From Raja brachyura (taxonomy: Eukaryota), in assembly GCA_963514005.1 (NCBI GenBank), contig OY740802.1, forward strand, positions 29,264,001-29,328,000: a stretch of DNA of 64,000 nt, in the 5' to 3' direction. The position numbers were made by a program, and so were the translations under genes. A model generated the notes under the pieces. The model did no database searches. It saw only the letters and a program-made list of their open reading frames with translations, and had not been told where the DNA came from. Positions 1 to 64,000 of this stretch are shown here, one piece after another. The first letter of the stretch is position 1; each line of letters begins with the position of its first letter.

Positions 1-826
1 TTCCAAATGTAGGGTCTCCAACATTTCCATAATCCACCTTTTAATTGTGGGGGTTATAGGGCCTTTCCAACATTTTAATATTACTTTTTCCCCCAATTAT
101 TATACTATAGTCGATAAAGTTTCCTTGGCTTGTTGTAAATATTTGATTTTGTTCTAATATTCCTAATATTATTAGTTTTGAGTCGGGGTCCAATTGGATG
201 TTGACAACTTCTGAAATTATCTTAAAAATTTCCGTCCAAAAATTATTAATTTTTATACAACTTACAAATGTGTGCGTTGGGTTAGCCGCTAAGTGCTGAC
301 ATTTTTCACAAATGGGAGATATACTTGGAAAAATTCTATTTAATTTCATTTTTGAATAGTGTAATCTATGTAATACTTTAAATTGTATTAAAGAATGTCT
401 AGCATTAAACGAACAGTGATGTATATGTTGTAAGCTTTTGTCCCAAATATCTTGCCTTATTGGTTGGCCTAATTCATTTTCCCATGATTGCCTATATATT
501 TCCGTCGTGGGGTCATCGCTGTCTAATAGGATATTATAGATATAAGATATTAATTTTTCTGTGTTAGGATGTTTGTTCAAACATTCATCAAGAATTTCTG
601 TTTTTCTATTTCTATAGTCCTGTGTATTTGATTTAGCATAGTCTCCAAGTTGTAGGTATCTGAAATAGTCATTTAAGTGAAGTCCATAAATTTGTTGTAA
701 CTCCTGGAATGAGAGGAATGTGCCTTTCCTATAAAGATGACCCATCTTTTTAATTTCGTGATTTTTCCATTGTAAAAAACCTTTATCCATCGTTGAGGGT
801 TTAAATGTAGGGTTGTTTACAATGGG
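1..826 (-). mobile_element. L1/Tx1-clade LINE ORF2 C-terminal fragment
   Basis: ORF 41-838 has QFKVLHRLHY and the C-x2-C...H...C knuckle (CEKCQ...HTFVSC); homologous to the copy at 60200-62385. Confidence 0.85.
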
Positions 827-1016
827 ACTGCCTGCCATTCTGAAAGGGACCCGTTAATCCCTACTCTTTGCTTCCTGTCTGCCAACCACTTCTCTATCCA
901 TGTCAGCACTCTACCCCCAATACCATGTGCCTTAATTTTGCCCGCTAATCTCCTATGTGGGACCTTATCAAATGCTTTCTGAACGTCCAGGTACACTGCA
1001 TCCACTGGCTCTCCCT
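827..1016 (-). mobile_element. CR1 LINE reverse-transcriptase fragment
   Basis: VDAVYLDVQKAFDKVPHRRL...WLADRKQRVGING; closely similar to 18130-18320. Confidence 0.85.
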
Positions 1017-1498
1017 TGAGAGCATGGCCAGGGTGATGTGGGTCTTTGATGATGCTGGTTGTCTTTTTGAGGCAATGCCCAATTAACCTAGCAACCTGTA
1101 TGACTTCGAGATGTAGAAGAAACTGAGGCACCCATGAAGAAATCCATGCGGTCACAGGGAGAACATGCAAACTCCACACTGGCAGTGCTGGATTGCAGGA
1201 TCGAGCCAGTGTCGCTGGAGCTGAGACAGAACAAAGCTGCCAGGAGCACCGGAGTCTGCCCCACTGCACCCTCGAGGTCGGCTGCGGGAGGTTCCTCCGG
1301 GGAACAAAGGTGGACGAGCGAGGAGAGGGACGTCAGTTCGCTGGTCAACCTGCACGTCCAAGGAAGGTGATGGCTGGAGGCCCTGCAGCAGCCTGGGGCT
1401 CGCCTGGAGCGGCAACACTCATCACAACTAGAGCGTGGACTGCACTTTGAAAATAGTGCCTAAGCATGGTGTCCCCTGCATGCGGAATCAGTGGACTA

Positions 1499-4400
1499 TT
1501 TTACTTCGGAGTCGGGTGAGGAACTACGTGAAGAACCCCGTCCAGCCGCACGTGCATCATTACAACAGAGTTCCTCCAGCGGTAAGTGGTATTTCTTACC
1601 TGTTTTAGGTCTCCTGCAGGAACCTTGGTTTCAGAGGTTTTTGCCGGATGTTTTGCGACGGCCGACGAGGGAACCAGCTAAGGGCTGTGGGGAATCCCTG
1701 GTCCGACCGCGGACCGCAGACGCGGGGAGCTGGCGAATGTCGGGTTTCGTGATTGGAGTCACTGATAAGACGGTCAGTGACTCTAGACGTTGGGTTCCTG
1801 GGGAGGGGAAACCCAATAACATGCGGTTCCCGGACCGCAGTAGTCCCCAGGAGATGGAGTTAAACTGACCTGAACGGTCAGCCTGGGTTCCCGGGGAGGG
1901 GAAATCCAATATATGCAGTTCCCAGATTGCAGTAATCCCCACCGCGCCAGCAGCAAAGTTTATGAAAGGGTCAACCTGTTGGAGAGGCTGTGCCAGCAGC
2001 ACCTTTGCTCAGGACTGCTCCAGGGAGATGCAAAGTTATGGCAGGCTAGCCTATTGGAGAAGCTGTGCTAGCAGCATCTTTGCTCAGGGCTGCTTCATGA
2101 GAACGCCAAATCTATGGCAAATACTGGCCTATGGGAAAGGCCGCACCAGCAGTACCTTGTTCAGGGCTGCTTCATGGGAATAGGCTGCTTAGTAGAGTAT
2201 CCCATTCACAGTGATCATGGGAGATGAGGAGGCATTGCTAGGATAAGGCAATATAACAGAATGATGACAAAAAAAACATTCAAAGAGGACTACTCAGAGT
2301 TCAAAAACACTGGTTATGTATGTGCTAAAATCCACTGTTTAAGTCTCAAACTATATTTGAGAAATTGGGCTCCTCTATCCGTTTAAGTTGCTATCAAATA
2401 GACTTGTAGGACATTGGGATTTACCTTTACCTATTCAATTGGCCGTTAACACCGGCCTGGGCAACAGATTACAGTCAATAGACTCCTGCAACAGCCTTGT
2501 TGTTAAAAAGCAGCCTTCAATCCATTAAACTAATTGGCAATAGTATAGATGGGATTCAGCTGTGCAAGTAGGAGAACTGTCATTCCTGTTAAATGGTAAA
2601 CTATAAAGTGCCATGTAGGTCATTGTTAACACAGCTTGTTATTACCAGCTGACGTTACAATGATGGACAAACAGTATTCATTACTGCTCCAGTAGCTGTT
2701 AGGTAATTATTTCATTATATTGCAAAATGGTGCTAATGGCCCTAAATGGGAAATAGTGCCTTGTAGCAGGCCTGCTTAATGTCTCCCTCATGTAGGAGGA
2801 GAGCATGCCGCGTCAGTATTAGTTTGACGCCGGGTCCGTGGCAAAGTCGGCGTATTGCTGAAGCCGTGCCAGCAGTGCTTTATAGCAGGGCTGCTTAATA
2901 ATCCCTCATGTAAGATGGGAGCATGCCGGGTCAGTATAATCTAACAACAAGTCTGCGGGTATAGCTGTGGTACATGCCCAAGGGATGAAGGGCACATGCC
3001 AGACATACCATGCTTGGTAGCAAGGTTGCCATTCAAACACATGTGCAGTTAACACCGCTATCAGGGGGACAATAGAGCCGGCCGCCAAATCTTCTATTCA
3101 GGTAAGACCTGTTTCATAGGTGATACCTGGAGGACGAAGCATAAGCTATTGAATGAGTAAGGCTTCATAGATCGGCAGTAGCGGTTCACTGAAGCTGGTG
3201 GCAGCATGGAAGTTGGCCAGAGGCTCCACGCATATTACCTGTGTTGCTCTATAACAAAGGGACCACTTACAACTTGGTAAGATGTGCACTCGGTTGGATA
3301 ATACAAATGATTGAGACATTATCATCTATTTGAGGGGTCTAACCATGTAAAACTGGACAATACTAGCATTCCAAGCAGGTTATAATTGGGCAGGCTGAGT
3401 ATAAGGGCCAGGATTGTCTTGCAAGACTGGCTCGGAAATCGGGCCACAGTTGCCGTTCACAGCAGACACTAAATTGCGAATATCATCTCGAGTTTGGAGG
3501 TGGAGCAGATTTGCAGGACTTACCAAATCTTCACTTATTGGTATCAACTATCTATAGACCCTATGGGCATTGTATGGGTTAAAGAGTGATTGAGCAAATA
3601 TGCATATCTGCATGCTCAACTTCATGTTCACACATTATGATGGTGGCATATGTTAGTCACATGGGTGCAATCAATTAAAGAATCATCAAGTATAGGTCAA
3701 TGGTAACACAGAGTTGGTGTTGAATCACACCATATTATGAAACTCTGGTTCCATGGAACACCAAAGATAGATATGTTTGTTTTTTATGCTTATTCACAGG
3801 TTGCAAAATATGTGGCATAACAGTGGCGAGACATACATTCTCGTTACAGGGAGAAGGAGGTTCTTTTATGTCTTCCTCCATTTGCTTCATCAAACGGGGC
3901 TTCAAATAAAGTCGTTAAGAGCCTGTTTTAGGTCCTATTGTGTGATTGGTTTATGCAACATTGATTCCCGATTTGTCGGGAATAATAATACAACCTTATA
4001 TGGTTATTTTAAACGTAACTTTGCTGGTTCAGCCTGAGGCTTGGGAGATCAGCTGATGCATGATAAATCAAATTATGTTCTGCAGTTTCAATAAACTGCC
4101 CTAAGGCTTGGGTTGTTACAACTATCCTTCTATGTGTTCAGAGTGCTTGAATAGCACTAAAAAGCAGGGTATTTTTGTTTCCAGGAAATGAAAAGAGTTT
4201 GTTTAATGCTCATGTTACATTGAAAACGGTATAGATTACAGACGTTTGGAGTGCATGTTAAATGATCTTTTGTCATTAATTAAGTTGTACGGCCATTAAC
4301 TGTGCCAACGTGCCTTCTCATTGAATTGGCTGTAGCAAACAAGACCCGCTCTGTCAGGTTCACCCCGGATATCAAGTTATAAGGATATCTTAACACAAGG

Positions 4401-5605
4401 TGTTCCAGGACCAGTACAATGCCTTATGGGATGTTGATATTTGTGAAAACTATTTTCACCAGGGGCTCCATCTACATGCTTGACTTTGACCGGAGCTCAT
4501 TAGGTAGTTATCCTTCTGGCGCTGGTTAGCGCAGCAGGTTCAGTCGCTACATAATTGCGACGGTACTGGATGATTACATCTGTAAATAATAATATATAAT
4601 ATTTTATGTTTATAAATACTTAAGCAGAGCAGAAGGGGTGTCAGGTCTCCAAATAGTTACAGGCACGCCAGGGGACCTTGGTAACGTAAGCACACATATA
4701 TACAACAATATGTCAAGGTCACCAAGAGCCTTCGAGGTTCTGAACTAGCAATGTTGTTAGTCACAAAAAACTTAGAAGAGCGTATCTGTTCAGGCCACTC
4801 CAGATGATAAAACGGAGTTTGCGTTATGTAGGAATGGATTCTGATTCCAGATCTCATTCCACCAGGGCTGCTACAACATCAGTAGCAAGGGTATTTACAT
4901 TCCGCTAGACCACATCCTTACGGCTGCAGCATGGTCCAATGAACGAATCTCCAAATATTTATGATAACCTATTGCTACATCAAGGGTATTTGTCAACCCT
5001 ATTTTATGTTCTAGTTATACTTTCCATCTGGGTGAGAGATGTGAATATTATTATTTCATTTAAACAGCATCAGCATGTTTTAAATCTGTCATGACTGTAT
5101 GCATTATGAATGTTTTCCTTCATTTGTCAATGAAGCAGTTGTGGTTGCGTAGACTAGTTTCTCACGGCATGAAATCACAGAGCTTTGAAGTCTTCATGTA
5201 GTGAGTGTTTTCCTTCATTTGTCAATGAAGCAGTTGTGGTTGTGTAGACTCATTTCTCACGGCATGAAATCAGAGCTTTGAAGTCTTCACGTAGTCACTC
5301 GCGTGACTCTGAAGTAAAATAGTAAGATTAAATGAGCACTTACCAGTTTGAAGTTTGATCTTTATTTACGATGAGGGATTACGTGCCCTACGCTCCCAAC
5401 CCTCATAGATGTCATCTTGTAGTTCTAGTCTTCTGTTATCTTACTATTATACTTCAGTCACTATTACCTGTGATTTCACAATGCTGCTTTGAAGATTGAC
5501 GCACGTGCGGCTGGACGGATTTCTTCACGTAATCCCTCATCGTAACTCCTCATAAAATAAAGATCAAACTTCAAACTGGTAAATTCTCATTTAATCTTAC
5601 TATTT
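1499..5605 (+). mobile_element. DIRS1-like tyrosine-recombinase retrotransposon, decayed and internally deleted
   Basis: Inverted termini (1526-1556 vs 5501-5530); internal complementary region 5284-5385; remnants of RNase H (VAYVSHMG, about 3644), MT-like (IDMF about 3768, FY..PPF about 3862) and YR motifs (LLALVSA 4513, HSTRAA 4855, ILTAAAWS about 4914). Confidence 0.88.
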
Positions 5606-6835
5606 CTGTTCACTTGCTAATCAGGGATGTGCTTGGGTATGGCAATACTGTACTGGACTGTTTGTAAGAATAGAATTTCACTGTGCGTTTGCACTTTGCA
5701 CATATGATGGTAAAGCACCATTGAACCATTGCTACCCTTTGTATATTCATATAATTATATCTTAATATGTATATTCATGTTTCAGGTGACTAAAGAGAGA
5801 TTCTTCACTGCTATCTAAAACAAGGACCAGGTCCACCTGAATGCAAAGAAAAATATCCAGCATCTGGATGAGGTGCCAAGTGCAAGAATGAGCCAGCTCG
5901 AAGCAACAAATACCATCACAGTCTGCGGTATCAACCTTATCACAGCAGCTATAACAAATTGCATCAGGTATTTAACGCTGAATATGGAGCTAAAGTGGTC
6001 ATGGGTCAAAGGATGGTCCTTATGAATTTCCATCCCAACAGTCCAATTACATTAAAGTGCAATAACAAGGAACTGCAGATGCTGGTTAATATAAAAGAAA
6101 GACACAAAATGCTGGTGTAACTCAGCAGGTCGGGTAGCATCCATGAAAAATATGGAATAGCAATGTTCATAAGTTATAGGAGCAGAGTTAGGCCATTCAG
6201 CCCAACCAATCTACTCTGCCATTCATTCATGGCAGATCTAAATTTCTCTCACAAACCCATTCTCCTGCCTTCTCCCCATAACCCCTAACACCCGTACTAA
6301 TCAAGAATCTATCAATCTCTGCCTTAAAAATATCCATTGATGGTCTCCACAGCCTTCTGTACTAATGAATTCTACAAATTCACCACCCTCCAAGCAAATA
6401 AATTCCTCCTCATTTTCTTTCTAAAGGTATGTCCTTTTATTCCGAGGCTATGCCCTCGGCTCCTAGACTTTTGTTTTTGTTTAGAACTCTTCTTCAGACT
6501 GAAGAAGGATTCCAACCTGAATGTCAGATTACTCCAGCATTTTGTGTCTTGCATTGATGTGTGCCTTTTTAAAAAAAATCATCTTTAACATAGCAAAAAG
6601 TTCCTCAAAAAGTGTTAAAGAATACCACAAGGGAGGAGTGAGAAGTCCAGTACTGTTGCCTGCTTTTGTTTTTCTATTAATGCTGCCTGATAGAATCCAC
6701 TAACTAATCCCTACAAGAAAAACATCTGGTGGAATTTTGAAATCAAATTTGAAAATACTGGATACACTAGGCTGGCCAGGCAGCATTTGTGGAGAGTGAA
6801 ACAGAGTTATTGCCACAACTCAAATATTCTTCATT

Positions 6836-7110
6836 GGGACGGCGCGGTGGTGCAGTGGTAGAGCTGCTGCATCACAACGCCAGAGACCGGGGTTCAATCC
6901 TGACTATGGGTGCAGTTTGTTCAGAGTTTGTACGTTCTCCCTGGGTTTTCTCTGGGTGCTCCGGTTTCCTCCCACCCTCCAAAGACATACTGGCTAAATT
7001 GTATATTGCCCCTAGTGTGTAGTGGGTACTAGTGTAATGGGGATCGCTGGTTGACACGGACTCGGTGTGCCGAAGGGCCTGTTTCCATGTTGTATCACTA
7101 AACTAAACTG
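6836..7110 (+). mobile_element. tRNA-derived SINE (HE1/V-SINE-like); representative of more than 25 copies
   Basis: A box TGGTGCAGTGG, B box GGTTCAATCC, V-core GGGTTTTCTCTGGGTGCTCCGGTTTCCTCCCAC, CR1-type tail and (CTAAA)n. Other copies near 1080, 7250, 19810, 22907, 25355, 28362, 31762, 34758, 36440, 36803, 38858, 40140, 40705, 42405, 44037, 44788, 46836, 48893, 51705, 54820, 55726, 56750, 62700. Confidence 0.85.
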
Positions 7111-7656
7111 GAAAGAATTCTGAATCCTATTAAGGTTCATTGACCTGAAATCTGTTTCTCTTTCCACAGAACCTGCTGACCTGTGTGTTTCCAGCATTTT
7201 CTGTTCGTATTTTAGTGAAAGTTAGGGGCAGGAAATTTGAGTTATCTTAGGTTTGATTTAGTTTAGTTTAGAGATACAGCACGGAAACAGGCCCTTCGGC
7301 CCAACGTGTCCGCACAATCCCCGCACACTAACACTACCCTACACACACTAGGGGCAATTTACACATTCACCAAGCCAATGAACCTACATACCTGTATGTC
7401 TTTAGAGTGTGGGAGAAAACTCACGCAGGTCACGGGGAGAACCCGTACAGACCGATCGAACCTGTTCTCCGGCGACGCAAGCACTGTAAGGCAGCAACTC
7501 TATCGCTGCACCATCGTGCCGCCCTTCGGTTTCGTTTATTATAGTAAAGTGTACCGAGGTACAATGAAAAGATTTTTTGTTGTGTGCTATCCAGTCAGCG
7601 AAAAGACTATACGTGATTACAATCAAGCCGGTCACAGTGCACAGACACAGGATAAC

Positions 7657-8127
7657 ACTAGACTAAGTGTTCACACAGGAGAGCTGGTCCCCCTACGCAA
7701 TATTCCACATCTCCACCAATTCCAATATTGCTGACCTGGGGACCTTTCTGGAGCGCCAGTATGGGTGTTGTGGGCTGAAGGGACTGGTTTCCAGAGGGCT
7801 TGTATGGACATTGTGGGCAGAATGGAATCTTGGGGCTGTCAGCTCAGTCACTCGGGCCTGGTGGGCTGGCAGCTCAAACTGGCAGAAATTCTGCCTAAAA
7901 CAGGTGAGTGAGAGAGAGAGAGAGAGAAGGGGGAGAGGGCAGAGAATCAATTTTAGACATTTTTCATCTTTTTCTGCAGATCACAGCACTGAAGGAGGAA
8001 AGTCTATCCTGGCCTGGATTTCACAGGGAGCAAATGAAGGGAGGTTTAATATTTGCAGGGGGAATACTTACTGATGGGCCGAAGGGACTTCTGGGCTAGT
8101 ACAGGCCTGATGGGCCGAAGGGGCTCT

Positions 8128-8167
<40 letters not shown>

Positions 8168-8909
8168 GAGTGAAATCGCAGTGAAAGGCACTTTTTCAGG
8201 CCTTTTGGGCCAAAATGCTCCTCCTGGGATAATACGGGCATTTTGGGCAAAAAGGTCTAGTTTCTTGGCTAATAGGGGCCTTGTGGGCTGAAATGAGTGG
8301 TTTCAGGCCAAACAACTAATTTAATTTCATTTCCAATTGCATTGCAGTTTCAAGCACAGGGCTGGCCGAATAGCTCCGTGCATTTTCATTTAACTTCCAT
8401 TGCCATTGCTGTTTCAAGCACAGGGCACGCCAAGCTAAACAGCTGATTGCAGTTTCACTTCATTTCCATTGCCATTGCAGTTTCAAGCATAGGGCAGGCC
8501 AAACAACTCATTTCATTTTCATTAAGGGCTAACAAATCATTTATTCAAGTACATTGCACACTCACAGTGGCCTGTAGTTTCCCAGCTCAGACAGAGTCGT
8601 GACCTCTCCCTCGCCATCTTGCAGACAGACTGAGCCACGCCCACACTTCTGGGTTTTATAGTCCCCACCGGAAGGGGCATGGCCTTCATGGCGGTGATTG
8701 ACAGCATAGAGAATTTCAAGATTTTTTAAACACTAAGTCTTTTATTTTTCATCAATGGGAAAATCCTCGGGGCCTGTGCAGCGGAGGAGGACTCTGAGTA
8801 AGATGGCCAAAAAATCACAGCCATATGTGGTAGCGTTTTTCTAAAATCAAAGCACAGTGTAAACAGGAAGTGGTTAAGATGACATTTTAAATTTTATATA
8901 GATATATAG
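7657..8909. mobile_element. Unclassified non-autonomous element (ACTAGAC...TATATAG), possibly Helitron/Helentron-like, with internal degenerate tandem repeats and (TAA)n at 8128-8166
   Basis: Interrupts another repeat whose uninterrupted form is seen at about 35575-35730; no ORF; internal ~70-bp repeats at 8325-8520. Confidence 0.4.
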
Positions 8910-9052
8910 TGCAAGTTAAGGTCCAGTAAAGTTCGGTTAAATATAGCCCAAGGGTTTCACACTTCTGTACCTCTTGACTGATGGGAGAGGTGATTTAGCC
9001 ATATGTATCAGAGAAAGTATTAACATGATCAGGGCATTAAGTGGGGGATTAA

Positions 9053-9578
9053 TGGGCTGCGGAACTGGGAGGGGGGCTGGAGCTTCATAACCCGAAATTA
9101 TCTGGCCCGCAGGCATATTTTTCTCTTCTTCTGAGGACCTCCGACATCCAGAATCTCAGAACAAGCGCACAAAACCAAAGATCACAGAGCGGAGACCAGC
9201 CGTTGCGGAAACCGACTGCTCCCCCAAAACCCTCCCTCTCCTCCGCTCAATGGCCAATTACAGCGCGGTTCACAGTCGAGATATGGCGCAGTGAACGAAG
9301 TGCTGTGATTAGCTGCCGAGCGGGATGGAGGGTGGGTGGGTGTCAGCCCCAAGAGGGGGGGGGAGAGGAGAGGGAGAGAGAGATGTCCCCCCCCACCTTT
9401 TGAGTTGGGGGGTGGCCTGTATTATCCCCCGGTTTTTGGAGGTCGAGCAACAACAAAAAATAATAATTGTGCCACCCTCACCCAGCTCGGTCGCTCCGCT
9501 CCCTCACCGTGTACCCCCGAGGCCAGTGATCGGTGATCGCTCAGTCCCCCCACTTTCAAAAATGTTCCGCGGCCCCTG
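9053..9578. mobile_element. hAT-like MITE
   Basis: Imperfect TIRs GGGCTGCGGAAC / GTTCCGCGGCCCCTG and a flanking GGATTAA(A) duplication at 9046 and 9579. Confidence 0.6.
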
Positions 9579-10099
9579 GGATTAAATTAGAATCATATAG
9601 GTTCCAAGAAGATTGCCTCTCATTATTGCAAACATATGACTTTTATACATCTACCCCTTCAGGAAACTACCTTGTGAATCTTTTCTGCACTGCTTCCAAG
9701 ATGAACATGAGCACTCTGTAAAGTTGCATCAAAATGTTCTTACTTTTATACTTCTTGACCCTTGCAATAAAGGCCAATATTTCATCTGTTGTCCTAATTT
9801 CCTCCAGTCCTACATGATACATTTTTTAGTTTAGTTTCGAGATACAGCATGGAAACAGCCCCTTTGGAAATGCTGCTAAAATTGTGTTTTGCCAGATTTT
9901 TTTGCAGTTTTTTTCCTTTTTAAAATGTATATGTAATTTATGCATAATTTGTTTTTGTGTACTTGTCTGAGCCTCTGTGCTGCGAGCAAGACCCATCATT
10001 GCATCTGTACCTCAGCGTGCTATTGCATAGGACAATAAACGCGACTGAATTAGTCCAGTGCTTTGTTTGAATTAGTCCAGTGCTCAAGTTTATTACCAA

Positions 10100-10295
10100 T
10101 AGACACAAAATGCTGGAGTAACTCAGTGGGTCAGGCAGCATTTCTTGAGAAAGAGAAATAGGTGATGTTTTGGGTCGAGACCCTTCTTCGGACGCCTGAA
10201 GTCTGAAGAAGGGCCTTGACCCGAAACATCACCTATTCCTTTTCACCTGGGATGCTACCTGACCCACTGAGTTACTTCAGCATTGTGTGCCTATC
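10100..10295. repeat. Fold-back (palindromic) Penelope pLTR-derived repeat; representative of more than 15 copies
   Basis: Arms are reverse complements; the same sequence abuts GIY-YIG coding remnants at 41418-42300. Other copies near 16524, 19255, 21715, 29810, 37930, 44930, 51505, 58048, 59610, 63630. Confidence 0.75.
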
Positions 10296-10678
10296 TTTGT
10301 TGGTTGTCATATACACAAGCACGGTTAGGTACAGGTACAATTATAGATCTTGGGGACCTGCAGTTCTTTGTGTCTCCTTGAAATTGATGAAAGCAGGTGT
10401 AGATCAGTCACCATGTTACCGATCCATGTCGAGTGTTCATACAGACTTCCTATGGAATGTGATCTAGCGCATGCGTGCTATTCAGGGAGTGGCGCGGGCT
10501 CTCTGATAAGGATTAATTGGTATGTGGAGGCTTGGTTATCAGTCTCTGTATCTTATGGTTAATAAAGAACTTTATATAAACTTAAACTACCCATTGTCAT
10601 TCTTATAACTTCATACATGGTGTCAGATGTGGGATCTAAGAAAACGTCTGACCGGACTCTGTGAGATTTCCCCATGAC

Positions 10679-11137
10679 TTATTTGGCGCTGCAAACTGCC
10701 CGTTCAGCTAGCCCCATCGATTGACGACATTCCGGATTGCTGGTGATATGATTAAAGACCCACTGTTCAGCAAAATCCTTAAACTGCTGGCTTGTGAACT
10801 GTCCAGCATTGTCTAGCAGGAGAGTATGCGGTGCTCCGTGGACCGAAAAATGTGTCTTTAGCTTTATAATCACTGCTGCTGATGAGGTAGTGCGAAGCAG
10901 ATCAATCTCACACCAGCCGGAATATGAGTCCCCGAGCACCAGGCAGTGTTGATTGTGCCATTCAAAGATCTCGGTTGACACCAAGGACCTTGGCAATTCT
11001 GGAACAGGATGCAGCAGCAGTGGTCCTCTCTTTGCTGTGGCTTCTGCTCCAGGATGTCCTCTGTGTATGATGTCAACGAACTGCTTTTGAAGCGAAAGGG
11101 ATAACTGCTTTGTGGCCCTTGATGACCCCATCTTCAA
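10679..11137 (-). pseudogene. Gypsy integrase fragment inside the outer LTR element
   Basis: HRGHPG zinc-finger half, DSYSGW, DNAGQFTSQQF, GLAERAV (D,D-35-E region). Confidence 0.85.
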
Positions 11138-11356
11138 TGGTTAATTTGTCTCTGAAAGGAAACTAGTGAGCTCAAGAAAGAGGATGTAGATCAGTCACCA
11201 TTTCCTGATCCATGTCGGGTGTTCATATAGATTTCCTATCGAATGTCATCTAGCGCATGCGTGTTATTCGGTGAGTGGCGAGGGCTCTCTGATAAGGATT
11301 AGTTGGCATGTGGAGGCTTGGTTATCAATCTCTGTGTCTCATGGTTAATAAAGAAC

Positions 11357-14300
11357 TTTGGCGAGTCTGAGACAGTAATTTAGTTTGAATTGTTTTATTT
11401 AACGAAACAATGAGCCAACGAGAGTTGATAAGACAACCAAATTTACAATGTGCCTTCCACAAGTATGGGCGCTAGACTGACGGTTACTGACAGTTACAGC
11501 AAAAAGAAACTGCCAATAGAACACCCGCGCTCATGAGACTCCTCCAGCCAATCACGAGGATTCGATTACCTAGAGCCACCACTGGGTGGCACTACAGGGT
11601 CACTCTCAGAACCCGAGGAGCGAAACCTAGCAGGGAACCGGACAGAGTGACCCAAACACGTGGTAACTGGGGCCGTGGCAAGTGTAACAACGGGGGCTGG
11701 CAAAACAGAGCCAGGAGAATGGACTGGGCCCGGAGCAACGGGGACAACCGGATCGGGTGAAACAAGCACTGGACGACCTCTATGCTGGGGCTGCGCGACC
11801 ACCACCGGACTGTCCACGTCCACATGGGCCGGCTTGAGCCGGGCAATAGAGACGGCCCTCCCACGTCCATAGTAAACGTAGCAAGGCCAGCACGCAACAC
11901 CCGGAACGGCCCCTCGTAAACTTGCTGGAGCGGAGATCAGTGGGCATCCCTGCGAACAAAAACAAACAGACAATCTTGCAGACCTGACGGCGTGCGCACC
12001 GCATGCAGACCATGCCGCGAGGTGGGTACCGGAGCCAGTCCGCCGACTCGCTCGCTAAGAGTCGCCAGAAACGCCGGGGCAGAGTTCACCTGCCCCTGTA
12101 CAACCGGGAGAAAATCGCCAGGCACGTGGAGGGCTGAGCTGTCAGAGGGAACCCAGAACCAGGTGATCCAGATGGCCGCGAGAGTTCGAGCGCAGGACGC
12201 GGCGGAGGTGTCTGAAAGTGGAATCGCCTCCGGTCACCTGGTGAATCGATCCACGATTATGAGTAAATGAGTGGCGCTGTGGGACGTTGGCAACGGGCCC
12301 ACCAAGTCGACGTGGATGTGCAGGAATCGGGCAGCCAGGACAGCAAAATCCTGCACCGGGACCCGCGTGTGCCGCTGGACCTTGGAGGTCTGACATGGGA
12401 GGGAGGTGTGGGCCTAGGCCGCCACCTGCATGCGGAACGCGTGCCAGACAAATATGGCAGCAATCAGTGCGGAGGTTGTCCGGATATACGAGTGGGCCAA
12501 ACCGTGGACGGCGTCGAAGATCCGGCGTTGCCAACGCGCAGGCACGACTGGGCGAGGTCGACCCGTGGAAACGTCACAGCGGACCATCGTGCCCAAGGGC
12601 CCACGCGGGACCGCAGCTAAACGTAGGCCAGAGACAGCAGTGCAGTCGGCCGCCATCCCAGCGTCCAGCCGTTGCGCCATGGCCAGCTCCTCGTAGTCCA
12701 CCCTGTGTCCCACGGCCAAGGTGATAGAAACCGCGGGATTGGACAAAGCGTCGGCAACAGTGTTGTTTTTGTCCGCGACATGCTGCGTGCCCGTGGTGAA
12801 CTCCGAGATAAAGGCCAAGTGCCGCTGCTGGAGTGCGGACCACGGGTCAGACACCTTGCCCAAGGCGAGCGCTTTGTGGTCGGTGTACGCGGTGAAAGGG
12901 CGGCCCCCCAAAAAGTAACGAAAACGCCGAATGGCCAAGTATAATGCGAGGAGCTCCCTGTCGAAGGCGCTGTAATCGCGCTCGGGAGCCCGCTGGTGAC
13001 GACTGAAGAAAGCAAGCGGCTGCCAGCAGCCATTGATCTGATGCTCGAGCACGCCGCACACAGCCGTGTCAGAGGCATCAACGGTGAGGGCCGTCGGGGC
13101 GGAGGCTCGCTGGTGGACCAACCTGATGGCATTGGCCAGAGGTGCTTTGGCATCCTCGAACGACGCGTCCGCTTCGGCGGACCAAACATGCTCCTTCGCC
13201 TTGCCCGCGAGCCACTGGAAAAGGGGCCGCATGACTCGGGCTGCTGCTGGTACGAAACGGTGGTAAAAGTTTACTGTGCCTACGAATTCCTGCAACCCCT
13301 TCACCGTGCGTGGCCGGGGGAACTGCTGCAGCCATTCAAATAAACCAAACGGGGTGATGATCGTGGTCTTCGGGATATCGTCCGGGGGGGGATGGGGATC
13401 TGGTTATACCCGCGGACCAGGTCTACCTTAGAAAAGAAAGCGGACCCTCGAGGTGAGCGGAAAAGTCCCGAATGTAGGGTACGGGGTAGCAGTCCGTAGC
13501 GGTGATGGCGTTCAGACGCCTATAGTCCCCACATGGCCTCCACCCCCCAGATGCTTTTGAGACAGTGTGCAGTGGGGACGCCCACGGGCTGTCTGAGCGC
13601 TGGACAATCACCAAATACTCCATGAGTTGAAACTCCTCCCGGGCAATGCGCAGTTTATCCGGTGGGAGGCGTCGTGCTCGGGCGCGTACCGGTGGGAATG
13701 TGGTGGACGACCCCGTGCTTGGGGGTCGTCACGCTGAAACGGGGAGTGAGGAGCTCTGGGAACCCGGTGACGAGGGGGGCATAGTGGCTGTCGACCTTGG
13801 CGATGGCGCTGAGCTGTGGGCTGGTAGAAGACGGGGGCCGTGGGTCCGAGGTCCGATGCTATAAATATGCGGCCGGCCCGCACATCGGCGAGAAGGGAGA
13901 AGGCCCGCAGGAATTCGGTACCCAGGAGTGGCTGGGCGACGTCCGCAACGATGAACGACCACTCGTACGGGTGGGAGTCCAAGGACAGCGAGAGGGTCCA
14001 CTTGCCGTAAGTTCGAATAGTGCTACGGTTAACGGCCATGAGCGCAAGACCTCACTTACACACACGAGTGTCTCTTCAGGTCGGTGGTAGGATGCTGATG
14101 ATGGCCCCAGTATCAACGAGGAAACACCTGCCGGTCACGGACATGAAGGCGGTTGTTAAGGCTGATCGCGATTGCCTCTACAGACGATCGGCCGAGGCGT
14201 TTCCCTGAAACGAGCAGGGTTGGCGGCAGCGGAGGTGGTAGAAGCACCATCTGCACTTGCCTTGGTCGCCCGTGCTTGGCTGCTGCTCTGTGGTGGAAGC

Positions 14301-15045
14301 AGTGGGCGGGGCTTTGCCGCAGTTTCGCCGAGGCTGCTGGTGCACGGGCGCGGAAACCCGGCTGATTGCGCCGCCATCTTGCTGCCTCGCCAACCAGAGT
14401 TCGTCGGCCCTCCCCGCGAGCCTCATGGGGTAAGGTAAAGTCGACGCCCGCGAGCATGATGCGGATGTCGTCCTGCATCCGCACAAAGAACGCCTGTTCG
14501 AAGAGCAGACACATGTGGTGGCTGTCCATCAAGGCCAGCATTTCTGCCATCAGCGCGGATGGTTTGTGGTCGCCCAAACCGTCCATGTGCAGGAATCGGG
14601 CAGCGCGATCCCAGCGGCTGAGCCCGAATGTGCGGAGCAGAAGAGCTTTGAGGCCCTCGTATTTCGGATTCTGGAGGAACAGCAGCAACTGCGAGGCTGT
14701 CAATTGCGGGAGGGCACTGACGTCATTAAAAATATTTTGTGTCGTCGACGGCGATGTTGTGTAGGTGGAACTGCGCCTCGGCCTGCGCGGACCAGACCTG
14801 CGGTTGTTCGGGCAGAAGACGGGCAGCTTGTGGCCGACGGCATTTTGTGGGGCTTGCATGTTCGGCGTCCACTGTTTGATTGGACGCGTCGGGGTCACCA
14901 CTTTGGCGAGTCGGACACGGTAAGTTGGTTTGAAATGTTTTATTTTAACAAAACAACGAGCCAACGAGAGTTGATAAGACAACCAAATTTACAATGTGGC
15001 TTCCACAAGTGTGGGCGCTGGACTGACAGTTACTGGCAATTATAG
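11357..15045 (-). mobile_element. Gypsy LTR retrotransposon (inner), frameshifted and internally deleted
   Basis: LTRs 11357-11596 and 14902-15045 (truncated); tRNA-Trp-type PBS TGGTGACCCCGACG at 14900-14887; gag remnant, protease FLVDTGA (about 14110), RT SPWASPLH/DYRRLN, RNase H TVDASD/YSAFDRELLA/TDHK, integrase HGLAH. Confidence 0.92.
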
Positions 15046-15082
15046 AACTTTATCTGAAGTTAAACCACCTGTTGTCATTCTT

Positions 15083-15229
15083 CTTCTTCTTTTCTTCTTC
15101 TTTTGTGTGGCGTGCACAGCCTAAAGTTGTAGGACAACTTGTTCTATTTGATCTTCCGTTTGTGCACGTCGAGTTGATTGCATTAGTCGAAACAGGGCGG
15201 ACCACATGAAGGTTGCAATCTTCCACCCC
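15083..15229 (-). mobile_element. 147-bp SINE-like retroposon with a 5' HDV-like ribozyme and (GAA)n tail
   Basis: 12-bp TSD GTTGTCATTCTT (15071-15082, 15230-15241); 3' tail AAGAAGAAGAAAAGAAGAAG on the minus strand; no tRNA A/B boxes. Confidence 0.8.
15176..15229 (-). ncRNA. Predicted minimal HDV-like (CPEB3-type) self-cleaving ribozyme
   Basis: GGGGUGG(P1) AA GAUUGCA(P2) ACC(P3) UUCAUGU(L3) GGU(P3') CCGCCCU(P1') G U-UUCG-A CUAA(J4/2) UGCAAUC(P2'); all helices pair, with G1-U wobble at the cleavage site. Confidence 0.75.
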
Positions 15230-15259
15230 GTTGTCATTCTTTAAACTTTATGCAGCAGG

Positions 15260-15325
15260 AACGAAAGTTCCGGCGCTTTGTGTGTGGAGGGGTTGTTTTT
15301 GTGGGCGGCCCAAGATGGCGGCGTC
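15260..15325 (+). promoter_or_regulatory. Likely ACTR5 core promoter/5'UTR with ETS-like (GTTCCGG) and YY1 (CAAGATGGCGGC) motifs at the start of a CpG island
   Basis: TTCCGG at about 15268; YY1 consensus overlaps the ATG; CpG-rich exon 1. Typical of TATA-less housekeeping promoters; the TSS is not observed. Confidence 0.55.
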
Positions 15326-15689
15326 CACGGGCCGAGATGGCGCCGAGCCGCCGCCGCCCAATGTTTACTATTTTCGGGACACGAAGGCGGTGGCGGACCC
15401 GGTGTTCGAGCTGGGGGAGGGCCGGGTGCCGCTGGTGGTGGACAACGGGTCGTTCCAGTGCCGGGCGGACTGGGCGGCGGAGCGGGCCCCGCGGCTGCTC
15501 TTCAGGAACATGGCGGCGCGGGGCCGGGGGGCGGCGCGCAGCGACACGCAGGTCGGCAACGACATCGGCAACGTCGAGCTCGTCCGCTGGCTCCTCAAGA
15601 GCCAGTTCGACAGGAACGTGGTGGTCAACCTCGACATCCAGGAGCACATCTTCGACCACATCTTCCAGCACTTCGGCATCGCCTCCCAG
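15315..15689 (+). CDS. ACTR5: ACTR5 coding exon 1
   Basis: aagATGG start context; MAASTG...[15 protein letters not shown]...[12 protein letters not shown]...GIASQ; donor CAG|gtgcgg. Confidence 0.93.
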
Positions 15690-18600
15690 GTGCGGGTTAC
15701 AGACCCGGGAGGGAGAGGAGGGGAGGGATGGGGGTGGAGGGGTAGGATACTGAGGGAAGGGGAGAAGGATCGGGGAGAGAGGGGGTGGAGGGGAGAGTGA
15801 AATGGAGGGGGGGGGGAGGGTGAGAGGGATTGTGTGAGGTGGGGTGAGTTGGGAGGGATTGGAGGAGGTTGAGGGGGATGAGATGACTTTTAGCGGGGCG
15901 AGGAGTTGTGTGATGGGGAGTTGTTGGATGGGGGTGGTAGAGGTGGAGTCCGGGGTTGGATGGTTGGGCAGGGCGAGGAGTGGAATCAGTCTGAAGTAAA
16001 TTCCTGACCTCGCCTCTTCATGTTCTCCAGAGATGCTGCCTGACCCTCTGAGTTACTCCAGCATGTTACTCCAGTCATTTTAAAGAATAGAAGCTGCTGT
16101 ACTAACTACTTCCATGTGTACCTGTTACAGAGTCGTGTGGAACATCCAGTAGTTCTAACAGAAGCTCCGTGTAATCCACTGTATTCCCGACAGTTAATGT
16201 CCGAGCTCCTCTTCGAGTGTTACCACGTTCCCAAAGTGTCGTATGGAATTGACAATCTCTACAGCTTTTGCCGAAATAATAAAGCAAACTCCACTGGTCT
16301 GATCGTTTCCTCTGGGTACCATTGCTGTCATATTTTGCCAGTGCTGAATGGCAGGTTTGTGGAGCATCTTCATTGAAAGGGTGAAAAGAAACTGCACAAA
16401 AACCACTTGCATGATGCCTCCCTCCAGTATACTGTATATTATCGAGTAAGATTGGTATCAGAGCAAATTGATTAGACTTCGAGCCAGAAGCTGGACCTGC
16501 AGTTCCACATGTATTGTGTAGAAAGGAACTGCAGATGTTGGTATGTAATGAAGAAAGACACAAAATGCTGGAGTAACCCAGCAGGTCAGGCAGCATCTCT
16601 GGAGAAAAAAAAAACGGGTGCCATTTCTGGTCGGAAACGTCACCTATCCACGTTCTCCAGAGATGCTGCCTGGCCTGCTGAGTTACTCCAGCACTTTGTG
16701 TCTTTCTTCGTTCCAAATATATATATATATTTTTTTTTTCCTATCCATCTTTGAATATCTGCTGAATTATTTTAAACCATTTATGTGACTGACCAAAGCA
16801 ATTGAATCATAAAAATGATTTATTTTTGAAATGTTGTAAATGTTCAAAAGGAAAGGTTGTACAGCCTATAAACAGTTAATCAGCATGGAGATACATGATG
16901 GTTTGGGATAAATTTTGTTCAGGATATCGAGAATAGCTACTTTCTCCAAATAGGCTCTGAGCTATGTAGATTTTTGAATTTTCACTACTATTATATATTT
17001 ATTTGTCTGTGTTTATATATACTGAACTTTTTGTTTATTATGGGTTTTACACAATATGTTTAAACAATAGGTGCAGGAGTAGGCCATTTGGCCCATCGAG
17101 CCAGCACTGCCATTCACTGTGATCATGGCTGATCATCCACATTCAGTACCCCGTTCCTGCCTTCTCACCATATCCCGTGACTCTGCTATCTTTAAGAGCT
17201 CTATCTATCTTTAGATTAGATTAGATTTTATTACTTGTCATTCGAACCTCAGAGAAGCTCAAACGAAACTCTGTTTCTACAGCCTCTTGACAGCATCCAG
17301 AGAATTGGCCTCCACAGCCTTCTGAGGCAGCAAATTCCACAGATGTACAATTCTCTGGGTGAAAACGTTTTTCCTCATCTCTGTTCTAAATGGCCTACCA
17401 CTTATTCTTAAACTGTGGCCCCTGGTTCTTGCCTCCCCCAACATCGGGAACATGTTCCCTGCCTCTAGCGTGTCCATTCCCTTAATAATCTTAAGATCCT
17501 CTCTCATCCTTCTAAATTCCAGAGTATACAAGCCCAGTCGCTCCATTCTATCCACATATGATAGTCCCGCCATCCCGGGAATTAACCTCGTGAACCTACG
17601 CTGCACTCCCTCAATAGCAAGAATGTCCTTCCTCAAATTTGGAGACCATAACTCCACATAATACTCCAGGTGTGGTCTCACTTGGGCCCCGTACAACTGC
17701 AGAAGGACTGCTTTGCTCCTATACTCAACTACTCTTGTTTTGAAGGCAATTAGCTTTCTTTACCGCCTGCTGTACCTGCATGCTTACTTTCAGTGAGTGA
17801 TGAACAAGGACCCCCAGATCGCTTTGTACTTCCCCTTTTCCCAACTTGACACAATTCAGATAATAACCTGCATTCCTGTTTTGCCACCAAAGTGGATAAC
17901 CTCACATTTATCCACATTAGACTGCATCTGCCAAGCATCCGCCCACTCACCCAACCTGTCCAAGTCACCCTGCATCCTCACAGCATCCTCCTCACAGCTC
18001 ACACTGCCACCCAGCTTTGTGTCATCTGTAAATTTGCTAATGTTACTTTGAATCCCTTCATCTAAATAATTGATGTATATTGTAAATAGCTGCGGTCCCA
18101 GCACCGAGCCTTGCGGTCCACCCACTAGATACTGCCTGCCATTCGGAAAGGGACCCGTTAATCCTTACTCTTTGTTTCCTGTCTACCAATTTTCTATCCA
18201 TGTCAATACCCTACGCCCAATACTATGTGCTCTAATTGTGCCCACTAATCTCCTATGTGGGACCTTACTCAATGTTTTCTGAAAGTCCAGGTACACTACA
18301 TCCACTGGCTCTCCCTTGTCCATTTTCCTAGTTACAGCCTCAAAAATTCCAGAAGATTAGTCAAGCATGATTTCCCCTTCGTAAATCCATGCTGACTTGG
18401 ACCGATCCTGTTACTGCTATCCAAATGTGCCGCTATTTCATCTTTTATAATTGACTCCAGTATCATCCCCACCACTGATGTCAGGCTGACTGGTCTATAA
18501 TTCTCTGTTTTCTCTCTCCCTTACTTATATGTTGTACTGCTGCAAGTAAGAATGTCATTGTTCCATTTTGGGACATATGACAATAAAACACTCTCTTGGA

Positions 18601-21600
18601 TCTTTTCTATTAAATGGAAATAAGAAAAATAACTACAGATACTGGAAATGTAAAATGAAAACTCTGGGAATAGCAAATGAGTGCAACTGGCAGGAGAAAC
18701 AAGAGTTAATATTCATGATTGCAGATACTTCCTCTGAACTTTGTCTTCAACTTGAAATATTTTCTTCCCACTGATGCGTCCTGATCTGCTGACTATTTCC
18801 AGCTTTTAAAAAAAATTATTTCGAAGGGACAAAGATAGGTTCTTGGTTTAATATTTTATCCAAGGGACTTCCCTCAGCACAGCACTGAAGTGGAACCGTA
18901 CCAACGTTTAGGGTTACACCAACTGAGGCAATGCCAATCCTTGGATTTAAATTCATTTGAGGAGGGGATAGCAAGGGAATAGGTAGGAAATAGCTTGTTG
19001 GGCATCTGGAAGCAAAATGGGAATGCAACAATCTGGCGAGGCCATGGCAACTCACATTGGCTGACTAATGCTGGGGTGAGCCCTAAAACACAGCAGTCGG
19101 ATGAAGTGGTCAACTTTGAATGAGAAAGAATCCCGCACGTTACCACAACGATGAGTTCTGAGGTCTCTAGACCACTGACTGAAAAGGGAGGTTAAAATAG
19201 GACAAAAACAGACAAATAAGATTTCACTCCATCTTAAAGAACCTAGTTCAAGGGCACAATAGTGCTGGAGTAACTCAATGGGTGTGGCAGCATCTCTGGA
19301 GAACATGGATAGGTGATGTTACGGGTTGGGACCCTGCTTCATACTGAAGTTCTTCAGATTTGTGTCTGAAGAAGCGTCCTGACCCGAAACATCGCCGATG
19401 TTCTCCAGAGATGCTGCCAGACCCATTGAGTTACTCCAGCACTATTTGTGCCCTCTTTTGTGAACCAGCAGCTGCAGTTCTTTGTGTCCACATTGCTACC
19501 CAGTTACCCTCATCCAAGAAATGGTATGTGTTAGGGCATCCTATAGAATTGTATATTTGTATCAGACTGCATTTGCTTTGTGTTTTGATGATTAATATTT
19601 TCTTTGTCAAATGCAGGCTGGATGCCTGTAACAGTAAAAGGATTAATCTTGGTGGAAGCCAAGCAGCGTCGTACATGCAACGCCTGCTGCAGCTCAAATA
19701 CCCTGGACATTTACCAGCCATCACGCTCAGCAGAGTGGAGGAAATTCTCCATGAACACTGCTACATCGCAGGCGACTACATGGAAGGTAATGTAGAGCTA
19801 CATGGATACAGATACAGCACGGATACAGGCTCTCAGGCACCGAGTCCGCGCCGACCAACGATCCCCGTACACTAGTTCTATCCAACGCACTTGGGACAAT
19901 TTACCATTTTAACCAAAGCCAATTAACCTACAAACATGTATGTCTTCGGAGTGTGGGAGGAAATGAGAGCACCCGGAGAAAACCCACACGGTCAAAGGGA
20001 GATCGTACAAACTACGTACAGACAGCACCCATAGTCAGGATTGAACCCAGATTTCTGACGCTGTAAGGTAGCAGCTGTACCGCTGTGTCACCCCAAAATT
20101 GTTACTAATTCTTTAGCTATTCAACTGTTATAGAATGGCAAGAGTCATTAGAAATAATATTTGCTTCACCTGATGCTCGAAGCTTGTTCCTGTTGCCTAG
20201 GGCTTTGGGGGCAGACTAGATAGAACAGAGATGTTCAGAGAGGAATTTTCCCTAATTCTCTTTCTATCCTAATTGAAACTTGATTTTTTTTGTTAATAAT
20301 TTGCCACTGATGGCGTCAGTAAACAATGAACTGAACTTCCCATTCCCATTCCGATGTTTCTGCCCTGGGCCGCCTCCATTGCACAGTGCTTTATACCTTC
20401 TACAGCTTATCTGTGGAATTCTCTGCCACAGGAGGCAGTGGAGGCCAATTCACTGGATGCATTAAAAAAGAGTTAGATATAGCTCTTCTGGCTAATGTAA
20501 TCAAGGGATACTGGGAGAAAGCAGGAACGGGGTACTGATTTTGGATGATCAGCCATGATCATATGGAATGGTAATGCTGGCTTGAAGGGCAGAATGGCCT
20601 ACTCCTGCACCTATTTTCTATGTTTATACCACAGCTCAAAATGAGAGTCCTGAGTGACCTTCACCTGCCGCGAATTTCATAACAAGGAAGAAGTCTCCCA
20701 AGACCTACTGGATCTCCCGGTTGCAAACCATTTTAACTCCACTTCCCATTCGCACACTGACCTTTCTATCCTGGACCCCCTCCGTTGCCAGAGTGTGGCC
20801 TGACGCAAACTGGAGGAACAGCACCACCTATTCCGCTTGGGTAGCTTGCAACCCAACTGGATGCACATTGGATTAGCCAACTTCAGGTAGCAAACCTACA
20901 AACACCTTTTCTCCCCTCCCTCCCTCTTGTACCCTTCGCTTCCCGTGCCCAACCAGGATGCTCACCCACTTCTTCCTTTTCCCTTCCATTATATATTCCT
21001 TCCTCTGGATTCACAATTTGTGCATCTGCTATCCTTATCTCACACCTTTTTTCCATCTCTGTCGTTTGCCCAACCTTCTGCCAATCAACCCCTCACCCAT
21101 ATCCACCTATCACTTGCTAAACTTTGTCCCACCTCACCCACCTCTCTTCCAGCTTTCGCTCCCCCCCCCCCTCTCCCCACCACCATCAGTTCCCTACCCG
21201 AAATGTTGCCTGTCCATCTTCTCCATCTTCTCCACTTCCTACACACCAGGGACAATTTACAGAGGCTGATTAACCCACAAACCCACACGTCTTTGGAAAG
21301 TGGGAGGAAGACTTTAGGATGTGGGAAGAAACAGGAACTCATGGAGGAAACTCTTTATGGTCACAGGTAGAACATGGAAACTCCACACAGAAAACACCCA
21401 AAGTCAGGATCAAACCCGTGTCTCTGGCATAGGGAGGCAGTGGCTCTACTATGCCACCCTTCACTTTATCAAGAACATATTGTCATTGGTTATTGTCGCA
21501 TTGCTTAGTTGCGAGAGCTTGCTGTGCATAAATTAGCTGTGGCCTTTTCATTTATTAGAGCATTAATTACCTCCTAATGTGTAGTTTGAGACCTACTACA

Positions 21601-24600
21601 AGGGACCTGAAATGTGCTATATAAAAACAAAACCTCTCCCTCCTTCTGAAATACATCGTTTTAAGCATTTTCCTATAAATGTTTACTTTAATCAGTTTCA
21701 TTTTTTGAATGGATAGTCACAAAGTGCTGGAGTAATTCAGCAGGTCAGACTGAGCCTGAAACGTCTCTCATCCCTTTTCTCCAGTGATGCTGCCCGTTCC
21801 GCTGAGTTACTCCAGCATTTTGTGTCTATCTTTGGTATAAAGCAGCATCTGCAGTTCCTTTCTACATTATTCATTTTTTGAATGTTGGCCATACTCAAGA
21901 ATACACCTATTGTTTTATACTTGGTGGGTGGTAGATCTGGTGTGTGTCATCTACATCTGCTGTAAGCAGATACAGCTACATCACTTCAATGCTCCAACCT
22001 GTGAAAGCCTAACCCTAGCCAGAGGATGAAGGAGCTTTATTGAAGAACTCGTTAATAATACCACTGCCACTTTTTGCCATTACTGGTTAATTCATTTGAT
22101 TTTATGCTACATGTGTTTTGCACCTGTTAGTTTATGGTTCCACTGAGCTCGGGTATAAATTACTATATTTCATCCTCTTTATAGCTGCCATTTTTTAAAA
22201 AACAATGACAATGCATTAGTCCTGTTGCCTGGAGGATATTTTCAGCTGCATATTTGTCTGACCAGTCACTGCAACATCTGAAAACCATTAACTTGTATAA
22301 TCATAATCTTAACATCCCAGATTTAATGCAACCCTGTCCCTGATTGCCTTGTTGTTAGTCTGATGGAATTCAAATACCAATTAGAATCTTTTTCCCAAGA
22401 TGAACAAATACATTTCTCGAGGGCATGGCTTTAAGGTGAGAGGGGCAACGTTTAAAGGAGATGTGCTCAGTGGGTTTTATTTACACAGAGGGTGGTGAGT
22501 GTTTGGCAAATGCCTGTCAAAATCTTGGACCTCCTTTCCTGACACCACCTTCAAGTGCTGGAGGATCTCAGCAGGTCAGGCAGCACCCGTGGACTGAAGA
22601 ACCCTGCCTTCATCTGAAGAAGTGTCCCGATCCGGAATGTCGTCTTTCAATTTCCTTTCACAGATACTGCCTGACCTGCTGAGTCCCTCCAGCACTTTGT
22701 TTTTTTTGCTGAAGATTCCCTCGTGTCTTCAGCTACATTAGATGAATTGGTCTAGGACAACTATTGTCTAAAGAACCTAGTCTGAAGAAGGGTTTCGGCC
22801 CGATCTCCTTCGCTCCATAGATGCTGCCACACCCGCTGAATTTCTCCAGCAATCTTGTCTACCAACTATTGATGAACAGTTTGGTCCAGCAATGCCCTTA
22901 ATAGTAGTTTAGTTTAGCGATACAGCACAGAAACTGAGTCCCCGCCGACCAGCGATCATCCCGTACACTAGCACTATCCTACACACAAAGGACAATTTAC
23001 AATAGGCAATTAACCTACAAACCTGTATGTCTTTGGAGTGTGGGAGGAAACTGGAGCACCCGGGGAAAACCCATGCGGTCACTGGGAGAACATACAAATT
23101 CTGTATGGACAGCACCCGTAGTCAGGATGGAACCCGGGTCTCTGGTGCTGTAAGGCAGCAACTCCTCTGCTGTGTCTCTGTCCTGCCGTAAATATGGAGC
23201 TCCCTGCCCGACACCAGCTTGTAATGTAATGAGGCCTGAAAATAATTTCAGAACAAACCTTTGATGCCCCGATATCTAGGAGGATGAAATATATCGCACA
23301 TAGAACAGTACTGCACAAGAACAGGCCCTTCGTCGCACAATATCTGTGCCAAACATGATGCCAGGACCCTCTCCTTTCTATCTGCACACAACTGATAGAG
23401 ATATCCCTCTGTTCCCTGCCTATCCAGCCGTTTCTTAAATGCCACTATCCTATCACCCCTGGCGACATGTACCAGACACTCACCACTCTCTGAGTAAATT
23501 ATAAAACAACCCCTCCCCACACATTGAATTGAATTGAATTGAATGCCTTTATTGTCATTCAGACCTTTCGGTCTGAACGAAATTTCGTGCCTGCAGTCAT
23601 ACATATATAAAAATAACAATACCATTCAATAAACACAAAATTAACATCCACCACAGTGAGTTCACCAAACACCTCCTCACTGTGGTGGAAGACAAAAGTC
23701 TTAGGGTCTCTGTCTTTCTCCCCTCCTTATTCTCCCTCTGCGCTGAGGAGATCCAGGCCGCTGACGCCGGAACACCGCCACAGGGCCCGCCGCCGGAACG
23801 TCGCTGGAGCACCGCAGCTCCCGAAAACCAGGCCGCCGCTGGAGCACCGCAGCTCCCGAAACCCAGGCCGCCGCTGGAGCACCGCAGCTCCCGAAAGCCA
23901 GGCCGCCGCTGGAGCACCGCAGCTCAGAGGGAGCCAGGCTGCCGCTGGAGCACCGCAGCTCAGAGGGAGCCAGGCCGCCGCTGGAGCACTGCAGCTCCCG
24001 AAACCCAGGTCGCCGCTGGAGCACCGCAGCTCCCGAAAACCAGGTCGCCGCCGGAAGCCAGGTCGCCGCTGAAGCTCTGAAGGCCGTGCCGCCGCCGCTG
24101 GAAGCTGGAAGGCCGTCACCAGGGCCTAAGCACAGACGGAGACGGTGTCGGGGGACACGACAGGAAAAGTCGCATCCCCCCGAAGGGAGAGACTAAAACC
24201 CCGTTTCTCCCACCCTCCCCCCCCCCACACACACACATACACAACCCAACAAACCAAAAATAAACACCAAAAACAGGGACGAGGACAAAAATAAAATAAA
24301 AGACAGACGGACTGCAGGTGAGCCGCAGCTGCCAAGCAGCGCCGCCACTTCCGGAAATCTCCTTTAAACTTTGCCCCTTTCACCTTAAAACTATCCCCTC
24401 TAGTATCAGTCTGAAGAAGGGTCCTGACTTGAAATATCACCTATTCATGTTTGCCAGTGATGCTGGCTGACCCGCTGAGTTACTCCAGCACTTGGTGTCC
24501 TTTTTTTTTTGTTGTAGACTGGCATCTGCAGTTCCTTGTTTCTACCCTCCAGTAGACTTCGAGTGATAGTCATACAGCGTGAAAACAAGATCAACATTTA

Positions 24601-27600
24601 CTACACGTCCCACCTGCCTGTGTTTGATCTACAATCCTCTAAACCTGTCCTATCCATGTACCTGTCACAATTTCTCTGAAGCTTTACAATGATACCTGTC
24701 TCAGCTACCCCCACCTCCATAAACCCACCACCCTTTATGTAAAAAAAAAAGTGTTACCCCCTCAGGTCCCTATCAAATTGTTCCCCCCTTGCCTTACATA
24801 AACCTATGTCCTTTGGTTCTCGATTCCCCTACTCTGGACTTGATTTTAAAATAAATAAAAGGACAATGTGTGTATGAAGGAACTGCAGATGCTGGTTTAT
24901 ACCGAAGATAGACGCAAAATACTGGACTAACTCAGCGGGTCGGGCAGCATCTCTGGAGAGAAGGAACAGGTGACGTTTTGGGTCGAGCCCTTTCTTTGAA
25001 CAATGTTGTTGGACACAAGAACCTGGACTCTGACGCGGGTGTCTTGAAGTTTGAGTTGCAATTCTGATGTGGCTTTGATCTTTTGTAGAACTCGGCCTGT
25101 GGAAGCTCCCGGATTTCTATGAGCAGAACATTCACAGGATGCAGTTGCCCTTCAACAACAAGCTGCTGGCTAGCACCTTGACGGTGGAGGAGAAGATGGA
25201 ACGGCGGCAACAGCAGATTCGCAGGCTGCAGGAGCTCAACGCTCGGCGCAGGGAGGAGAAGCTTCAGCTCGACCAGGAAAGGCTAGAAAGACTGCTCAGC
25301 ATCCAGGTACAGGATTGGGGCGACACCAATGAAACTTTATCCATCGTGTTCATTAATGGTGGCGTATCTGTAGAGTTGCTGCCTTACAGCACCAGAAACC
25401 CGGGTTTGATCCCAACAATGGGTGCTGTCTGCACAAAGTTTGTACGTTCTCCCCATATGGGTTTTCTCCAGATGCCCCAAATATCTCCCATACTCAAAAG
25501 ACGTGTAGGTTAATTGGCCTGGTAAAGTTGTCCTTAGTGTGTGAAGGATAGTGTTAAGGGCCTGTCCCGCTGTAAGAGCTAATTCAGGAGCTCTCCCAAG
25601 TTAAAAAAAAAAAATCAAACTCGGGGTAAGCACGTAGAATGTACGGAGCGGGTACGTCGGAGCTCGGGGCGTCTCTTAACGGCTCGTAACGCTAACGTCA
25701 GGTACTCGGGGAAACGCGGTAAGCTTGGGAAGTCTCGTGAAGATTTTTCAACATGTTGAAAAATGTCCACGAGAGCCCCGAATACCTGCGAGCGGCTATT
25801 ACCGTAATTCTCCGAGTTCGAATCAGGGGAAACTCGGTAGAACTCTTGAATTAGCTCGTACAGTGGGACAGCCCCATTTGTTTGGCTGATTGGCGCGTAC
25901 TCGGCAGGCGTATCTCTAACGTTGTTATCCCGCGCTGTATCTCTAAACTAAACTCTCCATTCTCATCCATATCATGCATGTGATGCTCCACAAGATGGGG
26001 AAACAAGCACAAGAGTCTATCTTGTGGGAATGTGTTCAGGTTTTCATGCCCTCAGCACATGGATGTTCCAAAGCATTTCAGAGTCAACTCCACACTCTAT
26101 AAAGAGAGTGGATGTGGCAGGCAATTTACGCATGGCAAAGATCGACACTGAATGCTTGAATTGTCTGATACACTGAGTATCAGCGTATCAGGCAACATCC
26201 AATAATACATTAATACAATACAGTACAATATTTTATTCCATATCATTTGAACCTCAGTGAGGCTCAAACGAAACTCTCTTTCCACAGTCATACAAACAAA
26301 GACAATTCTTACAAAACATACAAACAATTCAATTCACACAAACATCCATCGCAGTGAATGTCCTCCTCACTGTGATGGAAGGCAAAGTCTTTTCTCTCCC
26401 CTGCACCATTTCTCTCCCGATGTTGAAACCCCAGGCGGGCGATGATAAGTCCCACGGCCATTTAAGGCCGCGCCGGGCGATGTAGGACCCCGCACCAGGC
26501 CCAAAAGTCACAAAGTTGGAGCCCCCGGCGGGCGCTGGAATGTCCCGCGGCCGTTAAAGCCGCGCCGGGCGAAGTATGGCCCAGCTCCGGGTCGTTCCAA
26601 CCCCGCGACATGGGCTGGAGAAGTTGCGTTGCGTTGCGGGAGCTCCGATAAGCGGTCTACCACCCGGACACATGAGCTCCCGATTATCCGTCCTCCAGTC
26701 TGCAGCTGGAGCCTCCGAGCCCCGGATTCGGGCCGCAGCAGCGAGCCCCCACCGCTCCCCACGCTCCGAGGCCGGCCAGCCCCACGACGGTGAGTCCGCA
26801 GCTCCGCGACTGGTGCCCCTGGGTCGTTCTGGTTGGAGGCCGCTCCATGGTGCTAGGCCCCAACGACAATGGACACCTGACAGGGAAAAGGTCGGGTCTC
26901 CCGTACAGGGAAGAGATTTTTAAAAGTTCCCCCCCCCCAGGCCCTCCACATATACACAGTTAAAAGTATTAAAAAACACGAGCAACTACATTTAACTAGA
27001 CAAAAAATTTAAAAAAGACAGGCAGGCTATAGGAGCCACTGCATCATGAGTTCGGCTGCTGCTGGATGTTCTCCAGGGATAGTCACCTATCCCTGGAGAA
27101 CATGGATAGGTGACTTTTCGGGCTGGGACCCTTCCTCAGACTGATTAGCGTAGGGCGGGATAGAGTGGATATGGACAGCCTGTTTCCACTAGTGGGAGTC
27201 TAGGACCAGAGGGCACAGACTCAGAATAAAAGGACGTACCTTCAACCTCAGCCTCAGGATTAGTATAGACAGGTGTATGATGGTTGCTGCAAGCTCAGTC
27301 GTCTGAGGAGCCTGTTTCCGTGCTATGTGTCTCTACAACTTAATGTGTTGATGGTTTTGGTTGTCGCCCTCAGAAAAATTCCTCAACACCTGACTGACAG
27401 AACCTTATGTTTGGGTCTCCTACGAAAGATACTCTGTCGACAATATCGCATTCCCAGCAATATTGCCACGGGTACCATGTAATCCCATGCTACCTGCTCC
27501 ATGGTCGGATAGTCTGCGACTAAACTGTCTCCCCCACCTGGTTTGCCAGGTGAGGACGGGGCTATGGACCCCCAGCAGGACCAAAAACAAGACCTGTCAA

Positions 27601-30600
27601 AGGGCGGATAAATCTCTTGGAGAGCCAATGGCCATCCACACTTCAATAGAAGTTGCGATCACTGTCGTACATAGCATTGTGCCCGTTGATGTTTTCGATG
27701 ATGATGATGATGATGATTCAAAGAGATGGGCCAGGGGAGCTTCGAACCAACAACCTTCTGGCTTCAGCGCGACAGGTCCAACATTGACCTTGGTTCCAGA
27801 GCCCTTCCGAATTATTGGTTTTGCCAGACCAACAGAGGTCACAGCCTTGGAGCCTGTAAAGCCGTCAGCTATAGGAATGGATCGGCCGTCTCCTGCCGGG
27901 CGGGAGATTCAGAGCTCCGGCAATACTGGGGCCCACTGATCAGTGCGCAAGTCGTGATGAGGTTGAGATTGGCTGCCTCGCCAGGCCTAGGTGCCATATT
28001 TTTGGAAGGGGTTCCGGGAGGGGGTTTGTGGTGGGGGGGGGGGGGGGGGGGGACAACCAACAGTCGTCAAAACTTTGATTGTGGACCTGTACCAGCTGAA
28101 TCAAGCTGATCACTCTTGAAACTTTGCATTTTTTCCTGCAAGTCAGGTTTCTATTTCACACAAAGAAAATGGATATCATTGGATAGACCAGTAACCTAAA
28201 CACCCTTTTTAAAAAAAAAATGGAACCTTTGTTTTAAAAATTGCCATAGTCACACAACATTAGTCGCCATCACGATGATCTTCAGTACAAGGGACGTAGT
28301 TACTTCCAAATATACATCTTTCCAACAAGTTGACAGTACGTAGAAGCCATGGTCTCTTTTGACTTTAGAGATACAGCGAGGAAACAGGCCCTTCGGCCCA
28401 CTGGGTCCGTGCCGACCAACGATCCTCATACACTAGCACTATCCTAAACACTAGGGCAATTTTAACCAAAGCCAAATTTTACAATTTTAAACACGTATGC
28501 ATTTGAAATGTGGGAGGAAACTGATATCCGTAGAAAATCCACGTGGTCACAGGGAGAGCGTGCAAACTCTGTACAGACAGCACCCGTAATCAGGATCGAA
28601 CCCGGGTCTTTGGCGCTGTAAGGGAGCCGTTGGCTCTTTTAATTTTTTTTTCAAGTAATTAAATCTGAGGGTTCAAAGGTGCTTCTTTGTTATTGAAATA
28701 TCTAGGTGCTGCAACATCTGTTGCCCGAGATTAGAGGCTGGAGGTAATCACTGAATTATTTAGCTTTTTTGTCTTGCCTGATGATGGCTGACTAATTAGA
28801 TAGGCTCTTTCAGGGAGCTTGCACAGGCTGATGAGACAGTGGCCGCCTGCTGTAGGAAACTGTGACCCTCTTCATTTCTGTTTCTCTTTAATGACCATTT
28901 TTTTGCATCAACCCCATTGACGTTCACTGTCCCCCCCCAGGCGCATTCAGGCATTAATGAATACATGTGTCTCTGCCTCTCTCTCTGTGTACAGGAAGAA
29001 GCACGCTATTTTCCTGAAGGCAAATGTATTGTGGGAAGATATCTTTCCATCCTAATCACGCAACTACTTCAAAACCCTTGAACAAGTACATGCATAGGGG
29101 GCTGTACGGTGGTGCAGTGGCAGAGTTGCTGCCTTACATCGCCAGAGACCCGGTTTCGATCCTGACCAAGGGTGCTATCTGTGCGGGGTTTGTACACTCT
29201 CCCTGTGGCTGCGTGGGTTTTCTCCGGGTGCTCCGGATTCCTCCCACACTCCAAAGATGTACAGGTTTGTAGGTGAATTTGCATGGTAAAATTATAAATA
29301 TTCCCTAGTGTGTGGAATAGTATTAGTGTGTGGAGATCGCTGGCTGGCTCGGACTCTGTGGGCCGAAGGGCCTGTTTCTGTGCTGTATCTTTAAACTAAA
29401 CTAATCTAAACACAGATATTTGAAGTATGTAGATAGACAATTAGATGCACAGCACTTAACCGTTCCATCCTCTTTTATTATGCACCTTGTGGATAAAGTA
29501 GTTAATGCCATCTTGCATTGCATTGCTATTGAAAGGGGGCCAGCCAATATCATAGCCTGCTAATGAAGTTTGCTTAATTTCCACCTTGGTAGAAAAAAAA
29601 TGAATGCCATTACAGCGGGTGAATGTTTTCAATGATACTAGTGTCATCATAGAGCATTCTTGGTTATAATTTTAAGCACAAAATATTGTGGTGCAAAATT
29701 AATCGGGATACTATAAATATACCATCATGGCTCTAGATTATAATTTCTATTTTCATTATTCTTAAAAGAACTCTGGATTGCATCGTCAAAGTTAAATTCA
29801 CCTGTAGAAAGAAGGAACTGCAGATGTTGGTTTACAGAAAAAAGGACAAAGTGCTGGAGTGACTCAGCGGGTCAGATGGTATCTCTGAAGAACGTGGACA
29901 GGTGATGTTTCGGGTCAGGAGCCTTCTTCGGACTGAATCACTGAAGAAGGGTTTTGCCCCGAAATGTCACCTATTCCTTTCCTCCAGAGATGGTGCCTGA
30001 CCTGCTGAGTTACTCTGGCTTTTTGTGTCTATCTTTAAACTAGCATCTGCAGTTCCTTCATACTCTAAATTCATGTGTTATGACCGATGTTTAGCTGCAG
30101 TACTTGATATTTACCACTTGAAGGCATAGTGGTTCAATGCAAATAAAATGCTTTGTACCTCTGAAGCACTTGGGAGAAAATGGCCACATTTAACAAGGAA
30201 AAGTCAGTAGTTCCTTACAGGTCAAACACATCTCTCCAAGTGAGTGCCAGAAAATCTGTGCATGTGTAAAGTCAAGTCACATTTATTTATATAGCACATT
30301 TAAAAAACAACTCTCGTTGACCAAAGTGCTTTACATTTGTTATAAGAGTAGTATACACAAGCAGACTACATACATATATACAAATAACCCTCGCTCAGAG
30401 GACGTCAGGAAAGGCTTGGGAGAACAGATACGTTTTTAGATTAGACTTAAAGGGGGCAGTTCTAATGGGGAGAGGGATGCTGTTCCACAGTCTAGGAGCT
30501 GCGACCGCAAAGGAGCGGTCGCCCCCGAGCTTATGCCTAGATTGCGGGACATTCAGCAACCCCAAGTCGGCCGATCTGAGGGACCTGGAGGTGGTGTAAT

Positions 30601-33600
30601 GGGTGAGAAGACTTTTAATGTAGGTGGGTGCATTGTAGACAAAGAGGAGAGTCTTGAAATTAATTCGGAACTACACAGGGAGCCAGTGGAGAGAGGCCAG
30701 GATCGGAGTGATATGGTCCCTTTTTCGGATGCCCGTCAGGAGTCTCGCTGCGGTCATCAAACTGAGGAATTGTTTTAATTTAGCTATCATCCGAAGCTGA
30801 AAAAAGCTAGCTTTTACCACAGCATTGACTTGTCAAACTTCAGTGCTGAGTCAAATATCACACCAAGGTTTGTGACGTGAGGTTTGAGTAGTGGGGTAAG
30901 GCTTCCAAGGCTGCCTGCTATCATTTCAATTGAGTCCGAGGGGCCGAGAAGGATGACCTCAGACTTACTCTCGTTTAGTTGGAGGAAGTTCTGGGCCATC
31001 CAGCACTTTATATCCTCGAGGCAGCGGGTAAGGTTAAGCAGATTTGATTGTTTTTTGGGCTTCAGGGGGAGGTACAGTTGTGTATCGTCTGTGTAGTAAT
31101 GGAAGGAAATGCCGTGCCTTTCAATGACTTGGCCTAAGGGGAGCATATACAGGGAGAAGAGAATGGGGCCTAGGATGGAACCTTGTGGAACCCCGCAGCA
31201 GAGGCTAGCTGGGGAGGAGAAAGAGTTGCCTATGTTAGTAGAGAAACTCCTACCTCAGGGCAGTGCCATCAATACCAACCCCGTACCGGAGATGGTGTGG
31301 TCGACCGTATCAAATGCTGCGCTGAGGTCAAGAAGGAGCAGGATTGCACAGTCGCCGGAGTCAACGGTGAGCAGTAAGTCATTATGTACCTTCAACAAGG
31401 CAGACTCTGTGCTGTGGTGAGTCCTGAAACCTGATTGGAAAGTTTCCAAGATAGTATTTTGGTGAATGTAAGGCATAAGTTGACTTAAGATTACCTTTTC
31501 AAAGGCTTTTGAGAGGAAAGGCAATTTAGAAATGGGTCTGTAGTTGCTTGGCAAGGTGGGGTCGAGGTTAGGTTTTTTCAGGGGTGGCTGGACCACAGCA
31601 TGCTTGAAGCAGGTAGGTACAGTGCCAGTGGCCAGAGAAATGTTGAAGATGGCGTGGATACTGGGTCCGGCTGTTATGATGACGTCCTTTAGGAGGACAG
31701 AGGGGACCGTGTCGAGGGGGCAGGTCGTAGGTTTCATGGTGGTGATCAGTTTTACAAGGGAGGGCAGAGTAACAGTGGTGGCACAGTACCGCAACAATAG
31801 ATTTGCTGCCTTACAGCGCCGGAGACCCAGGTACGATCCTGGGGATGGGTGCTGTCTGTATGGAGTTTATATGTTCTCCCTGTGACCACATGGGTTTTCG
31901 TCGGTTAATTGAATTTGGTAAAATGGTCCCTAGTGTGTAGGATAGTGCTGGTGTATGGAGTGATCGCTGGGTCGGTGCGGACTCGGTGAGCAGAAGTGAT
32001 GTATCTCTAAAGTCTAAAGTGTGTGCACGTGGAAGACCTGGCCCTCCTGACAACTGTTAACGTTATTTTCCAAATTAGTGGAGCATTAAATTGCAGTAAT
32101 TCCCTATCCTTTACAAAGGAGAATTTGCTTCAACTACATGCAACAGTTCACACTGACGGCACCCAAGGTCAGGATCGAACCTGGGTCTCTGGCGCTGTGA
32201 GGCAGCAGCTCTACTGCAGCGCCACTGCGCTGCCCTACTGAGTGTCATACTCAGTAGAGTTTGCACCTATCTTTAAACAGAACACCCTCCCCACTTGTGG
32301 CTTCCTGGGGTGATATCCCTTCCCTTGTTTGAGGAATGTCCCCACCCGACGCTGCCCCTCAGTGTGCAGCTGCAGAAGGACCCTAGACTGTGGCCCTCCC
32401 CAGCAGAGCCTTGGCGTTGGCTGCACCGAGCTTCAGTGTGTCCCTCAGCACATACTCCTACAATGTGGACCGGGCCAGTTGGCAACATTCCCTGACAGGC
32501 ATCTCGCTCTGCTTGTAGGACACGTGTTCATGGCGGATGCTATAAGCAAACACGCAATGGTCCAGAATATTGTGCTGAGGGATGCATTGAAGCTGAAGGG
32601 CAGCATCTGCGAGGACTGCACTGGGAAGGACAACGTTAAAGGGACTGTCCCACCAGCATGCAACTCTAGGCGATGAACGCGATCGAACTAGAAGCGGGGG
32701 CCGCGCGGAGGTCGGGTGATCCCCTGTACAGGGCCGTTCCCACCAGCATGCGCCTGCATGCGGCAAGCGCAACCAAACCGGCAGCAGGAGCTGGGTGGAT
32801 GTTGGGTGAGTGGCGCAACGCGGCGCAAAATGAGGCGAACTTGGAGCAAGTCCAAGGTAAGTTCGCCAGGACTTAGAGGGGCACACAGAGAGGGGCACCG
32901 AGGCACACACACACACACAGGGCCACGGAGCCACACACATAGAGGGTCACGGAGGCACTTACAAATAGGTTCACGGAGGCACGATGTCCGGGCGGTGTGT
33001 AAATGTCGAGGCGACTGCGAGCCGACAAGCCGTTGCCGTGCGGAATTTTTGGACATAGTCGGTTTTTCGGAGCCCCGCGCGGTGTCGGGACGAACTCCGC
33101 ACAATTCCGCACGGCTCCGACGATCGAAGTGGGACCGGCCCTGCGACGCCGGACGGCTCAAGCGACCACGTTAGGTCGCGCTAATCGCATAGAGTTGTAT
33201 GCTGGTGGGACAGGCCCTTAAGGCCTGCCTGCCATTACACACATTTGGTTGAAGTCTGCATTAAAACCCCCATGAACTATTTACTTTAGGGTTTTAAATG
33301 AACAACTGCTTCACATTAGCATGTCATCAGTGAGAGGAATAACAGGGCTTGCTTTGCAAATGTTGACCTGAACATTTTATGAATAAAATATATTTTATCA
33401 ACATCGTTAAAGCAGACCATCTGGTATCAACTGAGTTGTGATGGCAGATTGCAGCATATAAATTATCTGCCGTGTTTTCCACCACGTTTGCTTTTCAAAG
33501 AGTACTTGATTGTCGTAAACCTCTTTAGGACTTCCTGAGGCGATGAAAGACGATAATAAATGGAAAGTTTTAGTTGTGTTTCGGAAATTAATACCATTCA

Positions 33601-36600
33601 TGTGAATTATGGATTAAAAGTTATGAAGAGGAGTCCCAAGCGGAATTGCCACCTATCCATGTTCTCCAGAGATGCTGCCTTATTTACGACATATTGGTCC
33701 TTTAAACACAAACCACGACCAACACATCGTTTTAATGTCAAAGAAGGAAATATGTGAGGAGTACGAATGTATTTTTCCATTAACATTGCCCTTGCGTATT
33801 AAATTATTGCTAACATTATATTTGGAATGAATGAATCGTATGGCGACAGCCACAAGTGACAATAGTGCAAATGACCGGTTGTACTTGAGGAATCTAGATC
33901 AAGCCATTGAGAGAGCAGGTGAAGAGCTACATCCATTCAGTCTGATGTAGGGTCCCGACCTGAAGTATCACCTATCTATTTTCTCCAGAGATACTGCGTA
34001 ACCCGCGGAGTTACTCCACCATGTATTTTTTGGTCTCTTCCTTTTGGGGGGGAAGCGACTTTTCTTGTCGCATCCCCCGTCTCCGTCTCCATCTGCGCTG
34101 AGGCCTAATGGCGGAGCTGACAGCCTCCAACTGTGACCGACCTCGAGCCTCCGTAGACAGAGCCAGCCAGGACATACCAGCGCGAGGCTGGCCGACTTCG
34201 GGGCTGCGGCGGGTTCAGGCGTTCCGGCGGCCCGACTCGGAGCTGTGGCGGCTTTCCGGTGGCGGTGGCGGCGGCAGCGACTTCGGAGGTTCGGCTGCAG
34301 GCCCAGTGGACGACATTGTCAGGAGCTCGCAGGTCACAGGTTGGTGACCTGTTTTTCCGGAGCTCCCGCGGCAACAGCTGCGTCCGCTGGACTGGAGGGC
34401 GACAGCTTCGACCGCCCCGGGCCGCGGAGTTGAGCCGGCCCGTTCGCGGAGCGTGGTTCAGCCGCGGGACTCATTTACATCACCCGGTGCGGTCACAACA
34501 TCGGAGGCCTGAGTCGCCTCAGCGCAGAGGAAGAGGAAGAACAAGAAGGGAAGAGACAAAGACAAGATTTTTGCCTTCCATCACAGTGAGGAGGTGTCTG
34601 GTGAACTCACTGTGGTGGATGTTAAATATGTGTTTATGGTGTGTTTTGTTATTTACTATATATATGACTGCAGGCAACGAAATTTTGTTCAGACCGCAAG
34701 GTCTGAATGACAATAAAGTTTTCCATGATTCCATGATTTCCATTTTGTGCCTATTATTTTAGTTTAGTTTGGAGACACAGAGATGAAACAAGCCATTCGG
34801 CCTGGTTTTTGGAGTGTGGGATGAAACTGGAACTCCCGGGGAAAACCCATGCGGTCACAGGGAGACCGTACACACTCCGTACAGACAGGTTCCATAGTCA
34901 GAATCGAACCCTGGTATCTGCCGCTGTAAGATAGCAATTCTACAGCTGCGCAACTGTGCTGGCCTAAATTTTCTACTATTATCTCAGATTTCCAACATGT
35001 TCTATACTTTTGATTTTCACATTATTGTCAATCATTTTAGGAGCTTCTTGAAGAAGGCATGATGGACCGATTCAAGCGTGCACTGCTGGAAATGAACATG
35101 GATTCTGCAGAGGAGCTGCAGTCATACATTAACAAGCTTAGCCTGGTCATTGAGCAGACCAAGCACAGGATACTGCAGGCCGAGGTGAACGTGGAGGTGG
35201 ATGTTGTTGACACAAAGCCAGACGTAAGTGTTTGAGGGCCTTGACACCGTTTTCACTTAATATAGAACCTACATGTAGCAGCTTGAGGTTGTGGTGATAC
35301 TCCTTAGCAAGAGCTGCAAGTCTAAGAGGGGGACAGTCTGTGACAGGCTTGCAGATTGTTGTAGGCTCATCTCCACACACAGCAGAGGACAGAATAGAAA
35401 AATAAAATACGTTTTGTTGTCAGTAATCAGTAAGCAGCATAAATGTCTGGGTTAGAAACGTATATACAGGCCATTTGGTCTGACTGATCCACAGAAGTCT
35501 TTATGCTCCATTGCTCCCTACCCACAACTCCATACAATTCTTTTTTCCTCTGTCTTGTTATGTAGCCTCCTTTAGTTTAGTTTACTGTCACGTTTACTGA
35601 GGTACAGTGAACAGCTTTGGTGTTGGGTGCTGTCCAGTCAGCAGAAAGATGATAAATAATTACAATCAAGCCGTCCACAGTGTGTGGATACAGGATAAAG
35701 GGAATAATGTTTAGTACAAAATAAAGTCCTCTCGATGTCTGCCTTGGCCCACGCGATCTCCCGGTTTCCAAACATTTCAAATCTCCTTCCCATTCCCATA
35801 CTGGCCTTTCTGCCCTGGGCCTCATCCACTGTCAGGGTGTCACACGCAAATTGGAGGGACAGCAGCTCATATTTCATTTGGACAGCGCAACGCTCAGCTG
35901 TATGAACATAGATTTCTCTAATTTCAAGTAACCCCTGAATTCGGTCTCTCCCACTCCCTTGCCCACCCAAATCGTCCTACTAGTTCCACTGGTCGCATCC
36001 TTGCATCCCTTCGTAACCACCTCTTTCCCCAGCCAACAACAGGCCATTATGAGCTCCTCCGTTCCTTGGTCATCTGTTGCTGGTCCTGATTTGTTCTGGC
36101 TTTTTCTTACCCCCACTTCCCTCCCTTCTACTGTCAGTCTGAAGAAAGATCCCGACCCAAAGTTCTTTATCCATGCCAGCGGGATTTACTTGTGACATCA
36201 CATACGTGCTCTTGATTGCTATTCATTGTTTGAGCATGTCATTTGTCGTTTCATGATGTTGTTTTATCATTAACCTGATTGCCAGCAAACTTGAGATTAT
36301 GTTTAGAACAATTGTTTGGTATGGGAAAAATTGAGCTTAATTCAGATTTGCATAAATTGTGGTTAGGTCAGGTCTCAATTTTATACTCGGATGTATGGTT
36401 TTCAGTTCATCTGTGGTTATGAGTTACTTTAGAAATACTTTACTTTAGAGATATAGCACGGCCCACCGAGTCCGCTCTGACCAGCCTTCGCCCCATTCGC
36501 TAGCACTATCCTACACACACTAAGGACAATGAACCAGTTTACCTAAGCCAATTAGCATACAAACCTGTACGTCTTTGGAGTGTGGGAGGAAACCGGAGCA

Positions 36601-39600
36601 CCCAGAGAAAACCCACACTTTCACAGGGAGAACGTTCAAACTCCGTACAGACAGCACCCATAGTCACGATTGAATCCGGGCCTCGGGCGCGGTAAGACTG
36701 CTACTCTACCACTGTGCCACCCTTCATATAAAAGCAGTTAAAGAAGTTTATAGTTAAAGCAGTGTCTCCTGTGTTTATTAATGGGTTTGTTGTGACTTAT
36801 CGTGCCCAGCAGTGCAGCTGGTCGAGCTGCTGCCTCAAAGTGCAGAGACCACGGTCCAATGCTGACCTTGGCTGCTGTCTGTGGAGCTTGCACGTTCTCC
36901 CTGTGACCGTGTCGGGTTACACTGAGTGCTCCGGTTTCCTCCCACATCCTACAGACGTGCAGCTGGGTAGGCTAATTAGGTTAGTGTGTAGTGGAATCTG
37001 GGAGAAAGCCAACTAGAATATGGGGTGAATAAAATGGGTGTTTGATGGTTGGCATGGACTCGACGGGCTGAAGAGCCTCTTTCTATGCTGGATCGCAATG
37101 ACTCTCTGTGGCTCCCATTCCTTATTTTGCTCAGAAATCTTTCCTAATATTGAAGACTACTGCTGATTTACTCACTCCTTTCTCTGAAGGAAAAATAAGA
37201 ACTACTACTTTCCTGATGGGTATAGCTTAAGACCATAACACATAGGAGCAGAATTAGGTCATTCGGCCCATCAAGTCTGCTCCATAATTCAATTAGGGCA
37301 GATCTATTTTCCTCGTCAGCCCCAGGCCTTCACCCTGTAACGTTTGACACCCTTCCTAATCAAGAACCTATCAATCTCTGTTTTAAATTACCTAACGACT
37401 TGGCCTCCATAGCTGTCTGTGGCAATGAATTAGGCAGATTCACGGCCCTCTAGCTAAAGAAATTCCTCCTCTTCTCCATTGTAAAGGTACGTCCTTTTAT
37501 TCTGAGGCTGAGTCCTCTGGTCCTAGATTCTCCCACTACTAGAAACATCTTCTCCACATCCACTCTGTCTAGCCTCATTGTTATTAATTATTTTTGTTCA
37601 CCTTTTGCGGTGCCTCTCTCTTTATGTGCAGATCAGGTCTGTTCACCATATTGCAAGTGTGGTTGAACCAAGTCCAGGAGGTCATGATTAACTAAAATGC
37701 ATGTGTTTGTTGTGCCAAGTTAGCTGATACACAATGCCAGATGTGGAAGAATTCTTTATTCCTTTAATCGGAGAAGCCTCCATTGCATCAAGATATCAAA
37801 CGTTACATTTTATCACCTACCTTCCTACCCCCAATGTACCAAACAGTGCTTTGCAAGAGGAAGATTTGAGTCCTGCTCTGCTAGACATGCAAGATCTGAG
37901 CTCCAGAGTCAAGAGTGTTTAATTGTCAAAGACACAAAGTTCTGGAATAACTCAGTGGGTTAGGTAGCATCCCTGGAGAACATGGATAGGTGAAGTTTCA
38001 GTTTGGGTCGGGTCCCTTCTTCAAACTCAAAGACCTTTATTTTTGTCTGAAGGAGGGTCCCGACTCGAAACATCGCTTATCCATATTCTCCAGGAATGCT
38101 GCTTGATCTGCTGAGTTACTCCAGCACTTTTCCCTTTTCCCCCTGTAAACCAACATCTGCACTATCTCTAGTAGATGCACAACCTATTTCTAGTGTTTAA
38201 TTGCCACAATGTGTACCGACAATAGAACAGTGAAAAACTCACTTACAGCAGCACAAATGGACTGTAGATGCAATACATACAGATAATATATAATAAGCAA
38301 ACGTTCAATAATCTAATAACCACCAATACTAGTGCAAATACATCCTAAAGCAAAGTTGTTGAAGATGGGAATTCAAGGGGCTTTGCTCACTGTTTGTATT
38401 TGACTCTCATTTTGTGTTCAAACGTATTTGCAGGTTTCTGATCTGGATCAGGTATTGAATTGCGACCAGTCAATGGATGACTTGGAAGGAGTCAATGATC
38501 TGGAACAGCTTTTCCCTGAATATCAGAGTGATTTTGGAAAGCAAACCAATGTCGTTCAGGTAGGATTTCAACAGCTATTTATCCAGCACGAAACTCCCTT
38601 GTGTGTTGCGTTCCGTTTCTCAAACAAAATCCAGTGCATTGGCAATCCTACTTGCAAATGAAAATCATGTGTGGAGAAATGTATTTTTGCAGATAAATCC
38701 ATTTGTATGCTCGTGGGCTTCAGGCAAGTTGTATTTAAAGCTATCGATACCGAGCGTCAGTTCTTAATTGTGATTTTGTTGATAGTTTTAAATGAATTGA
38801 GTATTATTGATTAATGAAGATTAGATTACAACCTTAAATTGACTGCAATATTGAATTGACAGCACAGTGGTGGAGCTAGTAGAGCTGCTGGCTCACAACA
38901 TAACAGACCTGGATTCAATCCTGACTACAGGTGCTGCTTGTGTGGAGTTTACACCTTGCTCCTTGTGACCTTGTGGGTTTCCTCCTGGTGCTCTGGCTTC
39001 CTCTCCACATCTCAAAGGTTTGTAGGTTAACTGACCTCTGTCCTAATTACTTGCTCCTAATGTATAGGAAACAGATGTGAACGGGAGATTAAAGGTCGGC
39101 GTGGACTCATTGGGACGAAGGGCCTGTTTCCATGCTGTGTCCCTAAAACAAAAAACTAAGCAGGCTCGTTCTGTTGTCAGACTTGGTTCTGAAGTGTAGC
39201 AGTTAATTCACAGACACAAGACCAAGAAAATTGTGGGAATAGATTCCTGGCCGTCTCAAATCTGCCTCGCTATTCAATACCATCATAACTGATCTGTCTC
39301 TGGCTTCATCTCATCTGTGTCAGTGCCACAGTGCCCTGAATTCCCTGATCTTTCAAAAACATTCCTCATTCTTCTTTAAATACCACTCAATGATCTGGCC
39401 TCCAGATCCCACTGGGTGGAGGATTTGTCCAGGACAGGCTATTTCACCATCTCTGTACAGTAATTATTGGCATGCTCTTAAAAGGAAATAAATTAAAAAA
39501 CTAACCTGTCATTCTGATATCTCAGTCAGTTTATTTAAACGTACAGCACATCGGGTCCTTTCAGTCCATTCTGCCTGTGCCAGCCAAAAATGTTGCAATT

Positions 39601-42600
39601 AACTTCATTTCCCCTGCTTTTCCACCTTATTTGTTTCCAGTGAGAAGTGTATATCTTTAGACTTTAGAGATACAGCGTGGTAACATAGAAACATAGAAAA
39701 ATAGGTGCAGGAGTAGGCCATTCAGCTGATCATCCAACTCAGTATCCCGTACCTGCCTTCTCTCCATACCCCCGATCCCTTTAGCCACAAGTGCCACATG
39801 TAACACCCTCTTAAATATAGCCAATGAACTGGCCTCAACTACCTTCTGTGGCAGAGAATTCCAGAGACTCGCCACTCTCTGTGTAAAGAATGTTTTCCTC
39901 ATCTCGGTCCTAAAGGAATTCCCCCTTATCCTTAGACTGTGACCCCTTGTTCTGGACTCCCCCAACATCGGGAACAATCTTCCAGCATCTAACTTGTCCA
40001 ACCCCTTAAGAATTTTGTAAGTTTCTATAAGATCCCCCCTCAATCTTCTAAATTCCTGCAAGTACAAGCCGAGTCTATCCAGTCTTTCCTCATATGAAAG
40101 TGCTGACATCCCAGGACTCAGTCTGGTAAGAGGCACTTTAGTTTAGTTCAGAGAGATGCAGCGCAGAAACAGGTCCTTCGGCCCACTGGGTCTGTGTCGA
40201 CTTGCACTAACCTCCACACGATGGGACATTAAGGAGTACTGTCATATTTTTGGTCAATAATTACAAAATAATTTTTAGGATCACTAATTAGATAATCCCA
40301 AGGTGCGCTTGGAGAAAACCCAGGCGATCACCGGGAGAACTCCGTGCAGACAACACCCATAGTCAGGATTGAAGCCGGGTCTCTGGCGCTGTAAGGCAGT
40401 AGCTCGATCACTGTGCCACTCTGCCGCCTTAGTGATACTTCCCACAAAAGCCTATGAAAACAGTTAGTACAGTGATTTCTATCAGCACAAAACAAAAAGT
40501 AAAAAGCATTGGGATGATTTGAGTTTAGGCATGTAACTAAGTTTCCTATATTTGGGAGGAACAGGTAACTTAGGGCTAACGATTTCTAAATTGTTGCATT
40601 GTGGAACAAAAAAAAACTTTGCTGGAGTACCTCAACAGTTCAGGCAGCATCTCCGGAGAACATGGGTGTATGTTTTCCAGAGATGCTGCCCGACCTGCTG
40701 AGTTTCGTTCAGAGATACAGCATGGAAACAGGCCCTTCGGCCCACCCAGTCCGTGCAGACCAGCGACCCCGCCTACACTAGCACTATCCCACACACTAGG
40801 GACAATTTACAATTTTACCAAAGCCAATTAACCTACAAACCTGTTTGTCTTTGGAGTGAGGGAGGAAAATGGAGCACTTGGAGAAATCCCACACGGTCAC
40901 AGTGAGAACGTACAGGCACTGTAAGGCAGCAAATCTACTCCAGTACCTCCCGTGTTACTCTGGCACTTTGTGGATTTTTTTGTTTGTTGGTTGATGAAGG
41001 TTGTTTGAGGTGATTAGGTGGCAGCTCCAACGTTGTGTTATGGGAAATTAAGGAGGACTGTCATATGTTTGGTCAACAATTACAAAATAAATTTTAGGAT
41101 CACTAATTAGATAATCCCAAGGACAAATGGCTTAAATAGTTGCATCTCGTGTTGATTGACTGAATTACAGGTCCAATTGTGGGTGCAGGGAATCTAGATT
41201 GATGGCAGTATTATTACTCGTATCAGAAAGATCCCAGGTTATAGGCTGGAGTACCAGGAAGAGATATTTGGAATTTTTGTACATTTTAGCGTGAAATTAT
41301 GCAATTGTGATTCTCTGTTGCATATACAGAAAATGCTGCTGGATGTGGCTACACCTACGAAGGAATGAGCCAGAATTGACATTTCTAAGTCTGTCCTACA
41401 ACCAGTACATCCTAAGCCATTAATAGATGCAAAAAGCTGGAGTATCTCAGCGGGACTGAGCATCTCCGGGGAGAAGGAATGGGTGCCGTTTCGGGTCGAG
41501 ACTCTTCTTCAGACTGGTTAGGGATAAGGGAAACGAGAACTGTAGACAGTGATGTAGAGAGATAAAGCACAATGAATGAAAGATATGCAAAAAAGTAACG
41601 ATGATAAAGGAAACTGGTCATTGTAAGCTGTTTGCAGGGTGAAAATTAAAAACTAGTGCGACTTGGGTGGGGGAGGGATAGAGAGAGGGGGAATGCCGGG
41701 GCTACCTGAAGTGAGAGAAATCAATATTCATACCACTGGGCTGTAAGCTGCCCAGGCCAAATATGAGATGCTGTTCCTCCATTTTGCGTTTAGCCTCACT
41801 GACAATGGAGGAGACCTAGGACAGAAAGGCCTGTGTGGGAATGGGAAGGAGAATTAAAGTGTCCGGCAACCGGGAGATCAGGTAGGTTCCGGCGGGCTGA
41901 GCGAAGGTGTTCAGCGAAACGATCGCCCAGTCTGCGTTTGGTCTCGCCGATGTACAAGAGTCCACATCTTGAGCAACGGACACAGTAGATGAGGTTGGAG
42001 GAGGTGCCAGTGAACCTCTGCCTAACCTGGAAGTACTGTCGGGGTCCCCGGACAGAGTCGAGGGAGGAGATATAGCGACAGGTGTTGCATCTTCTGCGGT
42101 TGCAAGGGAAGGTACCTGGGGAGGGGGGTTTGGATGGGAAGGGATGAGTTAACCAGGGAGTTGCGGAGGGAACAGTCTCTGCGGAAGGTGGAAAGGGGTG
42201 GAGTTGGGAAAATGTTGCTTGTGGTGGAATCTCATTGGAGGTGGCAGAATGTTCGATGGATTATGTGTTGTGTACGAAGGCTGATGGGGTGGAAGGTGAT
42301 ATTTCAAGTTGAATGTGTGCAGTTTTGCATCTGCTTTCAATGATAGTGTAATGCAAGCAAATGTTATGCTGTGGCTTTAGAGATACAGCGTGGAAGCAGG
42401 CACTTTAGTTTAGTTTGGAGATGCAGTGCGGAAACGGGTCCTTCGGCCAACTGAGTCCACGCCGACTAGCGATCACCGCGTACATTAGCTAGGGACAATA
42501 TACAACTTACAGAAGTCAATTAACCTACAAACCTGGACGTCTTTGGAGTGTGTGAGGAAACCAGAGCTCCTGGTCACAGGGAGAACGTACAATCTCTGTA

Positions 42601-45600
42601 CTGACAGCAGCCGAAGTCAGGATTGAACCTGGGTCTCTGGTACAGTTAGGCAGCGACACTACCACTGCGCAACTATGCCATTAACTTGTGACCTGTGTAA
42701 TTAACATGGCCAATGGCCCTTCAAATGTCTCTGCATCTCTGGCCTTTGTCCACCCATCTGCCAATCAAATGCACCATCACCAGTATCCACCTATCACTTG
42801 CCTGGAATTGTCCTGCCTCCATCTCTCTTCTAGATTTCTCTCTCCCCCCCCCCACCCCTCCATTACAATCAGTCTGAAGAAGGATCCCATCTCAAAACAT
42901 CGCCTATTTATGTCCCCCAGAAATGCTGCCTGACCCGCTGAATTCCTCCAGCATTTAGTGTTTTTTTTGTAAACCGGCATCTCTACAGTTCCTTGTGACT
43001 CCACCTATCACTTGCCAGGCTTTGTCCCTCCCCAACCCATTTTCATTTTTCTGCCCCCTACTAAAGAGTCCCAGCCCAAATCGGCAACTCTTCATGTCCT
43101 CCAGAAAGACATTTAGACAGGTACATGTATAGGAAAGGTTTAGAGGGCTACGAGTCATACGCGGGCAGGTGGAACTAGTCATAGTCATAACTTGCCCACA
43201 CCAACCAACATGTTCCATCTACACGAGTACTGCCTGCTTGTGTTTGTCCCATATCCTCTAAACCGATCCTACCTACGTACCTGTCCAAATGTTTCCTAAA
43301 CATTATGATAGTACCTCCCTTAACTACTTCCAGCAACTCATTTCATGTAACACCACCCTCTGCGTTTAAAAAAACAAAAACTTGTCCCTCGAGTACCTAT
43401 TAAACCATTTCCCCCCTCATCTTGTAGTGTAGAGGGCATCTTGGTCAGCATCGGCATATTGGGCCGAGTGGCCTGTTTCAATGCTGCATGGTTCTGTGAC
43501 TTTGAGATGGGGTCAAGCCCACTGAGTTCCTCCAGCATTTTTTTTGTAAACCAGCATCTGCAGTCCCTGTATCTACCCTTCAGATTTATTTATGTTTAGT
43601 CACATCTGTTGCGTTAGTCTACTTGGGTATTGAGATATCTGGCTTGTGTTTAAAATTTGTCGTTTTAAGAATCTGTAGCAGCTTTGTGCTATTCCATTAG
43701 TGTGTCCAAGTATACATTTTGTTTTTAATGTGAATGATACCAATCTGTGAATTCATTAAAAGGAGAAAGGATTCACAGTGCCCAATATTGAATTTTACTC
43801 ATTATCAACCTCTACCTCTTTATATAGCCAATCGGACAGATGTTCAACCTTGCAGAATATCATCAGCTGCATCTGGGAAGTGAGCGCATCCGGGTTCCTG
43901 AAATTATGTTCCAGCCATCTCTGATAGGAGAGGAACAGTCTGGCATAGCCGAAACAATGCAGTATGTTCTGGACAGGTATGTCTCTTCATGTTTTATTGA
44001 ATTGTTTTAACAGCATAAGAACAGAGTGGTGGAGCGGGTGTGGCACAGTGGCACTGTGGTAGAGTTGCTGCCTCACAGCGCCAGAGACGTGACCTCGGGT
44101 GCTGTCTGTATGGGTTTTGTACGTTGTCACTGTGACTGCGTGGGTTTTCTCCAGTTGCTCTGGTTGACTCCCACATACCAAAGACGTGCAGGTTTGTAGA
44201 TTAATTGGCCGCTGCAAATTGTCCCTAGCGTACTGGATAGAACTAGTGTATAGGAAAGAACTGCAGATTCTGGCTTAAGTCGAAGGTAGACACAAAATGC
44301 TGGAGTAAGTCAGCGGGACAGCAGCATTTCTGGAGAGAAGGAATGGGTGACGTTTCTGGTCGAGACCCTTCTTCAGACTAGACTAGTTCAGGATAGAACT
44401 AGTGTACGGGTGATCATGGTCGGTGTGGGCTCGGTGGGTCGAAGGGCCTGTTTCCACACTGTATCACTAAAACTAAAACTAAGAACCAAAACAGAATAGA
44501 ACTAGGCTTACGTTTGGAAATTGGTCTGTTTATTTTCAACGTGATCAAATACCTTAAATTGCGTGTGTGGCACTATCTCTGCAGTATCTCTGTTCCACTG
44601 AGTGAGATGTTATGACAAAGCCACTAGTGAGGTTTCTGTGTGAGATGAGGGAATGCAGGACACTTGGCACCAACTGTCCACATTCACCTGACAAAGGAGA
44701 GATCTGTGACCTTGCTGTGAAATCAAGATATATTGTCGTACATCTCATTGTGATCCATTTTCCGTTTAGTTCCCTTGTTTAAAAAAAGGGTGGCACAGTG
44801 GAGCAGCGGTAGAACTGCTGCCATTGTGTGCCAGCGACGGAGTTTGTACGTTCTCCCTGTGACCGCGTGGGTTTTCTCTGGGTGCTCCGGTTTCCTCCCA
44901 CACTCCAAAGACATACAGGTTTGTAGGTTGAAGATAGACGCAAAGTGCTGGAGTAATCAGCGGGTCAGGCAGCCTCTCTGGCGAAAAAGGATGGGTGATG
45001 TTTCAGGCGAGACTGAAGAAAGGTTCCGACCCACCCATTTTCTCCACAAAATGCTGCCTGGCCCGCTGAGTTACTCCAGCGCTCTGTGCCCATCTTCAAT
45101 GTAAATCAACATCTGCAGTTCCTTCCTACACTGATTTGTAGGTTAATTGGCTTCAGTAAAAATTGTTACAATTAGTCCCTAGTGCGTAGGATAGTGCTAG
45201 TGTTAACGGGGCTCGCTGGTTGGTGCGTACATGGCGGGCTAAAACGCTCATTGCCGTGCTGCATCGTTAAACCAAGTAGAGACGGGTGATGAGTGAGTGG
45301 GTCTTGGTGTGAGACAGGATGCAAAAACGCTATCATCTTTACAATCTTTCTAAAGAACTAAGAATAGGTCGGCCAGAGTAGCGGCAGAAACAGGGTCATG
45401 CTTTTCTCTGAGTTAATCCCGTGCAGCTGGCATGTCCTATGTACCTGTCCATGGAGGCGGTGCTGTGATCATCTCCAAGGACAGCATTATCCAATTTCTA
45501 CACCTATCCTGAGAGACCTGATCTTAGTCCTTTAGCAAAAACGATAGGAAGAAAGATAGCGATTTTTGTCAGATCAAGTCCCATACAATGCTGAGAACTA

Positions 45601-48600
45601 TATTCTGCACTCTCTATCCTCCCCTTTGCTCCACCTATTGTACTGTCATAGTCATGCAGTGTGAAAACAGGTCCTTCGTCCCCACTTGCCTACCCTGGCC
45701 AACATGTTCCATCTACAGTAGTCCCATCTGCCAGTGTAAAAGCTTCAAAAGGTCCATACTGTTGGGATGTGTCACAGCTTGGTTTGGGAACAGCTCTCCC
45801 CAGAAATTGCAAAGAGTTGTCGATGTAGCCCAGCCTGTCACACAGACCAAACCTCCCACCATTGACTCCATCTACACTCCACATCAAAAACGCAGCTAGT
45901 ATAATCGAAGACGTCACACTTGGGTCATTTCTTCATCTCTCCCTGCTCCTGTCCGGCAGAAGGTGCAGAAGCTTGGAAGCATGCACCTCCAGTCATAGGA
46001 ACAGGTTCTTCCCCTCTATTATCAGGCTTCTGAACGGTCCATCCATGAGCGAGGGTGCGGTTCACCACTACTTCACTGAGGTCTATGGAAAGGGTCCACT
46101 GTAATGCTGAAGACTATATTCTGGCCCTGTATCTCCCCCATTGCTCTACCTATTGTACTTGAATCTTGACATGATTGCATTTGTGTTGAGTATTATCTGA
46201 TCTGACTGGATAATATGTAAAACAAACCTTTTCTCTGTACTTCAGTGGAGGTGACAATAATAAACCTAAGCCTACACTTCAAACCTGGCTTTTACACTGG
46301 TATTGTACTGGCCTTCTCTATTTGGATAAAGAAGCTGCTATTCTGAACTAAAGAATTTGTAAAGCAAAAAGATCATTGGTGCCTTGGGCTAGATGGTAGA
46401 AACATAGAAAATAGGTGCAGGGGTAGGCCATTCGGCCCTTCGAGCCTGCACCGCCATTCAATATGATCATGGCTGATCATCCAATGCTGATTGTGATGGT
46501 GGCTGATGAGTTTTCTTTTTCATGGCACTGTTTGTTTAATTGCATGAGGAACCAGCTATAGAGCAGCATAATGGTGCCCACCTCAATACAATAATGATTG
46601 ACTCTGCAAGTAAGCAGACTTAAAATACTTGGCTGAATATCCATTTCTTTTAAGGCTGATCAAGAAGGATATCAATTCCACAACCCAAAACTTGGCAATC
46701 GTGTCTTAAACATTTGTTCACCCGTACTCATTCATCTTGTACGAGGATGGATTTATGATTGCAAGTAGAATAGAAATATTAGGTTTTTGCATTAAATTAT
46801 ATCTGAGATATGTGAACAAGATGGCTTATGTTGATTAGTTTAGTTTAGAGATACAGCGTGGAACAGGCCCATCGGGTCTGCGCCCAACCGATGATCAACC
46901 GTACACTAGTTCTATCCTACACACTTGGGACCATGTACAGAAGCCAATTAACCTACAAACCTGTACGTCTTTGGAAAGTGCGAGGAAACCGGAACACCTG
47001 GAGAGAACCCATGCGGTCACAAGGATGACATGCAAACTCCGTACAGACAGTGCCCGTAGTCGGGACAGAACCTGGGTTTCTGGCGCTGTTCGGCAGCACC
47101 TCTACCACCGATTAGTTATTTAACATTGCACTGTAAAATTGCCACAGTGATTGCAACGTGGGTTTCTGGTCTTTGCTGCACTGTGAAATGATGGGGCAGT
47201 GCAGAGTGTGATTCAAGGCACATGTATGCCACCCTGTCCATTGAGCCCATTGTGGAGCTGATTAATTAGTCTCAGTCCCCATCCTTTTCTTGCGGCACTG
47301 CAAATTATTTTCCCTCGCGCTCATCTAATTTCTCTGTAAAAGCCCTGATTGACTTTTTCCACCTTCATTGCAGGCAGTAAATTCCACATCAGAACCAAAC
47401 TTTAAAAACAAAAAATCCTCACATTCCCTGCGCATCTGAATTCAAGATGGCGCCAAAGCTTTATTTCAACAGATTCCCTATATCTTGTATCTGTACACTG
47501 TGGATGGCTCGATTGTAATCATGTATAATCTTTTCGCTGACTGGATATGCATGCAACAAAAAAGCTTTTCACTGCACCTTGGTTCAGGTAACAATAATAA
47601 ACTAAACTTGTCTTTTGCCCGTCAGTTTGAATCTGTCCATCTGCTAATTGGAAACAGCTTCTATCATCTAATGGCCCTGTCCCACTGTACGAGTTCATTC
47701 AAGTGCTCTCCCGAGTTTTAAAAAAAACTTAAAACTTGTAGTAAGCATGTAGAATGAACGTAGTGGGTACGTCGGAGTTCGGGAACGTCTCTTAGCGGCT
47801 CGTAACGTTAACGGCAGGTACTTGGGAAACGCGCTAAGCTCGGGAAGACTCGGGAAGATTTTTCAACATGTTGAAAAATGTCCACGAGAGCCCCGAGTAC
47901 TGACGAGCGGCCATTACCGTAAATCTCCGAGTTCGAATCAGGGCAAACTCGGGAGAACTCTTTGAATGAACTCGTACAGTGGGACAGGGCTTTAAATCTA
48001 AACTTACCACAACCTTGTGCAGCTCCGTCTAATCTCTTGGTGCCCCTTGAGATGGCAGAGTACTAGGTAAACAAACCCTAGCTGTGAGTCAACCTCAGAA
48101 TAACCTTGGGAGGAAGTCATTGATAGAACTTTCATCGCTTGTACAAAACATGACATGATCATGGACGAGTGAGTCGAAGAAAGATTGAAAACTGCAACAG
48201 AAAAAATAGATTAATGAGTTCATAAGTTATAGGAGGAGAATTAGGCAATTTGGCCCATCAAGTCTACTCTGCCATTCAGTCATGGCTGATCTGTCTTTCC
48301 CTCGCTTGACTTAACAAAATTCCTCATCTAAACGTATGTCCTTTTATTCTGAGGCTATGCTATCAGGTCTTCAATTCACCCACTAATGGAAACATCCTCT
48401 CCACATCTACTCTATCCAGGCCTTTTACTATTCCGTAAGTTTCAACAAGATTTTCCCCCCTCAAACTTCTAAACTCCTGCAAGTACAGGCCCAGTGCTAT
48501 TAAACGTTCACCATATGCCAACCCAACCATTCTTGTAAACTTCTGAATCCTCTCCAATGCCAGCGCATCCCTCCTCGGATATAGGGCCAGAAATTGCTCT

Positions 48601-49478
48601 CAATAAATCTTCTTTAATTCTGCTTTAATAGATACACCAAGCAACAACAAGATGAACTTGTACAAAATGTATTCCTTACTGGCGGAAACATTCTATATCC
48701 TGGGATGAAGACGCGGATGGAGAGGGAGCTTCTTGCCATGAGGCCATTTCAGTCGTCATTCCAGGTACTACGACAGCAAAGCTGTGTTAAGTTGGATATG
48801 TTGGACGGATGGCAATAATGACAAATGTGGAAATCAAAGTTGATCTACCCTCTGACCCACTGTTGACCAACATTTGGGGCAATGGATGCTTTTTAGTTTA
48901 GTTTAGAGATACAGCGCGGAAACAGGGCTTTCAACCCAACGAGTCCGCGCCGACCGGCGATCCCTGCACAATAGCACTATCCCACACACACTAGGGACAA
49001 TTCTGTAATTGTCAGAGCTCCCGGAGAAAAACCACGCAGGTCACAGGGAGAACGTACAAACTCCGTACAGACAGCACCAGCAGTCAGGATCAAACCCGGA
49101 TCTCTGGCGCTATAAGGCAGCAGTTTTACCACTGTGCCACCTTGCGGCCCAATCTCTGGAAACAAAATTCATGAAAGTGACATGATATCACCATGAATTA
49201 GTGGTCAGGTTTACCTTTCTAAGTAATTTCTCCTAAGTTGTATAGAATTGTATATATTGATTATGGGCCCTTGTATTTTTCAGGTGGTCCTTGCTTCTAA
49301 TCCTGTTCTAGATGCCTGGTTTGGTGCAAGAGACTGGGCTATTGAACACATTGATCAAACTGAGGGCTGGATCACACTGGCAGACTATGAAGAGAAGGGG
49401 GGAGAGTACTTGAGTGAACACGCTGCTTCTAATGTTTATGTACCGATGAACCTTACAAAACCAGTGCTATTGCACTGA
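15315..49478 (+). CDS. ACTR5: Actin-related protein 5 (INO80 complex subunit), spliced CDS of 9 exons, about 590 aa
   Basis: Exons 15315-15689, 16131-16354, 19617-19786, 25089-25306, 35041-35223, 38434-38559, 43828-43976, 48632-48764, 49284-49478 join in frame (1773 nt) with GT-AG introns; actin-fold motifs [42 protein letters not shown] plus the Arp5-type charged insertion ([21 protein letters not shown]). Confidence 0.96.
15700..15980 (+). other. G-rich low-complexity tract at the start of ACTR5 intron 1 (G-quadruplex potential)
   Basis: Dozens of GGG+ runs with very few C on the sense strand. Confidence 0.6.
16131..16354 (+). CDS. ACTR5: ACTR5 coding exon 2
   Basis: Acceptor ttacag|, [31 protein letters not shown]...LPVLNG, donor AG|gtttgt (phase 2). 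Confidence 0.95.
17060..18512 (-). mobile_element. CR1 LINE (HER1-like) 3' 1.4 kb with a short nested insertion at about 17211-17285
   Basis: [53 protein letters not shown]; CR1 3'UTR. Confidence 0.92.
19617..19786 (+). CDS. ACTR5: ACTR5 coding exon 3
   Basis: Acceptor atgcag|, [31 protein letters not shown]...DYME, donor G|gtaatg (phase 1). Confidence 0.95.
20700..21215 (+). mobile_element. Penelope-like element 3' fragment (GIY-YIG C-terminus)
   Basis: [32 protein letters not shown]; homologous to 35745-36165, 41418-42300 and 63860-64000. Confidence 0.8.
21480..21628 (+). mobile_element. Ancient SINE 3' remnant (SacSINE1/DeuSINE-like with L2-type tail)
   Basis: GAGCTTGCTGTGCATAAATTAGCTG ... 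GAAATGTGCTATATAAA resembles the remembered consensus; a related minus-strand remnant lies at about 57960-58040. Confidence 0.4.
23525..24352 (-). mobile_element. GC-rich non-autonomous retroposon with 3' hairpin, AATAAA and (ATTCA)n tail
   Basis: Shares CTCACTGTGGTGGATGTT and 3' TTCAGACC-GAAA-GGTCTGAA-TGACAATAAA with 34020-34745; interrupts a CR1 3' fragment. Confidence 0.7.
23802..24050 (+). repeat. Minisatellite, 7 units of 35-36 bp (CGCTGGAGCACCGCAGCTCCCGAAAACCAGGCCGC)
   Basis: Direct tandem units starting at about 23802, 23837, 23872, 23907, 23943, 23979, 24014. Confidence 0.92.
25089..25306 (+). CDS. ACTR5: ACTR5 coding exon 4
   Basis: Acceptor ttttgtag|, [22 protein letters not shown]...LERLLSIQ, donor CAG|gtacag. 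Confidence 0.95.
25557..25876. mobile_element. PIF/Harbinger-type MITE inserted in a SINE
   Basis: TIRs AGGGCCTGTCCCGCTGTA / TACAGTGGGACAGCCCC after TAA; same family as 47672-47992. Confidence 0.8.
26210..27055 (-). mobile_element. GC-rich non-autonomous retroposon related to 23525-24352
   Basis: Shared CCTTCCATCACAGTGAGGAG...CACTG..TGGATGTT block, 3' hairpin, (TATTG)n tail; internal ~75-bp direct repeats. Confidence 0.65.
29097..29410 (+). mobile_element. Full-length HE1/V-SINE-like element
   Basis: tRNA-like head, V-core, GGGCCGAAGGGCCTGTTTC tail, (CTAAA)n. Confidence 0.85.
30270..31765 (-). mobile_element. L2-clade LINE fragment with internal deletions
   Basis: [60 protein letters not shown]; L2-type 3' tail GTGCTATATAAATAAA. 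Confidence 0.9.
32240..32639. mobile_element. Two Tx1/L1-like ORF2 C-terminal remnants in opposite orientation
   Basis: Minus strand [34 protein letters not shown]; plus strand VLRDALKL at about 32573. Confidence 0.55.
32640..33218. mobile_element. PIF/Harbinger-type MITE
   Basis: Long TIRs AGGGACTGTCCCACCAGCATGCAACTCTA / TAGAGTTGTATGCTGGTGGGACAGGCCCT; TAA TSD on both sides. Confidence 0.85.
34020..34745 (+). mobile_element. GC-rich non-autonomous retroposon (family of 23525-24352)
   Basis: 3' TTCAGACC-GCAA-GGTCTGAA-TGACAATAAA and (TTCCATGA)n tail. Confidence 0.7.
35041..35223 (+). CDS. ACTR5: ACTR5 coding exon 5
   Basis: Acceptor cattttag|, [33 protein letters not shown]...VDVVDTKPD, donor |gtaagt; not present in the ORF track, read manually. 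Confidence 0.93.
35745..36165 (+). mobile_element. Penelope-like element 3' fragment
   Basis: Degenerate DLPVSKHF...LIFHLDS..Q.S.MN segment followed by the CTGAAGAA pLTR motif. Confidence 0.7.
38434..38559 (+). CDS. ACTR5: ACTR5 coding exon 6
   Basis: Acceptor tttgcag|, acidic [31 protein letters not shown]...VVQ, donor CAG|gtagga; phase 0/0 fits neighbours. Confidence 0.88.
39683..40132 (-). mobile_element. CR1 LINE 3' end
   Basis: [34 protein letters not shown]; (TTCTATGT)n tail. Similar 3' fragments near 6165, 20410, 37230, 46398, 53150, 57295, 58740, 61035. Confidence 0.9.
41418..42300 (-). mobile_element. Penelope-like element: GIY-YIG endonuclease plus pLTR
   Basis: Minus strand reads [35 protein letters not shown]...[21 protein letters not shown], followed by the CTGAAGAA...CCCGAAAC terminal repeat. 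Confidence 0.9.
43828..43976 (+). CDS. ACTR5: ACTR5 coding exon 7
   Basis: Acceptor ctctttatatag|, [49 protein letters not shown], donor AG|gtatgt; a second in-frame AG lies 12 nt downstream. Confidence 0.9.
45745..46070 (+). mobile_element. Rex1/Babar-like LINE 3' fragment
   Basis: [27 protein letters not shown]...[11 protein letters not shown]. Confidence 0.75.
47672..47992. mobile_element. PIF/Harbinger-type MITE
   Basis: TIRs GCCCTGTCCCACTGTACGAGTTCATTCAA / TTGAATGAACTCGTACAGTGGGACAGGGC; TAA flanks. Confidence 0.85.
48218..48605 (-). mobile_element. CR1 LINE 3' fragment abutting the ACTR5 exon 8 acceptor
   Basis: [18 protein letters not shown]...[24 protein letters not shown]. Confidence 0.8.
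48632..48764 (+). CDS. ACTR5: ACTR5 coding exon 8
   Basis: Acceptor ctttaatag|, [44 protein letters not shown], donor CAG|gtacta. Confidence 0.95.
49284..49478 (+). CDS. ACTR5: ACTR5 coding exon 9 (to stop codon)
   Basis: Acceptor tttttcag|, [19 protein letters not shown]...[21 protein letters not shown]...LLH-TGA. Confidence 0.95.
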
Positions 49479-50324
49479 CAAGTTAAAGGATTTGAAGACA
49501 TTCAGTTTTGACCTGGCTTTTGCATAAAATGAGAGACATATATTTTAAATTGAAGCCAACTTAAGTGTATTGCAAGTTAAATACACGGCTCTTGATGTTT
49601 TTTTTATATGAGAGACATTTATTTTCTGCTGTAAAGACTGGACTTGAACATAATTACAGAATTTAAAAATTGAGATTATATTGTTCTTCCGGTTATGCAT
49701 TACTTGTACATCAATATCTACTCAAAAACATGAGGTATTATCTATCATGACTGAGTGCTGCTCATAAGGCTCGCTGAGAAGGGATGTAGTTTGAAAGTGA
49801 TAAGAAAAATGAAGCATTTTCTTGTTTCTTTATATCCCTCCCTACAAGTGGAACTTGGCCTTGTAACTGTGGACAAAACATAGTTTGACCCTCAATCTAC
49901 ACTCTGGGGTGATCCACTTCTCTAATTGTGTGGACACCCGAGGCAAAAGCAAGTTGTTGTTTAATTTCTTGCAAAGCTTATGGTTTTGTTCAACAATAGT
50001 ATTGATTACTTTCCTCTTGCTTTTGTACAGAGGGTGTCGTGGTTCTGAAGGTCCACGATGCAGGTAGTACGGTTCCAATATATTTAAAACATAGGAAATA
50101 ATTGAGCTTCATTTGTCGACTTGTACTCGAAAGGTGTACTTTGTCTTTTTATTAGATTTCCCCCCTATTCTGAACATTTTCATTTATTCTGGTAAACTGT
50201 CACTAAAAGAGGTATAAATTATTAACAGGCAACGGCAGCATCATAGGTGCAAAAAATGTTTCCATTCAGCAATAATGGTGAACATTGCAAGCCCCAAATA
50301 TTTATAGCTCTGTTTATTTCATGC

Positions 50325-50330
50325 ATTAAA
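50325..50330 (+). terminator. Candidate ACTR5 polyadenylation signal (ATTAAA)
   Basis: ATTAAA at the end of an about 850-nt AT-rich, repeat-free stretch after the stop codon, with a GT-rich tract about 50 nt downstream. Confidence 0.4.
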
Positions 50331-51184
50331 AACAGATTGCACTCTTAAGATATTAGATGAAAAATAAGAAATATGTTGGAGCTGTCTTTGTTACCATTTG
50401 GACTGTCAAATGCTTGTTATTACCCAAGAGAAACCCATCATACGATTGAAAGAATCTGTAAACATCTTGCAGAGAGCATCGGAGCGATTAGGCAGACATC
50501 CAAGGCCCATCTTCTGTTGAGCTTGGAAGAACGAGAGATGATCACAAGGAAACATCCAACGTGAGGGGGCTTGAGGGGGAGATGCAGTTGGTGTTTTCCC
50601 TGGATGGGATACGTCTGTAGATGCCAGGGGTAACAGTCTGAAGATAAGGTAATGATAGAGATTCTGGATAGAGCTGAGAAGAGATATTTTCATCCACAAC
50701 TTGGTGAATCTTTGAAATGTACCACGAGCTTCTAAGCCAAGACCTTCTAAAACTGAGAAAACTACCAACTGAGCTGCAAGTTAAATTAATTTATCGGCAC
50801 GTTAAATTTGTTCCATTCATTGAAAATTAAGAAAGTGTAAAAATATGAAAGAAACAGGAACAAAAGAAACATATGGTAGAATAATTCGGGCCCCCCAGGG
50901 GGGAAAGGTTGAGAAGCTTGACTTTTATGTATGAATTATTGGCAATCTTGCAGGCTGAGTACATTTGAAATCCAAGCTCTTGTCATAACAAATACATCAA
51001 AAAGCACAGGGCTTTGGCGAGAGAGTAAAAGAAGAGAATAGAAGAGGCTCTTGGGAGTGAATACTGTCAATTAGTAAAGTATATACTTCTGACGCTGGCT
51101 GAACCTAGTTGGAGGTTCATCTGCAAAGTATTGCATCTGCACCGCACAATTATTTGTGTCACAGGGCATTCTTGCCTCCCAAGT

Positions 51185-51462
51185 AGGGCGGCACAGTGGC
51201 TCAGCGGTAGAGTTGGTGCTTACAGCGCCATAGACCCGGCTTCGATCCTGACTATAGGTGCTGTGACCGCATGGGTTTTCTCCAGGTGCTCTGCTTTCCT
51301 CCCACACTCCAAAGACGTGCAGGCTTGTAGGTTCATTGCCTTTGGTAAAAGTGTAAATTGTCCCTAATGTGTAGGATGGTGCTCGTGTACGGGGTGACCA
51401 TTGGTCAGCATGGACTCGGTGGGCCGAAGGGCCTGTTTCTGTGCTGTACCTCTACAGTCTAA
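51185..51462 (+). mobile_element. HE1/V-SINE-like element
   Basis: GGGCGGCACAGTGGCTCAGCGGTAGAG head, V-core, CR1-type tail. Confidence 0.85.
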
Positions 51463-53624
51463 GGTTTGTGTATTTGAGTCGCGTTCTAGAGGCACACCCA
51501 AAATGTAGAAACAAGCAGCTGCTGATGCTAGTTTACAAAAAAAAAGACACAAAATACTGGAGTAACCCAACTAGTCAGGCAGTATTGTTGTCGAACATGG
51601 ATAGGTGACTTTTCGGGTTGGGACTCTTATTCACACTCAATCTGAAGAAGGTTCCCAAACCGAATCTTCACCCATCCATGTTCCCCAGAGGTGCTGCCTG
51701 ACTCTATAGACTATAGAGATGCATTGCAGATCTGGCCCTGCGGCCCACCAGTGATCAGCACGTACTCTAACACTATCCTACACACTAGGACAATTTACAA
51801 TTTTACTGTAGACAATTAACCTCCAATCAAGTACGTCTATGGGGTGTGGGAGGAAACCAGAGCACCTGGAGAAAACCTACGTGGTCACAGGGAGAATGTA
51901 GAGTCCGCAATCGTAGTTGGGATTGAACCCAGGTCTCTAGCACTGTAATGCAGCAACTCTACCGCTGCGCCCCTGTGCTGCCCATACTGTGACCAGCTGA
52001 ATTACTCCAGTACTTTATGTCTTCCGAGCTTCTAGGTGGTGTATGATGAACTGGTGGTGGAGGGTGCGAATGGTTAGGGTGCCAAAAATGACTCTGAAAG
52101 GACTGTTCTGTGACTCTGAAGAATATGCCTGGAACGAAAATTCAGGAATTAGCAGAAAATCCCTTGCTGATTTGCTTTCTCCATTTCCCATTTGTTTTAG
52201 GCGGTAGCAGCGACATAATCATTCGGTGACACAAGATAACTGATACTTTCCAAAGCCGCTAATGTCTCCTCCAGTCAGAGGAAAACATTCCATGAAAGAG
52301 GTGGTGCTTTTGCAGATTATGTAAACTTGGGAAATAAAACCAAATCAATCCAAGTTATTCAGAAAGGAGTTTCCTTCAAATGGAAGAAACTGAGCGCAGG
52401 TTCCAGCTTCCCCTGTGAGTCATCTGGAGTAAGGTAACAACCAGCTGTATGTATAGACCCAGCTTGTTTCAGCTGCTGCAGTAATATAGCTGCATCTTTC
52501 GATCTTACTGATGCCTGAGTGTTGCCAAAAAAAAAGGTCAGCTTTTTTTACTCTTTTCTCCTGATAATTAACCCGTGCTGACAACTCTGGTGAATTATTT
52601 CCCTTCCTCTTCTCCACACAATAGAAAGATTTGTGCTGGTAGGAAAGTATTAGAGGTACAAGGAACTTCAGATGCTGGTTTACAAAATAAATGATGCAAA
52701 GTGCTGGAGTAACTCAGTGGGTCACGTAGCATCTCTGGAGAACATGGGTGTCGTTTCGGGAGAGAACCCTTCTCGGGCATTGTGCTGAACCTAAGATAAA
52801 CTAATCCCTTCTGCCTGCTCCTGATCCATGTCGCTCCATTTCCTGCCTATCCATGTGTCTCTCTTAAACGCCATCTGCTTCTGCCACCACCCACTGTGTA
52901 AAAATAATCTTGTCCCGTATATCTCCTTTAAACTATGACCCTCTCTCCATAAAGCTATGCCCTCTAACCTTTGACATTTCCACCAAAGGAAAAAGGTTCT
53001 GACTGTACTGTTTCTATACTACTCATAATTTTATAGATTTCTATCAGATCTCCCCTCAACCTCCAGCGCACTAGAGATGTCAATCCAGGTCTGTCCAATC
53101 TTTCCCTGTAGGTAATACTACCTAACTCAGCCATCAGTCTGCTAATTTACCGAATAGTGAAAGGCCTGGATAGAGTGGATGTGGAGAAGATGTTTACACT
53201 AGTGTGAGAGTCTAGGACCAGAGGTCACAGCCTCAGAATAAAAGGTAGGAGATAAGGAGGATTTTTTTTTTGTTTTAAATCAAAGGGTAGTGAATCTGTG
53301 GAATTCATTGCCACAGATGGCTGTGGATGCCGATGCAATGGATATTTTTAAGGCAGAGATTGGCAGATTAGTACGGGGGTTGTGTGAAGCAGGGCAGGAG
53401 AATGGGGTTGAGAGGGAAAGATGGAGCAACCATGATTGAATGGCAGAGCAGACTTGATGGGCAAAATGGCCTAATTCTGTTCCTAACCTAGAACTTGATG
53501 AAATTTCCACACCCTTTCCAAAGCCTACACATGCTTTTCGTAATAGGGTGACTGGAACTGCATGCAATACTCCAAATGTGGCCAAGCCAAAGTCTTATGA
53601 CCACATCATGACTTCCTGACTCTT

Positions 53625-54245
53625 CTTTCTGTTCGTCTTTCATTATTTTTGTTATTTTTTAGTTTGTTAGAAGTTTTGTTTTAATGTTCTTCGGTTTGAT
53701 TTATGTGGGGGGGAGGGGAAGGGGGATGGGGGAAACCTTTTTCAAGTTCCTACGTTGCTGGAGATGAGGTTATTTTTCGGATCACATTCTCCAGGCTCTG
53801 CGGCCTTCCATCGCTGGAGCTGGAAGCCTCCTCGGACTGTCGTGAGCCCCACTGCGGGGCGTGTACTTGACATCGGAGCTGATCCCTTGCCTGGGATCGT
53901 GACCACCGCGGACTTTATCATCAAGAGCTCGCAGTCTTCGGGTGAGGCCGAGTCGGGAGCTCCAACGTCGCGGAAGGTTCGACCAGCCCTGACGCGAGGT
54001 TCGTTCGTTCGCTGACACCCCCCCCCCCCCCCCCCCCCCCGATGCTGGAGCGGATCGCCTCGATGCGGAGGGCCCGAGCACCGCCAGCTACGGGAGTCAA
54101 GATCGTCCTGCTAACGGAGGCTCGAGGCCCATGACCGAGGAAGAGCTAGGGGAAGGACTTGAACTTTATTTCGCCTTCCGCCACAGTGAGGAGTGTGTGG
54201 GAGTCACTGTGGTGGATGTTCATGTTAAAATGAGGTTTTGATTGT
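53625..54245 (+). mobile_element. GC-rich non-autonomous retroposon (relative of 26210-27055), 3' end interrupted
   Basis: T-rich then G-run 5' part; shared GCCTTCC..CACAGTGAGGAG...TCACTGTGGTGGATGTT block. Confidence 0.55.
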
Positions 54246-57200
54246 TCTGTTTCCAAGATGGCTGCCGGAAGTGAGAGTGAACGCTGGCACGACTAGCTGT
54301 CGTTGCTCTCTTCTAATTGTGTATTGTTGCTGTCCCTACTAATTCTTGTTTTGTTTCGTTTTGTTTATATGTTTGTAATTTGCTTGTTTTAATCTGTAAT
54401 GTGCCCTTGAGAGTCCTGAAAGGCACCCATAAATAAAATGTATTATTATATTCAATGCCCCACCCGATGATGGCATGCACACCATATGCCTTATTCACTT
54501 GTGATATGCTGCCTTTGGCTCCCTACTCAAGATAACCAAAGGCACAAAGAAATAGTTTACCAGGAATAATTCCCTGCTCTTTGTATCATTGGGAAGGCAA
54601 TGTGTGGGTTGATGGAGTTTGTTTGATCCTGAAGATGTCATCAGCCATCCTGAAGTACTTCTAGGATTTGAAAATAATTGCCGTCATTGGCTGATGTGGC
54701 CAAGCAGCTTTCACCAGCTCCTGTGGTGAGGGAAGGCAAAGAGGAACAAGAGCATCAAGTAGGCAGATAGACAGGGAGAGAAGAGAGAAAAGCAGATTGG
54801 AAGGCATTTTTTTTAATTGATGCGGCGTGGAAGCAGGCCTTTCGGCCCACCCAGTACGCGCCGACCGACGATCCTCACACACTAACACTGCCCTACACAC
54901 ACAAACTTGTACGTCTTGGAGTGTGGGAGAAAACCCACGCCTGTCACAGGAAGAACGTAAAAACTCCTTACAGACAGTGCCCATAGTCAGGATTGAACCT
55001 GGGTCTCTGGCGCTGCAAGGCAGCAACTCTACCGCTGCGTCACATGCTGTCGAAACTCTGCCATCATTATCCCACTGAGAATGCAAACTAAATTTTCAAC
55101 TCAAAATAATTATTTTGTTATTTATTAGTAACCGGGTAACCGATGGTCAGTGTGGACTTGGTGGGCCGAAGGGCCTGTTCTCGCACTGTAATTCTAAACA
55201 AAACTCAAAACTAAATGTGCCTCGCAGTAATTTGTTCATGAGCCAATCGATCTATAATAGCTGGAAGTCGCACTGCTTCTGATTTAACACCAAACTAAAA
55301 ATAATGGAAGGTTTTGATGTTCTTCTGTCGTCTGTGCCTCAGGCTAGATATTAAAACATTTTGTCTGCTTCATATAACAAATTCCATTTATCTAGTTTCT
55401 TTAACATGGCTTAAACACCTCAAGGGATTTCACAGGAATGTTAGCAAACAAAATTTGAAGCTAAGCAACATGGTAAAGCTGGCGCCAGTGGTAGGTTTTT
55501 GCTAATCTTCTTAAAGTTATAAGGATAAGTGCAGAGAGGTTTAGGGAGGGAATATTAGATCTTTAGTGTTTGCGAATTATAGCAGCATAATGTCACCAAT
55601 AATCAGGAATGTAGAATTGGAGGGCCAGACATTCTTAATGGTTTTATGGGTAGATAATATTACAGAGGTGGGGATTCATAACACTATGGGACTCATGGAT
55701 GGACATAGATCGGAAAGATTTAGCAGGGTGGCACAGCGGTAGAGTAGCTGCCTTACAACGCCAGAGACCAGGTTCGATCCTGAGTTTGTACGTTTTTCCT
55801 GTGACCGCATTGGTTTTCTCCAGGTGCTTCAGTTTCCTCCCACACTCAAAAGATGTGCAGGGTTGTAAGTTAATTGGCTTTGGTAAAATTATAAAATTGT
55901 CCTTAGTGTGTGGGGTAGAACGAGTATATGGGTGATTGCTGGTCGGCATGGACTTGGTGGGCCGAAGGACCGGTTACCACATTGTATCTTGAACCAAACT
56001 AAACTAAATTAAACCTGTATCCACCTATCACTGGCTCTGTTCTGCCCACTCCTCTGTTCCAGCTTTGTCTCCCCTACGGCAATCAGACAGAAGAAGTGTC
56101 CCGACTCAAAATCCCACCTATCCATTTACTTCAGACATGCTGCCTGACCCGCTGAGTTACATCCAGCACTTAGTGTTTTTTACTTAAGATTATTAACATG
56201 GATCCAAGCAGCTTTAATTATAATTACCATTGGAAGGTTGGTAGGTTTGATCGACCTTAAGGTGAAATTAGTTTCTGAAACACAGTTGCTGTAACTGCGC
56301 AGAAATGTTAGTACCCACCCATTTAACTCACATGTGAAACAAATATAATTCTTGGCGGTTATCACTTTATCCCTCAAGAATATAACTTCTGGGCCTGATG
56401 GAGCAGAATTGTATCCACGTTCATGAATTTTTCACCAATTTTGGAGCGGATTATCAACTAATCCAGCAAAGGCATGCTTCTAATTCTAAAAACAACATTG
56501 TACGATTGAATTTATTTTCCTTTGAAAGTGCTGATTGATCGAGGCCAGGAGTCATTTACGCGTACAGGAATCAAATAGACAGACCTATGCTTTAAGAAAA
56601 TATGTTTGATTTAAAATTAATGGTTCATAAGGGATACAGTAGTGCAGTGGTTAAGTTACTGGATTAGTAATCAAGAAGACTGCTGTATATATCTGGAGAC
56701 AAGTGTGCGAATCCCCTTATATTATCTGCGAGCAGCTTCGTTTACCTCAGTTTAGAGAAACAGACCCTGCAGCACATCGAGTCAACGCCGACCGACCCAT
56801 ACACCTGCTATATCCTGTACACTAGGAGCAAATTCCAGAAACCTACAAACATGCATGTCTTTGGAGTGTGAGAGGAAACCAGAGCATCTGGAAAAAACCC
56901 ACTTGGTCGCAGAGAGAACGTACAAACTCCATACAGACAGCACCCATAGTCAGGATCCAACCCGGGTCTCTGGCGCTGTAAGGCAGCAACTCTACCGCTG
57001 CACCACTCTGCTGCCCTTAAATGTGGCTAAGCATTTCCCAGAAGCCTTTTATTGAAACTTGCTTTAAAAAAAACGAAAGCAACTATCAATAATGGTAATT
57101 ATGAAAGTATAGAATTATTGTCATTAATATTTTTCAAGGAAGAAAATCTGCTCTCCTGACCTGATCTGGCCGATATTCGACTCAGATTTGCTGCACTGTA

Positions 57201-60199
57201 ATTGTTTATTGTCTGCCAAAATAGTCCAATTTTGGAGGCAATTAAAATGGAACATAAAATGGTGGTGTTATCAGCCCATGTCCCATATCTGAATTAGACA
57301 TTGGAGCAGAATTAGACCATTTGGCCCATCAAATCTGCTATGTCATTTGACCATGAATGATCTATTTTTCCCTCTCAACTCCATTCTCCTGCCTTCTCCC
57401 TGTAATTTTTGGCGCCCTTACTGATCAAGAATCTCTCAATCTTTAAAAAAACCACAATTAAGTACTCCACCACCGTCTGTGGCAATTAATTCCACAGATT
57501 CACCACCCTCTGGCTAAAGAAATTCCCCCTCAACTCCATTGTAAAAGAACGCCCTTTTATTCTGGGGCTGTGCCCTCGGGTCCTAGACTGTCCCCCGAGT
57601 GGAAACATCCTCTCTAAATCCACTCTATCTAGGCCTTATTAATGTAGATTCTACATATGAAGTTGTCTGCTCATGAACCTAAACTGCGAATGAAGGGTTT
57701 ATGAATTTAAAGTGTATGAGGACTGTACAATGTGAGTTTTCAGTCCAGTGCCAATAAGGTATAGCTGTAGTTTTGGTGTTTGAAAATTCACTCCATGGTA
57801 ACAAAACATCCATCTGCTCTACATGGAAAGATATCAGAACAAATATTTATGATGTTTGTGGTGAGTTACATCATTCAATTTGAACAGGGTGGAAAACCAA
57901 ATAACTAGAGAACTGCATACACTTTATTTTCTCACCCAGCTCTGTGGCTCTTGCTATGAGACTTGCGTTTAACTAGCACCTTTCAGCACCTCAGGAAGTC
58001 TCAACAGTGCTTTCCACAGCTGATGAAGTACTGTGTTGTGGTCGAAACAAGGAACTGCAGATGCCGGTTTACACAAAAGGACACAAAGTGCAGGAGTAAC
58101 CCAGTGGATCAGGCAGCATCTCTGGAGAACATGGATAGGTGATGTTTTCGGACTGAAGACCAGTCCCGTCCCAAAATGTCACCTATCCATGTTCTCCAGA
58201 GATGCTGCCTGATCCACTACGGCACTTTGTGTATTTTCTTTTGTAAACCTGCATCTGCAAATCTTTGTTTATACAGACCATAGAGTCGTACAGCGTGTAA
58301 TGGTTTTCATTATGGTAGCCCTCTCAATATGTTATTCAGCTGTGTTGTGTTGGACTGGCCCGTTACATATATCATTCTCTCAGCGAGAAGTTCAGGCAGA
58401 TAAAATCCCGTGAGAAATATAGCCAGATGAGGCAAGAGCTGTCTGAATTATTAGTCCTGCCCCTACGATCCCATCAGAGATTTTCCTTTGAGCAAGTATT
58501 CATTATCTCGTCAAAGTACAATAAATGACAAGGAACTCATTTAATGAGAAATCACATGTGCTGACATGTACTCCGACTCTTTTATCCCTGAGATGATAAT
58601 CTATTATGCCGTGAAGATCCCACTTATTTCTGGGTTTTATTCCCGGCAGTAATATCTGCACTCAACCCCACTGTGTCACAGATGCCTTTCTGCAAGATCT
58701 ATCCACCTATACTCATATTTCTCTGTACTCACTTTGGAATGGAGATGAGGGGGGGATTTATTTATTCAGAGTGTGGTGAATCCGTGGAATTCATTGCCAC
58801 TAAAGGCTGTGAGGCCAAGTCAATGGACATTTTTAAGGTGGAGATGGATAGATTCTTGATTAGTGTGTGTGTGTCAAGGGTTATGGGGAGAACACAGGAG
58901 AATGGGGTTGAGAGGGAAAATATAGATCAGCCCTGATTGAACGGCAGAGTAGACCTGATGGGCCAAATGGCCTAATTCTGCTCCAAGAACTTATGAACCC
59001 CCTGCAATACCGTGTAGAATCATCTTTAACCTGTTTGCTCATACAGCCCTTGTAAATTGATTTAAGTGTACAGTAAATTCTGACAATCCACTGTCCATTT
59101 ATTTAGAAACCTCAATGTTTACACTTGTGCCTCAAACAATGAAGTTCATTGTGCTCTCTTTAAACTTACCTGGGACACAGGTGCTGTGCTCCCTCTCTGC
59201 ACACTAGGGCCCTAGTTGCTGCAATCCAATTTAACTCAGCAGGACTCCTTAGAGTCATAGGGTTAGACAGCGTGGAAACAGGCCCTCCGGCCCACTTGCC
59301 CACACCGACCAACATGACCCATCTACACTTATCCCACATGCCTGTGTTTGACCCATATCCGTCTAAACCTGTCCTATCTATGTACCTGTCTTAATGCTAC
59401 TTAAATGTTGCAACTCAACTACCTCCTCCAGCATCCTGTTTCATATACCCACCACCCTTTGTGTAAAAATGTTACTCCTCGGGATCCTATTAAATCTTTT
59501 CCCCCTCGCCTTAAACCTATGTCCTCCGGTTCTCGATTCTCCTACTCTGGGCAAAAAGACTGTGCATTTACCCAATTCCTCTCATGATTTTGTCCACTCC
59601 AGTTTACGGTACGAGCAACTCGGCGGGCCAGGCAGCATTTTTGAAGAACATGGATAAGTGGCGTTTCGGGTCGGGACCCTTCTTCAGTCTGAAAAAGGTT
59701 CCTGAGCTGAAACATCACCGAACCATGCTCTTCAGAGATGCTGCCTGACCTGCCGAGTTATTCTAGCACTTTGTGTCCTTTTGTGTAAACCAGCGTCTGC
59801 AGTTCCTTGTATCTACTTCTGTAGTTACAGCATCTTCTTTAAACTTATCTAGTTCACTGGAAAGTTGATTATATGGTGTAACATTTTTGAAAAGAATGAA
59901 TTAAAAGTATTAATAGAAATAACATCCAAAAATCTGTCAAGTCTAGCACTCCTGAAATCTTGGCAACCCTGTATTATTGGAATATTAATGTTGTTTGTGG
60001 AAGGGTCTGGGCTCAGGATGGAAATGGGATGCCTCGTTCCAAAGAATGGACATATGGAATGGATACAAAAGCACACAGGAATTGTCAAGTTGAGTTTAAG
60101 GTTGCATGCAGAAGTACGGCGATGTACAAGTATAATTAAAATCTTGCTTGCTGCAACATTGCTGACATGTATCCTCAATCAATGCACAAGCACATAATT

Positions 60200-62385
60200 A
60201 TTTTTTTTTCCTTTTTATTACAAGTAATGTACATTACAGTAGTATAAGCCAAAAATAACATAATACATTTCATGTACCAATTGAAACAATTTCTTGTTCT
60301 AAACTTTAATAATAGGAAAGTAACAGAAAGAAGAAGAGGAAAAATAGAGAAAGTTAGATAAGATAGTAAGTGCTTGAAAAAGTGAAAAGGAAGAACCCGT
60401 AGAGGCGTAGAATGCAGGAAAGAATTTAAAAAAGTTAAAAAAGGGAAAGAGAAAAACGAAAATATAAGAAAATAAGATAAGATAAAAGGGATGTGGCTAC
60501 TTCATATCTTTACACACCCCTCACCAGGTCCTGAAACCGTTTATTTTCAAAGTTATGTTGCACCCTTTGCTTGTAATAAGTCGATAAATGGAGACCAAAC
60601 CTTTTGGAATTGGTCTGATTTGCCTGCTAGGACGAATCTCATGTCTTCGAGGTGTAGCATTTCGGACATATTTGAAATCCACATTTTTACCGTTGGTGTG
60701 GGAGCGTTTTTCCAGAATTTAAGTATGAGTTATTTTGCCATTATTAAGTCATAATTACTTTTGGAATGAAGTCAGCTCAAAGCCGACTTCCATTGTTCCA
60801 AAAATAATCAATTCTGCATTCGGTTTCAATTTTATTTTAAATAATTTCGTAAAAGTTTCAAAGATTTCACTCCAAAATTTGGGGATTTTTATGCAAAAAA
60901 CAAAGAAAAACATAGTTACTTCTTGAGATAGACATTTATCATAAATGGGGGAAACATTTGGAAAGATTTTACTTCTTTTAGTTTTCGAATAATATAATCT
61001 GTGCGGAATTTTAAATTGGATTAGAATATGTCTTCTAATTCTCTGCCACAGAAGGTAGTTGAGGCCAGTTCATTGGCTATATTTAAGAGGGCGTCAGATG
61101 TGGCACTTGTGGCTAAAGGGATCAGGGGGTATGGAGAGAAGGCAGGTACGGGATACTGAGTTGGATGATCAGCCATGATCACATTGAATGGCGGTGCAGG
61201 CTCGAAGGGCCGAATGGCCTACTCCTGCACCTATTTTCTATGTTTCTATTGATCGAGCATTTATGCACATATAGCAAGTGTGTATCCCAACTCTCGTTCG
61301 AGATTTTTATAGCTAGTTCTTGTTCCCAATCTCTTCTAATTCTGTCGGATTATGGTATTTCTATATTTAGGATGATATTAAGTTAGTTGAGTCCGCCTTT
61401 CTATTCATAGCTTCATCTAATAGGTCTGGAGTCAATTTTGGTATTCTTGGTGTGTATATTTTTTCAAATAATCACGGATTTGAAAATATTTAAAATATTG
61501 ATTACTTCTCAGATTGTATTTAAGTTGTAGTTGTTGGAATGATAAAAAAATTGCATTTTCATACATGTCTCCAAATGTTTTAATTCCTATTCTTTCCCAA
61601 TGTGTAAATGGTTTATCAATAATGGATGGTTTAAATGACGGATTATTAACTATGGGAGAGAGAAGCGATAGATTTCTTAATTTAAGGGTTAATTTTATTT
61701 GTTTCCAAATTCTAATAGTACTATGAAGAATTGGATTTTTACTGTATATTGTATTATTCAATTTTATTGGTGAGAGAGGGATCGCTCCTGTATTAAAAGG
61801 GGAACAATCCTCTCTCTCCATTACTATCCAATCCACCCGTTGGGCAGAATTGTCCAACAGGTGAATTACATTTTTGACATTTGCAGCCCAATAATAATAC
61901 AAAAAATTAAGGAGTGTTAATCCACCAATTTCTTTAGGTTTGCACAAATGTCTTCTTTGAATTCTATGGGATTTGTAGTCCCATATAAAATTTGTGATAT
62001 CAGAATCCAGTTTTTTTTAAAACTTTGTAGGTAAGTGTATTGGCATTGATTGGAATAAATATAACATTTGTGGTAGGAAGATCATTTTTATAGCATTTAT
62101 TCGGCCTATTAAAGACATCGGAAGAGTTTTCCAAAATTTAATCGGGGTGTTTAATTTAGTAAGTAGCGGCATATAATTTGCATTGAATAAAGATTTATAT
62201 TTTCTGGTGATTTCGATTCCCAAATATTTAAATTTTTCTGTAGCAATTTTAAAAGGGAATTTTAACAGGTGTGTCGAGTCTTGAGGTTTTATCGTCATAA
62301 TTTCACTTTTATTCCAATTTATTCTGTATCCTGAAAAGGATCCAAATTCCTCTATTAGATTTAATATATTTGGTATACAGAATTT
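60200..62385 (-). mobile_element. 5'-truncated L1-clade LINE with poly(A) tail, 12-bp TSD and a nested CR1 3' fragment (about 61035-61250)
   Basis: SGYRINWNKSEI, FKYLGI, SLIGRINAIKM, GGLTL.NF.YYYWAA; AATAAA plus poly(A) at about 60200-60218; TSD AAGCACATAATT at 60188-60199 and 62386-62397. Confidence 0.92.
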
Positions 62386-64000
62386 AAGCACATAATTTAT
62401 GACCATAAGACATAGGAGCGGAATTAGGCTATTCGGCCCATCAAGTCTACTCTGTCATTCATTCATGGCTGAGCTAATTTTCCTTCTGCTGCCTCACCAC
62501 CGCCCCCCCCCCCCTTATCAGGGTGTCCGACAACATCTGTAGAATACATGGATAGGTGACGTTTCAGGTCGGGACCCTTCTTCAGACTGGCCTGCTGGCT
62601 GACTTCTTCATTTGGTGTCTTTTTGAGGGTTTTACAGGTTGGTTCAAGAAGCTCATGGTAGTAGGCTAACTGTTCCTGAATCTGACGGTGTGCGACTTCA
62701 GTTAGATTTTAGAAATACAGTGCAGAAATGGGCCCTTCAGCCCACCGAGTCCGCGCCGACCAGCGATCGCCCCGTACACTAGTACTATGGACTATTTACA
62801 ATTTTTACCAAAGCCAATTAACCTACAAATCTGTATCTCTTTGGACTGTGGGAGGAAACCGGAGCCCCCGGGGAAAACCTATGCAGTCACGGGGAGAACG
62901 TACAAACTCCGTACAGACAGCACCCACACTCAGGATCGAACCTAGGCTTTTATTCTGATGAATAAAAACATTTAAAAATAGTTTTCCCTGCTTCTAGATT
63001 TTCTCTAGTAATTATGAATTGCTCTATTTTAATGCACAATTCCATAGTCTGGAGAGACGGGAAGAATTTTGATAATGCATTTGCAATTTCCTAAACACTT
63101 TGCATTATGGCTATCGGGGCCTGGAGATTTATCTGCCTTTATGTTATTTTCTCAATCGTTTCCATTCTTCAAATGAAATGATATACTATTTTTTTTTTGT
63201 CTTGACATACTTGTACCTTGTAGTTGCATTTTTTGTTATATACCTGTTTGAAAGGCAATCTAATGTGGCCAATTCCTCTTTTGTCTAATATTGGCTAATC
63301 TGCCTCTGCCTTTATTGAACAACGGGATTATCCCTCAACACTCTCTTCTTAATATATCTGCAAAAACTTTGTACACATTAATAAAGTGAAAAAGGACTAG
63401 CAAAATATCAGTTATTGGAGGACCAATTTCCTTGAGATCAGACTGGAATTAAAGATTTGTAGATAAAATTATAGGTAACAATGGAAGGCCTTTAATAAGT
63501 GATGAATTGAATACAGATTAGACACGGTCCTATTTTTTTTGCTTGATTGAAACATACAGCATGGAAACTGGCCTTTTGGCCCACTGAGCCCACGCTGTCC
63601 ATAGATCACCCATTTACACAAGTTCCATGTGTAGGAAGGAACTGTAGATGCTGGTTTAAATCGAAGACACCAAATGCTGGAGTAACTCAGCGGGAGAGGC
63701 AGTATCTTTGGAGAGAAGAAATGGGTGATGTTTTGGTCGAGCCCCTTCAGAAGAAGGAGGTCTGAAGAAGGGCCTGGAGCTGAAACATCACCCATTCCTT
63801 CTCTCCATAGATGCTGCCTGCATACTCCAGTGTTTTGTATCTATCATATGATCTTTCTGTTCTGGGCCTCCTCCACTGTCAGAATGACGCCACACACAAT
63901 TTGGAGGAGCACTACCTTATATTGTGCTTGGGCAGCTTACAACACAGCGGTATGAACATTCATTCCTCTAATTTCAACTATCCCCTGCATTCTCTCTCTT

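What the first reader, a model, noticed from the sequence alone, without database searches (positions are those of the whole stretch)
15083..15229. A 147-nt retroposon that begins with a complete minimal CPEB3/HDV-like ribozyme
Seen: on the minus strand the element starts GGGGUGG-AA-GAUUGCA-ACC-UUCAUGU-GGU-CCGCCCU-GUUUCGA-CUAA-UGCAAUC. P1 (7 bp, G1-U wobble), P2 (7/7 Watson-Crick) and P3 (3 bp) occur in the nested double-pseudoknot order; a C-UAA joiner holds the putative catalytic cytosine; P4 is reduced to a U-UUCG-A stub. The 12-bp TSD begins immediately before G1, so the element's 5' end equals the predicted cleavage site. About 70 nt of body and a (GAA)n tail follow, with no Pol III boxes. 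Known: L3 differs at one base from human CPEB3 ribozyme L3 (UUCACGU; the change is a CpG-type transition), and HDV-like ribozymes define 5' ends of R2 and RTE retroelements and R2 SIDEs. Inference: this is a promoterless 'ribozyme SINE' cut out of host read-through transcripts and mobilised by an RTE-like LINE. I do not know of a description in cartilaginous fish, but could not search.
Basis: partly seen in the sequence, partly recalled or inferred. Interest (0 to 1): 0.88.

Follow-up and report, generated by a model that had tools for sequence, protein, structure and literature searches.

The report
Mini-ribozyme-headed jumping element, Vingi-like helper
A 147-base mobile element with thousands of copies in this animal genome begins exactly at a stripped-down RNA fold predicted to cut itself free of longer transcripts, and it is likely copied by Vingi-type jumping genes whose own starts closely resemble the mammalian CPEB3 ribozyme.

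Summary
Real. The element is one copy of a young short retroposon family: 3,279 exact 3'-end matches, roughly 10^4 copies overall. Among 80 copies picked by 3' end only, 63 start at G1 and 73 within 4 nt. A ~12-bp target duplication abuts the start in 60 of 73. The 54-nt head fits an HDV/CPEB3-type double pseudoknot with P4 cut to a 5-nt link. Its helices covary with ribozyme heads of other retroposons in the genome, and an older subfamily changes the body but no paired base. Cleavage was not tested, and this copy carries a loop change predicted to favour misfolding. The helper is probably a Vingi-like LINE, not RTE: seven such families share the (GAA)n tail and a terminal motif, and several carry CPEB3-like heads. 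The direct parent was not found. A second family has the same P4-less head. Ribozyme-headed non-autonomous retroposons are known (NARTc, SIDER, R2 SIDE); a P4-less, high-copy vertebrate form was not found in ten literature searches. By-product: LINE heads here score up to 65.8 bits on the mammalian CPEB3 model, which suggests a retroposon origin for that ribozyme.

The parts
15230..15241 (-). Upstream copy of the 12-bp target-site duplication, ending directly before G1
15176..15229 (-). 54-nt HDV/CPEB3-type ribozyme-like head lacking P4; G1 = 15229, predicted cleavage site between 15230 and 15229
15223..15229 (-). P1 5' strand (pairs with 15200-15194; wobbles G1-U36 and U5-G32)
   Evidence: sequence
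15214..15220 (-). P2 5' strand (pairs with 15182-15176)
   Evidence: sequence
15201..15213 (-). P3 and 7-nt L3; this copy has U24 (15206) where 64 of 72 unbiased copies have C
15187..15193 (-). G37-U38 (P1.1 partner of C22) and the 5-nt link that replaces P4
15183..15186 (-). J4/2 with the predicted catalytic C44 at 15186 (CUAA here, CGAA in subfamily B)
15105..15175 (-). Body, predicted long stem with an inner hairpin; ends in the short terminal motif shared with Vingi-like LINE 3' ends
   Evidence: (z -2.0)
15083..15104 (-). (GAA)n tail
15071..15082 (-). Downstream copy of the target-site duplication

Best explanation
This is one copy of a high-copy, non-coding retroposon whose first 54 bases form a P4-less HDV/CPEB3-type fold predicted to self-cleave at G1, and which is likely copied in trans by a Vingi-like LINE. 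Steps: (1) Inferred: a copy is transcribed by read-through or from a nearby start. (2) Predicted: the fold cuts just before G1 using C44, giving every source RNA the same 5' end. (3) Inferred: a single-ORF endonuclease/reverse-transcriptase protein binds the 3' stem and terminal motif, and primes on a nick with help from the GAA tail. (4) Shown as footprint: copies start at G1, carry 9-16-bp duplications and usually have a pyrimidine at -1. (5) Shown: after insertion the copies decay at body-like rates, so only some keep the full fold. My odds: family real 0.99, head catalytically active in source copies 0.9, helper Vingi-like 0.8, no internal promoter 0.5.
For: Copy number: 3,279 exact 24-mer matches, reversed-pattern control 0. 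Boundary: 63 of 80 3'-selected copies start at G1 and 73 within 4 nt; the 8-mer before the start recurs after the tail in 60 of 73, against 1-5 of 73 for 8-mers ending 10-14 nt upstream. Contig loose ends pile up at 15229 in four public runs under four organism labels (407, 368, 394, 55; at most 84 at a neighbouring position). Structure: 94.3% of cells paired, 13 of 18 pairs with two-sided changes and 0 of 500 shuffles as high on an unfitted MAFFT alignment of 14 heads; slid controls 36-51% paired. Subfamilies A and B differ at 0 of 36 paired sites and 1 of 54 head sites against 9 of 73 body sites (p 0.02-0.03). B's shared head variants are a J1/2 change and G10-C54 to G-U. A C24 copy hits Rfam CPEB3 (29.1 bits) and HDV-F-prausnitzii (16 bits). 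Helper: seven LINE families with APE and/or RT pieces and no RNase H Pfam hit end in stop + 1-11 nt + ACACG/ATACG/ACTCG, six of them with a (GAA)-type tail. Several carry CPEB3-like heads and produce bipartite derivatives with the duplication before G1. No excess G at -1 (9 of 63, background 21%), which fits an uncapped template (the cap-G signature is recalled).
Against: No cleavage assay and no raw RNA reads (only contigs). The direct parent LINE was not found; only a short terminal motif and tail link element and helper. The window copy has no Rfam hit; the C24 copy stays under the 35-bit cut-off and its flank adds to the score by chance; two B copies gave no hit at E<=0.05. U24 in this copy is predicted to favour a rival helix (pair 16-24 probability 0.63, P3 pair 0.13 against 0.40-0.51 with C24). 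Only 22 of 80 copies keep all 18 pairs and core bases. The covariation comes from other families assumed homologous, and related rows inflate the shuffle test. Four or five of the nine A/B body differences cluster at 71-74 and may be one event. The name Vingi rests on architecture and recalled motifs, not on a tree with named references.
Confidence: 0.75

Rival explanations
1. The head is both an internal Pol II promoter and a ribozyme, as in the trypanosome Pr77 hallmark, so the element is not promoterless and G1 could also be the transcription start.
For: Ingi-clade Pr77 is reported as promoter plus ribozyme (PMC3383444 search listing; PMC3185411 passages). Bipartite LINEs are thought to be Pol II transcribed (PMC5786205 passages). 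Vingi is the sister clade of Ingi.
Against: No excess G at -1 that a capped template might leave. A/B conservation tracks base pairing. Neither point excludes a promoter upstream-directed or overlapping the fold.
Confidence: 0.4
2. Same ribozyme-headed element, but mobilised by an RTE-clade LINE.
For: RTE elements have microsatellite tails, make bipartite derivatives and some carry HDV-like ribozymes. Target duplications often start with A/G matching the tail, as described for RTE-related retroposons (PMC6007223 passages). RTE LINEs were not searched for directly.
Against: All LINE families found with the same tail, terminal motif and ribozyme heads are Vingi-like. No T-stretch about 10 nt upstream of the duplication (T 16-24 of 63 at -21 to -24, background about 18).
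Confidence: 0.1
3. The head is a dead relic of a LINE 5' end; the fold no longer cuts, and the sharp boundary comes from one or a few source genes with a fixed transcription start.
For: P4 is gone; nested folding is no better than shuffles; inserted copies show no depletion of substitutions in P1-P3 (1.8-2.7% against 2.4% in the body).
Against: P4-less HDV-like ribozymes cleave in vitro (theta preprint passages). Two subfamilies keep all pairs and C44 while the body changes. A second family with different helix sequences has the same 5-nt link and G1 boundary. Neutral decay after insertion is expected either way.
Confidence: 0.1

Closest known systems
NARTc, RIME and SIDER (short non-autonomous Ingi/L1Tc-clade retroposons of trypanosomatids)
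   Same: Short, non-coding, dispersed, with an HDV-like ribozyme at nucleotide +1; NARTc RNA self-cleaves at +1 (PMC3185411 passages; PMC4035085 abstract).
   Different: Here a vertebrate host, a 54-nt head without P4, 147 nt total, a (GAA)n tail, and no parent LINE found that shares the head.
R2 SIDE and R2/R1 hybrid SIDE (Drosophila)
   Same: Ribozyme 5' end plus a LINE-recognised 3' end; hybrids show that head and tail can come from different LINEs (PMC3414825 abstract and passages).
   Different: SIDEs are rare and confined to 28S rDNA; this family is dispersed in thousands of copies with no target sequence beyond a pyrimidine at -1.
Bipartite non-autonomous Vingi derivatives (Vingi-1_EE, SINE2-1_ACar)
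   Same: Internal-deletion derivatives of Vingi are reported (PMC5786205 passages); this genome has clear examples (L161, L162, L334).
   Different: [quoted passage not shown] The original Vingi paper was not available.
Minimal HDV-like and theta ribozymes
   Same: P4 absent, catalytic C first in J4/2, cleavage at G1 (bioRxiv 10.1101/2023.06.13.544163 passages).
   Different: Those are from metagenomes and gut phages, often after tRNAs; here the fold heads a eukaryotic retroposon.
Mammalian CPEB3 ribozyme (RF00622)
   Same: Same spacing for positions 1-38, same L3 in most copies, G1-U wobble and G37-U38.
   Different: Different P1-P3 sequences, no P4, score under the cut-off; CPEB3 is a single conserved intronic copy.

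Membership tests
HDV-like ribozymes | Nested double pseudoknot P1, P2, P3, P1.1 | tested here: met
   All 18 pairs form in the window copy; covariation across 14 heads
HDV-like ribozymes | Conserved core: G1 wobble, U20, C22, G25, catalytic C opening J4/2 followed by AA | tested here: met
   Invariant or near-invariant in alignment A1; C44 kept in 70 of 74 copies
HDV-like ribozymes | Mg2+-dependent self-cleavage 5' of G1, lost on C-to-U change | not testable with these tools
   Only the genomic footprint (G1 boundary) is seen
Rfam RF00622 CPEB3 ribozyme | Score at or above 35 bits, P4 present | tested here: not met
   Window copy no hit; C24 copy 29.1 bits; P4 absent
Minimal (P4-less) HDV-like ribozymes | P4 replaced by a short link | tested here: met
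   5-nt link in subfamilies A, B and family C
Theta ribozymes | Adjacent to a tRNA gene in a phage genome | tested here: not met
   No tRNA in the window; 2.7-Gb animal genome
Non-autonomous non-LTR retroposon | Dispersed copies, variable target duplications, simple-repeat tail, occasional 5' truncation, no ORF | tested here: met
Bipartite non-autonomous LINE (SIDE/NARTc type) | 5' and 3' parts each homologous to an identified autonomous LINE | tested here: inconclusive
   Only the core ribozyme motif and a short terminal motif match sampled LINE families; no parent found
Classical SINE (tRNA/7SL/5S head) | Pol III RNA-derived head with A/B boxes | tested here: not met
Vingi clade (helper LINEs) | Single ORF, APE + RT, no RNase H | tested here: met
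   Pfam on ORF pieces of three families; definition from PMC13708176 passages. RTE shares this architecture.
Vingi clade (helper LINEs) | Placement with Vingi/Ingi in an RT phylogeny | not testable with these tools
   No named Vingi reference protein was returned; the assignment rests on recalled RT and C-terminal Cys/His motifs
RTE-mobilised retroposons | T-stretch about 10 nt upstream of the target duplication | tested here: not met
   on 63 copies; signature from PMC6007223 passages
RTE-mobilised retroposons | 3' end shared with an RTE LINE | not tested
   RTE LINEs of this genome were not retrieved

The most novel reading that the evidence does not exclude
Vingi-like LINEs in this vertebrate have spawned at least two families of tiny retroposons headed by active P4-less ribozymes, scattering thousands of self-cleaving sites through the genome, and the mammalian CPEB3 ribozyme is an exapted 5' end of the same kind of LINE, since heads here match it even in the freely variable P4 stem.
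Probability: 0.55. Interest if true: 0.82.

Novelty: new variant of a known kind. Interest (0 to 1): 0.68.

Why it matters
It gives minimal, P4-less HDV-like ribozymes a eukaryotic job: defining the 5' end of a short retroposon that needs no Pol III head. Thousands of natural variants form a ready-made mutational series, and intact copies inside genes could cut host transcripts. The neighbouring result matters more widely. A 2021 study states that the CPEB3 ribozyme had not been found outside mammals (PMC8233481 passages), yet 32 of 58 scored matches in this genome pass the Rfam CPEB3 cut-off, and those examined are retroposon heads. That makes the origin of a ribozyme linked to memory in mice directly testable. 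Vingi elements are also being developed as gene-insertion tools, and a 147-nt natural passenger shows how small the cis-acting RNA may be.

Tried and rejected
Rfam scans of the window copy found no ribozyme family. Nested-only folding gave no signal above shuffles. The hunt for a parent LINE failed: 84 3' ends with a changed upstream 5-mer; 20 were read and 8 more, and all were element variants, truncations or chimeras with another repeat. Also no parent among 30 + 20 + 30 LINE loci or beside 8 partial heads in 385 loci. Only 150 of 2,534 and 150 of 4,851 protein candidates were scored, so the search is incomplete. The 30 loci of the endonuclease-family search were not classified. One search used wrong coordinates and hit an unrelated repeat; its loci served only as background. 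A 20-codon frame in the body of subfamily A is closed in subfamily B by my reading and was rejected as chance. PDB and Atlas searches gave only generic RT names. Public runs were contigs only, so expression and RNA ends could not be read; no empty-site allele was listed. Earlier scan notes: none. Three key papers were not held: Ruminski 2011, Kojima 2011, Webb and Luptak 2011. Dfam and Repbase could not be checked; no supplements were read.

Full report
Observation. The first 54 nt carry P1, P2, P3, a 7-nt L3, G37-U38, a 5-nt link and C44-U-A-A. Positions 1-38 align without gaps to the Rfam CPEB3 consensus. A generic HDV-type descriptor, written after seeing the element, finds only this site in the window, 1 match in 300 shuffled windows and 0 in 20,000 element shuffles. 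Rfam does not recognise the window copy. A sister copy with C24 scores 29.1 bits on RF00622, under the 35-bit cut-off and helped by a chance flank match.

It is a large, young family. The 3' 24-mer has 3,279 exact matches in the 2.7-Gb genome, with 0 for the reversed control. Six copies fell by chance into 537 kb of loci fetched for other reasons, some overlapping, which scales to about 30,000 (Poisson range 11,000-66,000), so only the order of magnitude is claimed. I fetched 80 of the first 100 listed places, leaving out 11 tandem duplicates, 1 already held and the last 8; two duplicate pairs remain among the 80. Of these, 63 start at G1, 73 within 4 nt, and 7 are 5'-truncated. The 8-mer just before the start recurs after the tail in 60 of 73, against 1-5 of 73 for 8-mers ending 10-14 nt upstream. 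Duplications are 9-16 bp, mode 11-12 (47 scored). In four public runs under four organism labels, contig loose ends peak at 15229 (407, 368, 394, 55), with at most 84 at a neighbouring position. Mean divergence from the per-column commonest letter is 2.4% outside CpG.

Evidence for the fold. An older subfamily B (29 copies after removing one duplicate) differs from A at one head position (J4/2 CUAA to CGAA) and at 0 of 36 paired positions, but at 9 of 73 body positions (p 0.028 and 0.023). Several of those body changes cluster and may be one event. B's shared head variants fall in J1/2 and at 54, where G-C becomes G-U. On an unfitted MAFFT alignment of 14 heads from this and six other retroposon families of the genome, 94.3% of cells pair, 13 of 18 pairs show two-sided changes, no shuffle of 500 reaches this, and slid controls give 36-51%. 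Related rows inflate that test. Against: copies decay after insertion at body-like rates (P1 2.7%, P2 1.8%, P3 2.1%, J4/2 5.1%, body 2.4%), only 22 of 80 keep the whole fold, and nested folding energy is unremarkable. The window copy keeps all pairs, but its U24, a CpG-type change found in 7 of 72 copies, is predicted to favour a rival helix.

The helper. Searching the genome with RF00622 gave 58 scored matches, 32 over the cut-off, best 65.8 bits, and none over the cut-off in 14 control genomes. I read 26 of the 32. They are heads of a few repeat families. One continues into endonuclease and RT coding sequence, and it led to seven LINE families. Three were Pfam-scanned and showed APE and/or RT with no RNase H hit; all end in a C-terminal Cys/His motif. 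A review describes Vingi as compact, single-ORF, APE-type and lacking RNase H (PMC13708176 passages). RTE shares that outline; my preference for Vingi rests on recalled RT and C-terminal motifs. All seven end in a stop, 1-11 nt and ACACG, ATACG or ACTCG, six of them followed by a (GAA)-type tail. The element ends the same way: family F5 matches its last 17 nt at 16 positions, and the one difference is the base where 60 of 73 copies agree with F5. F1 makes obvious bipartite derivatives with the duplication before G1 (L161, L162). Mean pairwise identity of A (93.5%) and B (93.0%) overlaps F3 (94.0), F4 (95.1) and F7 (92.9). No sampled LINE shares the element's head or body, so the direct parent is unknown.

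A second family. Family C (about 176 nt; 2,993 first-look candidates) has different P1-P3 sequences but the same 5-nt link in place of P4. It has a duplication directly before its first G in 15 of 20 copies (control 0) and a 3' end matching LINE family F3. The design has therefore succeeded at least twice in this genome.

Insertion footprint. The base before G1 is a pyrimidine in 51 of 63 A copies (p 1e-6), 20 of 25 B and 15 of 20 C. In 12 of 60 it does not match the downstream duplicate, mostly as T or C. This would fit a purine added by reverse transcriptase running off a fixed RNA end (inference). There is no excess of G at -1 and no RTE-type T-stretch upstream.

Comparison with what is known. 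Short ribozyme-headed non-autonomous retroposons are established: NARTc cleaves at +1 (PMC3185411 passages), SIDERs and relatives carry the fold (PMC4035085 abstract), and R2 SIDEs self-cleave (PMC3414825 abstract and passages). Kojima 2018 names RTE, Ingi, Vingi and R2 as the clades making bipartite derivatives and does not list Vingi among clades with shown ribozymes (PMC5786205 passages). P4-less ribozymes are active and were described from metagenomes and phages (theta preprint passages). So the element works like NARTc or a SIDE; strict membership as a bipartite LINE is inconclusive without a parent. Ten full-text searches listed no paper on a P4-less ribozyme retroposon in a vertebrate or on a Vingi origin of the CPEB3 ribozyme. 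The library lacks most subscription papers, three key papers were not held, no supplements were read, and Dfam and Repbase could not be checked.

The CPEB3 link. Head L164 matches the Rfam CPEB3 consensus at 54 of 67 positions by my count, including both strands of P4, and L164 and L174 are joined in inverted orientation to RT-coding sequence 34-48% identical to F3 proteins. A 2021 study states that the CPEB3 ribozyme had not been found outside mammals (PMC8233481 passages), and a Vingi trace, X12_LINE, is listed for the human genome (PMC5753468 passages). Common descent is likely; orthology to the CPEB3 locus was not tested and is not claimed.

Verdict. A real, young, high-copy retroposon with a probably active minimal HDV-type ribozyme: a new variant of a known kind. 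The helper is likely Vingi-like rather than RTE. Interest 0.68, raised by the second family and by the lead on the origin of the CPEB3 ribozyme.

Noticed in passing
L161-L175, L324-L335 (G000): 32 of 58 scored matches to the mammalian CPEB3 ribozyme model pass the Rfam cut-off (best 65.8 bits). The 26 read are heads of repeat families, several tied to Vingi-like LINE sequence; L164 matches the consensus at 54 of 67 positions including P4.
   Followed up: partly
L327:525-701, L366-L385: Second short retroposon family (about 176 nt) with a P4-less ribozyme head, target duplication before the first G in 15 of 20 copies and a 3' end matching LINE family F3.
   Followed up: partly
L167, L168, L169, L170, L173, L175, L164, L174: LINE copies in which the ribozyme head plus 20-50 nt is joined in inverted orientation, at or near G1, to LINE coding or 3' sequence; looks like twin-priming inversion reaching the RNA 5' end.
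   Followed up: partly
L161:~1200-1564, L162, L334: Bipartite F1 derivatives of about 350-390 nt, and one of about 90 nt that is little more than ribozyme plus terminal motif and tail.
   Followed up: no
window 15315-15689 +: First exon of an actin-related gene (Pfam Actin; ACTR5-like by recall). The element lies 86 bp upstream of the ATG on the opposite strand, so a divergent promoter transcript would read it in sense.
   Followed up: partly
window 15204-15600: Contigs under two other organism labels cover the element's 5' junction with 1-2 differences and keep the rare U24 variant, a weak hint that this insertion is shared; only 26 letters lie inside the element.
   Followed up: no
window ~11600-15050 -: Decayed LTR-retrotransposon-like element (RT/RNase H Pfam hits) ending just downstream of the element's tail.
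   Followed up: no
G000:C1:14795963-14951875: Twelve matches of the element's 3' end spaced 7-27 kb apart on one strand, suggesting a tandem segmental array.
   Followed up: no
L069, L086/L087, L130: Copies inserted into or head-to-head with older subfamily B copies.
   Followed up: no
L248, L236 3' UTR: The 3' UTR of LINE family F3 contains a 9-11-nt stretch identical to the element's P2 5' strand region; unexplained, possibly chance.
   Followed up: no
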